A DNA stretch of 64,000 nucleotides from Ascoidea asiatica JCM 7603. Taxonomy: Eukaryota > Fungi > Ascomycota. The position numbers and the translations under genes were made by a program. Positions 1 to 64,000 of the stretch are shown one piece after another (position 1 is the stretch's first letter; each line of letters starts with the position of its first letter). Where the stretch lies: the NCBI GenBank assembly GCA_001600695.1, contig BCKQ01000003.1:1890392-1954391 (forward strand). The letters are read 5' to 3'. The notes under the pieces were generated by a model that was not told the origin of the DNA, did no database searches, and saw only the letters and a program-made list of their open reading frames with translations.

Positions 1-203
1 TGAATGTTCTGTATGATAAGTGTATATTGAAAATATTTGCCCAGTATTGTTCAAATGATGACACCAGTAGAGCAATGGAAATTATAAAAGAAATAAAAGA
101 GGATAAAGGATTAATTGCAGCTAGTAGAATCGCTGAGAGAATGGAATTGAGTAGCATTTCTAATAAAATTGCGGAAGAAAGAGAAAGAAGAATGTTATTT
201 TGA
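1..203 (+). CDS. CTF4: 3' end of Ctf4/Mcl1/AND-1 replisome factor (partial; gene starts before window)
   Basis: Frame from nt 3 reads NVLYDKCILKIFAQYCSNDDTSRAMEIIKEIKEDKGLIAASRIAERMELSSISNKIAEERERRMLF*, matching the Ctf4 C-terminal helical domain (YDKALLRLFASACS...ALTAAVKISERAEL); TGA at 201-203. Not in the ORF track. Confidence 0.85.
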   Translation, partial: NVLYDKCILKIFAQYCSNDDTSRAMEIIKEIKEDKGLIAASRIAERMELSSISNKIAEERERRMLF

Positions 204-213
204 TTCAAAAGAG

Positions 214-897
214 TTAATTCATATGAAATCCGGTAAAATTTTGAATAACATCTTCAATTTTTTTTTCTTGATTATTATCTTTGGACCTATATATTAGTTC
301 ATTTTTAGTAATATTAGATAAATCTTCGTAATCATTTTCAAATTCTGCTTTAATTGTAAAAGCTTTTCTTAAATCAAATTTAATTATATTCTCATTGTTA
401 GTGCATTGATAGTTTTTAGAATTTAAAAAATAAAAGGGAGAGTCTCTTGTTGCGTTAGAGAACTGAATATGATTTCCATTTGTTATTAATTTTGGCTTTA
501 ATTCATTTATTAGAAAACTATTTTCATCAAACTGCTGTTTTTCATCATTCTTGATTTTTATAAAGAGTTTTGAATATTCAATCAATCTAGGCATACCTTT
601 GAGATTTTTTAAAGTTTTCACTAGCTCCTTCTTTTCGTTTTCTATTATTTTTTCATCATAATTAGAACTTTTGTTTTGCAAATTTGGCAATAGATTATAT
701 ATTAACAAAAAGGAAGTATTTTTTATATCTGCATTATTTGAAAACATTTGCTGAAAACATAATAGGTGACCAAATTTTGTAAGACTTTTATAAATGTAAT
801 CTGTCTCTTGTATAAGAGAAGGTGAAATATTAAATCGTAATCTACATATAACTGATGATTTTAAATAATTCTTTAATAAATTTTGATAACCAATCAT
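214..897 (-). CDS. Hypothetical protein, 227 aa (possibly mitochondrial)
   Basis: ATG-initiated 227-codon ORF in very AT-rich DNA, basic N-terminus; no family recognised. Confidence 0.6.
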   Translation of the reverse strand: MIGYQNLLKNYLKSSVICRLRFNISPSLIQETDYIYKSLTKFGHLLCFQQMFSNNADIKNTSFLLIYNLLPNLQNKSSNYDEKIIENEKKELVKTLKNLKGMPRLIEYSKLFIKIKNDEKQQFDENSFLINELKPKLITNGNHIQFSNATRDSPFYFLNSKNYQCTNNENIIKFDLRKAFTIKAEFENDYEDLSNITKNELIYRSKDNNQEKKIEDVIQNFTGFHMN

Positions 898-1255
898 TAT
901 ATATATATATTAAAAAAGTATTGATTTGAAGTTATTTTTTAGCAATTTTTAAGGATTTTGTTATCTGTTTCTAATTTAAAGCTAAACCGAGATTTCAATT
1001 GTGAAAAGTGCATTAACTTTATTGAAATCAGTATTTACTTATGAAGTTTCTGAGATTATGGAGATTACAATTTTTAACCATACGAATTAGGTTAACACGG
1101 TGATGATATTAAATTTTATTTGAAAAGCACTGAGCTTACAATAAAAATTATAATTATTTAAGGTATCTGATCAAAATAGCAAAACATATTGAAACATACC
1201 TATTTTTATAATAATCAAAAGTACAATTCTCTCTACTAATACAATTAGTTTATCG

Positions 1256-2218
1256 ATGGAAAAAGTTGTGGAAAATTCAGATTCTTTGTTTGAGATATAT
1301 TTGCCGGAAGACTACAAGGAACAAAATATAAATTTGATAGACTTAATTGGTGTATTTTCAAGAACAATCAAAAGTAAAACGAATTTTCATTCGCTATTGA
1401 TTTTAAATCAAAAAATTGAATTAAGTTTTGAAATTTTTAAAAGTTTATGGGAAAAAACATCATTTCATGTTTGTGCTGATGGGGGAGCTAATCGATTACT
1501 CGAATATTTGAAAACTTTCAACAAAGAAAATACATTCATTCCTAATTATATCATTGGAGATTTGGATTCCATAACTTTATCAACCTCAAAATTTTACTGT
1601 AACAAAGGTGTGAATATAATAAAACAAACTACCGAATGGGCGCCAGATATTTTAAAAGCAATAAACTTATGCGAGTTAAGATTTCATGGCTTTTTGAATG
1701 ATAATAAGTTTTTGGTACATTTGAATGAAATTGATGGAATCATAAAGATGAGAAATAAGAAAATAACAAGTAAAGTTATAGAAAGATCAAAAAATTTTAA
1801 TATGTTTTTATTGTGTGGAATTGGAGGTAGATTTGATCAAACAATGCAAACCATATCTCAAGTCTATAAGCAGTATTCTGAATTTGGAAACGAAATCATC
1901 TTGTTCAATGAAGATGATGTTATGTTGCTAATTCCAAAAGGAACAACTTATATCAAATATTCAGACTATTTAAAAAGTGATTTTAGATTCTCTGGTTTCA
2001 ATTCAAACAGTCGAACCCTTTTTGGACCAAATTGTGGATTATTGCCGATTTTTAAGCCTATAACAATAAAGGAAACCAGGGGATTGAAGTGGGATGTAAG
2101 AAACTATGAAACGTCGTGTGCAACAAAAATAAGCAGCAGCAATGCTCTTTTAGCAAAGAACTTTGTAGTTTTGAACACAGACGAAGAGTTCATGATGAAC
2201 ATTGAATACTTTAAATAA
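1256..2218 (+). CDS. THI80: Thiamine pyrophosphokinase
   Basis: LLILNQ, VCADGGANRL, IIGDLDS, GIGGRFDQ, GPNCGLLP, GLKWDV, SSSN motifs. Confidence 0.95.
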   Translation: MEKVVENSDSLFEIYLPEDYKEQNINLIDLIGVFSRTIKSKTNFHSLLILNQKIELSFEIFKSLWEKTSFHVCADGGANRLLEYLKTFNKENTFIPNYIIGDLDSITLSTSKFYCNKGVNIIKQTTEWAPDILKAINLCELRFHGFLNDNKFLVHLNEIDGIIKMRNKKITSKVIERSKNFNMFLLCGIGGRFDQTMQTISQVYKQYSEFGNEIILFNEDDVMLLIPKGTTYIKYSDYLKSDFRFSGFNSNSRTLFGPNCGLLPIFKPITIKETRGLKWDVRNYETSCATKISSSNALLAKNFVVLNTDEEFMMNIEYFK

Positions 2219-2611
2219 ATATTTTTGCAAACTTTCAAACTTTCAAAACTTTCAAAAAGCACTTTTCCCAGCACTAAGCAGATCAAACTCGAAAGAAAAA
2301 AATAAAAAATAAAATGCACGTGTAGTTACATAATACTAATAGAACAGCCTAAATATTAGTGGCAAAAGTGTGGCGTATTGTGCGCGTGATCTAGGTTCCA
2401 TTTTCGAAAACTGAAAAATATTTGAATTAATGCTAAAATAACACTAATGGTTGATGGTTAATGGTTAATAAGGATTAATTGTTACAATCAATTCATAAGA
2501 GTAGACTCGTCTTCAAGAAAAACTTAATGAAGATAATTATAATATTCATATAATATAAAAGAAAGTGAAAGCGCATCATTAGCTAAAGCATAAAAGGTCA
2601 TATATATTAAA

Positions 2612-3499
2612 ATGTCATTTGCTTTAATCAAATTTTCGAATCCCAAATTTATCCAAACTTGCACTAATCAACTTTTGCGAAGCTCAAATCGTCTTAATTC
2701 AACGCTTTCAGATAAATCCCAGAAAGATGTTTCTTTGGATTCTTTAAGTTCTTCTGAGAAATCGAGTGTTTCTGATGTTGAAATCAAAAATGTAACCGAT
2801 ATAAAAAAGTTTGATTTTGAAAATTTCAAAGCAAGGGAAGACTTTAATATGGAAAGAGAAGTAGATGAATGGTTAGATGCTATAAAGGATTTAAGGACGA
2901 AATTCTCAGATCCAAACAAACCTTTTAATCCAGAAACTTCATTAAATAATTCTTTATCTAAAACTTTTCAAAATGAGGAAAACACATTAAAGCATTCTGT
3001 TATAATAAATAATTCTAGATTTACACCAAATGAAGCTCAATTAAAAGAATACGAGGAAATTAATGGTTTAGAATTACCTAAGCTAAATGATGATGTTATT
3101 GAACATTGTACAAATTTAATAATGAAGCATGGAAAAAAACAAACCGCTCAAAAACTATTTTCCAGAGCTTTATATCTTATCAAAATTCAATTAAGAAAAG
3201 ATCCTGTTGAAGTTTTAAAAGACGTTCTAGAAAAATTGGCTCCATTAATGACAACAAAATCTTTCAAAAATGGTACTGCTAAATCTACTGTTTTGCCAAT
3301 ACCATTAACTACAAGACAAAGAAGAAGAACTGCTTTTTTTTGGTTACTTGAAGGTTCTGATAAAAGAAACTCAAGGGATTTTTCTGTAAGGTTAGCCGAT
3401 GAAATCATAAGTGCACATGAAGGAAAATCTTCTGGTTTCCAAAGAAGAGTTGAATTACATAAACAAGCAATGGCAAATAGAGCTTATTTAAGACTTTAA
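2612..3499 (+). CDS. RSM7: Mitochondrial ribosomal protein uS7m
   Basis: TNLIMKHGKKQTAQK, PIPLTTRQRRRTAFFW, RLADEII, ELHKQAMANRAY S7 motifs; presequence-like N-terminus. Confidence 0.95.
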   Translation: MSFALIKFSNPKFIQTCTNQLLRSSNRLNSTLSDKSQKDVSLDSLSSSEKSSVSDVEIKNVTDIKKFDFENFKAREDFNMEREVDEWLDAIKDLRTKFSDPNKPFNPETSLNNSLSKTFQNEENTLKHSVIINNSRFTPNEAQLKEYEEINGLELPKLNDDVIEHCTNLIMKHGKKQTAQKLFSRALYLIKIQLRKDPVEVLKDVLEKLAPLMTTKSFKNGTAKSTVLPIPLTTRQRRRTAFFWLLEGSDKRNSRDFSVRLADEIISAHEGKSSGFQRRVELHKQAMANRAYLRL

Positions 3500-3973
3500 G
3501 CTTATTTTAGATTATTGCTTGACTTTTTATTCGAATTAGTATAGAGACTATATATAATGGTTACTGCACCTTGTAAATATAAAATTTAGATATAATACAT
3601 CATAGAATATAATCTATAATCTGTAATCTATATTACATATATACTTTGAGAATAGTTTTTCTACTTTCAAATTTTTGAAAATAAAGCAATTAACATTTAC
3701 AAAAATCGGGCCTAAAATATTAGTATTCCAATTTCTGTTAGGGAACAAACTTTCTTCAAATTAGCTTGATAAGAAAATAAATGCAGTTGAATAAAACCGA
3801 ACATTAATGAATTTAGAAGATCTAAAAATTAATAAATTAAAAGCTTTCAAATTTTATACTTCAAATATTGATCAAATATGGCCAAGATAATAATGTTAAA
3901 GTATCGAATAAGAAATAAAAGTGTATTTGAAACTGTATAAATAGTTTAACAAAGAGAACAACGAAAAATATTT

Positions 3974-6352
3974 TTAGTAAAAAGGTTTTAAATTATTTAT
4001 AAAACAACCTGGCATATCTTTTTTCCTCTCCACTAATTCACCAATTTTGTAAATGGTTTCACCTTGAGCTTCTAATAATTCAGTGACTTCTTTAACTTTA
4101 TCTTTTTCAACTATTGCAACCATACCAATTCCTAAATTGAGAGTTTTAAATATATCATCAAGTGGAATATTTCCAGCTTTACCAAACCATTTGAATATCT
4201 CTTGAATTTCCCAAGTACCAAACTCAATTTTAGCTGATAGTGTTTTAGGTAAGGCTCTAGGAATGTTTTCAATTAATCCACCACCGGTTATATTAGCCAA
4301 TCCTAACAATATCTGTTTTCTTACTAAAGGCAAAAGTTGTTTAACATATATTCTAGTTGGTACTAAACAACTTTCACCAATAGTTTTATTTGGATTCCAT
4401 GGAGCTTCATCAAACCAGCTTAATCCTTTGACTTTTAAAACTTTTCTAACTAAAGAAAATCCATTAGAATGTAATCCATTTGATGCAATCCCTAAAATAA
4501 TATTTCCTTGTTCCATTAAATTTTTCTTTGGTAATATTTGATTTTTAATGACAGCTCCAACAGCAGTTCCATTTGTATCGTAATGTCCAGGTTCATACAT
4601 ACCTGGCATTTCTGAAGTTTCTCCACCAACTAAAGCACATCCAGATAAAAGACACCCATCAGCAACACCTTTAACAAAATCTATTGCAATGTCAATCTCA
4701 AGTTTTCCGGTAGCGAAATAATCTAAAAATAAAAGTGATTCGGCACCTTGAACAATCAAGTCATTAACATTCATTGCAACTAAATCAATTCCAACGGTAT
4801 CATGAACATTCATTTCTTGGGCAATTATTAATTTAGTTCCAACCCCATCAGTTGCAGCAACCAATAATGAGTCAGAATTATCATAACCTGCTGCCTTAAG
4901 GTCAAATAAACCACCAAAACCACCAATATCAGAATCCGCACCAGCTCTTTTAGTAGATTTAACTAAGGATTTTATTCTTTCAACTAAAAAGTTACCATTG
5001 TCAACAGAAACTCCAGAATTAGAATAAGTGATTGATTCCGAATTTGTGGAATTTGATTGACGAAAAGCTCTATGAGCAATATCTGTTCTAAAATATTTTC
5101 CATTGAATTTAACGCAATCAACACTCTGATATGCTTTGGTAACAGCTTCTTTCAAAGAAGAAGCGATTGATGTTGCAGCAATGACTCTGCCACCATTTGT
5201 TACAATTTTTTCATTAACGAATTTTGTGCCTGCGTGAAATATAAAAGAGTCATTTGGTAAATTATTAAAATCAATTGATATTTCATCACCTTTTTTATAA
5301 GTTTCAGGATAACCTTTCGCAGCCATAACTACAGTTGTTGAAAAAGTATTTTTTCTTATTTTGAAATTGACAGAATCTAATCTATGCTCAGCACATGCAA
5401 GACAAATTTGAGCTAAATCAGAGTCATCGGATAATAAAGGTAATACAGTTTGAGTTTCGGGATCCCCAAATCTAACATTATATTCAAGAACTTTTGGACC
5501 TGAATTAGTTAACATTATACCGGTAAAAAGTATACCAACAAATGGGAAACCATCTTTTCTCATTCCATCAATTGACGGTTGTAAAATATATTTTCTAATT
5601 TTGATTAATAAATCGTCTGTTGCAATAGGAGCTGGAGCATATGCACCCATTCCTCCTGTATTTAAACCAGTATCATTATTTCCAACTCTTTTATGATCTT
5701 GAGCTGGAGGTAAATCATAAGTAGTATAACCATCGGAAAAAGATAAAATTGAAAGTTCATCACCTTCAAGAAATTCTTCAATAACAACTTCATCCCCAGC
5801 TTTTCCAAAAGCATGATCGACCATAATCTCTTTTAAAGCATCTAAAGCTTCAGTTTTATTTTGTGGAATTAAAACACCTTTTCCTGCAGCAATTCCAGAA
5901 GCCTTGATTACAACATTATGATCAATTGAATTTATATAATCTTTAGCCTTTTCATAATTATTAAAATTTTGAAATTCAGCGGTTGGAATATTATGTCTTT
6001 TCATGAAATCTTTTGAAAAAGTTTTTGAACCTTCCATTTTTGCAGCCTTTTCAGAAGGGCCAAAAACTGGAATTCCATGTTTTTGAAAAATAGAAGAGAT
6101 TCCATCAACTAAAGGTTGTTCTGGGCCTGGAATAACTAAATTTATATCATTTTTTAAAGCAAAATCCAATAGTTTCGAAAAATCAGTTTTATTTGTACCA
6201 ATTGGAATATTTGTAATTTTAGAATTTCCTAAAATTTGATTTGCATTTCCTGGAGCAATATAAATATTTTCAACAGAAGGAGATTTATTTAAAAAAAATG
6301 AAAGAGCAGATTCACGGCCTCCATTACCAAGCAATAAAATATTCAAAGACAT
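3974..6352 (-). CDS. ADE5,7: Bifunctional GAR synthetase / AIR synthetase
   Basis: LGNGGRE, GPEQPLVDG, QDHKR, NTGGMGAY, EYNVRFGDPETQ (GARS); DGVGTK, GGETSEMPG, GLHSNGFSL (AIRS). First ATG at 6352 (ORF-track start 6370 is GTG). Confidence 0.97.
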   Translation of the reverse strand: MSLNILLLGNGGRESALSFFLNKSPSVENIYIAPGNANQILGNSKITNIPIGTNKTDFSKLLDFALKNDINLVIPGPEQPLVDGISSIFQKHGIPVFGPSEKAAKMEGSKTFSKDFMKRHNIPTAEFQNFNNYEKAKDYINSIDHNVVIKASGIAAGKGVLIPQNKTEALDALKEIMVDHAFGKAGDEVVIEEFLEGDELSILSFSDGYTTYDLPPAQDHKRVGNNDTGLNTGGMGAYAPAPIATDDLLIKIRKYILQPSIDGMRKDGFPFVGILFTGIMLTNSGPKVLEYNVRFGDPETQTVLPLLSDDSDLAQICLACAEHRLDSVNFKIRKNTFSTTVVMAAKGYPETYKKGDEISIDFNNLPNDSFIFHAGTKFVNEKIVTNGGRVIAATSIASSLKEAVTKAYQSVDCVKFNGKYFRTDIAHRAFRQSNSTNSESITYSNSGVSVDNGNFLVERIKSLVKSTKRAGADSDIGGFGGLFDLKAAGYDNSDSLLVAATDGVGTKLIIAQEMNVHDTVGIDLVAMNVNDLIVQGAESLLFLDYFATGKLEIDIAIDFVKGVADGCLLSGCALVGGETSEMPGMYEPGHYDTNGTAVGAVIKNQILPKKNLMEQGNIILGIASNGLHSNGFSLVRKVLKVKGLSWFDEAPWNPNKTIGESCLVPTRIYVKQLLPLVRKQILLGLANITGGGLIENIPRALPKTLSAKIEFGTWEIQEIFKWFGKAGNIPLDDIFKTLNLGIGMVAIVEKDKVKEVTELLEAQGETIYKIGELVERKKDMPGCFINNLKPFY

Positions 6353-6515
6353 ATTTTTTGTGAATAACACTAACTTTGATATTTTATGAATAGAATTTTA
6401 AAATTATAATAAGGTCTTTTGAACCAGGTTAAATCAATAAAAACCAAATAAAATAAACATTTTCAAAAAGCTATCCAAAGAAATTACCAAAAAAAAAACT
6501 TTCAAGTTGAAAAAC

Positions 6516-6523
6516 ATGACTCT
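6516..6523. promoter_or_regulatory. TGACTC Bas1/Gcn4-type site upstream of ADE5,7
   Basis: ATGACTCT about 165 bp upstream of the ADE5,7 ATG; TGACTC is the known Bas1/Gcn4 element of yeast ADE genes. Confidence 0.5.
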
Positions 6524-7534
6524 CGACTTTTTATATCGAATTAAAATTTTTTCTAATTTTACGATGAGCATTGATTGGCTTTATTCGAAGTCTAAAAGGG
6601 AAATAATGTCAGAGGACAAAAACCGACCAAACTATTTTCAACATCCATAATAAAAAAAACAACAGCCGGTAAAGGTACCATAAGTTTGGCGACAAGGCGG
6701 AAAGTTTACAAATTGGTTTTCGGTGGTTTTTGTGTGTTTGAGCCGATGCAGTCCCAGCTCTCCGGGGTGTCGAAATTGCAGTCAGAGCTGTTCCTGTTTT
6801 CCAGGTCAAGAAGATGGAGACATCACAAAGTACGAGACTATGGAGAAAATGTCATTTATTATTTGTGTGTTTCGTTTATTGTTTATTTTTAATGCTTATT
6901 TCTTTGATATTTCTTTATTAACTTTGTATAATCTATTTTATTTATTTTTTTTTGAATAAATGTTTCTGATGCTTACCAATCAAAATGTTAGAACTTTGAA
7001 TTAGTATTACGAGAGTATTAGAATCAGAGACACTGTTTGGTAGAGAAATACTAAATTAGGCAGGGAATTTAGGTTTTTTAGGATGTATTTCATATTATTT
7101 GATAATTGATGATTGATAAGTAATAAGTGATAATTAATGAATTATCCGAGTATTGGATCTTAGTCACAGTTGCCTAAAAAAATAATAATTTAATTTTAAT
7201 ATTATACAGTAGTAGTACAGTATGAATTTGAAAATGTAGAAAATATATATATATCTTCTTATCTTGAATCTTGGGAATATAGATTTAAGAGAAAGAGTTA
7301 TTTTCTATTATATAACAAATAGAATGGCTTCTTTATTGACATTTTTTCTCTATCAAAAGTAAAAATTAAAAAAATAAGAGATTAATCATTTTTGAAAAAG
7401 ATATGTCTTTTTTATGAACTTTCCTGAACATTCGATTAAATTGCTTTACAAATTATTCTTTGAATTTTTGATATTTTTAACTTTTCAATATTTTGCTTAT
7501 ATTCTTTTTTTTTTTCAATTTTAAAACATAAAAA

Positions 7535-9376
7535 ATGCCCTTATCTAAAAATAATATAGATCAAGATCAAGATGATGGAGATGCAAATAAACTACTTTAT
7601 GGTATAGAAGCACTTAAATCAAATTCAAAAAAAGTAGAAGATTCAAAACTTTTTTTAAGTTCCGAGAAAAATATAGAAACTAAAACAATCTCAAGTTATA
7701 AAAGTATTATTATAAGTAATAATGATAATAATAATAATTATAATAATAATAATTGTAATAATGGAACTAGTGGAAATTTCAGTCCCAATCTCAATCCCAA
7801 TTCCAATTCTAATGATAAAATTAATAACAATGAACAAATATTTACACTTATAAATGAAGATGATTCATTTGATCCACCACCAGATGGTGGATATGGATGG
7901 ATTTGTGCAATTTGTGTTTTTTTAATAAATCTTAGTGCATGGGGAGGTAATAATGCATTTGGATCATTTTTAAATCATTATTTAACAACAGATTTTTTTC
8001 CAGGAGCAACAAAAATTGATTTTGCATTAATTGGAACAATTGGAGTTTCATTATCAATGTTTTTAGCACCATTTGTTTTAATTTTAAATGATTATTTAAA
8101 TATTCAAATAGTTTGTTTAATTGGAACAATATTTCAAACAGGAGCATATATTGGAGCATCATATTCAAATAAAATTTATCAATTATATTTAAGTCAAGGA
8201 GTTTTATTAGGAATTTCATATGCATTTTTATTAAGTCCAGCATCAATTGTTTTACCAACATGGTTTCTTAAAAAAAGATCATTAGCATTTAGTATTGGAG
8301 TTTCAGGTACTGGAGTTGGTGGAACAATATTTAATATTAGTGCGCAAAGATTAATTAATAAAACAGGAGATCAAAAATGGGCATTAAGAATGATTGGAAT
8401 TGTTACTGGAGTTTTATGTTTAATTTCATCATTTTTAATTAAAACTAGAAAAAGTAAAATTGAATATGAAACTTTATCAGTACCTGTATCATTGGAAGTA
8501 AATGGAAATGAAAATAATGAAATTGATGATGAAATTGAAGTTGAAAATGAAATTATTGAAGTTGAAGTTGAAATTGGATCGGTGAATAAGAATAAGAATA
8601 AGAATATGAATGATATTAAGTATAAGAATAAAAATAAAGTTAGGAATAAGAATAAAAAATCAATCAAAGAATCATTTTCTAAAATTATTGATTTTAAAAT
8701 TTGGAAAAATTTTCATTTATTTTTAATTTCAATTTGGTTTTCATTTGCAGGATGTTTAGGATATGTTGTAATAAATTTTTCACTTTCAAATTATTGTACA
8801 TCAATTGGATTAAGTCCATATAAAGCATCAATAACAGTTGCAATATTTGATGGAGGACAAATTATTGGTAGACCATTAATTGGATATTTATCAGATAAAT
8901 ATGGTAGATTAAATATTTCAATAATTTTTTGTTTATTATCATCATTTTTAATATTTGTATTTTGGATACCATCAAATACATATTCATCAATAATTGGATT
9001 TGGATTTATTAGTGGATTAATTGTTTCAATACCATGGACATCATATGTACCATTAGCATCAGATATTGTTGGATCTAAGAATTTTCCATCAGCATTTAGT
9101 TTTTTAAATATAGTTGGAGGATGTTTTGCATTAATCACAGAAATTATAGCCTTAGAAATGAGAGATTATTCAATTAAAAGACCATTTATTTGGTGTCAAA
9201 TATATATTGGATTAATTTATTTTATTAGTATATTTTTTTTAATTCCTGTTAGAGAATTTAAAATTAAAAAATTATTAAATTCAAGAATTCAATCAAATGA
9301 TGAAAATGAAAATGAAATTTTAAAAAAAGGATTTAAAAATTATTTAAAAAGATCAATTTATAAAGCTTTTGTATAA
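7535..9376 (+). CDS. MFS monocarboxylate-porter family transporter (Mch2/Esbp6-like)
   Basis: PPPDGGYGW motif, WFLKKRSLA, GRPLIGYLSDKYGRLN, about 12 hydrophobic segments. Confidence 0.9.
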   Translation: MPLSKNNIDQDQDDGDANKLLYGIEALKSNSKKVEDSKLFLSSEKNIETKTISSYKSIIISNNDNNNNYNNNNCNNGTSGNFSPNLNPNSNSNDKINNNEQIFTLINEDDSFDPPPDGGYGWICAICVFLINLSAWGGNNAFGSFLNHYLTTDFFPGATKIDFALIGTIGVSLSMFLAPFVLILNDYLNIQIVCLIGTIFQTGAYIGASYSNKIYQLYLSQGVLLGISYAFLLSPASIVLPTWFLKKRSLAFSIGVSGTGVGGTIFNISAQRLINKTGDQKWALRMIGIVTGVLCLISSFLIKTRKSKIEYETLSVPVSLEVNGNENNEIDDEIEVENEIIEVEVEIGSVNKNKNKNMNDIKYKNKNKVRNKNKKSIKESFSKIIDFKIWKNFHLFLISIWFSFAGCLGYVVINFSLSNYCTSIGLSPYKASITVAIFDGGQIIGRPLIGYLSDKYGRLNISIIFCLLSSFLIFVFWIPSNTYSSIIGFGFISGLIVSIPWTSYVPLASDIVGSKNFPSAFSFLNIVGGCFALITEIIALEMRDYSIKRPFIWCQIYIGLIYFISIFFLIPVREFKIKKLLNSRIQSNDENENEILKKGFKNYLKRSIYKAFV

Positions 9377-9759
9377 TAAAATAAATAATATTCAATTATT
9401 TGATTTTAAAATATATTAAAATAAGGTTAAAAGAAGGTTAAGTACGGTAAGATAAGCCTTTGTAAAATAAAATTATTTGGTAAGTTAAGGGAAAAGGATT
9501 GGATAAAGGTATAATCTAGAATAATAGGGGAAACTATCATATTTTTAAATACATAATTTTTTTACTTTGATTGTCATTTTTTTCTATCTTTTTGCTTTTT
9601 TCTCTCTTTCTATTTATTTTTTTTCATAATAATTTTAAATTTTACTTGTTGTTTTTAAGAATTAAATTTGTTACAAATTACATAAGAATTCATTGTTTAA
9701 TAAATAGCTTTAAAGGGTTTTATTAAGCAAAGGGGAATTTTATCAAGAAACAGCCGTGC

Positions 9760-10230
9760 AAAAATGTCTCAGCATGAAAAACCAGATTACGTAATAGGTA
9801 AACAAAGCAACCCCCTGAGATGGGACAGGAGCCAATATAGGACTAGGACAGCGCGAAACTGCGACAGAATCAGAGAGTGACTGCGACTGGAACAACGAGA
9901 AAGAGACTGGAACAGTGGCACCACACCACTGGAGGCTCGGACTCAGCGGGGCCGTCGAGCTCGGCGGGGCGAGTGCCGCAGCGAAGAAGGCTCGATCGGT
10001 CGCAGGTGGCCCAGTCACAAGACGCCACTGCCCTTCGAGAGCGCGGAAGACGGATCCCACACGGCGGATGGGCTGCTGCGAAGGGAGGGCAAGCCATTCG
10101 AAAGCCACAATGAGAAGCCACAGGTAGCTGTTTGGCAGGTTAGCAGTGCACTCGCCATCTAAGGTTCTTCAGTCCACCCCATCGCCATCGTGTGTCTGTC
10201 TGGGTCTTTTTCTTTGGTCTTCAGCCCAGA
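9760..10230. promoter_or_regulatory. GC-rich island upstream of NMA1
   Basis: Sharply GC-rich block (CGG triplets, CGCGAAA, GACTGGAACA x2) inside very AT-rich DNA; overlapping short ORFs have no recognisable content. Confidence 0.5.
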
Positions 10231-10735
10231 CCAAGATGATGATTTCTGCTGCTTTGTGATTTAGTCAATTTAAATGAAGTTTTGAACTCTTGATCCAACT
10301 AGTTTCCTATTTATTGCTCAAATTTTACCAAAATTTGATTTTTTTTTCATCAATTGATATTTTCATTTCTTTCATTTCTTGTCTATTTGGTTTTATCTAT
10401 TATACATTTTTTTAAAATATACAAATATTTGATAAAAAATATTCAAAAAAAATATATTTTTATATTTAATATCTTATATTTTCTCGATATTTCTTTAGAT
10501 CTCATTGATTTAGTTCTTTAAATTAATTTATTATTTTCAAGAAAAAATCTCATTTCACAAAATAATTAAAAATAAACATATACATAAAAAATATAGATCA
10601 TTAATCAAAAAAATAAAAAAAAAAAACACATTAAAACAGCCATTTCATAGGAAAAAAAAAAAAAAAAAAAAAATCGAGTAGATTCTCATATAGTAAATTA
10701 TAAATAAACCAAGAAAAAAATTAAAATTTTCAAAA

Positions 10736-11653
10736 ATGATTAATGGTAGTGATACTGATGACTCAACTGATCCACTTACTGGAAAAAGGTATGCTGTTCA
10801 TACTGCTGATTTAGAAGAAGTACCGAGAGGTATTCAAAGACAAGCTTTAGATTTATCTGAATATAAATTCCCAACTCATAGATTACAAACTAAATTAATT
10901 GATGATTCAAAAATTCCTTTAGTTATTGTTGCTTGTGGTTCATTTTCTCCAATAACTTATTTACATTTAAGAATGTTTGAAATGGCTTTAGATACAATTA
11001 GAGAAGATACAAATTATGAAGTTATTGGTGGTTATTATTCTCCAGTTTCGGATTTTTATGAAAAAAAAGGTTTAGCTCCTGCAAAACATAGAATAAGAAT
11101 GTGTGAATTAGCTTGTGAAAGAACAAGTGGTTGGTTAATGGTTGATAGTTGGGAATCTTTACAACCAAAATATACAAGAACTGCTTTAGTCTTAGATCAT
11201 TTTCATCATGAAATTAATAATAATATTAATGGTAATTGTGGTATATATACTTCTGATATGAAAAAAAAAAAAGATATACAAATTATGTTATTAGCTGGTG
11301 GGGATTTAATTGAAAGTATGGGTGAACCTGATGTTTGGGCTGATGATGATTTACATCATATCTTAGGTAATTATGGTTGTTTAATTGTTGAAAGAACTGG
11401 TGCTGATGTTAGAAGTTTTCTTTTAGGTCATGATATAATGTATCAACATAGAAGAAATATCTTAGTTATTAAACAATTAATTTATAATGATATTAGTTCA
11501 ACAAAAGTTAGATTATTTTTAAGAAGAAATATGTCTATAAGATACCTTTTACCAAATTCTGTTATAAGATATATTAAAGAACATAATCTTTATATAAATG
11601 AAAGTGAACCTGTTAAACAAGTCTTAGAGAAAAAAGATTCAGAATATAGATAA
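10736..11653 (+). CDS. NMA1: Nicotinamide/nicotinate mononucleotide adenylyltransferase
   Basis: ACGSFSPITYLHLRMFE, WLMVDSWE, LLAGGDLIESM, NDISSTKVRLF; N-terminus shorter than S. cerevisiae Nma1/Nma2. Confidence 0.96.
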   Translation: MINGSDTDDSTDPLTGKRYAVHTADLEEVPRGIQRQALDLSEYKFPTHRLQTKLIDDSKIPLVIVACGSFSPITYLHLRMFEMALDTIREDTNYEVIGGYYSPVSDFYEKKGLAPAKHRIRMCELACERTSGWLMVDSWESLQPKYTRTALVLDHFHHEINNNINGNCGIYTSDMKKKKDIQIMLLAGGDLIESMGEPDVWADDDLHHILGNYGCLIVERTGADVRSFLLGHDIMYQHRRNILVIKQLIYNDISSTKVRLFLRRNMSIRYLLPNSVIRYIKEHNLYINESEPVKQVLEKKDSEYR

Positions 11654-12102
11654 ATATCTATTTTCATTCTCTCTTTTTTCTTTCTTACTGTCTTTTTTTT
11701 TTTTTTGTTACTGCTCTCTTTTTTTTAACTTAGATTTTTATATACCCATATCATATGACTCTATTAATTTTATCTCATTTTTTTGATTTTTTTTATTATC
11801 TTCTTAAACTTTCTTCCATTCTTTTCTTTTCTTTCATTATTATCTCATTTTTATTCTTACAATTCTCTAATGACGCTAATACAGTATAATAAAATAACTA
11901 TTACTATCGAGACCAATAATATGGGTCTACTTCTTTTACTTATTGTTTCCGACATTAACATTTTTATTGGTAGGTTTTTCCCTTTTTCATTTAAAATGAG
12001 AAATATTGAAATTTGAAATTTGAAATGTTTATTACAAAAAATGAATTAATTACTATTACTCTTACAATAAAGTTCAAAACATTATACAAATTTTATACCA
12101 AA

Positions 12103-12915
12103 ATGAGTAGATTTTTACTCAAAGGAATATCTAAACAATTTTTAAAATTGAGAATCTCCAAAATCAATAATTCTTTTTTATTATATCCTTACATAATACA
12201 AACACCAATCAAACAATTTTCTCCAAGTTTTATAAGACCTTTCTCTTTTTCACCAATTGCTTTAAAAAAAGCTTCAAAAAATAATTCAAATAAAAAATCT
12301 GATAAAATAAATAATATAAATAAATCTGATGATGAAATTAAATCTTCTGAACCAATAGAATTTGATTTTGAAGAATTAGAAAAAAAATATGAAAATGTTT
12401 TAATTAATCATCAAAAAAAAATTAATGAAATTAAACAAGGAACTGCAAATCCAAAAATTTTTGATAATTTACAAATTCCAATTTCTCATAATGAACAAGT
12501 TATTTTTACTTCAATTGCTCAAACTTTAGTTAAAGGTGGTAAAGTTTTAATAATTAATGTATTTGACCCAAAATATGTTAAAAATATTTTATCTGCTGTT
12601 CTTGCAAATAATTTTAATATGAATCCACAAGTTGATCCAAAAAACCCTCAAATTTTAAAAATTGATTTACCTCCAAGAACAACTGAATCAAAATTAGAAA
12701 TTATTAAAGAATTAAAAAAAAATTTTGAAAATTTTAAAAATTCTTCTTCAAAAATTTCTTTATCTGCAATTAGATCTGATGCAATGAAATTTACAAAATC
12801 TCTTAAACAAAAAGATTTTCAAAGAACTTTAACTAATGATATTGAAAAAATTCATAAAAATTATCAGAAAAAATTAGAAGTTGCTTTAAAAACTGGTGAA
12901 AAATCTGTTATGTAA
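12103..12915 (+). CDS. RRF1: Mitochondrial ribosome recycling factor
   Basis: GTANPKIFD, IAQT, VFDP, NMNPQ, LPPRTTES, IRSDA, IEKIHK RRF pattern; ATG 12103 gives a presequence-like MSRFLLK (ORF-track start 12013 is TTG). Confidence 0.88.
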   Translation: MSRFLLKGISKQFLKLRISKINNSFLLYPYIIQTPIKQFSPSFIRPFSFSPIALKKASKNNSNKKSDKINNINKSDDEIKSSEPIEFDFEELEKKYENVLINHQKKINEIKQGTANPKIFDNLQIPISHNEQVIFTSIAQTLVKGGKVLIINVFDPKYVKNILSAVLANNFNMNPQVDPKNPQILKIDLPPRTTESKLEIIKELKKNFENFKNSSSKISLSAIRSDAMKFTKSLKQKDFQRTLTNDIEKIHKNYQKKLEVALKTGEKSVM

Positions 12916-13111
12916 GATTATTGGAGCTTTTTTTTTTTTTCCTTTTTTCCTTTTTTCCTTTTTTTTTTTTTTTTTAAAAAGATAAATTTTATGTTATATG
13001 TTTATATTTGTATATATATATATATATGTAAAGCTACATGTTACAGGTCTTTTTCTTCTAATAGAATAGAATTCTAATAAAGTATTCAATAACTCTACGA
13101 TTGTTATAAAT

Positions 13112-13151
13112 TACAATCAAATACAATCAAATACAATCAAATACAATCAAA
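13112..13151. repeat. Tandem repeat (TACAATCAAA)x4
   Basis: Four exact 10-bp units read directly. Confidence 0.9.
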
Positions 13152-13654
13152 TATACACTATTTGAATATTTTATATGTAATTTCAATTAATGTCAGTTTT
13201 TGTGTCTATTAAGAAGAAAGTCGGATATTAGGGCAATACCTGCCCATAAAATATGTTTCGGCACTCTGTTCTAACAATATGTCCTAACTTAGACTTAAAC
13301 TCTTAGTATGATAAAGTCAATGTAAAGAAGCTAAGGATATTTACTAACATTATTGATAGTATTGAAGAAAGAAAATTTGTAATTAAAAATATACTGTATA
13401 TTTTAAGATCCACTAAATTTTATATATTAGAAAAAGAAATGCAAAAAAAGTTAATAAAAATTAAAATACCTAACAGAAAAAGTTTGAAAAAAAAAAAAAT
13501 AAAGAGGCATGAGGGAGTGAATTTATATAAAATTAAATGAGAAAATTAAAGCAAAGAAAGAAGAAGAAAGAATATGAAGAAGTGAAAAGATATTAGTCTA
13601 ATGAAAATAATTATAAAAATGAGAATGTATTATTACTATTTTAAAAAATAGTGA

Positions 13655-16600
13655 TTAAGGTCTGTCCAATTTTTCAAGAACCTTGACTAAAAGTTCATTT
13701 TGCAATTTTAAAGATTGCATTGTCTTATATTGTATAATAAATAATATGATTATCATGAAAAACATTAAAAATAAAAAGAATTCTGAAAAATAATCCCAAT
13801 AGCTTACTGGTTTAACTTCAAGCTTAGGTTCAGTTTTAACAATAGTTGGAACTGGAGTGATTTTCTTCAAAGAAGACACTGAAGCTTTTTTAATAGTTTT
13901 CCTTGATATGGATGGATTAGTTTTAATTGTTGTAATTTTCCCTTTATTTTTGAAATCTTTAAGAGCTTTTTCATGTTTTTTAACTTCGTTTACTACTGCA
14001 ACTGCAAAATCATCTGCTGATTTTTGTTGCCCACTTAAAGTACTTTTTTCAATCATACTTTTAATCCAACTTCTTCCACTCCAATTTATTTTAAAAGATA
14101 TTTGAATTTTAGTTTTGTTTTCTTCAGCCCATGCAAACTGATATCTAGTTTCAACATTAAATACGCTACCACTTGGAACATCGGGAGTTGAAACTTTAAG
14201 CACAATATCAACGCTTTTATTCAAATCATATGCTTCAATATACTCTACAACTTTAACAGATGTAGATTTTGGTCCTATTGAAAAATTTAAAGCCTTTATA
14301 TATTGATAATTTCTTTCTTTTTTACCAGTTTCTTCATTTAATTCAAATTTTCCATATTCGGTAATTTCAGAAGAATCTTGAGATTTTAAAAAATCCATAT
14401 GAAATTTATTACTTTTTTCACCATAACATAATTCAACTACAAAACCTAATGGGGCATCTAAAATTATTTCTTTTTTCAATATTTTTTCTTGATTTTCTTC
14501 AGTATTTGTATTAAAACCAGTTGGTGCATGTGTAGAAGGGCCAGCGTATAAAGCGGGTTCACTTGACGATGAAGCTGATAATGACATTGAAGATTTAGAA
14601 CCTGACTTACTTTGACTTTCAAAATCAAAAGTATCATTATGAGTATTAATACCATTAGATGTAACTACTTCTGGATCTTCTTCCAGATAATCTTCATCAT
14701 CAGCATAACCATCATCTTCTTCGTCATCTTCAAAATCAGCTATAGGCGGATTATGATGTTCATCATCATCAATAGAAAGAACAACTCTTTCGATCATATC
14801 ATTTTCATCATCATCATCATCGTCATCATCATTAACCAGTACTTTACTTATTTTGCTATTATTATTACTGTTATTAATAGTTTTATTTGAATTATTATTA
14901 TCAAAACTATTTTTGATGGTATCATTTGTTGATTGTCTTATTATAGTGCTACTACTATTAGATAAATTAGTTTTTGATCCATTCATAATTTTTCTTCTAT
15001 CCGAATTAGATGATTTAACAAGATTGTCTCTAGAGTTAGATTTTGAATTAGAATCCGAATTCGAGCTTGCATATGGATTAGAATCTTTGTCAGAATTATT
15101 TACTAAACTATTACTAGAACTATTACTAGTGAGATTTCTTAAATTGAAATTAGAATCATTAGAATGCTCATCAATTAGTAATTTATTTGTAATATATGCT
15201 TTCCATGTTATATCAAAAAATTCAAAAGCTTGATCTCTTGAAACAAAAGTAGCAAAATAATGTTTTGAGAATTTTGTTTGAATTGCAATACCATTTGGAA
15301 ATAAACCTGCTGTTGAAGTTTTCTCAAATCCAATTACATCATCAAAGGATATAACCAAATTTGTAACCCAACCTAATAATCTTGAATTAAAACAAATATT
15401 ATTATTTGAAATATAAATTCTACCTTGTAATAATATTTCTCTACTTAAAGCACAGGCAAAATCATCAATTAATCTATCATCAGTTGATATTGATTTAAAG
15501 ATTTCATGAAAATTTTGATTTCTTTGTAAAGAAGCAAATCTATACTTAGTTTTTAGAGCAAATTCATCTATAAAATATTTTGGATTATAATCTTTTGAAC
15601 CATTTTTATTTTTATCATTGATTTGATTATAATCTATATCATCTTGAAAAAGAGAATTCATATCATCATCTTTATTTGATTTGTTTTGTAAAGGTGAGTT
15701 CAATGCTGAATTTGAAGGCGAACTATTATTATTATTATTGTTAGTGTATAAAGGATTTGAAGATTTTCTTTTTGGACGATAAGAAACCATATTGGGAGTT
15801 GTAGTAATTATACCATCATTATCAGTAACAGATAAGGAATCATATAAAAAAGAAGTTGATGGAGGAGAAGGAGCAGAAGTAACTCTTTTATGAGATTTTT
15901 TAAAACGAGCAGAAGGTAAAGAAGAAGATAAAGTATCATTGATTTCATTCAGTTCATCAGGTAAAATATTTCCATTATTATTTGGAAGATTATTATTTGA
16001 ATTAGAATTTGTTGTCACACTCATTGTTTTTTGAAAAGCAGTAGTTACAGAACTAGCTGCAACTTTATAAACATTAGAGAAAAAAGCAGAAGAACTTCTA
16101 CTCATATTCGATTCAGAAATTTCATTTGAATCATTTGAATCTCTATCTTTATCATTATTATCATTTCTAATTATATCTATATTTTTAGATTTTAAAGAAT
16201 TATTTTTTTTTGAATTTTTATTCTTATTTTTATTTTTAATTTTATTTTGATTTTTTAATTTATCTTTATTTTGTTCAATATTATAATTTAAAGATTCAAT
16301 TGCATTTTTTGGTTTTAAAGTTGAAAAATTATCACTATCATTATAAAAATAACTTGCATTTGAATCAATTAAAATTTCAGTTGGATTAAGACTTGAATTC
16401 ATTTCTAAAGTATCATCATTATTTTCAGAATTGATGAAATTTCCATTTACATTTACAATAGAATTATCATTGACGTCTTGATTATTTTTATTATTATCAT
16501 TATTAATTTTATTATTATTAAGATCATTATCATTATCTAAATCTGAAAAATTGTTAACTCTTAAAGCATTTATATTACTTGTTGAAAGAGATCTCATGGT

Positions 16601-16887
16601 ATTTGAACGACTTCTACTTCTACTTAATCTAACATTGACTACAGATTCTACATCAGTTTTAGTCATATGAGGATCAGCAGGAGTTGATTTTATATAAGCA
16701 CTATTACCTAAAGAAATAGAAGATGCATAACCACTTTCTTGAATATTTGAGGAAGAAATTGAGGAAGAAGATAAATTTGATTTTGTAGTTATATCAAATT
16801 TTGAAATTGCAGTTATAGAATTTGAGTTAAGATTTGAGTTACAATTTGTATTAAAATTTGTATTAATTGGAGAAGTAGTAATAATAC

Positions 16888-16953
<66 letters not shown>

Positions 16954-17179
16954 TTACAGAAGAAGATTGAAAATTTGAAGAAAATGAACCTCTTCTTGTT
17001 AATTCACGATATAATAATTTTGTTGGAGGAGATATTGAAGATTTTGCAGAAGAATTATCATTTGAATTAGTTTTTTGAGAATCTGGAATATTTATATTCT
17101 TAGAAGAATTATTTGAAACTGAATTAGGATATGAGAAATTGTTTATTATTGAAATATTTTTTGATTGATCTTGCGACAT
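13655..17179 (-). CDS. Membrane-contact-site lipid transfer protein, GRAM + single VASt/StARkin + C-terminal TM (Lam5/Lam6 type)
   Basis: GRAM: RNQNFHEIF...DDFACALSREILLQGRIYIS...CFNSRLLGWVTNLVI; VASt: GPKST...TPDVPSGSVF...WSGRSWIKSMIEKS; terminal TM plus coiled coil; Asn/Ser-rich linkers. Confidence 0.9.
16889..16948 (-). repeat. (AAT)20 coding microsatellite (poly-Asn)
   Basis: Uninterrupted ATT/AAT run inside the LAM-type ORF. Confidence 0.9.
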
Positions 17180-18851
17180 TATGAAGATTAAAATTAATTG
17201 ACAGAAGCACGATAAATATATTCTTTTCTTTTATTTATTTTGTTAATCTATAAGATTTTATTTATAATATAGTGTTTTTATTAATCTTATTTGAAGTTTA
17301 GTTGACTTTTAGAAATTAAGAAAGAAATGAAGAAAAATTAAAAGGAAGTTGAAGTGATAAATATGTTGCTTAATGTTAGAAAAACCAAAACAGGTTTTAA
17401 ATAATTATAAAAGAAAGGAGATAAATAGTACAATTGGAATAAATGTTAAGAAAGCTATGATGACAATAATTGCTGTACGAGTTAAAATAGTATTGTAGAA
17501 AGTGAGTTGCACTGTGGTATAAATGAGACGAATTGAACAATTGATAAATACTTATGTTAAGAAGAGAGTAAATCAGAAGAGTATATGATATCGAGTATGT
17601 GAGACTTATATATAAAAGACAATTGATTTCAAAAAAAAGATGAAATAAAAGGCAGTCGTATACCATAAAAGTTTGTGAAATTAATAACAATATCAAATTA
17701 AATGTAATACTGTGAAATAGAATAGAATAAAATAAAATAAAGGTTAATCAGTTTCAATCAGATGAATCAAATGAATGAAGGAATAAACAAGCAAAGTAAA
17801 GGCTGAAAGTATGCGTAGTTAAGGTCGGCAGAGGGGCACTACCACCCTAAATGAGGCAGCTCGGCAGTGGAGTGGCGCATTCCGAGGACTCATCCGAGGG
17901 CTATTAGTATGGCCAGTCAAGTGAGAGCCGTCCAGTAAAGTGCTGTTTCAGGAATACCTGCTCGGAGTTGATTAAAAAAATCAAGTAAATACTTCCGTAT
18001 CTGGCAATGTATAGAATAGTACCGGTTTTATCTTATTTTTGTATTTATTAAGATATGAAACGTGAAATATAAAATATAAAAGAAAATAAAAAAATAAAAT
18101 AGTAAATAAAATAGTAAATAAAATAGTTGAATATTGCCATAGACTAAAGTACACCATCCTATTTAAAGCAAAAATACAACCTTCTTCTTTCTGCTGCACT
18201 TTGATCTTATCTTTCGTAGTGTTGACTCGAGTCATAAAGGACCACTCGTGAACAACAAAGTAGTAAATATCAAACCCTAGTCCTGATATTGGAATTGTTA
18301 TTCAAACTACTCGCTTTCACCAATGTTTACCATTTTGTATTGAATTCTGGTCGAGTAAAAAACAGACCTTCTTTTTTGCAATTTTATCTTCCTTTAATTC
18401 TCTGTTGTAAATTAATTTAAAAAATTTAACTTTTTCTTTTAGTTAATCAAAAAAGTCGTAAAATTGTCTTTTTCTCGTTTGACTCGTTTGACTCGTATTT
18501 GAGTATGCAAATAGAACATGATAAATTTATTTAATGAAACATTGAGGAAATTTTTTCAAATATTCCTCTCTTTTGAAATTTAATTTCAAAATTCTTTTCA
18601 AAAGAATATTTAATTTCAAATATCTTTAATGATATTTTAAGTTACTCTATTTATTACAAAAAAATTTTCAGTGATATTCAAGTTATGTATTGAATTTCAC
18701 AGTTCAATTAACTTAGCAGTTAACAACTTACTTTCATAACTTCACTTAGTCGAGTGCCCCTAAACAACTAGAAACTAACATTTGCCAATAATACAAAATA
18801 TTTCATATAATATAATAATACAATCGTAGAAGATAATTTAATTTACTCTAT

Positions 18852-20015
18852 CTAAATTTTATTTGGTTTGATTCTTTTATCTGCTATAAAATCATCATAA
18901 TAATCATCATCTTTAGGTACATCTTTCTCTAAACCTCTTTTATTATTAATATTTGAGTAAATTTTATTTGAATGATCTAACAGTATATTTTTTTCTTCAC
19001 TGTTTATTTCTATTTGATTTTCTTTATCGTCTAGAGATGCAATACTATTTTCTTTATCTATTTTACTATTATTTTGATATTCATAATTATCATTATTGCT
19101 ACTGTTAACTTCATCTTTATTTTTATCCTTATTTTTACTTTTATCGTTCAAAATATGAAAATATTGAATTTGATCTCCTTCAATTTTTTTAATTTTATTC
19201 ACAATATTATGAACTGTTTTAATTTTTAAACCTTTTGCATCTTTACTTAATTTATTAAAATATTTATCATTTTCGATTAATTTATTTAATGTTTCTCTAA
19301 TATTTATTGGTGAAAATCCTTTCAATGCTTCTTTTTCAACTAATTCTTTTAAAAATGGTGAAATTTTATAATTATCACTATCTTTAATCAAATGATTATG
19401 TCCTCCTTTACTTTGACTTAATTTATATTCATTTGGTGTTTCAGTAATTACTAATTTAGCTGGACAATGAAAATTCAAATATTTATTTTTTTGGTCTTTA
19501 TTTTCTCTTTGTTTTATTTTCTTTTGATTATTATTATTATTATTCTTTTTATCATCAATATTTTTATTATTTTTATTGTTTTTATCAGTTTTATTATCTT
19601 TAATTGAATCATATCTTTTACCAGCCAATCTACATTCATATCTTAACTTTCTAATATTTCTTTTATTGAATGGTTTTTTACCACCACTTTGAAATCTATA
19701 AATATTACTAATTGATGTCATTATTTGAAATCCGAATTCATTTTTTGGAATAACTAATATTTTTTCATTATATTTTTTGTTATTAATTGAATCTTCTAAT
19801 GAACATTCTATTGTATTTTCTAATAAATTTTTAATAATAATTTTAGTTCCATCGATATCTTTTACAATTGAATTAACATTTTCTGTTTGTTTTTCTATTT
19901 CTTCAATTTCTATCTCATTTTGTCTATTTATATTACTATTCAATTCAAATATTTCATTTCTGTATTCAATCAATCTCTCTAATTGAAAATTATTGTCAGA
20001 TAAATCAAATTCCAT
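18852..20015 (-). CDS. Mutator(MULE)-derived WRKY/GCM1 (FAR1-like) zinc-finger DNA-binding protein, no DDE domain
   Basis: RYECRL...HCPAKLVIT...GGHNH (C..C..HxH) followed by KELVEKEALKGFSPINIRETL helical segment typical of fungal MULE N-termini; remainder low-complexity. Confidence 0.7.
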   Translation of the reverse strand: MEFDLSDNNFQLERLIEYRNEIFELNSNINRQNEIEIEEIEKQTENVNSIVKDIDGTKIIIKNLLENTIECSLEDSINNKKYNEKILVIPKNEFGFQIMTSISNIYRFQSGGKKPFNKRNIRKLRYECRLAGKRYDSIKDNKTDKNNKNNKNIDDKKNNNNNNQKKIKQRENKDQKNKYLNFHCPAKLVITETPNEYKLSQSKGGHNHLIKDSDNYKISPFLKELVEKEALKGFSPINIRETLNKLIENDKYFNKLSKDAKGLKIKTVHNIVNKIKKIEGDQIQYFHILNDKSKNKDKNKDEVNSSNNDNYEYQNNSKIDKENSIASLDDKENQIEINSEEKNILLDHSNKIYSNINNKRGLEKDVPKDDDYYDDFIADKRIKPNKI

Positions 20016-20424
20016 TTTATATTATTTTTTTTTTTTTATTTTATAACTTTAATAAAATTAATTTCAGGGTACAATAATCATAAAACTTTTGAATTTACTT
20101 TTTGACTAAAATGAGCTTCAGCGTTACGTAGTAAATTTACTCTATTTACAAACTGAATTAAATTAATAAAATTTACTGTCGCGTGATCAAATAATCCGAA
20201 TTTTCAAGCGTTTAAAAATAAAAACAAAAATAAATTCGATTATGAAAATCTTTTAATGAAAAAAGTAAAAGAAATTAATAGATTTTAAAATATATTATAC
20301 TGTCTGAGGAAATGGTTGTTAACAGCTTATGAAATGACAATAGTGAAATGCAAAAAAAATGTATATGGTATATGAAAAAAAAAGAAAGAAATAGAAACAG
20401 AAAAAGAAAAAGAAACAAAAAAAA

Positions 20425-21915
20425 TTAACCCCAAAAATAATCAATGAAATAACATAACCAACCACCATAACTTAAAGAATTTAAAAGCCATTTAAAAAAA
20501 GAATTTAATTTAATTTTATTATTTAAAACTCTACAAGAATTAGTTCCTTCACTTTCAAGACCATTACCCATTTTAATATAAGTATTAACTCTACAACCAT
20601 TCCAAAAATTCCACCATTTAAATCTTTGACAAGTTACTTTTCTAATTAAATTTTTTGTTAATGGACCACTTGGACCATCAATATATTTCCATTCCCATGG
20701 AGACCAAACTTGTCTTTTATCAGAAGGTAATAATTTTTTATTACCCCAATGACCTTTAAATTTTAACCAATCACCATAATTTAATTCAGGATAATGATTT
20801 GAATAATTTTGAATAGTTAAAGTATTATTAAAATCATAAGTATAAGCTAAATAATTTAAAGAAGGATCCCATAATGGACCTCTATCAGTAAAATCACTTA
20901 AAATTGAATATGGTAAATCATGAGAATGTTGACCAACACTTGCATAATTTGCATGGGTACCTCTTGCAGAAAATATTATTGGTCTTTTATTTCTTGGATC
21001 ATTTAATCTTTCATTTTTATTTTTTTTATTTAATTTATTTGGTAAATAATCAAATTTTTCTAAAGCATTATAAATATAACCATCACCTCCACCATGAGAA
21101 CTCATCCAAGCAATAATTGGAGTTTTATTATAAAATCTAACTAAAGAATGTTCCCAATCACCAACATGATTACCATATGGACCTTTACCCATAACAAAAG
21201 GACCTAAATTAAAACTATAAAAATAGAACCAATAAGAATCTATCCAACCATTACCTTTATCAACAACAATTAAAATTGCAGGAGCATCTTTTATTAAACC
21301 ATTTTGTAAAGAAGGTTTATTTTTTTTACCAGTTAAATAATCTGGATCTTTTGTAAAATCATCATTTGAAGTTAAAAAAATATTTTCAAAATTTGATAAA
21401 TTTGAATAATTAGATAAATGTTTTAAAGTCAAAGGTAAAGAATGTGATAAATTTGTACCATTATTAAAAATTAAATGAAAATTCGAAACAAAATCTTCAA
21501 CATCATAAGGTAAATATTTTTCTTCAGAATATAAATGAACAAAAGGACAATAATCTATAACAAATTTTGGTATTTCACCAGCTTTTATTGTTCTCTCATT
21601 TGGAGAAGGATTTATAATTATTGGAGGTAATTTTTTTAAAATTGAATTTTTATTAATTGAAAATTCATCTTCATTGCTATTTTTATTATTATTTTTATTA
21701 TCTAATTCAAAATTTTTTTTATAAATCTCATTCATATCAATATTTTCAAAAGGATCTTGATTTAAAATATTTAAATGATTTTGATTAACAAAATTTAAAT
21801 TTGAATTTAAATTTATATTATGATTTAAATCATTATGAGAATCTATAGGATATGAATTAATGAAATCTACATTATAAAATAATAAAACATTTATAAATAA
21901 AAAAAATAATAGCAT
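20425..21915 (-). CDS. VPS62: Vps62/Tda6 family protein
   Basis: IPKFVIDYCPFVHLYSEEKYLP, WFYFYSFNLGPFVMG, GNHVGDWEHSLVRF, FSARGTHANY, DFTDRGPLWDP; N-terminal signal/TM. ATG at 21915. Confidence 0.93.
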   Translation of the reverse strand: MLLFFLFINVLLFYNVDFINSYPIDSHNDLNHNINLNSNLNFVNQNHLNILNQDPFENIDMNEIYKKNFELDNKNNNKNSNEDEFSINKNSILKKLPPIIINPSPNERTIKAGEIPKFVIDYCPFVHLYSEEKYLPYDVEDFVSNFHLIFNNGTNLSHSLPLTLKHLSNYSNLSNFENIFLTSNDDFTKDPDYLTGKKNKPSLQNGLIKDAPAILIVVDKGNGWIDSYWFYFYSFNLGPFVMGKGPYGNHVGDWEHSLVRFYNKTPIIAWMSSHGGGDGYIYNALEKFDYLPNKLNKKNKNERLNDPRNKRPIIFSARGTHANYASVGQHSHDLPYSILSDFTDRGPLWDPSLNYLAYTYDFNNTLTIQNYSNHYPELNYGDWLKFKGHWGNKKLLPSDKRQVWSPWEWKYIDGPSGPLTKNLIRKVTCQRFKWWNFWNGCRVNTYIKMGNGLESEGTNSCRVLNNKIKLNSFFKWLLNSLSYGGWLCYFIDYFWG

Positions 21916-22865
21916 TATCAAATCGATTTAATTTATATTGAAGTTATAAAGAAGAAAATCAAATCAAATCAAAATAATAATAATAATAATAATAATAAGA
22001 ATAAATAAAATAATACAAAAATAATAAGAAATTAAAGAGAATTCCAAAATAAAAGAAAATCGTAGAGTATAAATAGAGTAATTTACTTGATAAAGGTAGA
22101 GTAAAGGTAAGAGCTAAAGGTAAATAGGAATCGTCGGTTAATCGCATTGAAAGTGCTGATAAGGGTCATATGCGAGCAGAATAGACCCCGTGTAGTCACA
22201 TGGCAAGAAGTAAAAAGTAAGCCGAGCACGTGCGCATGCGAGACCACATTAAAGGAGCTGAATAATCTTGTTTACAGTGCAAGCATTGATGAAAATCAGG
22301 ACAAGGAAGCAGGCCGGGACAGCAGAGGAAGAAAAAAAAGAAGAAAAAGGCCTGGTGCTGCTGTTTCTAGCTGGAGATTCGAAGGTGAATGAATGAAGGA
22401 AAGTAAATGAATGAAATTAAATGACAACACAGCACTGGTACTGGAAGTAAGTAGTACCGTGGTAGAATAAATAGTAAGTGAGCATTAGTGCTAGCGCATG
22501 CTTTGAAAATACTTCAATATTATCTTGATTCAAACGAAATCAGACTTGTATGAGATCTTCATTACCACCAGCTTTTCACTTACCTTTATTTCACATATAT
22601 TATATTACTTTCATTACCACTTTCATTTTAATTGAAGGTATATTTATATTTATAATTAAGGATATTAACCAAGGAATATAATTACATTTGCTGCTTTATA
22701 GTTGGTAAATAGTCTTTGGTATCGTTAGTTCATTTCACTTTTCATTTTTTTCCTATTTTGCATTTCTTTTCATTTCTTATTTTAAATATTAAATATTAAA
22801 TATCAAATATATTATTATTAATATATCATTCAATTCATTATTCCAATCATAATTAATATTCAAAT

Positions 22866-25097
22866 ATGGATTTAGAAGCAATTGAAGATACTGATGGTGT
22901 TCGTTTTTCTTGGAATACTTTCCCTTCAACAAGAGTTGAATCAAATAGAATAGTTATACCAATTGGTGCTTTATATACTCCTTTAAAACAACGTGAGGAT
23001 TTACCAATAGTTGAATATGAACCAATTAGATGTCATTGTAATGCAATTTTAAATCCAACTTGTTATATGGATTTAAGAGCAAAAACTTGGACTTGTCCAT
23101 GTTGTTTAACTAGAAATCCATTACCTTCTCATTATCATAATATTTCTGCTTCATTTTTACCACCTGAATTAAATACTCAATCTTCAACAATAGAATATAT
23201 TACTAAAAGAAAAGTTCAAGTTCCTCCTGTTTTTTTATTTGTTGTAGATTTATGTCAAGATGATGATAATTTAGAAGCTTTAAAAGAAACTTTAATTTTA
23301 TCTCTTAATTTATTACCTCCAAATGCTTTAATAGGTATTATTACTTTTGGTGCAATGGTTCAAGTTCATGATTTAGCTTATGAACCTTGTCCAAAATCTT
23401 ATATTTTTAGAGGTGATAAAGATTATACTTCAAAACAATTAAATGATATGTTATCTAGTTTTCATTCTGGTTCAACTGGTAATTCTAAACTTTCTAGATT
23501 TTTTTGTCCTGTTAGTAAAATTGAATATCAATTAACTAATTTATTAGAATCTTTAACTAAAGATCCATGGCCTGTTAAATCTGATAGAAGATCAATTCGT
23601 GCAACTGGTGCTGCAATGTCAATTGCTTCAACTTTATTAGAATTAAGTTTTTCTGGTTTTGGTGCAAGAATTATATTATTTAGTGCTGGTCCTTGTACTT
23701 TAAATCCAGGTTTAATTGTTGGTCAAGAATTAAAAGAACCAATTAGATCTCATAGTGATATAGATAAAGATTCTGGTAAACATTTTAAAAAAGCTGCAAA
23801 ATTTTATGAAAATTTAGCTGAAAAAGTTTCAAATAATGGTCATATTATTGATATTTTTGCAGGTTGTTATGATCAAATAGGTATGGCTGAAATGAAAGCT
23901 TTACCAACTCAAACTGGTGGTGTTTTACTTTTATCGGATGCTTTCACAACTGCTATTTTTAAACAATCTTTCTTAAGATTATTTAATAAAGATGATGATG
24001 GTTATTTATTAATGGGTTTTAATGCTCAATTTGATGTTAAAACTTCAAAAGAATTAAAACTTTCTGGTTTAATTGGTCATGCTGTATCTTTAAAAAAAGG
24101 TTCCACAAATGTTGCTGATACTGAAATTGGTATTGGAGGAACATGTTCTTGGAAAATGTGTGGTATATCTCCAAATCATTCATATGGTATATTTTTTGAA
24201 GTTGCAAATTCAAATCCAAATAATGGTAATAATGGTTTTATTCAATTTATTACAAGTTATCAACATGCCTCTGGTACATATCGTGTAAGAGTTACTACTC
24301 TTGTACGTACTTTAGCTGTAATGAATGAATCTTTAGTTAAAAATTCTTTTGATCAAGAAGCTGCTGCTGTATTAATGTCAAGAGTTGCTGTTTTCAAAGC
24401 TGAACAAGATGATGGTGCTGATGTTTTAAGATGGATAGATAGAATGTTAATTAGAGTTTGTCAAAAATTTGCTGATTATACTAAAAATGAAGCTGAAAGT
24501 TTTAGATTAACCCCAAATTTTTCACTTTATCCTCAATTTATGTTTTATTTGAGAAGATCTCAATTTTTACAAGTTTTCAATAATTCTCCAGATGAAACTG
24601 CATTTTATAGACATGTTTTAACTAGAGAAGATACTGTCAATTCATTAATCATGATTCAACCAACTTTAACTTCTTTCACAATGGAAAACGAACCAGAACC
24701 TGTACTTTTAGATTCTGTATCTGTTAAACCTGATAGAATTTTACTTTTAGATACTTTTTTCCATATATTAATTTATCATGGTGAGACAATTGCTTCATGG
24801 AGAAAAGCAGGTTATCAGGAACAGCCGGAATATGAATCCTTTAAAGAATTTTTAGAAGAACCTAAAAAAGAAGCAGCTGAGTTACTTGTTGATAGATTTC
24901 CTTTACCGAGATTTATTGATACTGAAGAAGGTGGCTCTCAGGCAAGATTTTTATACTCAAAACTTAATCCTTCAAATACCTATCAAAGTACAGAATTTGG
25001 TGGAGATAGTGGCATTGCTGTTGTGTTGACAGATGATGTTAGTTTACAAACATTTATGACTCATTTACAAAAATTAGCTGTTAGTGGAACTTCTTGA
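22866..25097 (+). CDS. SEC23: COPII coat GAP subunit Sec23
   Basis: [11 protein letters not shown], zinc finger, [27 protein letters not shown]. Confidence 0.98.
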
Positions 25098-25424
25098 TTT
25101 TACTTTTAATAGCTATTATTTTTGATTTTTTTTTGGTCATCGTCTCAAGCCAACTTTAGTTTTAGATTGATATAGTTAATTATTTTTTTCATTACATATT
25201 TTTTTTAATATACAATTTTTATATTAGTTTTGAAATATGTATTATAATTTTAAAAAAGCCAAAAAAAAATATTAAAAAATAATGTGTCTTCAAAAATAAT
25301 TTATTAAGTAATCAAAAAAAGCTTAAAAAAAAGTAGAAGATTCAAAATTTGTTTTTCAAAATAGCACAAAAAAGCTAAAGTTTTATTTTGCACAAAAAAT
25401 TTAAAACCAACCAAAATTATGCAA

Positions 25425-28400
25425 TTAAATGAAGTTTTTTGCACTGGAAGTTCCTTTAGATGATATTTTAGCTTCCGTGTTTTCTTTACTTTCAGAATCG
25501 TGCTTTATAGAACCTTTAACTTTAGGATCACTTGCAGTTATTTCTTCTGGGTTCTGCCCCTTCAAAGTTATTTTTTTCTTATCCATACTATATGATGCAG
25601 TATCTTCATCGCCATTATCGTTATTCCCATCATTTTTATCATAAGAAATATCTATTTCACCGCATAAATCTAATTTTCGACTACTTGATCCAATATAAAT
25701 TTTGTAAACACCTTTCATAATTCTCCAACTTTGTTCAACAGGATCCCAAACGCTCATATCTCTTCTCAGTATATCGAATGTAACACAAACTGATTGTTCG
25801 GACTCGATTTTAACTTTTTCAAAACCTCTTAATTGTCTTGGTGGAGTTTCAAGAATTTCAGTAGATGTGTCATCCCTGGGAAATTCGATATACAATTGAG
25901 CAACAAATTGGCCAGAATACAAGCCTTCATTTTTAACATCAACTTTAACATTATATAAAGTTTCCCATAATTCAGGATGACCTCCAAGTCCTCCTCCAGC
26001 TTTTGTAGGCTCTTTTAACTGCTCTGGAGAATAACTATCAGGATAGCAAAAATCATCTACAGATGTAACTTTATCATTGAAAAGATAAGGATAAATGAAG
26101 CCAGGAACAGGGGATAAATCTTCATAAGGAAATAATGAGTCTTCTGGATCGCTGACATCAAAATGGTCATCAAAACGATATGTAGGTAAGTAAGGTGGAG
26201 GACAATCAAGATATTCACTTGGACAGTTCACTTCTTTTATTCTCAAATTACAAAGAGCAAATCGAGAATATGATAATCCAAATCCAAATTCAAATCTGGG
26301 CTTAATTTTATTTTCGTCAAAATACCTATAGTCAAGCAACAAATCGCGTTCCATAAAGGAGTCATCTTGAGGTTCTCCATCTCCAGGAATTTCTTCAATA
26401 ATTGGAACATAATCTTGAGGATTTTTTGCAATGGTAAATGGTAAATGACCAGAAGGATTTACATCTCCAAATATTATATTTGTAAGTGCAGCTCCAGAAT
26501 ATTGGCCCAAGGGAGCAGACCAAATAACACCAACAACGTTTTCATGATCAACCCATTTTTCCATATCCACTGGGCCCACTGAGGTCACAACAACAATAGT
26601 TTTATGACAATTATCAGCTATATGTTGTATAAGCTCGTCACCATTCAGCCAAAGTGAAACATTCTTCCTATCTCCAAAGTTTCCATCTACTTCAATATAA
26701 CCTTCTCCAGAATCTGCAGAAACGAAAACTAAAGAAATATCTGCATATGATGCTAATTCTTCCACATGCTCAAAACTAAAATTATCATCGGTAAAGTCTA
26801 CAGCCATCATCTCCTTTCGAGCTCTTGCTGCTATAGCTTCATATGGAGTAATTCCAAAGGGTTGATTTACTGTTGCAGAACCCCAACCTTGAAATAGAGC
26901 ACCATCAACACATTGTTTTTCTTTACAATTAAACCCTTTATTACTTGGTCTTGATGCCATTCCAGCTATCAAAATTCTACGCACTCCATCATCTCTATTA
27001 ATAGGAAGATTTTTACCATCATTTTTTAGCAAAACAATAGCCTCTTCAGCGACTTGAACAGCGGTTTCTTCTGTGAATTCATTTCTAGAATCAATATGCC
27101 AATTAACTTGTTTTATTGGGCCAAAATTTTGATAAGGAAATTCTTGATCATAAGTGTGAGATGTCCATGAAGAGAAGTTTGGAATATCATGAAAGTCTGG
27201 CAATGAAGAAAGTACAAAAAAAGGCGCCAGGATTCTAGTTACCATATCATCGAGTCTTTCTTCTGGAATAGTTTCATTATAAACAGCTCTTGTTAATAAT
27301 GGACCCCAGTATGATTTTCCAGAGAGCCATTCTCCTATAACTTCCCCTGGACAATTCATATCCAACCCACTCAAAACACTGTTAACTCCAGAATGAGTTG
27401 CACCTAAGTCAGACATTACCCATCCTTGAAATCCTAATTCTTCTTTCAAGAGATAGTTCATTAAATAAGAATTTTCACAAGCATAAGTATTATTGACTCT
27501 ATTATATGAGCACATTACACTGCCAACACCCTCATTAACTGCATCGGCAAATGGCCAAAGATATAGTTCATGCATGGCTCTATCACCGATATTACTACTA
27601 ATTGCCTGCTCTAAATTGTCCCAATATTCTCCTGACCATTCATTTAGTTGACGATATCTTTCTTGTTCATTTCCGATTAAATGTCTTACACAAGCAACCA
27701 CTCCTTCTTCTTGAATTCCTTTAATTGTATATCTTGCAGCTACACCTTGCAAATAGGGATCAGCACCAAAAGATTCCCAATTTCTTCCACCTCTGGCCTT
27801 TAAACCAATTGGTCCAATTACTGGTCCAAGCATGACATGAACACCTTTGATTTTATGTTGCTGACTGATTGCTTTACCTCTTAAATACATTAAACCTCTA
27901 TTAAAACTTGAACCAACAGCTAATCCACAAGGAAAAGCAGTAACAAAGTCAGCGAATCGAACTCCATTTGCTCCATCCTGAATACAAAGAGAAGGGATTC
28001 CAAGCCTGGGAACAGAGCCTGTATTTCCAATACAAGGGCCAGAACCCCATCCAGTTCCTGTTGTTAAATTTACTTTTTCTACAGTTGTCATCTGTTCCAC
28101 TAAAACTCTTGCTTTTTCATAAGCTTCTTGCCAAACATTTTGAATTCTTCCACCAGCAGCTTAAATAAAAAAAAAATAAAAGATTATGAAATGTTAATAA
28201 CAACTAACTTGAAAAATTAGGCTAGTTACTAAACAAAAAAGGTATAACAAACGAGCTGGATAAAAAGGAGGACTAGCAGTTTTGGGACCAAGATCAATAA
28301 AACTATCAATGACTCGATCGAAAACACTTCTTCTTTCTAAAGGATTTTCCAATAGTGTTCCATTGAATATTTGTTGGTTATTTTCTACTTCTAAGGATAA

Positions 28401-28466
28401 AATTGGAGTTACAGCGCTAATTATTAAAAATAATAAAATTATTTTGAATTTCGGTACCATCAACAT
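25425..28466 (-). CDS. Secreted GH3 beta-glucosidase, 2 exons (28466-28253, 28159-25425), about 982 aa
   Basis: Exon 1 encodes a signal peptide and ASPPFYPA; splicing restores SPPFYPAPAGGRIQNVWQEAYEKA...EKVNLTTGTGW as in Saccharomycopsis BGL1-type enzymes; QDG, GGRNWESFGADPYL, MCSYNRVN, SGEGY, FGFGLSY, LRGFEKV. Confidence 0.92.
28160..28252 (-). other. Spliceosomal intron (93 nt, GTTTGT...TATTAAC...AAG) in GH3 gene
   Basis: Phase-1 join restores frame and the conserved YPAPAGGR motif; in-frame stop otherwise. Confidence 0.8.
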
Positions 28467-28908
28467 ATCTGTAATTTAAAACTAAAATAGAAAATAGATT
28501 GCACTTTTAATTTATTTTAATATATTTTTTTAGTAATTTATCATTAAAAATTTGTTTTTTATCTATAGAATGATATGTTTTTTTTTTAAGAAATATAAAT
28601 AAACAAACAAAAAATTGAAATAAGCGCCGAGAAAAATAGCACGGTAAATAAAGAAAAATAAATAATAAAGTAAGGATTAATAGTGCTATGCAGTAACTGT
28701 CTAGGTATTATTACCTGAACTTGATAGATTTAGATGATCTGAACTCTAAGTAGATAAGTATGCGAGAAAATAGTATTGTGAGATTCCTAATGTACAATTT
28801 GGTCAATTGCTTCTACAGTAACGTTCATTAAAACCATTTTAGAAGGGATTACCATACAATGTATACACAATATGGACATCGTCACTGGGAAATTTTTAAA
28901 TCTATTTT

Positions 28909-29567
28909 TTATACTTCAATCTCTGGTAGTAGACTGAACATGTTATCATGTTTTTTCAACTTTTTATCATCTTCATGATTTTTATCTGATTCTTGGTCTG
29001 AGCCAAATGCTTCATAATCAAGATCCATCAAATCTTTGTTCTCATCAGCTTCTTTTGTATTTCGAGTGTTTTTTTTCTTTTTGATTTTAAGAGTATTATT
29101 GATCTCATCATATCCTCTTTCTCTTTGAATTAACTTAGCTCTTTGAATACTTTTTTGTTTTTTAACTTCTAGTTTTCCTTCTAGTTTTAAAGCCTTTTCG
29201 ATTTTTTCTTTAACATATCTAGTATTTTTCTGAGTCCTCTTTTTATCGCCTATTTTATTGATCTTATTTTCGTGCGTATCAGTTATTTTGGAATCTCTTT
29301 TCTTTCTCATTTTATTCTCTAAAAGTTTTTCATTTCTAGAACTAGCTGCCCTTAGCATACCTTCGACAGCACTAGTAGAGCTTTTGTGGATTTTTGCTAG
29401 CTCTTTTGCTTCTGGCTCTTCAGCCAAAGCTCTTCTTGCAGCCCTAGAATGTTTAGAAACTAAATATTGTTAGTATTGTATACTTTATAATCAGATTAAT
29501 AAATACAACAGTTCAGGTTTTTTTCTCAAAAATTTCGTAGTAACTTACTGGAACCTTTTTTAGCCAT
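28909..29567 (-). CDS. ECM1: Pre-60S export factor Ecm1, 2 exons (29567-29549, 29459-28909)
   Basis: Spliced N-terminus MAKKGSISKHSRAARR...EPEAKELAKI; RNEKLLE, KLEGK...KSIQRAKLIQ, NMFSLLPEIE match Ecm1. Confidence 0.88.
29460..29548 (-). other. Spliceosomal intron (89 nt, GTAAGT...TACTAAC...TAG) in ECM1
   Basis: Canonical donor, branch point at 29475-29469, TAG acceptor; join is in frame. Confidence 0.92.
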
Positions 29568-30361
29568 TATACTAATAATTTCCTAATTGTTGTTTAGCCC
29601 TTAAATATATTTGTTGTTTTCTTGAATTATTATTTACAATTTTGTTAGTATGTCTTTTCAACGTATTATCCAAATTTCTTAAGTTTTAAAGAAACAGATT
29701 TTTTTTTTATTTAGGTTTGAAATTTTGAAAAAAAAAATATTATGTTTTCAGTTTCCTAGTTGTCGCCAATTTTGCGGATTTTTAAATATTTGTGTCCAAT
29801 CCTATGGAAGACCTTGTCTGAGAAAGGAAAATTAAATCCACGCGCGGAGAAAAAAGCAATCTCCACAAAGCCCGGCCACGGCTATCGCACTCCACCATCC
29901 GTTTAATTCCCTCCCGTGTGGACCAGTGGATCTCCGTTTTTCCGCTTGTTTATTTCCTTGCAAGATCAACACATTCAGCCAATGAACGCTTTGGATTACT
30001 TTCCATTTGTGGATATTTAGACACCCGCCTGCTCCAAATTTGATTCCATGTGCGGTGCTTTCTGACACCATGCGGACTGTTTTTTTTGGAAATCACACGG
30101 TCTGGTTTATTTCCATATAATCCTTAAAATCCTTCCATTTTCCTTGTTTTCTATTTTCTTTATAATCCAATATCCTTATTTCAAAATAATCACATATTGA
30201 TTAGATATATTTATCGATAATAAACTAAAACTATATTTTAAAACTCTGGAAGAATTCAAAAATCAATTTCTGCTAGATTTCAATCTTTTCAAGGTATTTT
30301 ACGTCTCCCATAAATTTTTTTTTTTTTGCCGCCAATTTCCTTCAAAAGCAGGTATTTTAAA

Positions 30362-33300
30362 ATGTCTTCTTTGCAAGATCTACCTCCAAATATTGACACA
30401 ACAATGGCAACCATTGATGCTGCAAATCCAATTTCCTCATCCAATGATGTTGATACAAACGCTGCCTTGATTCATGATACTTTGGTTGCTGCTAATGCTC
30501 AATTTTCGGAGGCTCAAAACTCTCAAAGAATCGAGAAGCATTCTAAATCTTCATCTTCAAAAAGTTTAAAAAGAGATTATAACTGGAAAAATTTTGTTTT
30601 GTTTGATCGAGAAAATATTAACAATTTGGATCTAAACTGTTCAAAAATAACTCCAAATACAGTTCAGAAAGTTAGATGTGTTTTCTGTGATCAACAAATG
30701 AATTATAAGTCTAGAAATGGTCCTGGCGCAATAACTGATCATCTCGAGCATCATCATCGTGATAATTTAATAGCTCTTAAAAATTCTTCTTTAACTGGAA
30801 ATGATTCAATAACTCCAACTTCAAGATTAGCTCTCGAAGTTTCAAATTCATCTCTTCAAAATGATTCTTTAGAAATTTCAAGAGAACATTTATTACTTCA
30901 AAATTCAATGATGGCACCTCAAGGGTCTCCAGCAGCTGAAGCTCTTGCTCTTTCTCTTTCTGGGAATATGTCTAGGAAACGAGATAGGAGTTATATTTCG
31001 GATGGAATGGATATGGATAACAATAATGATGGTAGAAGTAGCAATGATAATGATGATGTTAATCTCAATGCGAATACACATTTACCTCCTCCTAAAAGAC
31101 AATATAACTGGAAACACTATGTTGAATTTATGAATATGGATTCTGATGAAAAAATCACACCAAATACTGTCCAAAATGTTAAATGTATATTTTGTTCACA
31201 AATGATGAAATATAAATCTCGTAATGGACCAGGAACAATCATTGATCATCTTGAAAATAAACATTTTAGTCAATTAAAGGAATCAAATACAGATAATCCC
31301 ATAACTTTCAAATCAACTTTAGGCCCCAGGAGAATTCGTAGAAGGTCTGTTAACCAATTTGCAAATGATTCACAACTTTTATCTGCTAATAGTACTTCTC
31401 CTAATATTAATATTGATACTGAAAATTCTTTACATAATGACAATCTTAAAAGCGAACCCCCTTATAGAATTGCAAAAATGGATATTGGGAATTTCTCAGT
31501 GTCAAACAGAAATGACAATTTCAATAATGATCCTTTTAAAAATTACATTAAAAGATTATACAATTGGAAAGATTTTGTGGTTAACATATCTTCTAATCCC
31601 TCAACTTCAATCAACGTTGCTCAAAAATTACGGTGTTTATTTTGTGGCCATGTAATGAAATATAAATCAAGAAATGGTCCTGTAACTATAACTGATCATT
31701 TAGAAAATAATCATGGCTCCAAAATTGATTCTTTAATGTCAAATAAGAATATTCGTGTTTCAAGAACTGTTCCTTCAAATTTATTAAATATGGTGTTAGA
31801 AAATGATTTGAGTCTTGATTTTATTGAAAGTTCAGCCTTTGAAGCTTTAATATATCGTTGGTTTCCTATTAAAGTGAATTCTCAAATTCTTGAGTATAAA
31901 CTATCATTATTATATGCAAAAGCCATCAACACCATTGTCGAAACATTCTCACTAGCAATGGGTGTTTCAATTGGATTTGGAATTCATAAATCGAAAACTT
32001 CTTATTCAATGTTAACAGTTGTTGCTTTCGGATTAATTGAAAACTTGGAAACTAATTTGCTTGAAAGAAAAAAAGAAATTTTGAAAATCAAATTAATTGA
32101 ACCAGATCTGTCTTCAAAAGAAATTGCAGAAACAATTTTCATGATTATAAATGAATTCAATATCACTGACAAAATTACAGCATTTGTTGTACCAGATACT
32201 CCTTTCAATCAGGAAGTCTCAGAATATTTTTATCAAATTTTAACTCAAAATAGCAATCTTGCTATTATTGACAGTTCTTCAAGTATTTGTTGTCTTTTTG
32301 ATATATTAAATTCCTTAGGTGAAATTACGATGAGCTCATTTTTGGGTCAAGAAAAAGTTGAAAGTGATATTAACAGTTGTGATCAAAAATTAAAGACAAT
32401 TTTTGGGAAAATTCAAAAATTTCAAGAATTAATCAATTTATCTCCTAAAAGAAAGAAAGAATTCAAAATATTAATGAATAATCATGAATATGGAAAGGAC
32501 GATTGTTCAAAAGTTGACTCTTTCAGCTATGAAAGCGTGGAACTGGAGAACGAAGAATTTGATTTAATTAGTCGATTCCAAAAATGGAAAAGAATTTACT
32601 TTCTTTTAAATACATTTGTTGCTAATCATGAATGTATTAACCAATGTCTTGATATTTTCAAAGATAATTATAATATTTTTGTTGAAAAATTTTCCATTGA
32701 AGAGATTGAAGCTATTAAAGATATTTTAATGATAGCTGAGCCTGTTTATTTTAATATTATAAAAGTAATTGAAGAAAAAATTAATATATCTGATTATATT
32801 TCAACATTGACATCACTCAAAGCAATTTTTTTTCAAATGAAAAACGGTAATGAAGATATTAGTGAAGAAGGAATGGAAATGAATTATTTCAAGAAAATTT
32901 TAATTGAAAAAATATTAAATAAACTAGAAACTATAATCAATAAAAGTACTAGTAACAATATTTTAAATTCATGTTATATCCTAAGTACTAGTAATGATAT
33001 TGGAATTTTAAGAGATACAAATAGATCTAGTTTTAATGATGCTTTCAATTATATCAAAAAAATTTCTAAGAATTATGATGAAATATCTAGAATTACAATG
33101 GGTGATTATGGTGATAAAGATCTTTTAATAAACAATTATAATAAATCTAGTGAACATAATGATGATGATAATAGTAATAGTAATGATAATAATAACCTTA
33201 TTGAAAAAAATGAAATGAATAAGGGAAAAAATATAAATCAAATAGATAATCAACAAAGAAATGAAGGTGAAAACATAAATGAAGAAGAAAATAATGAATT

Positions 33301-34675
33301 AAATCAGATAAATAATAGAAATCATGAAAATGGAGACAATAATGAAATTAGCTCTAATATAGGAAGTAATTCAAACAAACAAAAGAAAAACAAAAGGAGA
33401 AAATTGATAAATTATGATTATAATGGAAATATTATTGAAGATAATAGTTATCATACCATTAGTGGAGGATCAATTGATGAAGAATTGAATAGTTTTATTA
33501 CTTATGAAATGGCAAATAATAATGAAGTTTTAATTAGATGGTCATTGATTAGAGGAAAATATCCAAAATTATATGAAATTATTAAAGGATTATTTTCTAT
33601 TAAAAGTGATTTTACAATTGAAGTTGGTGAAGTTTTAAATGAAAGTTTTAAAAAATTGAAAGAAATCAAAGAATATATGAAAAATGAGAAAAATAAAAAG
33701 AATAATATAAATAATGGTAAAAATGAAAATATTGAAATTGATGGAATTGATGTGAATTTAAATATGAATTTAAATACAAATGAAGAAATTGATGAAGATG
33801 AAAAAGTTGAAAAATTAATTAATGAATTTATAATTTGTAAGAAATATTTGGAGAAAAAAGAAGAAATTCTGAAAAATAAACATCCAAATAAAAATAAAAA
33901 TAAAGTTAAAAATAGAAATAAAAATATTAATATCAATAATAGTAATATTAATAATAATGGTAATAATAATGGAAATAATAGTACTTTTGATAACAATATG
34001 GGAGTAGATATGGATATGAATTTGAATATGAATGAAATGAATATGAATATGAGCATGAATGGAATGAACCTACCAGGAAATATGAATATGGGAAATGGTA
34101 AAAGTGGAAATAATCAAAAAACTAGCAATAATAACAATACCAATGGTAACAACAGTAATAACAGTAGTAATACTAATTCCAATAATATTAATAATAATAA
34201 TTCGTTAAATAATCTTTTTAATAATTCCGAATCAGTATTATTATTGCAAGAATTTTCTCAAGGGATAAATAATAGATTAGGTAATAATGAAGAGAATAAT
34301 AATAGTGATAATAGTAATGGAACTAAAATTAATAATGAAAATGAAGAAGATGTTAATATAAATGATCATAACAAAAACGAGAATGATAATTCTAATGCGA
34401 ATGAAGAAGTAAATGCTATTGATAGTAATATTGACCCATCTATCAGTAATAATGGTAATAATAAAGCAGATAATATTAGTTATCATGGTGATCATGATGA
34501 TAAGAAAATAAATAGGACTAGAGAAGAAAATAAAAAAGAAATTGAAAATTTGAATAATATTGTCAAGAACAATGGTAATAATAACAATAATAATGGTGGT
34601 AATAGTAACAACAATAATGGAAATACTCAAGATTTTTATCAAAATTTAGAAAATCTATCACAATACTTAAGATGA
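30362..34675 (+). CDS. Domesticated hAT-transposase-derived protein with three BED zinc fingers, degenerate RNase-H core and hATC-like domain
   Basis: Three repeats KRxYNWKxxV...CxFC..MxYKSRNGPxxIxDHLExxH; hAT-like segments FIESSAFEALI, EFNITDKITAFVVPD, CLFDILN, KWKRIYFLL, AEPVY, IDEELNSF, WSLIRGKYPKLYEIIKGLFSI. ATG at 30362 (track start 30326 is TTG). No TIR/TSD seen. Confidence 0.8.
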   Translation: MSSLQDLPPNIDTTMATIDAANPISSSNDVDTNAALIHDTLVAANAQFSEAQNSQRIEKHSKSSSSKSLKRDYNWKNFVLFDRENINNLDLNCSKITPNTVQKVRCVFCDQQMNYKSRNGPGAITDHLEHHHRDNLIALKNSSLTGNDSITPTSRLALEVSNSSLQNDSLEISREHLLLQNSMMAPQGSPAAEALALSLSGNMSRKRDRSYISDGMDMDNNNDGRSSNDNDDVNLNANTHLPPPKRQYNWKHYVEFMNMDSDEKITPNTVQNVKCIFCSQMMKYKSRNGPGTIIDHLENKHFSQLKESNTDNPITFKSTLGPRRIRRRSVNQFANDSQLLSANSTSPNINIDTENSLHNDNLKSEPPYRIAKMDIGNFSVSNRNDNFNNDPFKNYIKRLYNWKDFVVNISSNPSTSINVAQKLRCLFCGHVMKYKSRNGPVTITDHLENNHGSKIDSLMSNKNIRVSRTVPSNLLNMVLENDLSLDFIESSAFEALIYRWFPIKVNSQILEYKLSLLYAKAINTIVETFSLAMGVSIGFGIHKSKTSYSMLTVVAFGLIENLETNLLERKKEILKIKLIEPDLSSKEIAETIFMIINEFNITDKITAFVVPDTPFNQEVSEYFYQILTQNSNLAIIDSSSSICCLFDILNSLGEITMSSFLGQEKVESDINSCDQKLKTIFGKIQKFQELINLSPKRKKEFKILMNNHEYGKDDCSKVDSFSYESVELENEEFDLISRFQKWKRIYFLLNTFVANHECINQCLDIFKDNYNIFVEKFSIEEIEAIKDILMIAEPVYFNIIKVIEEKINISDYISTLTSLKAIFFQMKNGNEDISEEGMEMNYFKKILIEKILNKLETIINKSTSNNILNSCYILSTSNDIGILRDTNRSSFNDAFNYIKKISKNYDEISRITMGDYGDKDLLINNYNKSSEHNDDDNSNSNDNNNLIEKNEMNKGKNINQIDNQQRNEGENINEEENNELNQINNRNHENGDNNEISSNIGSNSNKQKKNKRRKLINYDYNGNIIEDNSYHTISGGSIDEELNSFITYEMANNNEVLIRWSLIRGKYPKLYEIIKGLFSIKSDFTIEVGEVLNESFKKLKEIKEYMKNEKNKKNNINNGKNENIEIDGIDVNLNMNLNTNEEIDEDEKVEKLINEFIICKKYLEKKEEILKNKHPNKNKNKVKNRNKNININNSNINNNGNNNGNNSTFDNNMGVDMDMNLNMNEMNMNMSMNGMNLPGNMNMGNGKSGNNQKTSNNNNTNGNNSNNSSNTNSNNINNNNSLNNLFNNSESVLLLQEFSQGINNRLGNNEENNNSDNSNGTKINNENEEDVNINDHNKNENDNSNANEEVNAIDSNIDPSISNNGNNKADNISYHGDHDDKKINRTREENKKEIENLNNIVKNNGNNNNNNGGNSNNNNGNTQDFYQNLENLSQYLR

Positions 34676-35925
34676 TTAAGATTTCATTTTGCCAATTGTA
34701 TTCTTTTGTAATTTTAAATCTGGTTCTCATTTTATTTTTATTTTTATTTTTATTTTTATTTTTATTTTTATTTTTGTATTTTTTTTGTATATTTTTGTGT
34801 ATTTTTGTGTATTTTTTTAGTGTATATTAATTATGTTTAAGTTTGATATTGACAGGTGTGGCTAATTCAAACTAGCCATATCTTTAAACCCGAAGTTACC
34901 TGATATGGATTGAAGGTGTTGATGAAGGCGCATTGTGTTTTTAGCTCGGTTCCTTTGCATTTTCAGTTTTTCCGGTGTAAAGCGTGCGTCACGTCGAGCT
35001 TCTCACAATCTTCGCAGCACGTTATTGTTAATGTCATTGTTGCTGTTGTTGTTGTTTTTGTTTATGTTTCCAATTTGGAACGCTCGTTAACCTCAGCTTT
35101 AACTTCACTTCTGCTTTAGCTTCATTTTTTCATCACTTCAAACTTTCCCTAATTTAATCTGTTTTAATGTTTACTGTATGGTCACGGGACTTTCCGATTA
35201 CGTAACCTCCAAGATCTGAACAAAATTCGTAATGGACAATACACAATAAACACATTCAATACTCAATGTTTGCAACTTACAACTTACAACATGTACAAAT
35301 ATTAGTAACTTCAAATATTCATTTTAAAAATTTAAAACAATATTTGATAATTTATTTGATAATATTTAATATTATTTTCTTTAACAATATTCGACAATAA
35401 ATCTTTGTTATTAATAATTTTTAATTATTTATATCTATGAATATATTTTGAAATATATTTAATAATAATCAATCAGATATCATTTATTATATCTTTAAAA
35501 CTCACTCAACTCTAGAGCTAGAGTTCTAAAAATTATCTCCTTTTGAAGATTTTTATAAACAACAACGTTTTATACTTCAAGTTCAAATCTCCAATTCTGG
35601 TTTAATCTTCTTTTTTCTTCACTGCGTTTTTACCTAATTTCATCTCGCTTCAAAATTTAATTGAAGTCATCTCCTTTCAAATTTTAATATAACTTCTTCA
35701 ATATTTAAAAACATAAAAAGATAAATTAATATACATTCAAATAAATAAGAAATAGATAAATATATAAAATATCTACTCCCATAATTATAAAATACCTATG
35801 CTATTTATTTATTCAATTTCAAAAAACCTCTTTAAATTTTAAGAAGTATTAACGCCTTTTTACTTTGTTATCTAATTGATATATTTTCTTCATAATAAAT
35901 TCATTCAAAACTAGTATAAACATTT

Positions 35926-35997
35926 TTATCAATATTATCAATATTATCAATATTATCAATATTATCAATATTATCAATATTATCAATATTATCAATA
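35926..35997. repeat. Tandem repeat (TTATCAATA)x8
   Basis: Eight exact 9-bp units about 120-190 bp upstream of the LRR gene ATG. Confidence 0.9.
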
Positions 35998-36114
35998 TTA
36001 TTATTCCAAAATATTCAAAGAATATTAACTTATGTTTTTTTTTTTCCAGTTTAATCTTTTTTTTATTATAAACTCATTAACAATATAATATAATATAATT
36101 TAACTTAATATAAT

Positions 36115-39100
36115 ATGACTGGAACTTGTGATGGCGATAAGTATATAAAGACTCTTGCAAGTTATATCAAGTCTCATGAACCTCAATTAGCAACTACTTT
36201 ATCTACTTATAAGAAAAATTCTAATTCTTCTTCAAATAATTCGAATAATAATGTAAGTAATTTAAATAATATAAATAATTCTACTAATACTAATCATATC
36301 AGTAATAATAATAATTCTTCTTCAAAATCAAAGCCTGTTAGATTATCTTTAACTTTACATCATCTATTTTTTTTATTAGAAAAATTTCAAAATATTGGTA
36401 TAAATGTTGGACCAATGAATATCAGACTTGAAATTGATGATGATGATTTAAATTATGTTTCTTTTTTATCTGATTCATCTTTTAATCAAAATAACTCAAA
36501 TTCAAACTCAAATTATAATCATAATTATAATTATAATAACTTACCTTCTAAAGATTATAATTACAAAGACTATATAACAAAAGATTATCCAAATTCTATC
36601 AATCATAATAATTCTAATAGTAAAACTTTTTCTGATACTGCTTCAATAAATTCAATGAATTCTGTAAGAACTGTGATGACTACCGTTTCTGCAATATGGA
36701 AATCAATCTCAAGTAATAAATTATCTTCTCACTCACATTCTCAATCTCAAACTCAACCCCAATCTTATTCTCAATCTCAATCTCAATCTCAATCTCAACC
36801 TTTTTCTCAATCTTATTCTCGGTCTTATTCATCAAATCAAAATCAAAATTCAAATAATATTCAAAATAATTCAAATTCTCTTTCAAAAGAAGTAGTTAAA
36901 AACTTAACTTATATATATAGTTGTTTTACAAAATTGCCTTGTTTAAGATTAGCTCCTGATAAAACTGCAAAATTAATTGAAAGTTATCAAGAATTTCCAT
37001 TTGATACTTCTGTCCCAATAAAAATTTTCAAAAATTTATCAAGTTTAGAAATTAATTCTTATAATCCAAAAGAAATCTTTGGTTGGGATCAATTATCAAT
37101 GAATTTAAAATTTTTAATAATCAAAAATACAACTATTGATGATATTAATATTATTTTAAGAGATTTAGTTATTGATGATTATTATAATAGAAAAAATAAA
37201 TCAATCAAATATAATAACTCTAATAACTCTAATAACAGTAATAACAGTAATAATATTAGTAATACTAACAATAATAACATAAATATTTTAAATACAAGCT
37301 CAAATACAAATACAAATACGAATACAAATTCTTATAATATTCCTCATTCTCATTCTTATTCTAATTCAAATTTAATAACTTTATCTCCTCAATCACTGTC
37401 AACCAATTTAACCAGAGCAAGAAGCTATAATTTAACTTCAAACTCAAATTCCACAATGAATACATCAACTACAACTTCTTCAAATCAAACTAATACATTT
37501 TCAAATTCAAACTTTAATAGAAATAACTCTTTCAGTACCTCTCCTCAAAATTCTTCTTCTTCATTATTGTTCAATAATTCTATAAATGATATTAATAATA
37601 ATATCAACAATAATAATCGAAAAAGAAAAAGATACCCAAATCAGAACAATACTTTATCTGATTCTTTAATTAATAATAATTCATCTTCAAATGATCTGAT
37701 TAGTAATAAACAAAATAATGACTTTTATATAAACTCAAATTATAATTTTACAAACAATAATTTTAATTTCAATTTCAATTTTACTTCCAATAACTCAAAT
37801 AATGATGGTTGCACCAATAATCCCGTTAATAATAATGGTGGAACTTCTAATGTAAAAAATCAAAGATATTCGCACTCCTTACATAATAATACTATTAATT
37901 TTGGTAATAATTATTATACTCATCATCATAGTAAAAGCAGCAGTAGTAATATAATACTTGATGATGATGACTTACTTGGAGATAAATGGTTAAATCTAAG
38001 ATATCTTTATCTTTCAAGTAATAATATTTCTACTATTTACAATAATACTTTCAATAACTTAGAGTCTTTAGTTTCCTTAGATCTTTCAAGTAACTCGATC
38101 ACTGAAGTTTCAGAGGCATTTCTTAGTTTTAAGAACCTAAGATCATTAAACTTATCCTCAAATTTCTTAACTTCAACTTCCAGTTTCAAAAATTTAAAAA
38201 ATTCAAAAAAATTGTCAATGGTTTATTTGAAGTCAAATACTATTTCAGATTTAGAAAATTTGAATAATTTATTGCATCTTGAAAAGTTGGATTTAAAAAA
38301 TAATAACTTAAATTCAATAAATGATCTAAAACCATTATTCATAAATCATAATTCTAAAAAAAATACATTGAAAAATTTATCCCTTTTAGGAAATCCATTA
38401 TGCTCATCTTATAAAAATTACAGAATAGAGTTATTCAATTTCAGTAATTATCTTTCCTGGAATTTAAAGATTGATGGATCTTGTCCAGGTTATTTGGAGT
38501 CAAGATATATCTTACACGATAAAAGTGTTTTAGAATTCAAATTCAATCGTTTTTTCTGCCAAGATACAGCTCCATTAGTTAATAAAGCTACTAAAAATCT
38601 CGAAATTATTCCTAATTTGAATTCTTTCCAAAAAAAATCAAAAAACATAAATATAAACTCTTCTGATAATAAGAAAAAAAATTATTGTAATGATGATGAT
38701 GCACCAATGATTGCTAAACTTTCTCAGTCATTTGGAGGATTAAATATTGGTCGAGCATTAATTCCTTTAACATCTATTGCAATAAATTCACCTATGAAGC
38801 TCTACGACAATGAAGAAGAAGATTTGGATGGTTTGGAGCAATTAAGTAAATCACAACCAACAACATCTTCAGTTCTTAAGCCTTTAAGTTACAATATTAA
38901 GCCTATTGATATTCGGAATAATAAATTATTCATCTCCCAAGAGCCAAAACCAATATCTCAACTGTACACTATTAATGCTTCTCAATCTACTAATAATATT
39001 TCTAAAATATTCAAGCAAAATGAAGATTCTTATAATCCTGTTGAAAATGGTGAACGATTCAGAAGACATAGTTTGATGAATCCAATGACTTCGTTAGAAC

Positions 39101-39792
39101 CTCAACTTACAGTATTGACTACAATGCCTGTTTCTAATTCAAATAAGAACCTTACAGATTTATTAAATAATTATAGCATATCCGGTAAAACCGATAAGCG
39201 TTCATCAGATGATCAATTAGAAACAAGATTAATGGAAGCACAAAAAGAAAATTTATTTTCTCAGGCTCAATCTTCTATTACAAAGCGCTTAACATTCACA
39301 GCTAAATCAAATTCTAATATCAATAAGCCACATATTTCTTCTTCTAAACCAATTGATATTAAACCCAATAATAGTTCTTTTTATCATTCAAGATCAAAAT
39401 CCGGAATAAGTATTCAAGATGTTTTATTGTCTCCTTTATCAGGTACATCACCAATAAAGGATAATCCAATTAATAAACTAAGGATATGCGAACCTGCAGA
39501 ACCTATAATCACAACTTTTTCATCTTCTCCAACTACAGATCTTATCGCAATAACTCCAAAAGTAACTGCACCTTTTTCGGTAGATCTAAAAGAAGCTAGC
39601 TCTTTCAGTGAATATTCTCATAATGATGTTGAAACTTTAGAAGGTTTTAATTATAAAGATGAAAGGGTTAATTTGGTGAAAACCAATAGCAACAGCACTT
39701 TTTCCCAGAAAGATATTGGAAGAAATGTAAATCAACTTTCTTCTTCTGCTCCAGACTCGAGTGCACTTTCGTCTTTATCAGTTGAAACTTGA
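36115..39792 (+). CDS. Fungal leucine-rich-repeat protein (nischarin/STK11IP-related family) with Asn/Ser-rich inserts
   Basis: Conserved blocks LSLTLHHLFFLL, VGPMNIRLE, FTKLPCLRL, EFPFDTSVP, FGWDQL; LRRs LxxLxLSxNxI around aa 625-760. Confidence 0.8.
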   Translation: MTGTCDGDKYIKTLASYIKSHEPQLATTLSTYKKNSNSSSNNSNNNVSNLNNINNSTNTNHISNNNNSSSKSKPVRLSLTLHHLFFLLEKFQNIGINVGPMNIRLEIDDDDLNYVSFLSDSSFNQNNSNSNSNYNHNYNYNNLPSKDYNYKDYITKDYPNSINHNNSNSKTFSDTASINSMNSVRTVMTTVSAIWKSISSNKLSSHSHSQSQTQPQSYSQSQSQSQSQPFSQSYSRSYSSNQNQNSNNIQNNSNSLSKEVVKNLTYIYSCFTKLPCLRLAPDKTAKLIESYQEFPFDTSVPIKIFKNLSSLEINSYNPKEIFGWDQLSMNLKFLIIKNTTIDDINIILRDLVIDDYYNRKNKSIKYNNSNNSNNSNNSNNISNTNNNNINILNTSSNTNTNTNTNSYNIPHSHSYSNSNLITLSPQSLSTNLTRARSYNLTSNSNSTMNTSTTTSSNQTNTFSNSNFNRNNSFSTSPQNSSSSLLFNNSINDINNNINNNNRKRKRYPNQNNTLSDSLINNNSSSNDLISNKQNNDFYINSNYNFTNNNFNFNFNFTSNNSNNDGCTNNPVNNNGGTSNVKNQRYSHSLHNNTINFGNNYYTHHHSKSSSSNIILDDDDLLGDKWLNLRYLYLSSNNISTIYNNTFNNLESLVSLDLSSNSITEVSEAFLSFKNLRSLNLSSNFLTSTSSFKNLKNSKKLSMVYLKSNTISDLENLNNLLHLEKLDLKNNNLNSINDLKPLFINHNSKKNTLKNLSLLGNPLCSSYKNYRIELFNFSNYLSWNLKIDGSCPGYLESRYILHDKSVLEFKFNRFFCQDTAPLVNKATKNLEIIPNLNSFQKKSKNININSSDNKKKNYCNDDDAPMIAKLSQSFGGLNIGRALIPLTSIAINSPMKLYDNEEEDLDGLEQLSKSQPTTSSVLKPLSYNIKPIDIRNNKLFISQEPKPISQLYTINASQSTNNISKIFKQNEDSYNPVENGERFRRHSLMNPMTSLEPQLTVLTTMPVSNSNKNLTDLLNNYSISGKTDKRSSDDQLETRLMEAQKENLFSQAQSSITKRLTFTAKSNSNINKPHISSSKPIDIKPNNSSFYHSRSKSGISIQDVLLSPLSGTSPIKDNPINKLRICEPAEPIITTFSSSPTTDLIAITPKVTAPFSVDLKEASSFSEYSHNDVETLEGFNYKDERVNLVKTNSNSTFSQKDIGRNVNQLSSSAPDSSALSSLSVET

Positions 39793-41170
39793 TTTTATCT
39801 GTCCGTACTGAAAACCAAATTTCTTAATGCAAATTTAATTTATTTTGTTTCTGTTGTTTACATTTCAATACTTTTGGCTATAATGTATTCCATTCTTTTT
39901 ACATTTAGAATGAATGATGATATGTTGTCTTTGAATGGAAACCGATTACTTTGGCGTATTTTAATGACATTAAATTTTCATAAAAATTGAAAAATACTGA
40001 ATCAATATTAAAGAGATTCATCATGATACAGTAACTTCAACAGTACTGACTATAAAAGAGGTTGATTACTTTGTGAAATTTTATTACTTGGTTCTCTTTT
40101 TTATCAATTATCTATTAAGCTAATGTCTACTCGAAGCTTATTTACATATTTTTTTTAATCAATCTTTTCTCATTAATTTTCATCATTTTCAGTTCTTCCT
40201 AGTTTTTTGTTATTGAACTTTTTTTTTATTTTTTTTAATTAAGTATTATTTTCATTGTTTACTAGTATTGTCAATTACTATCCTTTGCCAAAATCTCAAA
40301 GGCCTTTTCTAAACTCATTCATTCATGTTTTTTTCCATATATATAATTTTTTCTATCTGTTTCTGTGTTTCTGTTTCTGTTTTTATATGGTTTTGCTCAT
40401 GTTTTTATACATTGATCAGTTTAAGTCTGAAAAGCTCGAAATTTTTGTAGAACGGATTGGTTCCCATTTTTGTTTTTTCTTATTACCTTTCTTATAAGTA
40501 ATCAAACTATCATTTTTTGTACTTTATTCAAATATAAATCAATTTAAATTAAACTAAATTTTCAAAACCACTTCTAGTAATAGTCAATTACCTATTCAAA
40601 ACTATTACCCCAGTATATCATATCTTGTCATATCATATCATATCGCATATCATGGTAACATTAGTACTACCGTTGAATAATTGCCAAATTAGGAACAAAA
40701 AAGATAAACAACCGCGAGAACCCAAATTCCGCGTCAGGATATTTTTGGAGCATAATTTGCGCCTTCTTATTGGCCCGGTCGTGCGCGGAGTTGACAATAG
40801 ATTGAAGAACCCGGAAATGGCACAAATAATAATAAGGCCATCTTCTTTTTGCGTGTGATCATAAAATTTTTTAACAGAATCATTCAGATCTCACGACAAA
40901 AACGTTATTTAATACAAATGCAAATAAAGCACTAACAAAATTTGACAACTAGAGCAAATTAATATATTTATATCTATTAAAAGGTAACAAAAATATATTT
41001 GCACATCAATGATAAATATCAACTAACTAAATTACTTGCAAAATCTTTCAAATTCCATCACATTTTTTTATTCTATAAGAAAAAATAAATATATTCAGCC
41101 TTAAACTACAATTTCAACCTCAAGTTTTGAATAATCATATTGCTGCTATATAAAAAATAAATAAAAAAAA

Positions 41171-42616
41171 ATGTCCTTTAATATAAGTTGGGATTCATTT
41201 GAACAAGAATCTTTAATGTCTTGGTGTAAACAAATATTACATGATGCTTTAAATCAATCTAATAAAAGGCCTGATATATTGGCGTCAAATATTGTAATTC
41301 AAGATTTAAATTTTGGTAAAATCTCTCCATCCTTTGAAATCTTGGAAATTGGAGATTTAGCTGATGATAGATTTAGAGGTATATTTAAAGTAAATTATAA
41401 TGGCGATGCTCATATTACTTTATTCACAAATATCCAAGCAAATCCTATTAATATATATTGGAAAAACTCTGTGAATGATATTTTACAAAATAATAATGAA
41501 TTTACTAATGTTTTACCAAATTTATCATCAATTTCACAAAATTTAGCAATACCTGTTAACTTGAAATTATCCAAAATTAAAATTTCCGGAATAATAGTTA
41601 CTGTTTTTAATAAATCAAAAGGTTTAACATTAGTATTCAAAAATGATCCATTAGAAAATATTGAAGTAAGTTCAACTTTTGATACAATTCCTGCAATAAG
41701 AAATTTTTTACAAAAACAAATCGAAAATAAAATCAGAGAATTGTTTAGAGAAGTATTACCTGGTGTACTTTATCAATATTCTCAAAAATGGGTTGCAAAT
41801 GGTCTTCATTCACATTTAGTATTTCTGAAAACTTCCAAATCTTTGAAAAGTAAACATACTGGATCTGAAGATGAAATTGAAGATGATGAAAATTCTCTTA
41901 AATCTAAAGAAATATCTTTATCTGATATTAATCCTGATGGTCCTGATTTATCTCCAGCAAATATGTTAAGATTATCAACTTTATCTTCTTCCAGGCAGAC
42001 TCTATCCTTGGATGTTGTTAAAATAGAAGATTTTGTTCAAAGATCGTCTTTGGAATTTACTAATACTTATAATCAAAAAACAGAACATTTAAATATAAAT
42101 TCATCTAACCTTCCATTTTCAACTGAAAATTATAATCCAAATGAAATAAATAAATATCTTGATAATATATCTCGATTTCAATTGAATAATTATAATAAGG
42201 GTCATGCCAATATTCAACCAAGGCGAAGAGTAATACATTTAGGAAAGAAAAAGAAATTAAAGAGCTCAAAATCTTCTTCTAAATTGAAAGTATCTGTAGA
42301 AAAAGAATCAGTGACTAAAGAGAAAAAACCAATCAAATCACAATCTTCTTCAATTGTTAAAACTGACAATCATATATCATCTGATTCTAAGAAATCAAAA
42401 TTATCCAATCAATTATTAAGCATTAATGAATCTTTAGATCCTGCTCCTAGTTATGAAATTGCTGTTCAATCCAAACAACCTCAATTAAAATCTCTCTATT
42501 CAACACAATCATTAATGACTTCATTACCACCTTCTAATACCTTTAAATTTCCCTTGAGGCCTCCTTTATATAGCTATCCATCTGTTTGTTCATTTTCATT
42601 CCATAATATCAAATGA
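41171..42616 (+). CDS. MDM34: ERMES subunit Mdm34 (SMP domain)
   Basis: MSFNISW, LNFGKISPSFEILEIGDL..DRFRGIFK, KGLTLVFKNDPLE..VSSTFD, LSSSRQTLSL. Confidence 0.95.
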   Translation: MSFNISWDSFEQESLMSWCKQILHDALNQSNKRPDILASNIVIQDLNFGKISPSFEILEIGDLADDRFRGIFKVNYNGDAHITLFTNIQANPINIYWKNSVNDILQNNNEFTNVLPNLSSISQNLAIPVNLKLSKIKISGIIVTVFNKSKGLTLVFKNDPLENIEVSSTFDTIPAIRNFLQKQIENKIRELFREVLPGVLYQYSQKWVANGLHSHLVFLKTSKSLKSKHTGSEDEIEDDENSLKSKEISLSDINPDGPDLSPANMLRLSTLSSSRQTLSLDVVKIEDFVQRSSLEFTNTYNQKTEHLNINSSNLPFSTENYNPNEINKYLDNISRFQLNNYNKGHANIQPRRRVIHLGKKKKLKSSKSSSKLKVSVEKESVTKEKKPIKSQSSSIVKTDNHISSDSKKSKLSNQLLSINESLDPAPSYEIAVQSKQPQLKSLYSTQSLMTSLPPSNTFKFPLRPPLYSYPSVCSFSFHNIK

Positions 42617-43387
42617 GAGAAGCGTTTTTTTTTTCTCACTTCTGTTTTGATTTCTTTTTTTACATATTCTATTTGTTGTTGTCTTACTTTTTTTACTTTT
42701 TTATTTGTTTTACTGCTTCCTTTTCTCAATTATGTGCTAACTAATTTCTTGTTTATATTATAATTTATACTTATTTATGTTTTTTGATCGACCATTTAAG
42801 ATTCAATCAAGGTTTTTATAGTTTACATTTTGTATGTAAAAAGTCTTTGAATATTTTTCAAGTGGGCATATATACCAGAGTAAAAATAAAAGTATCAATA
42901 CTACAGTAGTTGAAAATAATTAGAAGAAAAGTTTTGTAACTTCCTTAGCGAATAAGTTTTAAGGTATCACTTTTCGTATTAATATTTAACTAATGGTCAT
43001 CAGTTTCAAATATTTTGTACGATTATTTTTCTTGTAAAAAATCTTGGAAGTACTACTAAGTTGGAGAAACTCCCCTTAATTATTTAAAGAACTATACTAG
43101 AGTATAACAAATTTCATTGTCATTATTTACTAGATTTGAATAGAAATTCATTAAATGAAAAAATAGGAGAATGTGTAATGTGACTAGGAAAAAAAAAATG
43201 AACTAACTAAAACAAATTCAGAATTGAAATTTAATACAACATTAAATATAAAATAAAATATAAAATACGAAACAGAAAAAAACAGAATAAACAAGTGAAA
43301 ATAGAATAATAAAAATAACTAACGAAATGGATAAAGAAAAAATGTAGAAGTAATAAAGATTTAAGTCTAATAATAACAGGATAAATC

Positions 43388-44263
43388 TTAATTTAATAAG
43401 GATTTAATAGAAGATCTGTCAGATTTACTGGCAAGATTTTTTCGAGATATTGAAGAATGCTTTGAAGCACTTCCAGTTACGAGCCTTCTCCATCTAAATT
43501 GACAAGCATTCGGAGTTCTTCTTGGAAAATATGTTGAAACAGCTCTCCAACCCAATTTTTTTTCTTCTTTCAAATATCTTAATAATTTATCATCAGCATG
43601 AGACCAAGCACTAGCTTGTTTTGGAATTAGTTTAAGACTTGCTTTTGAATGACTTAAAGAGCTTAATGGAGTTACAACTCTTTGATATGCATCCATTGAA
43701 TAATTATTAAATTGATTAGATTGTACTGGCATTTGATTTGAATATAAATAGTTAGGAGAAGTCATATATGGAGGAGTTGGTATTGGTTGATATTGTTGTG
43801 GTGGATTTGAATAAAATGGATAATTAGGTTGAGGATGTTGAATCTGCTGAGGTGCTTGTTGAGAACCTTGCAGTATTGGGCCAGGGTGAACATGTTGTTG
43901 TTGCTGTTGTTGTAACAGAGGTGGTTGTTGAAAGTTATTTATTTGAATTTGCTGTGTTTGTTGAAATTGTTGAACTTGCTGAACTGCAGGAGTACTTGAG
44001 GATGATGAAGGTTGATTTGGAAGAGATTGGGATCTGTTTATATTCATTTCATAAGCATATCGACTATTTGGTGATAAAGATTCTTGACTAGGTGGTGGTG
44101 TTGGTATATTTTGTGTTACAGATGTTAAAAAATAGCATCTTTTACTTTGCTTGAACAAATCTTTGATTCCAGGAAGCTTAATTTTACCATAAGATTGATA
44201 AATAGGGATAATACTATCAGAAATAGATGGAAGAGAAAATTGACCCTGCTGAATTTGACTCAT
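43388..44263 (-). CDS. Myb/SANT transcription factor with Dot6/Tod6-type domain at the C-terminus and Q/P-rich body
   Basis: WSHADDKLLRYLKEEKKLGWRAVSTYFPRRTPNACQFRWRRL is near-identical to the Dot6 Myb repeat; LPSI, LPGIKDLF and terminal SIKSLLN motifs. Confidence 0.85.
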   Translation of the reverse strand: MSQIQQGQFSLPSISDSIIPIYQSYGKIKLPGIKDLFKQSKRCYFLTSVTQNIPTPPPSQESLSPNSRYAYEMNINRSQSLPNQPSSSSSTPAVQQVQQFQQTQQIQINNFQQPPLLQQQQQQHVHPGPILQGSQQAPQQIQHPQPNYPFYSNPPQQYQPIPTPPYMTSPNYLYSNQMPVQSNQFNNYSMDAYQRVVTPLSSLSHSKASLKLIPKQASAWSHADDKLLRYLKEEKKLGWRAVSTYFPRRTPNACQFRWRRLVTGSASKHSSISRKNLASKSDRSSIKSLLN

Positions 44264-44689
44264 ATTGTTCTCCGAATAATAAAAATTTCTTTTATGAATA
44301 GTAATTTTGTTTATTGTATAAAAAATTTATTAATAGTAGTTATTAATATAGAAGATCAAGTAATTTATATAATATAGCTTTGTCTCGTTTCTACGATGTA
44401 AGAGTAGTGTATATGACAATATGATTGAAGGTATAAAATAATATATAAAAAAAAAGACTAGTTTATTTAAAAAAAATATAATAAAAAAAATAAAATAAGA
44501 AGGAGATTTAATATCTTTTATAACATATTTCTGAATATTTAAATAACTTCAAAATAAAGTGGGAAAATGGAAATGATAGAAAATAATTGAATTGAACTAA
44601 TATTGTAGAGAATATTCTTAAGAAAAATAACAAGAGAAGAGTAAGTTTTATTAAATCTAAAATTTTCCAATAGGTATGTAACGGTTAAG

Positions 44690-44788
44690 TTTACAAGATA
44701 TTTTACAGGATGTTTTACAAGATATTTTACAAAATGTTTTACAAGATACTTACTTCATAGGATACTTTTACAGGATAACTTACAGGAG
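44690..44788. repeat. Degenerate 12-bp tandem repeat TTTTACA(A/G)GAT(A/G), about 8 copies
   Basis: Units read directly at 44690, 44701, 44713, 44725, 44737, then degenerate copies to 44788. Confidence 0.8.
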
Positions 44789-47700
44789 TTAACGTTACAA
44801 ATGAATATTCCAAATTTTAAAGATATCTTGAAATAAGATACAGCTTTGTCTTGCACATTGTAATTATACCGGCTGGAAACTCAAAAGTCAATATTCTTTC
44901 AGGCAGATAATTAAGTTAACTTTCAATAAATATTTATTTAACATTTTTTAAATACTTAAATAGTTATTGAATATTTATTGAATATTCGAGGATATTTATA
45001 AAACTGATAATAAATTAGATTCGTGAATTACTATTACTATTATTGTATTAAATTGTCTTGTTGTATTAGCATTTCAGAGCAGAGTGCTGTAAGTTTTCAA
45101 TACTTCCCAGCTAGAATGGAACAATATAATACTATATTTTTCACTGTTTATATGAATGTTAATGAATGTTGGTGCACATACCATTTATAAATTAGCAATA
45201 CTTTTGAATATACTTTTACATCTGATAGATATTAAACTTATCATTAACACTAAGAAATGTAAATATATTGTGTCATACTTAAATATTTACTTAGTTATAG
45301 CACTTTTTTCAATACTTATTTCAAATTTATGAATTATAAATACACTATCAGAAACTCTTATTTGATCTTGAATGTTACGCTAAACTAGTAGTAGTAACTT
45401 TAATTCTGGGCCCATCACTACAACTAGTACCACTAGAGCTACTGCTCATTACAAATACTACCAGTTCTCTTAACTTTTAATAATCAAAACATTCTGGGCC
45501 TTTTTTTACAGCCAATAAATATGGTATCCAATAGTGAATTGAAAAAAACCAATCAAAAAAAAACCCATATTCAATAACTTTACCCTACTGGAATTTTGTA
45601 AGAGAATAAAAGGTACGGTGGTACACGAGTGTTGAACTCTTTTACAATAAAGTTCTAAATCTCATAAGTAATTTAAAAATTCTTACAATTGTAGTTGTAA
45701 TAATAATAGTAGAAACAAATTCAACTACTGCCCCAATAATGTATCAAATTGGAATACAGTACATTACCGGAACTGAATCTCAAGAAGATCGAAAATGGGC
45801 CAATAAATAAATAGATTATAAAATATTTCTTCTAAAATATTATTGAAATACATGGTAGATTTCATTAAACTGTTAATTTAATAGTTAAATAAGCAGTTAA
45901 TCTAATAATATATTAATATTTGTTACTCTGGATTGTACTAATATCAATTGATAATATCTGCCCTAATAATATTTGCTTAACCAAAATAAATAAAAGCATT
46001 TTAAAGTTCAGACCGTTTGGTTACGTCAGCATATTATTACTGAGGAGATATCTCTGCTGCACGCCTTGGCCGTTGAAAATGGGAGAAATTATTTAGATTT
46101 CTATAGAACTGCAAACTATTAATCTTATACGGTGGAACATATGTTTCCGAGATGCGTGCAGATTATAAGCCTATTATTGAAATCTACATTCAAAACAAAT
46201 CTGAATTCTGTAACTACCGATATTATTAAATACTTTAGTGGCAACAATGGACCGTTAACGCAACTGCATCCCCATCTGTGTACATGCATATAGATATTTG
46301 TCTCTCACAGTAAATGCCCACCTGTTCATTTAACTTTTAATTATTACGTATTGCATATATGATAGATCTATTAAAGGTAATACTGTATTCAACAATTTTT
46401 AACGTTACAGGAAAGTTACGTTTGCATTAAATCCATTAATACTAATACTGAATACTATCCTACAGAACAAAACTTTAACTTCAACTTATCAACTTTTAAC
46501 ATTAATAGAAACGTTACTTTTCCCAATTTGTGGATATTGTAAAAATTTTGAAGCATAGGAGTCTGATGGCTGGCAAATAAATTACCTTAATAACCCTCCA
46601 AATCCAGTGAAAATTCTGTCACACAAGAATTTATATATCTAAAATAAATTTCCTAATGCCCCTAACATATCTATAAAAATTTGCCTGATAATTTTGTTAT
46701 AATTTTTCTTTTTCTAGTTAACATTATTGAAAGTCAAAATTTATAGCTACATTATTTTCAATAACTGTTGATAGAATGCAAATAAAAAGTTACAATATCA
46801 GAATCTTATGCAAAGTATATGCAAATAGTTATCAGCTTTTTAAATGAAAGTCAAAGATCAGCAAGGCAATTAAAAACATTATAACAAGTTTTCGGCCAAA
46901 ATATAATGATCATGTGACCGTCTATTATGTATGCCGATTATGTTTTGGTGAACAATGGAGACCGGACTGATATATTCACCTTATTGAAGCTGAAGTATTT
47001 TGCGCTCTTTGATATTGGCGTTTATTGATTTTTTTTTACAGTGCTGCGCATGGGCGCAAGATTATCTATAAATAAGTATTCAAATGCTCTCCCAAATTTG
47101 AAAATAGATTGCGAATTTGCAATTAGGCTCAAAATATCGCTCATGTAATGCTGTATTTCTCTGTGTAAGAGAGTAATCAATAGCGTACTGAGTATTATTG
47201 GATCCGCTAAAAGAATTCAGAAAATATATCCACCTAACGTTCGATATTACCTACAGAAGATATTTTGTAAAAAGTTCCTCATCTTCATTCCTCATCCTCA
47301 ATTGAGATGCCCATCAGCCAAAAACTGATATCTGTTTAAAATAGAAATATTAGTCTAAGATAATTCAATTTTCAATTAACGTTAACGTTAACACTAACAT
47401 TACTCTTTATAACTTTTTTGTTGTAAACCACGTCAAATATTAATGAAAAATATGGTCATATTTCTTGCCTATTTCTTGCCTAGACTCCCCTCCAAGAAAT
47501 TAATTCCAATATTACAATAATCCTTCGTTCTCCTAAATGGCTTTAAGCATATTATAATTACTACCATAGTAATTGCATGAATCAGGCTCCGTGAAAATGT
47601 AAAATATTTTTATTACTCTGCTTTTGAAGAAGTAAATTATTTGATTCAGTTGAAAAATCTTACGATAGTTTTTTTTTTTAAAAAAAAGTTATATGCAAAA

Positions 47701-49394
47701 TAAAACTACTGGCATACTCCTTTATATTATTTTACTACTGAAGTTATGAGATTAGAAGATTTGTTCAAGTGTTAAACTATATTGATTGGTTGATTTTATT
47801 GTTATGTTACTATTAGTTTGAATTTACAGAAAAACAAATAAATATTTTAATTTGTACAATAGAGTGATATTCAAATAAGTTTAGTCAGAAGATCACAATC
47901 AAAACTATTGTAACAACTTACAAAAATAATTTAATGTAAATAGGACATAAATATCGAACATTTCAATAATTCCTGTAAAAGTCACGTTTATATATTTGAA
48001 CCATCAATAAACAACCGATGCGAAACAGTCAATAAAATTATGGTGTAGATAATAAGGCAGTATATTTACTTTTATGCATAAACACATATATTCATATATG
48101 GGATTAAAATATTCCCATATGGGACTGCGCTAAGGCTCAAAATAATAATAAACCAAATTCCGTTACCGCAAAATGAAAACTTTCAATGCCTTAAAATATT
48201 TTCATAAAGTAGTTTTTCGTTAATCAACTTACTATTTGATTTATTACGGTAAGTTCGCTTTAACGGCTCATAAGATAAATTCATGTGTAGAAACTCTCAA
48301 TGGAGGACACAGGATGTCCTATTTTGATCCAATGACCAATAAGAGTATAGATAATTGACAAATAATAATATCTGCCTAGATCCTTTTTTTGTTAATAATC
48401 TAAATAAAAAATTCAGTTTAAGATATGTCTATTAATCTTTCTATGAATTATTGTGAAAAACATAAGAAATTCTTGTGAAAGTTTGCCTACAATATTCTTC
48501 TGTGCTGTAGTAAAAAGCTTCAAAAAATAAATAAGGCAGTTGGTTTCTCAAACTAGCTTTAGAACATCCTGAATTAACATAAATGAATTTTTGTTATTTT
48601 TACTTTATTTCATTCTATTCATCATACAGTTGAAAAATAACAATCAAATGTTGTTCAAAATTAGATGCTCTATCGCAGAATACTCTCTTGAAAGATTCAT
48701 TATGTTACTTATAAAAAGGATAATAGAAAGCTGATATGCATTTAACATTCTTGGTACGATAAGAAAAGCTTTCATAAATAATGGATCCAATGGGTGTTGA
48801 GAATCTTATAGACGCGGATCTTCCATGAGTATCTGCGGCTAGACAATTAATTTCTTGTTTTTTAAGGGTATAGAGCTTCTTTTCTGGCAAACAAATTCAA
48901 ACAAAACTTTTAACTTTTAAAGCCTATTTTTATCTCCACTTTAAAACCCTACTTATAAACTTTTGTATACATGCATTTTCATAGAAAATCGCTTAAATTC
49001 CAACGTTCGTTAACTTGCTCAGAAATATCTTATCCTAAAGAACAGTATAAGGTAAACTTTTTAATTGTACTTTATGGTTTAATGTGAAGCTGCGGAGATA
49101 CATATAAATACCGCGCTGTACGCTTTTTAAAATGTTGATGCTTTTAAATATTGCACCGTGACGCACGCAACTTTAGATTTTTTTTAACGAAGGGCGGATT
49201 TTGGTGATTACGGTTTCCTTTTGATCCGAGCCAAAGAGATAATCCCAATTGAAGTAAATAACTTTATTTCTATTAACATTAAAACTTGATTTACCAAATT
49301 TTTAATAATACAGTATAATTAAAACTGGTTATTATTTGTAATATTTCAATTTCATACCATATCTAAAAATCTATTATTTTTAACAATTTCTTTG

Positions 49395-50123
49395 ATGGAT
49401 CAACAGTTTATTTCAGATCCTGTAACTAATTCAAGTTCATTGAAATTTCCTATTATTTTGGCCATTTTAATTTTATTAATTATCATTATAATTTTATTAT
49501 CAATATACTTAGTTTCTATTAATAACTCCATAGAAAATAAAAAATTGCAATTGAAAAAAGAAAATGAATTTTCTTTTGTTAAAATCAACTTTTTAGAATT
49601 AATAATACTTTTAAAGCCAATTGTTTTATTTCCAAATGAAACTTATTTATCAAATACCCCTAAAACAACCTTAGATTTAGCTAATGAAAGAACATTAAAA
49701 AAAACTAAGAAAATCAAGAATTCCAAAAGTTCCTTACCGAATAATTTATTTTTTGATAATAATAAAATTATAAATGATTATGGAGACTTGAGAGATATTG
49801 TTTGTTATAATAAAGTTTTCAAATTAACACAAGATGTGTTTCAAGATAAATATGAATATGAAAATTTGAAATGGTTTAAGATTCTAAATAATTTAGAAAC
49901 AATTTATTTCAATGAAAATAATGGTCAAAAGCTCACTTATATCTCAAATATAAATGATTTAAAATTAAAGCTTCTTGAAATTTTAAGTGACCATAAAGAT
50001 AAAAAAGTCAATCAAAATAAAAAGAGTCTAACATATGAAGACAGACTTATAATAAAGTGTCAAAATCTAAGGAAACTACATTTAAATGAAATTCAGAAAC
50101 TTGGTAAAAACAATAAAATATAA
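49395..50123 (+). CDS. Hypothetical single-pass membrane protein, 242 aa
   Basis: Long ORF, strongly hydrophobic N-terminal segment FPIILAILILLIIIIILLSIYLV; no family recognised. ATG at 49395. Confidence 0.65.
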   Translation: MDQQFISDPVTNSSSLKFPIILAILILLIIIIILLSIYLVSINNSIENKKLQLKKENEFSFVKINFLELIILLKPIVLFPNETYLSNTPKTTLDLANERTLKKTKKIKNSKSSLPNNLFFDNNKIINDYGDLRDIVCYNKVFKLTQDVFQDKYEYENLKWFKILNNLETIYFNENNGQKLTYISNINDLKLKLLEILSDHKDKKVNQNKKSLTYEDRLIIKCQNLRKLHLNEIQKLGKNNKI

Positions 50124-51372
50124 GAAAAATTAACATTCAATCAGATTAGTTTCAACATATTATATTAATAGAGCTCTTTTATTCATATAAATCTTGGTTT
50201 GACTTTATTTTTTTTTTGTTGGGAGCCTTTTTTTCATATATAGTTTATTTTCTTTTATTTCTTTCATTTCACTTTAACCCTTATCATCGCTTTTCATATT
50301 TGATATTATTGAAATTTACCCTTTTTTTATTAGAAAATTTTCTGTTGGTACCATTTTTTTTTTTTTTTTTTTTTGAATGAATTAATTAAGTATGCTTATA
50401 AAAATATATTATGAATAGATTTCTTTTACTATATTTTACCATTGATTGATTCCAAAAGTTAAAGTATCAAGTTGTAATTATTGTTCTATTTGCAAAACCT
50501 GGAAAAGAGTGATTTTTTAATTGCACAGTACTAGTAGCATTGGGTTTTGTTAGTGGATTAGTCAACAAGGACTTTGAAAATGCTTAAAGCTTTGCTTTAT
50601 TTTACACCCTTTGTACTTTACTTTTAAAATGTTTTAATTATTTTTTTCCCAATTAATTATTGAAACTTGAAAAAATATTTTTGATATTTATTCTTTCAAA
50701 GGTTTTCCTTCCAGGTCATTGATTGGAAGATTATTATAATAAAGACTATAACTTTTCAAAATAATTTTCAATAGAGAAAGTTTTCAGATATACTGTATAT
50801 TGTGAATTTTTAATAGGCTCTTAAGATACAAGCATGATTGAAAATTCAAATAGAAAAATTCTTGGCCCCCAAAAAAACAAAATTGCTTTAAAAACATTTT
50901 TTATTTTCAGTCAACTCAATTGAAACATATTCCCATGAATAAATAATAAGCCTCTATAACAATTCTACTACTTTATTTTGGGGTTTGGGATTTAGAATTT
51001 AGCTATGAAGATTGTACTGCAGTTGTGTCCGGTGTATTTATCTATCGGTGTTTGTTATCCGGCTTTAGGTGTAGCTGTTTTGGAATTTCTTCTGCTGATT
51101 CAGCACAGTTCTACGTAAAGGTTGATTATTTTCACGAAGTGCACAGCAATATTTACAAAATGAAAAAAAAATAGTTTATGAACTAATTGGATAACAAAAG
51201 ATAGCTCAACGAGATACTTTTCCTTGAAATTTTCAGCCAGTCACAAAAAAATCACCTATTTAATTCTATATAAAGAAAGCAATATCATCTCAATTCTTTC
51301 TTTTCATCACCTAAAACCATTTTGTTCCATTAATTTTCTGTTACATATCAAATATTAGTATTTTTAAGAATA

Positions 51373-52818
51373 ATGTCCCCAAAGAAAAATATTGATAACC
51401 AATCTGAAACTCAACCTTTATTAGGGTCATCTAATCACGATGAAACTGAAACTGTAAAAAACTCTCATCATATCAAAGAAATTAAACGGAAGCTTTATAT
51501 TTCTCATTTTCTTTATGTTTGGAATGCAAGAGTTTATGAGTTTGGTATAGTTTTAATTATTGTTGATTTGTTTCCTCAAACATTATTACCTTCTTCATTA
51601 TTATCCCTTTGCTGTTCACTTGCTACAATTATTTTCTCAACAGAAGTTGCAAAAATCGTCGATAAGGGTGAAAGACTACCTATCGTTCGTCATACAATTT
51701 TTATGCAAAGATCTTCTGTTTCTGTTTCTGTTTTTTGCTTACTTTTGCTCTATATTTTTCCTTCATTGATGAAATTTAAATCTTATGCTCTTGCTCTTTC
51801 AATACTTGCTGGAATCATAGAAAGGCTTTGTGCACTAGCAAATAAAATTTCAATACAAAGAGATTGGTTAGTTCATATTGCTCAAGAAGGAGATGAAAAA
51901 TTATTAGTTCAATTAAACACACAAATGAGATCAATTGATTTGTTTTGTAAATTAGTTGGTCCAACTTTTATTGCTTTGGTAATCGGCTTTACATCTGTAG
52001 AATTCTCAATGATTTTGATAATTGTATTGTTTTTAATATCAAATCCTATTGAATATTATGCAATTGCTAGAGTTTATAATTTAGTTCCAAGTTTACAAAT
52101 TCCAAAAATTAATTCGGAAACCTCTTCTAGTAATGTCAATGGAAATTCTGAAGATAGTCCTAATGAAGTTTCTACTTCCGAATCGTCTAATCAACTTCTT
52201 AAAAACTTTAAAATTTTTTCCGGTTCTATAATGTCTTTACCTACAGTTTCTTATGCATTATTATATTTAACTGTTTTATCTTTTGGAAATTCAACAGTTG
52301 CCTACCTTTTATCATTCAGTTCTATTTCGGATGAGGCTGTTGGTCTTTTAAGAGCTGTTTCTTCGGTATTTGAATTAAGTTCAACAGTTATTTTTCCAAA
52401 AATCAATAATAAACTTGGTTTAATTAATACTGGTTTTATTTCTCTAGTACAAGAATTTATATCTTTAATTCCAATTCTAATTGGGTTTGTAATGAATTAT
52501 TCCTCTACTTACAAATTATTATGTATATTTATTCCAATTAGTAGATTAGGTTTATGGGGTTATGATTTAGCAATTCAAAATATGGTGCAAATTTATGTTA
52601 CAGATGAAGAAAGAGCTGGCTTCACTGCAATTGAAGAAAGTATAATATCTTTTTTTGAAATTTGTGGTTATACAATTACAATTATTTTCAATAAGCCAGA
52701 TCAATTCTATATTCCTACTTATATTAGTATTTCAAGTATCGGGTTAGCTACATTACTTTATTTTGTTTTTTTTGTCAAATCAAAATCAAAATTAAGTTCA
52801 TCCCATTTTGATCATTAA
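51373..52818 (+). CDS. Ferroportin (FPN1/SLC40/IREG family) divalent metal transporter
   Basis: LYISHFLYVWNARVYEFG, ISIQRDWLV, LNTQMRSIDLFCKLVGP, LLYLTVLSFG, SRLGLWGYDLA family motifs. Confidence 0.92.
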   Translation: MSPKKNIDNQSETQPLLGSSNHDETETVKNSHHIKEIKRKLYISHFLYVWNARVYEFGIVLIIVDLFPQTLLPSSLLSLCCSLATIIFSTEVAKIVDKGERLPIVRHTIFMQRSSVSVSVFCLLLLYIFPSLMKFKSYALALSILAGIIERLCALANKISIQRDWLVHIAQEGDEKLLVQLNTQMRSIDLFCKLVGPTFIALVIGFTSVEFSMILIIVLFLISNPIEYYAIARVYNLVPSLQIPKINSETSSSNVNGNSEDSPNEVSTSESSNQLLKNFKIFSGSIMSLPTVSYALLYLTVLSFGNSTVAYLLSFSSISDEAVGLLRAVSSVFELSSTVIFPKINNKLGLINTGFISLVQEFISLIPILIGFVMNYSSTYKLLCIFIPISRLGLWGYDLAIQNMVQIYVTDEERAGFTAIEESIISFFEICGYTITIIFNKPDQFYIPTYISISSIGLATLLYFVFFVKSKSKLSSSHFDH

Positions 52819-52899
52819 ATAAAATTAAATTTCAATGCTTATGTAATTTTTGTACTATATATACTCAATTGTTATAAATCAACTAACGTTCTTTTTTCT

Positions 52900-54204
52900 T
52901 TAATGTTTTTTGTATGAACTATTAATATTCAATCTATCAGATAAACTTCTTGAAAATCTAACTGGTGAGCGAGATCTATACTCTGCTCTTTTTCTTGTAT
53001 TGAAATTTGGAAACAAATCTTCATCACTACTATTTCCATTTTCAAATTTATCAGATTGCCATCTTCCTCTATTAGGAGCATTACTTCTACTATTACGATG
53101 AGAATTATTATTTCTGTAGCTTATATTACCTGAATTTCTTCTTGAACGTACTTCATTCTCAGGGCTTAATTTAGAAGAAAATAGATCCGGTTCATCGTCA
53201 AAGTTTTGATTTATATCCGTGGAGGTTTTCTTATTAACTTGATCTTTATCTCGAAATAGATATTTTTTATCTTGAAATAGATCATCATCACCATTATTAT
53301 TATTTAAACTAGAAGGTTTTGATGTAGTTAATGATGAACCATTTGAAGATCTACTTCCTTTTACTGCAAATCTTTTCTTAAAATAATCATCTCTATCTCT
53401 ATAATTTATCTCAGATATTGATGTATATCCTATTTCTAGATTTGAGGAACTTGACCCAGATTTTAAATCACTATTGAATTTTCTTGATTTTGTATAGTTT
53501 CTTTTTCTAATAGTTTTATTATAAGTCGGCTCACCATGAACTAAATAATATTTTGATCTTTCTTTTGCTCCTTTTGTTTTTTTATCAGATATTAGAGATT
53601 GCCTTATATAAAATTCAAAACTTTTTGATAGTTTATTTTTTTGTTTTTCTAACTCATTTAAATCATCATTATTTTTTATATCACTTGAAGACAAAAATTT
53701 TTCATTAAGAAAAGTTTTTGTTATACGCTCTTCAATAATTTCCAAAGTTTCAAAGACATTTTCATCTTTAGTTAAAAACATTAAAGCCTTTAAGGAATCT
53801 GGTTCTTTTAAAAATACAATATTTAAAGAATCATCATCTATCCACTCAAGTTTAAATTTTATTATTTTATCATCATCATTTTGAATTGAATCTTTTAAAT
53901 AAAAATCTAAATAAGTTTTAATATCTCTTGTTGATAAATCATCGATACCTCGTATCCTCAATGAATTTTTTCTTACATCTGGATAATTTAATTGAGAATT
54001 GAATTTCTCTAAAAGTTTCTGATCAAGAGTTAATTCAGGATTTTCTTCTTCTGCGATTAATTTTGTAGATTCAGGTTGATTAACTTGATCTTGATATGCT
54101 TCTCTTGTATTTTCAGAACCCTTATCGTCTATAACTATATCTCCATCATTATCTACTTCCATTAGATTTTCGTCCTTCATTACCTGTTCTTGATCCATTT
54201 TCAT
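52900..54204 (-). CDS. NCBP3: Nuclear cap-binding protein subunit 3 (NCBP3/DUF2414) family RRM-like protein
   Basis: LRIRGIDDLSTRDIK, LEWIDDDSLNIVF, DKKTKGAKERSKYYLVHGEP; RS-rich tail. Confidence 0.82.
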   Translation of the reverse strand: MKMDQEQVMKDENLMEVDNDGDIVIDDKGSENTREAYQDQVNQPESTKLIAEEENPELTLDQKLLEKFNSQLNYPDVRKNSLRIRGIDDLSTRDIKTYLDFYLKDSIQNDDDKIIKFKLEWIDDDSLNIVFLKEPDSLKALMFLTKDENVFETLEIIEERITKTFLNEKFLSSSDIKNNDDLNELEKQKNKLSKSFEFYIRQSLISDKKTKGAKERSKYYLVHGEPTYNKTIRKRNYTKSRKFNSDLKSGSSSSNLEIGYTSISEINYRDRDDYFKKRFAVKGSRSSNGSSLTTSKPSSLNNNNGDDDLFQDKKYLFRDKDQVNKKTSTDINQNFDDEPDLFSSKLSPENEVRSRRNSGNISYRNNNSHRNSRSNAPNRGRWQSDKFENGNSSDEDLFPNFNTRKRAEYRSRSPVRFSRSLSDRLNINSSYKKH

Positions 54205-54347
54205 TTAGCTTCTAGTTAAAATAAATATTTGCTTCTCATTTAGAGTAAATTGAAACTTTCAAAAGTTTATGTTGTTTTATATTTTGCCATTTCAAGGCCG
54301 AAAAGTGATTAACATTACGAGTAACTTTACAGTGATACTTGAAAAGG

Positions 54348-54370
54348 ACGCGTTAATTACGGGCGGGTAA
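54348..54370. promoter_or_regulatory. MCB (ACGCGT) and Reb1-type (CGGGTAA) sites upstream of NCBP3
   Basis: ACGCGT 54348-54353 and CGGGTAA 54364-54370, about 150 bp upstream of the ATG. Confidence 0.45.
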
Positions 54371-54765
54371 TGTATACACATTGACTGCTACGGATAAATG
54401 TAAGAGTTAAAAGCTATCGAAAAGTTATTAAATACAAACTATTTATTGCTTGACAAGATATTTAAGTATGAATTATTTTTATTGTTGCAATTCTTGCAAT
54501 ATTAATATTAAGATCAACAGGTTATAATAATGATCAAAGGCAATGACTAAAAGAAACATATTGAAGTTTAATTGAACTATCCAAAGGTATAATTTAGTAT
54601 CATTAACTTTTTGATTTACTTTTTATTCAAAAAAACTAGAGAGAAAACAAATCGAGACAAAATAACAAAACAAATAATTAAACAAAAAATAGAAAAATTA
54701 AAAGCAATAGATCAAAAAATGGGGTCAATTTTATAAAGGTTATTCTATTCACCTTCTATAAAAAC

Positions 54766-56157
54766 TCAATCTAATTCATTAGCGAAATTTTCAATATCCT
54801 TTTCAGCTTCTTTTTGTAATAAAAATTTTGTATAAGGTGTTAAAGTAATATTATCTTTTTTAAGATTAAGATTAAAAAGTTCTTCTTTTAATACACCTCC
54901 ATAACTTTCTGGAATATTATTTGATTCCAATTGTTTGCTTAAATCAAGTTGATTAGACAATACTCTAAATTTAGCAACAGTTTCTGGTGCTATAAAAAAG
55001 TTTTTAACAATATAGTTATAAAGAAAAGAAAATAAAGTAGGAATATTTATGAAACATTTAATACTTAAAGTTTCTGGATAATAATCTTTGAAATATCTAA
55101 TTGTTGCTTTTGTTGATTTTGATAAAGATGCATCATATCTTAAAAAACTTACATTTTTATAATCATGAATTTGTACCATGTACGAGTTATCTTTATCAGT
55201 GAAGTTTAATAAATGAATAGCTCTTTCCATCAAACCTACACGCCATCGTAAAAATTTATCAGTATCAATGAAAATTTCTTTAATTGGTGCAGCACCATAT
55301 AAGTTCCAAGTTATAATTTTTGAATTTGAATTATTTTCAATATTATTAGTGATATAACCTATGACATCAAATTTTTTATCATGAGATTCAATGAAAGCTG
55401 CAGATAAAGGATTAAATTTTTTTCTCCAAAGCAAGGTATTTTTCAATTGAGAATAAGATTGAGTAATATCGAAATTATTTGCTTTTAAAAATTTGAAGAT
55501 TAAAGCTTTAGAAATTAAATCATCAAAATATTGGTCATTGATAGGATTGGAAGAATAAACTTTGTAACCATATAATTCATCATAAGCAGTTTCTTCAATA
55601 ATTTTAGGTAAACTTTTTTGATAAAATTCTAAAAAGACTTTTTTTTCATCATCATTAAGTTCACCAATACTTTGAGGAAGAATAAAAGAAGCTGGAGAAT
55701 CTGGAGATTTTTTATTTGATTCAATTGGTGCAGTATTTTTTAATGATTCAATTTCATTTTTAGTGGTAGATTCAATAGGTTGGACATCTTGTTGGTCTTT
55801 GATAGCTTCATGATTTCTTGAATCAATCAATTCTTCATTTTCTTTTTTTAATTCATTTGGAATTCCTTTTTTTTCCTCTACAGAGGTTTGAATTTTATCT
55901 GCAGTTGATAAAGTTTCTTTTTCACCGGGAATATTTGCAGAATTTTCCACCAATGAAACTTCTACAGGCTTATCTTGAATAGGTTTGGTCTCAATTGGAT
56001 TGATTTCTTCTTTTATTGAAAGATTTTTTACATCTTCTACAACAGAAGTTTCAACAGTTTTATCCTCTTTATTAATAATTTGATCCTTTTTGATATCTTC
56101 TTTTAAGGATTCTTTTACAGTTTCCTTATCAGTTAATTCCTTTGATGGTTCTTCCAT
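54766..56157 (-). CDS. SFH5: Sec14-like phosphatidylinositol transfer protein Sfh5 with acidic N-terminal extension
   Basis: YDELYGY, FKFLKAN, WRKKFNPL, ITWNLYG, FLRWRVGLMER, QIHDYKNVSF, YYPE. Confidence 0.92.
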   Translation of the reverse strand: MEEPSKELTDKETVKESLKEDIKKDQIINKEDKTVETSVVEDVKNLSIKEEINPIETKPIQDKPVEVSLVENSANIPGEKETLSTADKIQTSVEEKKGIPNELKKENEELIDSRNHEAIKDQQDVQPIESTTKNEIESLKNTAPIESNKKSPDSPASFILPQSIGELNDDEKKVFLEFYQKSLPKIIEETAYDELYGYKVYSSNPINDQYFDDLISKALIFKFLKANNFDITQSYSQLKNTLLWRKKFNPLSAAFIESHDKKFDVIGYITNNIENNSNSKIITWNLYGAAPIKEIFIDTDKFLRWRVGLMERAIHLLNFTDKDNSYMVQIHDYKNVSFLRYDASLSKSTKATIRYFKDYYPETLSIKCFINIPTLFSFLYNYIVKNFFIAPETVAKFRVLSNQLDLSKQLESNNIPESYGGVLKEELFNLNLKKDNITLTPYTKFLLQKEAEKDIENFANELD

Positions 56158-56675
56158 TGTTGTTCAAGTTAGTTGTTTATAGTATTCAATATACCAAGAT
56201 AATAGAGTTAGAATTAGAATTGAACAATTAGAATCTAAAATTAAAAAAGAAATTTGAAATTGTTTGAATATTTTATATTCAATAAATATCTAAAGTTGGG
56301 GAGCTAAGGTGAGTATATTTTGTGATGAGATTTGTGTCCATATTAAAACACAAAGGTGTTAAACAGGTGCCAATAAAAAGATAAAAAGTCATACAGAAGA
56401 ACCGCAAATATGATCTCTTTTTTGTCATGTGCGCTTACTTTATTTCTGTGTGCGAAAGTAAACGCATTATCGCACACAAAATTAGAAAAAAAAAAAAAAG
56501 GTCACATGTTCATTGGAATCTTTATGCGTCGTTTGGACCAAATAACAATATTGTAATAAATCGAGTAAAGTATTACAGAAAAAAGTGAAATTTAATATTT
56601 TTTTGAGAGTGAATATATAAATTAAGAGAACATACTTCAAAAATAATTGAGATTTAGAAGCTCAAGTAACTAAAA

Positions 56676-57749
56676 ATGGCATCTAATATATTAGTGGATG
56701 CTTCAAGTTTCATATCGATTGGTTCAAGGGTAACTTATCCTTCTTCAATAAAATGTGGAAATATTTCTATTAATCTTTTGAATCAAGTTCGTCATGCTTC
56801 AAGAAGAAGAATTGCTTATCCATTTTATAAAGCAGAGTTTTTAGGAAGAGTTAATCCTAAATCTCATAAATCTAATCTTGGATATATGTTAGAACAATTT
56901 TTAGGTCCAAAAAATTATAAAGGTGAATATATTTATAATAAATATTATTATCCACCAACAGATCATAATCCAAATTATATAACTCCAGAACTTGAAAAAG
57001 GTCAAGCTGTTAATAATCCATATAAAATTGATGATACATATTCAAATTCAAATAAATCAAGAGATAATGAATCAAATGATTCTTCACAAAGAAGACAAAC
57101 ATTTAAATCAAGAGAAAGATCTTTACAACCATTTCCATTAAATCCATTTTGTAAAACAAATTCAATAATTTCAAATGAATTAAAAGAAACAATATTAAAG
57201 GATTTAAAAGAAAAAAATTTACCAATTCAAGAAGTTGCATTTAAATATGGTATAAAAATTCCAAGAATTGAAGCACTTTTAAAATTAAATGAAATTAAAT
57301 TAAAATTTAATAAAAAAAATAATTTAAATAAAAATTTACAATTAATGAAAAATAAAGTTTATAAAATGTTTCCATTATTTAATCCAATTATAAAACCAGA
57401 AAATTTAACAGAAATTCCAATTCCTTTAAAAACATTAAAATCAAGATTTTTAACAATAAATGAAAGTGAACCTTTTGGACCAATTGATGCAGCAAAAATT
57501 TTAGATTTAGAACCTGCAAAATTAACTTTAGAAAATTTATCAAAAATTGAAGAAAATGATAAAGATAATAATAATAAAAATTTAAACAAAGTTTACTATG
57601 CATCAGTTTTAAAAGGTGAAAGATATCAATTTAAATTTATTAATTCAAAAGTTGGAAAAGTTGGTTATAGATATGGAACATCAATTAGAGATAATAAAAA
57701 AGATAGAAAAATTGGATTTGATTCTGTCGGTAGAATGATTTATCTTTAA
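56676..57749 (+). CDS. MRPS35: Mitochondrial ribosomal protein mS45
   Basis: QVRHASRRRIAYPFY, FLGPKNYKGEY, QPFPLNPFCKTN, KYGIKIPRIEA, ESEPFGPIDAA, VGYRYG. Confidence 0.93.
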   Translation: MASNILVDASSFISIGSRVTYPSSIKCGNISINLLNQVRHASRRRIAYPFYKAEFLGRVNPKSHKSNLGYMLEQFLGPKNYKGEYIYNKYYYPPTDHNPNYITPELEKGQAVNNPYKIDDTYSNSNKSRDNESNDSSQRRQTFKSRERSLQPFPLNPFCKTNSIISNELKETILKDLKEKNLPIQEVAFKYGIKIPRIEALLKLNEIKLKFNKKNNLNKNLQLMKNKVYKMFPLFNPIIKPENLTEIPIPLKTLKSRFLTINESEPFGPIDAAKILDLEPAKLTLENLSKIEENDKDNNNKNLNKVYYASVLKGERYQFKFINSKVGKVGYRYGTSIRDNKKDRKIGFDSVGRMIYL

Positions 57750-58272
57750 AGAAAAATATTTCATGAATCATCATTGAATAGGTAATTGTATAAATAAATA
57801 ATTTCTAATGAATAAATTGTAAATAAATTCAATCAATTAAATGTTATGTTATTAAATAATTAAATTACTGGAATATAAAATGCGCTTCGATATGGCGCGT
57901 TAAATACCTAAAAAAGAATGGGGACGACAAAGTGTTTCTAGTCTTTTCCGGGTGCTGTTGCTGTTGACTAATCACACACGGGAACAGCGCAGTCATGCTA
58001 CGTCCCACACTTGCAGTCTGTAGTCGCTAACTTAGTTAACCTGGCTAGTTTTTTCATCCACCTTTGCCATCATCATCTACTGGTAAACTTTGAGGATTAA
58101 CTATTTTGTTTTTATAAAAAGAGTATATTGCTATGTGATTTCATTAAGATTTGTTATCTTAATTATTTTATTTATTATTATTATAAAAGTTGGTAACAGA
58201 ATATAATATATAAAAGAATAAATTAAACTAAATTAAATCAATTTAAATTAAATAAGAAAGTAATTTTACAAA

Positions 58273-58740
58273 ATGTCTTGGAATTCAAATGTTGATTGGG
58301 ATAAAGATACAGTAATTGGACGTAATGCTAATCGTGGTAGTTCAGGACCTCGTCAAACAGTAATTAAAGCTCAAGGTAAAATCAATCAAGCTAGAAGATC
58401 TGGTGCAGTTGTTTCAGTTGATAAGAAATATGCTACAGGTAATAAAAGACAAGATTCTGAAGGTCAAAGATTAACAAAAGTTGATAGAGAAGATGATATT
58501 GTTAAACCAAAAACTGTTGATCCAGTTGTTGGTAAAACTATTGCTAAAGTTAGATTAGAAAAAAAATTTACTCAAAAAGATTTAGCAACAAAAGTTAATG
58601 AAAAACCAAGTGTTATTAATGATTATGAAGCAGGTAGAGCTACCCCAAATCAACAATTATTAGGTAAATTGGAAAGAGTCTTAGGTGTCAAATTAAGAGG
58701 TAAATCTATTGGTGAACCTTTATTTGGAAAGAAAAAATAA
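58273..58740 (+). CDS. MBF1: Multiprotein bridging factor 1
   Basis: [49 protein letters not shown]. Confidence 0.97.
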
Positions 58741-59027
58741 TTCAATTCAGTTGAATTTACTAAAAATTAAGAGATTAGAAGAAATAATTATAATAAAAAG
58801 AATGGCTATACCAATTTTTTATATTTTTAAAACATTCACATCTGAATGCTTGTTCTAAATACTAATCGATTTTAAATTTTGGACTGAATTTAATTTTTAC
58901 AAAACTTATAAAACATTATCACTTTATAGCATTAGGTATGATATTGAATATACCCTTCAATTTTTTTTATTTTTTTTTTTTTTTTTTTCCATTTTTTATT
59001 TTTGTTCTTTTTCATCTTTCCTTATTT

Positions 59028-59087
59028 ATGAATTATCAATGAATTATCAATGAAATATCAATGAATTATCAATGAAATATCAATGAA
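59028..59087. repeat. Tandem repeat (ATGAA(T/A)TATCA)x5
   Basis: Five 11-bp units plus a partial unit. Confidence 0.85.
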
Positions 59088-59339
59088 TATTATCTATGAA
59101 TATACGATTATTTAACACTTCTAGAAAAGTATTAAAGTAAAATTTAAAATATAAAATAAAAGAAGATTCAGCTGAAACTGATGACTCTGAAAATAAAAAC
59201 ATACTGTATGTACGTAGTTAAATACCATCCCACCCGAACAATATGGAATTCTTTGCCCTTCTGAAACATTCAAATTGCAGCTCGGAGTAATTCAGAGGAC
59301 TCCAGAACCAAGAGATTGGTTTTAAAAGTGCTAGTCAAG

Positions 59340-59950
59340 CAGTAAGAGTCACGTGAGCTAATTTATTAACCGAGCTAAAGCCGCACCGCTTTGTGAAGTA
59401 CAACAAGGTTTACTCAGCGCCACTGTGCTGCGGATGGCGATTTGGCTTGTTTTAATTATAAGTAGCCGGGTAACACACTAAACTTACGACATTTTCAAAA
59501 ATCAAGGACGTATTGGCGCATACGAGAGGGAGTGAGGTCTTGTTTTCGGAGGGCCTCCGAAAAGCAGTGGCCAATAGGATCCGACGAGGGATCGAAGTAG
59601 GGGCTGCTCTGCCTTTTTGTGACAGGGCCGTGGGCGATGACATGGGAGCGAGCCGCAGGCCGAGTGGCGTGGCTTGAGAGACTGGAGAGGCTGGCGTGGC
59701 TGGTAGCAAGCGGTTGTGGAGCAGCGCGCATCGACGATTCGATGAGATCGAACGCGATGGAATCTCCTCGACACGCATCAAACGTCTGTTGGGCTGATGT
59801 TATTGGCTTCAGTAAAGCTTTGCCCTGGGCCTTTTGCTAGATTTACTCTGACTTTGGTCTGTTTTCGCTTACTTTTGCTGTACCGTCAATGTTTCCTCTC
59901 TAACAATACCGTTAATTTCCATGGGAGTACTGTAGGTAGTTCTAGTGCTT
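59340..59950. promoter_or_regulatory. GC-rich promoter island upstream of CPR1 with Cbf1-type, Reb1-type and palindromic CGG sites
   Basis: GTCACGTG 59348-59355, CCGGGTAA 59466-59473, TTTTCGGAGG-G-CCTCCGAAAA 59543-59563. Confidence 0.55.
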
Positions 59951-60162
59951 CTCACTAAATTACGCCATTTTGGTATTTTCTTCAAATTTAATATAAATAC
60001 TTCTTTTCCTCTTCTTTTTAAACAAAAATTTTAACTTCTTTTTAATCAATTAAGTATTCAATTGTTGTTATTTATATATATATATTATATCAATAGCCTT
60101 TTCTTTACTTTTTTTTCAGTTTAATTTGATACTTTTTTTCCATATTTAAAATTATAATAAAA

Positions 60163-60651
60163 ATGTCTAAAGTTTATTTTGATATTACTGCTGATGGAAA
60201 ACCATTAGGTCGTATTGTTTTTGAATTATATTCAAATGTTGTTCCAAAAACTACAGAAAATTTCCGTGCTTTATGTACTGGTGAAAAAGGTTATGGTTAT
60301 GCTGGTTCTAAATTTCATCGTGTTATTCCACAATTTATGTTACAAGGTGGTGATTTTACAAGAGGTAATGGAACTGGTGGTAAATCAATTTATGGTGAAA
60401 AATTTAGTGATGAAAATTTCTCCGTAAGACATACAAAACCAGGTTTATTATCAATGGCTAATGCTGGTCCAAATACTAATGGTTCTCAATTTTTTATAAC
60501 TACTATTCCATGTCCTTGGTTAGATGGTAAACATGTTGTTTTCGGTGAAGTTACTTCTGGTTATGATGTAGTTAAAAAAGTTGAATCTTTTGGTTCTAAT
60601 TCTGGTTCAACTAGAGCAAATGTTGTTATTTCTGCTTGTGGTGAATTATAA
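60163..60651 (+). CDS. CPR1: Cyclophilin A peptidyl-prolyl isomerase
   Basis: [58 protein letters not shown]. Confidence 0.98.
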
Positions 60652-60846
60652 TCAAAACTATAAGAACTTAAATAGCCCTTTTTAAATAAATGATTTTATG
60701 ATTTAATTCAATTTTTAATTATTTTATAAATTAATGTACTAATTTGTTTAATTATATTGTAAAACTCTATTACAAATCTCTATTATAAAAAAAATCTATA
60801 TTAAAGTTTCTATTGTAATTTGAATAAGAAATTGGAATTTGAAAAT

Positions 60847-61986
60847 TCAATTGTTAACATTACTGATACCTTTACCTTTTTCTAATAATATATTTATAAT
60901 ATTTTTTTGACAATTTATTGCACTTTTTTGAATATTTTCAAAAGTTCCACTACCAATATGTGGTGTACAAATAACATTATTAAATTTTAATAATTCTTCA
61001 CTAATATATGGTTCATTTTCAAATACATCTAATCCTGCATATGAAATATATTTATTTTTAATTCCTTCAATTAAATCTAATTCATTAATAATTTTTCCTC
61101 TACTTATATTAATAATTTTAATTCCTTTTTTACAATAATAAATTGTTTTTTTATTTAATAAATATTTTGTTTTTTCATTTAATGGTAATGAAAATATTAT
61201 TACATCACAAATTGATGCAATTTCTTTAAAATTTGAATGATAAATTAATGGAAAATTTAATTCAAATTTTTTAATTTCTTCATTTGTTAATTCTTTACTC
61301 TTAGTATAATGAATAATCATATTCATTGAATTTAATCTTTTAGCTAATTCTTTACCAATTGATCCTAATCCAACAATACCTGCAACTTTACCTTTAATTG
61401 AATTGAAATTTTTATTTGGTAAAATAATTTCATTATTATTATTATTTATAATAGTATTAAAATATCTAAAAGAATTAATAACATTAAATAATGCAACATC
61501 CGCAACTTGATCTGATGCTAAAGATGGTGTATTACAAAGAATTATATTTCTTTCTTTTAATAATTTTAGATCAAATCTATCATATCCATTTGAACTTGTT
61601 GCAATTACTCTTAAACTTTTTGGAAAATTATTAATAATTTCTTCATTAACTGGTATTATACCATTTTTACTCATTATACCACCATTACCCCCTGACGCAA
61701 ACCAAAGTGCATTAATATCATAATATTTATTTTCCAAATCAATTAAAAATTGTTCTTTTGATGAAAATGTATAAAACTATCAAATTGTTAGTTAATTAAT
61801 TTTAAGTTATTGGTCATTATATGAAAAAAAAATTTTTAATCAATTAATTTCATTATTTCCAATAAAATTTAACATTATTTAACTCACTTGAACATCAAAT
61901 TTAGCGTTAAATTCTTTAAATTCATCACTATCAATGAAAACTTCATTAACTGCTAATACTTTTAACAAAGGTTTATCATTCGTCAT
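60847..61986 (-). CDS. D-isomer-specific 2-hydroxyacid dehydrogenase (glyoxylate-reductase-like), 2 exons (61986-61888, 61776-60847), about 342 aa
   Basis: GYDRFD, GIVGLGSIGK, INISRG, GLDVFENEP, TPHIGS; upstream exon MTNDKPLLKVL...FDVQ joins in frame. Confidence 0.9.
61777..61887 (-). other. Spliceosomal intron (111 nt, GTGAGT...AACTAAC...TAG)
   Basis: Phase-0 join supplies an ATG to an ORF that otherwise starts at TTG. Confidence 0.85.
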
Positions 61987-62579
61987 GACTATTTTAGAGA
62001 ATATATGTCTAATTCCATTAATAATTATGATTCTATTATTTACTTTAATTCATTTATTTCAATTATTTCTCGATTCTTAGATTCATTGAGTAAAAGTGAC
62101 TTGTTCAGAAATTGAAACCATTTTTGAGGGTCTTCTTTTTCTGGAAAAGACTTACTCAAATTTACAGCGCAGAAATAATAAATATTATGCCAAATTTGGC
62201 AAAAGATTGTTGAAATGTGAAATTATAATGCATTACATGATATTTCAGGAAAACATTTCATAAAATATCATAAAAGATGAAGAAGAAGAAGAAAAAGAAA
62301 AAGAAAAAGAAAAAAAATACTTGTATATAATGTTACTGATTACACTTATTACTTTGGTTATGAATGAATGACCAACTTAATTTGAGTATAAATGCACTAA
62401 TGTATATAATATGAGAATGAATAAAGAAAGTAAAAGGAAGCCAAGTTTAATGTACAATTTCAGCAAAAATGAAATAGGAATTGAACAAAAAAAAAGAAAG
62501 TTGAAAACTTTCAAATGAAAAGCAAATGGATTATGAGAAAGAGAATTGAAAAATGAAGAAAAATTAATTTAATTAAGTA

Positions 62580-64000
62580 CTATTTTGTCCATAAACAGAC
62601 TGTATTATCAGCACCTGCACTAGCTAATATACATCTTATACTTTTATCCAATTTAATTAATTCTTTTTTTTCTTTTTCTTTAGCTCTTATTGATTCTTTT
62701 AATGAATTTTCTTCTTTCAATATTTCTTCTTTTGATTTCAGACCATTTATTTCTTCTTTTGATTGATTATTAATACTTTTATCTTTATCAGAACTGTTTG
62801 AATTATCAGAAAGTTTATCATTTCCATTAACTTGATTTTTATTATTTTCTTTTTCTTTTTCTTTCTCATTTTGATTTTGATTTTCGGCGTTAACAATAGA
62901 TATTTTATTATTATTTTCATTATCATTATCATTATCACTTTCATTGTCGATTGTATTTTCAAAATTTATACAAGGAGCAAAACAAATTTCATTTATAAAA
63001 CTTTGATGAGCACCAGATAAAGTTCTTATACATTTTATATTATCATAATTTGATAAAGTTAAATCCCAAATTTTTATAGTTTTATCATCAGAAGAAGAAA
63101 ATAAATATCTTCCACTTGGATGAATTTGTAAAGATCTAACCCAAGAAGTATGACCTTTTAAATCAACTAATAAAGTTCCAGTTGGATTTGAAGAAGGTAA
63201 TGGAGGTCTATGTGGTCTTATAATTGGTAAAGGTAATAACCAAATTTTAATTGAATCATCTCTTGCACATGAACAACAATATTTATAACCTAATTTATCA
63301 TAATTTTGATTATTTATTAATTCATTTGATAATAATTTTTTAGCTAATTTATCAAGAAATTTATTTGAAATTAATGGAAAAAATTTACAATCTTCAACAA
63401 CTTGATTATGACCAATTAATAAAGCTAAACCATTACCAGAATCACCATGAGATAATCTAATTGATTGATCATTTGAACAAGATAATAAAAAATCATCATT
63501 TTTAGAAATATGTAAAGATCTAACCCAATTTGAATGTCCAATAAAAGATTTTAAGCACCAACCATTAGTTATATCCCATAATCTTATTGAATTATCTCTT
63601 GAACAACTAAATAAATGATTTGGATTTGAATTTTTAAAAATTACAGAAGATATTGAATGATCATGACCTGATAAAGTTCTTATTAAATTATAATTATTAT
63701 TTGAATCCCAAATTTTTATAAATAAATCTGAAGAACAAGTTACCATTAAATATGATTTATTTGAATTTGAATTTAAATTCTGAATTGAATTATTATCTAT
63801 TATATTATTATTATTATTATTGTTATTATTTGAGGATATGGTATTCGATATTGAATTATTATTGTTAATATTTTTAATATTATTTATATTATTTGTATTA
63901 TTTGATAAAGAAAGATCAATTGGTAATGGAGAAAAACAACAATGATTAATTGATCTTGAATGAGCATTTTTATTTGATAATTCAGGTTGAATTGGATTTA
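62580..64000 (-). CDS. PAC1: Pac1/LIS1 WD40 dynein regulator (partial; 5' end beyond window)
   Basis: TCSSDLFIKIWD, TLSGHDHSISSV, SCSRDNSIRLWD..GWCLKSFIGHSNWVR, GHTSWVR..HPSGRYLFSSSDDKTIKIWDL; frame stays open from 63746 to the window edge. Confidence 0.9.
   Translation of the reverse strand, partial: NPIQPELSNKNAHSRSINHCCFSPLPIDLSLSNNTNNINNIKNINNNNSISNTISSNNNNNNNNNIIDNNSIQNLNSNSNKSYLMVTCSSDLFIKIWDSNNNYNLIRTLSGHDHSISSVIFKNSNPNHLFSCSRDNSIRLWDITNGWCLKSFIGHSNWVRSLHISKNDDFLLSCSNDQSIRLSHGDSGNGLALLIGHNQVVEDCKFFPLISNKFLDKLAKKLLSNELINNQNYDKLGYKYCCSCARDDSIKIWLLPLPIIRPHRPPLPSSNPTGTLLVDLKGHTSWVRSLQIHPSGRYLFSSSDDKTIKIWDLTLSNYDNIKCIRTLSGAHQSFINEICFAPCINFENTIDNESDNDNDNENNNKISIVNAENQNQNEKEKEKENNKNQVNGNDKLSDNSNSSDKDKSINNQSKEEINGLKSKEEILKEENSLKESIRAKEKEKKELIKLDKSIRCILASAGADNTVCLWTK

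Follow-up and report, generated by a model that had tools for sequence, protein, structure and literature searches.

Structure of the locus

The window analyzed here is a 64,000-nucleotide stretch of the genome of Ascoidea asiatica JCM 7603 (contig BCKQ01000003.1), and all positions given below are counted from its first nucleotide. Between positions 30362 and 34675 the forward strand carries one unbroken open reading frame (ORF), with an ATG at 30362, a stop at 34675 and a product of 1437 aa, which confirmed the intact ORF reported in the original prediction. The remaining two forward frames contain 106 and 306 stops across the same span, and the probability that the full ORF would be free of stops at the local base composition is ~1e-64. 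Next to it lie genes for a glucosidase of family GH3, for SEC23 and for an LRR protein; the original prediction had described it as embedded among housekeeping genes. The features recognized within the ORF are as follows.

30362..34675, forward strand: complete ORF of a single-copy gene (1437 aa plus stop)
30578..30766, forward strand: BED finger 1 (aa 73-135; CCHH core 30677-30757; Pfam zf-BED and finger alignment)
31103..31273, forward strand: BED finger 2 (aa 248-304; CCHH core 31184-31264; best Pfam stretch)
31559..31723, forward strand: BED finger 3 (aa 400-454; CCHH core 31634-31714; Pfam and hAT-only profile)
31763..31951, forward strand: hAT N-terminal helical region before the RNase H core, LLNMVLENDLSLDFIESSAFEALI... 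(aa 468-530; BLASTP and AF2)
31952..32311, forward strand: RNase H-like core, strands 1-4 and helices (aa 531-650; phmmer, hAT-only profile and AF2)
32312..33136, forward strand: predicted all-alpha middle region (aa 651-925; AF2 and MAFFT)
33137..33418, forward strand: Asn-rich low-complexity insertion (aa 926-1019; 32% Asn; AF2 pLDDT <35)
33473..33646, forward strand: putative hATC (C-terminal dimerisation) vestige (aa 1038-1095; colinear weak signals)
33677..34672, forward strand: Asn/Met/Lys-rich low-complexity C-terminal tail (aa 1106-1437)

The Asn-rich insertion ends in a basic patch, KKNKRRK, and Asn reaches 35% over aa 1110-1437, as expected from the Asn/Met-rich tail that had been noted. 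Two antisense ORFs (33502-34056 and 34277-34642) are located in the low-complexity DNA of the tail and were taken as artefacts. Elsewhere in the window, two ORFs of 481 aa are unrelated, and no tRNA was found within the window. CTG codons, counted with a view to placing the genome in the CUG-Ser2 clade, were too few to be informative.

Three BED zinc fingers

A search with Pfam zf-BED identified three stretches of the 1437-aa protein (23.3 bits; cut-off 20.6), so that the predicted triple array was recovered above threshold by the HMM check. All three fingers also matched the BED part of a profile built from real hATs alone, which covered finger 1 at aa 98-151. Finger 3 stands directly before the hAT body, i.e., in the place of the transposase's own finger. 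The fingers share the pattern YNWK..C.FC..M.YKSRNGP..I.DHLE..H, an identical CCHH spacing (C-x2-C-x17-H-x4-H) and pairwise identities of 49-61%. Comparisons between fingers gave pS values of 0.68-0.85, which are saturated, pN values of 0.23-0.29 and a dN/dS of ~0.15. Because synonymous sites are saturated, the fingers are old duplicates, and they are held under purifying selection. The linkers that follow the fingers showed no repetition when compared with one another, and the repeat unit is therefore the finger itself.

hAT ancestry of the body

Residues 60-930 were searched by phmmer against 1.84e9 protein representatives (E <= 1e-3). Only six matches were returned, namely four triple-BED proteins (P0001, P0002, P0003 and P0006) and two hAT transposases, P0004 (aa 422-653; E 5e-6) and P0005 (aa 472-628; 6e-6), both of which carry Pfam Dimer_Tnp_hAT (PF05699) and hAT-like_RNase-H (PF14372). 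None of the six was a ZBED protein. The profile built from 26 real hATs scored 47.6 bits against aa 416-650, compared with 8.2 bits for the best of 2000 shuffles, and BLASTP of the body against real hATs gave E values of 1e-12 and 3e-10. The helical region and RNase H core are 23-30% identical to real hATs, the helical region (aa 468-530) reaching 30% with both P0004 and P0005. The proposed Pfam check was thus borne out for zf-BED (three stretches) and not for Dimer_Tnp_hAT, as scans of the full protein and of sub-pieces of the body yielded no hAT family and no ZBED1 model above threshold. Additionally, a sequence search of the PDB with the protein returned nothing relevant, and word-based homology searches gave no match for either aa 60-1000 or the BED region.

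The fold of the body was predicted with AF2 from a 27-sequence alignment, including hAT ORFs from metagenomes. This model of 656 residues superseded a poor one made from a 3-sequence alignment (pLDDT 39); it is confident for ~170-260 of the 656 residues, and its alignment of hATs biases it towards the hAT fold. pLDDT was 70-91 over aa 464-634 and 75-88 within the helical region. In the comparison with Hermes that had been suggested, the top 11 Foldseek matches in the PDB were all Hermes, and VIA-align scored integrase cores at Z 8.8 and Hermes at Z 8.2 over 216 residues. Among the Atlas structure matches listed, 10 of 10 were hAT or ZBED1 RNase-like clusters, among them a ZBED1_RNase-like cluster (TM 0.68 over 174 residues), and ESM features of aa 440-930 scored 0.93 to ZBED1_RNase-like. 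The body therefore shows an RNase H-like fold in a model whose input alignment was made of hATs. Altogether, the similarity to bona fide hAT transposases and the predicted fold support the view that the region following the fingers is hAT-derived, and they uphold the full-length, degenerate hAT body of the original prediction.

Beyond the core, the middle region (aa 651-925) occupies the place of the hAT insertion domain, with pLDDT values of 67-82 in patches only; hhalign over these residues found no match, and the region is not recognizable from sequence. The putative hATC segment retains EEL..F, the W in LIRW, and YPKL. In shuffle tests its score was equalled in 2 of 3000 cases against P0005 (p ~7e-4) and in 109 of 3000 against P0004 (p ~0.04). 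Its direct scores were weak (hAT profile, 3.9 bits; hhalign, E 0.29 for its only match) and Pfam was blank, while its ESM neighbours were all Dimer_Tnp_hAT clusters (0.90). These signals point weakly to a very degenerate hATC vestige.

Catalytic positions, ends and copy number

The counterpart of the TxDxWTS motif is VSIGFGIHKS, in which D is replaced by G540 and W by H542. At the CxxH motif the protein reads C644..D647, with Asp647 in place of His, and W742 in QKWKR aligns with the W of TRWNS in the MAFFT alignment. The readings of the first catalytic Asp, CxxH and TRWNS that had been made from the sequence were reproduced by BLASTP, the hAT-only profile and MAFFT. The second Asp had been considered possibly kept; the counterpart of tDNAs is VVPDT, in which the aligned position is P611, and an Asp (D612) is present one position later, whose closeness leaves a slight possibility that the alignment has slipped here. 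The SERxFS motif was indeed lost, as MAFFT placed KSDFT where SESAFS, the segment with the third catalytic residue, is expected, together with a 7-residue deletion. Since the metal-binding DDE and CxxH positions are replaced, these alignments support a protein that would be unable to cut DNA.

Only one copy of the triple-BED gene was found in the 20.3-Mb genome. Inverted matches around the gene were all AT-rich and of low complexity, so that no terminal inverted repeats (TIRs) with an 8-bp target duplication accompany it, as the original prediction had held. The genome has hosted hATs, since three true, hATC-positive relics are found elsewhere in it, and this could suggest that the gene is itself a hAT transposon, autonomous or immobilised only recently, with overlooked ends. 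The catalytic replacements, the single copy and the lack of TIRs all argue against this, as do the synonymous saturation of its internal finger duplicates, the absence of any similarity to the genome's own relics, and a BLASTP identity of <=24% to any hAT found. The transposon reading is effectively refuted.

Relatives in Saccharomycopsis

The only close relatives identified were the four triple-BED proteins, amongst them P0002 (Saccharomycopsis crataegensis DASC09_012380), and a profile search returned the same four and nothing further. They share with the window gene the finger signature Y.SRNGP..(I/L)..HLE..H, and the alignment is colinear across the finger array (tblastn E 2e-16). Since these hypothetical proteins exist in databases, the window gene does not stand alone among yeasts in having several BEDs; we found no published description of a multi-BED protein in yeasts. 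No full-length orthologue was present among the 1.84e9 representatives, where close relatives of this genome are seemingly absent.

Despite the colinear array, neither one-to-one orthology of the fingers nor a shared locus was found across this Ascoideales family. In the finger tree, the three fingers of the window gene form their own clade (100/99 support), whereas those of the relatives cluster by position. The tail of the relatives is nearer to L015, another gene of the A. asiatica genome, than to the window gene. The genes of the truncated relatives adjoin an ADH gene in a neighbourhood that differs from that of the window; no synteny was shared with the Saccharomycopsis locus (ALG7, ADH, MRS2), and no BED gene lies beside ALG7 or MRS2 in the A. 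asiatica genome.

Unlike in the window gene, nothing of the RNase H and hATC body is present in the four relatives (392-772 aa), as they stop soon after finger 3 or after a ~60-aa hAT helical remnant, and a search downstream revealed no decayed remnants of the body. That these relatives manage without a body suggests that it may be dispensable. One explanation would be that function resides in the triple-BED array alone and that body and tail are baggage on its way out, a loss that the relatives in Saccharomycopsis have already undergone. The degenerate hATC of the window gene and the Asn-rich insertions that interrupt its body fit this explanation, and S. cerevisiae RSF1, a domesticated hAT truncated to its N-terminal part (PMC2675101), sets a precedent. 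Against it, ~650 codons of the body (aa 455-1110) have stayed open in DNA of 21-25% G+C, where a stop is expected every ~10 codons and the probability of no stop is ~1e-30; calculated from local composition, the value for the body alone is ~1e-20. Additionally, the hAT relics of the same genome have decayed, each with stops inside short matches, and the helical region and core still resemble real hATs at the identities given above. Loss of an idle body is thus doubtful, and we consider a retained body the better account of the window gene.

Comparison with known domesticated hATs

In animals (ZBED) and plants (SLEEPER), there is ample documentation of hATs that became BED-finger regulators through domestication. 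To our knowledge, yeast hAT domestications have been known only as single-finger or truncated forms, i.e., Vid22/Env11, RSF1 and Kat1. Animal ZBED1, ZBED4 and ZBED6 carry one to several N-terminal BEDs followed by an RNase H-like body, as does the window gene, and all are immobile single-copy host genes. The animal proteins end in a hATC region, of which the window gene has a putative and far more degenerate vestige; it differs also in its large Asn-rich insertions and its long tail. It would represent a domestication independent of animal ZBED, in a budding-yeast lineage. With Hermes/Ac-type hATs it has in common a BED-type N-terminal finger, a helical region and the topology of the RNase H-like core; it differs from them in its substituted DDE and CxxH positions, its lack of TIRs and target-site duplications, and its single copy.

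The yeast nuclear proteins Vid22 and Env11 have one BED finger each, compared with three in the window gene. The GH3, SEC23 and LRR genes at its flanks are not known as neighbours of VID22 and ENV11, which counts against orthology. Vid22 is reported to combine a BED with an RNase H-like part and to form a complex with Env11 and Tbf1 (PMC8682794), and an ancestral hAT was suggested as the origin of YGR071C (ENV11) and its homologues (PMC4316626). These descriptions, and the common plan of a large protein in which a BED and an RNase H-like body occur with basic patches of nuclear type, would be compatible with the gene being an orthologue of S. cerevisiae Vid22/Env11 that descends from the same ancient domestication and gained two BEDs in this lineage. 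Such orthology is improbable, given that none of the six phmmer matches was of Vid22/Env11 type and that two word-based searches were blank. The comparison with Vid22 covered its published description, and a remote relation through hAT ancestry may exist. Vid22/Env11 provide the most likely functional analogy, namely the binding of chromatin or DNA structures within a multiprotein complex.

Domestication of hATs recurs in Saccharomycotina, as seen in RSF1 and in K. lactis Kat1 (PMC2675101, PMC4316626). No BED motif was detected in RSF1, which is reduced to an N-terminal fragment, whereas the window gene is full-length and multi-BED; Kat1 has kept nuclease activity, whereas the window gene appears catalytically inactive.

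A probable host gene with three BED fingers

Altogether, we regard the gene as probably an immobile, catalytically dead, hAT-derived host gene of ZBED-like architecture. This core of the original prediction was sustained by homology, fold, loss of the DDE triad, absence of TIRs and single copy, and the outcomes that it had set against itself did not materialize, as an RNase H fold was found, no Vid22-type protein appeared among the six phmmer matches, and there was no family with intact DDE or flanking TIRs. The gene is immobile, its ORF has persisted intact, and selection is indicated by the dN/dS measured on the fingers.

In the proposed course of events, a hAT DNA transposon would have become a host gene, the transposase's own BED finger would have been triplicated long ago with all three copies kept by purifying selection, and the full-length body (helical region, RNase H-like core, alpha-helical middle and vestigial hATC) would have been kept. 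By homology to BED domains, the three fingers may read DNA sites multivalently. The dead transposase body could serve as a structural scaffold or as an oligomerisation or partner-binding module, dimerisation being suggested by the very degenerate hATC vestige, and the Asn-rich tail may form a disordered interaction region. The whole protein might then act as a chromatin-bound regulator or architectural factor, like animal ZBED and yeast Vid22/Env11.

A more far-reaching possibility, which we put forward tentatively and consider unlikely, is a domestication series specific to Ascoideales. It would run from the full-length dead three-finger form, surviving as the window gene, by way of the shortened three-finger proteins seen in Saccharomycopsis, to L015 as a single-finger remnant, with the three-finger array arising or being homogenised independently in two lineages and the proteins together forming a Vid22/Env11-like heteromeric chromatin complex. 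If so, independent three-finger arrays in two lineages would mean that selection has favoured exactly three BEDs. The window gene indicates that the multi-BED, full-length but dead hAT form is also present in budding yeasts. Together with its truncated relatives, it offers a natural comparison of domestication stages, with the body kept or lost, in genetically tractable organisms, and this comparison could help to test what a dead body contributes to BED-finger proteins through oligomerisation or partner binding.

An intact reading frame with three BED fingers

The gene and its fingers are located as follows.

30362-34675, + strand: uninterrupted ORF of 1437 codons (frame scan of the window)
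aa 73-135, + strand: BED finger 1 (Pfam zf-BED)
aa 248-304, + strand: BED finger 2 (Pfam zf-BED)
aa 400-454, + strand: BED finger 3 (Pfam zf-BED)

The local DNA is 26% G+C, a composition that predicts roughly one stop per ten codons; 106 and 306 stops occur in the remaining two forward frames. By local composition, the chance of an open frame of this length is about 1e-64 for the whole ORF and about 1e-20 for aa 455-925, the body by itself. The original prediction of an intact 1437-aa ORF with three BED fingers was borne out, with the frame open throughout and Pfam zf-BED matching three stretches of the protein (23.3 bits against a gathering cut-off of 20.6).

The three fingers are 49-61% identical to one another and have in common the prefix KR.YNWK, the core C.FC..M.YKSRNGP..I.DHLE..H and the zinc-ligand spacing C-x2-C-x17-H-x4-H. 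In pairwise comparisons of the finger-coding segments, synonymous divergence was saturated (pS 0.68-0.85) and nonsynonymous divergence was pN 0.23-0.29; the resulting dN/dS of about 0.15 points to purifying selection on every finger. This divergence indicates that the finger duplications are old and were not followed by recent gene conversion. The linkers 3' of the fingers have no mutual similarity, so that only the finger itself is repeated.

hAT ancestry of the body

The body of the protein had no match in Pfam and none in a PDB sequence search. When aa 60-930 were compared by phmmer with 1.84 billion representative proteins in an exhaustive search, only six matched. Two of the six, P0004 and P0005, contain the Pfam domains Dimer_Tnp_hAT and hAT-like_RNase-H and are genuine hAT transposases. 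P0004 aligned to aa 422-653 (E 5e-6) and P0005 to aa 472-628 (E 6e-6), the latter span lying wholly outside the fingers; pairwise BLASTP gave 1e-12 and 3e-10, respectively. A hAT-only profile, made from 24 open frames (from 80 metagenome hAT loci) together with P0004 and P0005 and excluding the studied protein, gave aa 416-650 a score of 47.6 bits (single-sequence E 5e-17), against a maximum of 8.2 bits among 2000 shuffles of the body. These phmmer and profile scores uphold the predicted hAT derivation of the body. The profile also matched fingers 1 and 2, which assigns all three fingers to the BED type native to the transposase.

AlphaFold2 performed poorly with three sequences only (pLDDT 39) and reached a mean pLDDT of 54 with 27, the confident part amounting to about one third of the modelled segment. 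Model residues 10-180 (aa 464-634) reached pLDDT 70-91, with the element order strand-strand-strand-helix-strand-helix. With an input alignment consisting of hATs, the model leans towards the hAT fold, a bias from which the sequence statistics are free; read with this in mind, the best 11 PDB matches in Foldseek were all Hermes transposase (probability 0.95-1.00), with a global TM kept low by poor domain placement in the model. Among 48,161 chains compared by VIA-align, retroviral integrase cores scored Z 8.8 (83 residues, rmsd 2.6) and Hermes Z 8.2 (216 residues), with Argonaute PIWI, RuvC and Prp8 RH domains ranking below them. All ten rows of an ESM Atlas shape search were hAT or ZBED1 RNase-like clusters (best local match TM 0.68, rmsd 2.9, 174 residues). 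A language-model feature search with aa 440-930, without the fingers and independent of the structure model, returned ZBED1_RNase-like at 0.93. The comparison with Hermes that had been proposed finds an RNase H-like core in the predicted structure.

Catalytic positions and immobility

BLASTP and the hAT-only profile agreed in assigning the catalytic motifs.

Catalytic motifs of hAT transposases and their counterparts in the protein
TxDxWTS: VSIGFGIHKS, first Asp is G540 and Trp is H542 (BLASTP and profile)
tDNAs: VVPDT, second Asp is P611, with D612 one position later (BLASTP and profile)
CxxH: C644-L-F-D647, His lost (BLASTP and profile)
TRWNS: QKWKR, Trp aligned with W742 (alignment)
SESAFS: KSDFT, segment of the third acidic residue, 7-residue deletion (alignment)

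The degenerate motifs had been recognised correctly, with the first Asp at G540, the CxxH His at D647 and SESAFS replaced by KSDFT. The suggestion that the second Asp might be kept (VVPDTPFN) holds in part, as the aligned position is P611 and an Asp follows one residue later. With these substitutions, it is very unlikely, judging from the alignments, that the protein cleaves DNA.

An inverted-repeat search around the gene yielded only AT-rich low-complexity pairs, in agreement with the absence of TIRs noted before, and the gene is present once in the 20.3-Mb, 71-contig assembly (G000). Elsewhere in this assembly, Pfam Dimer_Tnp_hAT identified three decayed hAT relics.

C13:386226-386375: relic L017, stop inside
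C4:1501624-1501800: relic L018, stop inside
C26:48241-48447: relic L019, stop inside

Each match covers about 50-70 codons. The relics resemble P0004 and P0005, not the window's protein; in L017 the RNase H region survives in part, 28-29% identical to these two transposases. Ordinary hAT elements unrelated to the gene studied here were thus once present in this genome. Since all three contain stops, an unselected ancient hAT ORF decays in this genome; the window's ORF has not. The gene thus combines three constrained BED fingers with a dead yet maintained hAT body, and homology, motif loss and single copy support the core of the original prediction, a dead, immobile hAT-derived triple-BED gene.

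Middle and C-terminal regions

Between the RNase H core and the hATC region, aa 651-925 are predicted to be all-helical and have no recognisable sequence similarity to hATs; the insertion domain of hAT transposases is likewise all-helical. Further on, aa 1038-1095 aligned locally with P0005 and P0004 at scores equalled in 2 and 109 of 3000 shuffles, respectively. The hAT profile gave the hATC region a weak 3.9 bits, the sole hhalign match within aa 651-1110 fell on it (E 0.29), and the Pfam-bearing feature-space neighbours of aa 1015-1110 were all Dimer_Tnp_hAT clusters (0.90). Pfam itself found no match there. The segment is probably an hATC vestige with colinear but weak signals, rather than an established dimerisation domain, and dimerisation as predicted would depend on it. 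Two antisense ORFs, of 184 aa (33502-34056, - strand) and 121 aa (34277-34642, - strand), lie within the Asn-rich tail and were interpreted as artefacts of its A-rich, low-complexity coding strand.

Triple-BED relatives

The remaining four phmmer matches (P0001, P0002, P0003 and P0006; 392-772 aa) each share with the window's protein an array of three BED fingers and their SRNGP/HLE signature, and lack the transposase body; no orthologue retaining the body was among the six matches. P0002 is the hypothetical protein DASC09_012380 of Saccharomycopsis crataegensis; its database translation has CTG as Ser, as expected in the CUG-Ser2 clade (Ascoideales) (PMC11342251). The finger array of such relatives is colinear with that of the window's protein (tblastn E 2e-16), and in three of the four, finger 3 is followed by a remnant of the hAT helical region of about 60 aa. 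No body remnant was found downstream of the truncated genes.

An ADH-family gene adjoins the triple-BED gene in 3/4 relatives. In three Saccharomycopsis-type loci from three species (L002, L003 and L108), the truncated gene and a zinc-type alcohol dehydrogenase gene form a head-to-head pair, and the roughly 2 kb that follow the truncated gene contain no ORF of at least 60 aa; this conserved micro-synteny is absent from the window's genome. There, no BED gene lies alongside ALG7 or MRS2 (57% and 50% identical to S. crataegensis, respectively), so these loci give no sign of positional orthology with the Saccharomycopsis genes. Together with close homologues coming only from Saccharomycopsis, the two identities suggest that the genome belongs to a budding yeast within or close to the Ascoideales.

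A tree of all 15 fingers placed those of the window's protein in a clade of their own (UFboot 100, SH-aLRT 99), and those of the other proteins clustered by position. The separate clade would reflect either independent triplication or ancient homogenisation. Two further Asn-rich ORFs of the assembly bear single fingers.

L015:4374-6461 (G000:C3 ~1,046,173-1,048,260), + strand: 695 aa
L014:4207-6198 (G000:C1 ~2,292,706-2,294,697), - strand: 663 aa

In L015 a single weak BED finger, which at 18.9 bits falls short of the Pfam cut-off, is accompanied by a hAT helical remnant; the RNase H body is missing. The tails of the Saccharomycopsis triple-BED proteins share 35-49% identity with this remnant (E 2e-14 to 2e-13) and are nearer to L015 than to the window's gene. 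The one BED finger of L014 is also sub-threshold (19.2 bits), and L014 does not resemble the window's protein.

Comparison with known domesticated hATs and possible function

Animals have multi-BED domesticated hATs such as ZBED4 and ZBED6. In yeasts, Vid22 is a BED and RNase H-like protein in complex with Env11 and Tbf1 (PMC8682794), YGR071C (ENV11) and its homologues possibly originated from an ancient hAT (PMC4316626; PMC2675101), and RSF1 is a truncated domesticated hAT (PMC2675101; PMC4316626); other yeast hAT families are Kat1/Roamer and Rover (PMC4316626). None of these is multi-BED as described in the literature, in contrast to the three BEDs found here, and a literature search found no paper on the Saccharomycopsis triple-BED proteins. 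The exhaustive phmmer search returned no Vid22/Env11-like protein among its six matches; simple orthology is therefore not supported. The gene belongs to the domesticated hAT/ZBED-like genes, and is of interest for its yeast setting, its triple finger and the series of full-length versus truncated forms.

From family knowledge, the fingers would be expected to bind DNA, and three of them could allow multivalent or composite site recognition. By analogy with Hermes oligomers and the Vid22-Env11-Tbf1 complex, the RNase H-like body and hATC vestige might serve as a scaffold for self-association or partners. Basic patches such as KKNKRRK (aa 1008-1014) may serve nuclear import, and the Asn-rich tail is presumably disordered.

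Other features of the window

ORFs of 387 aa (18852-20015, - strand) and 481 aa (41171-42616, + strand) matched no Pfam family at E <= 1e-5; the second of these has the same length as an ORF at 51373, to which it is unrelated. A tandem TTATCAATA-type array (35926-36049), seen as inverted-repeat arms, lies just upstream of a 1225-aa LRR gene.
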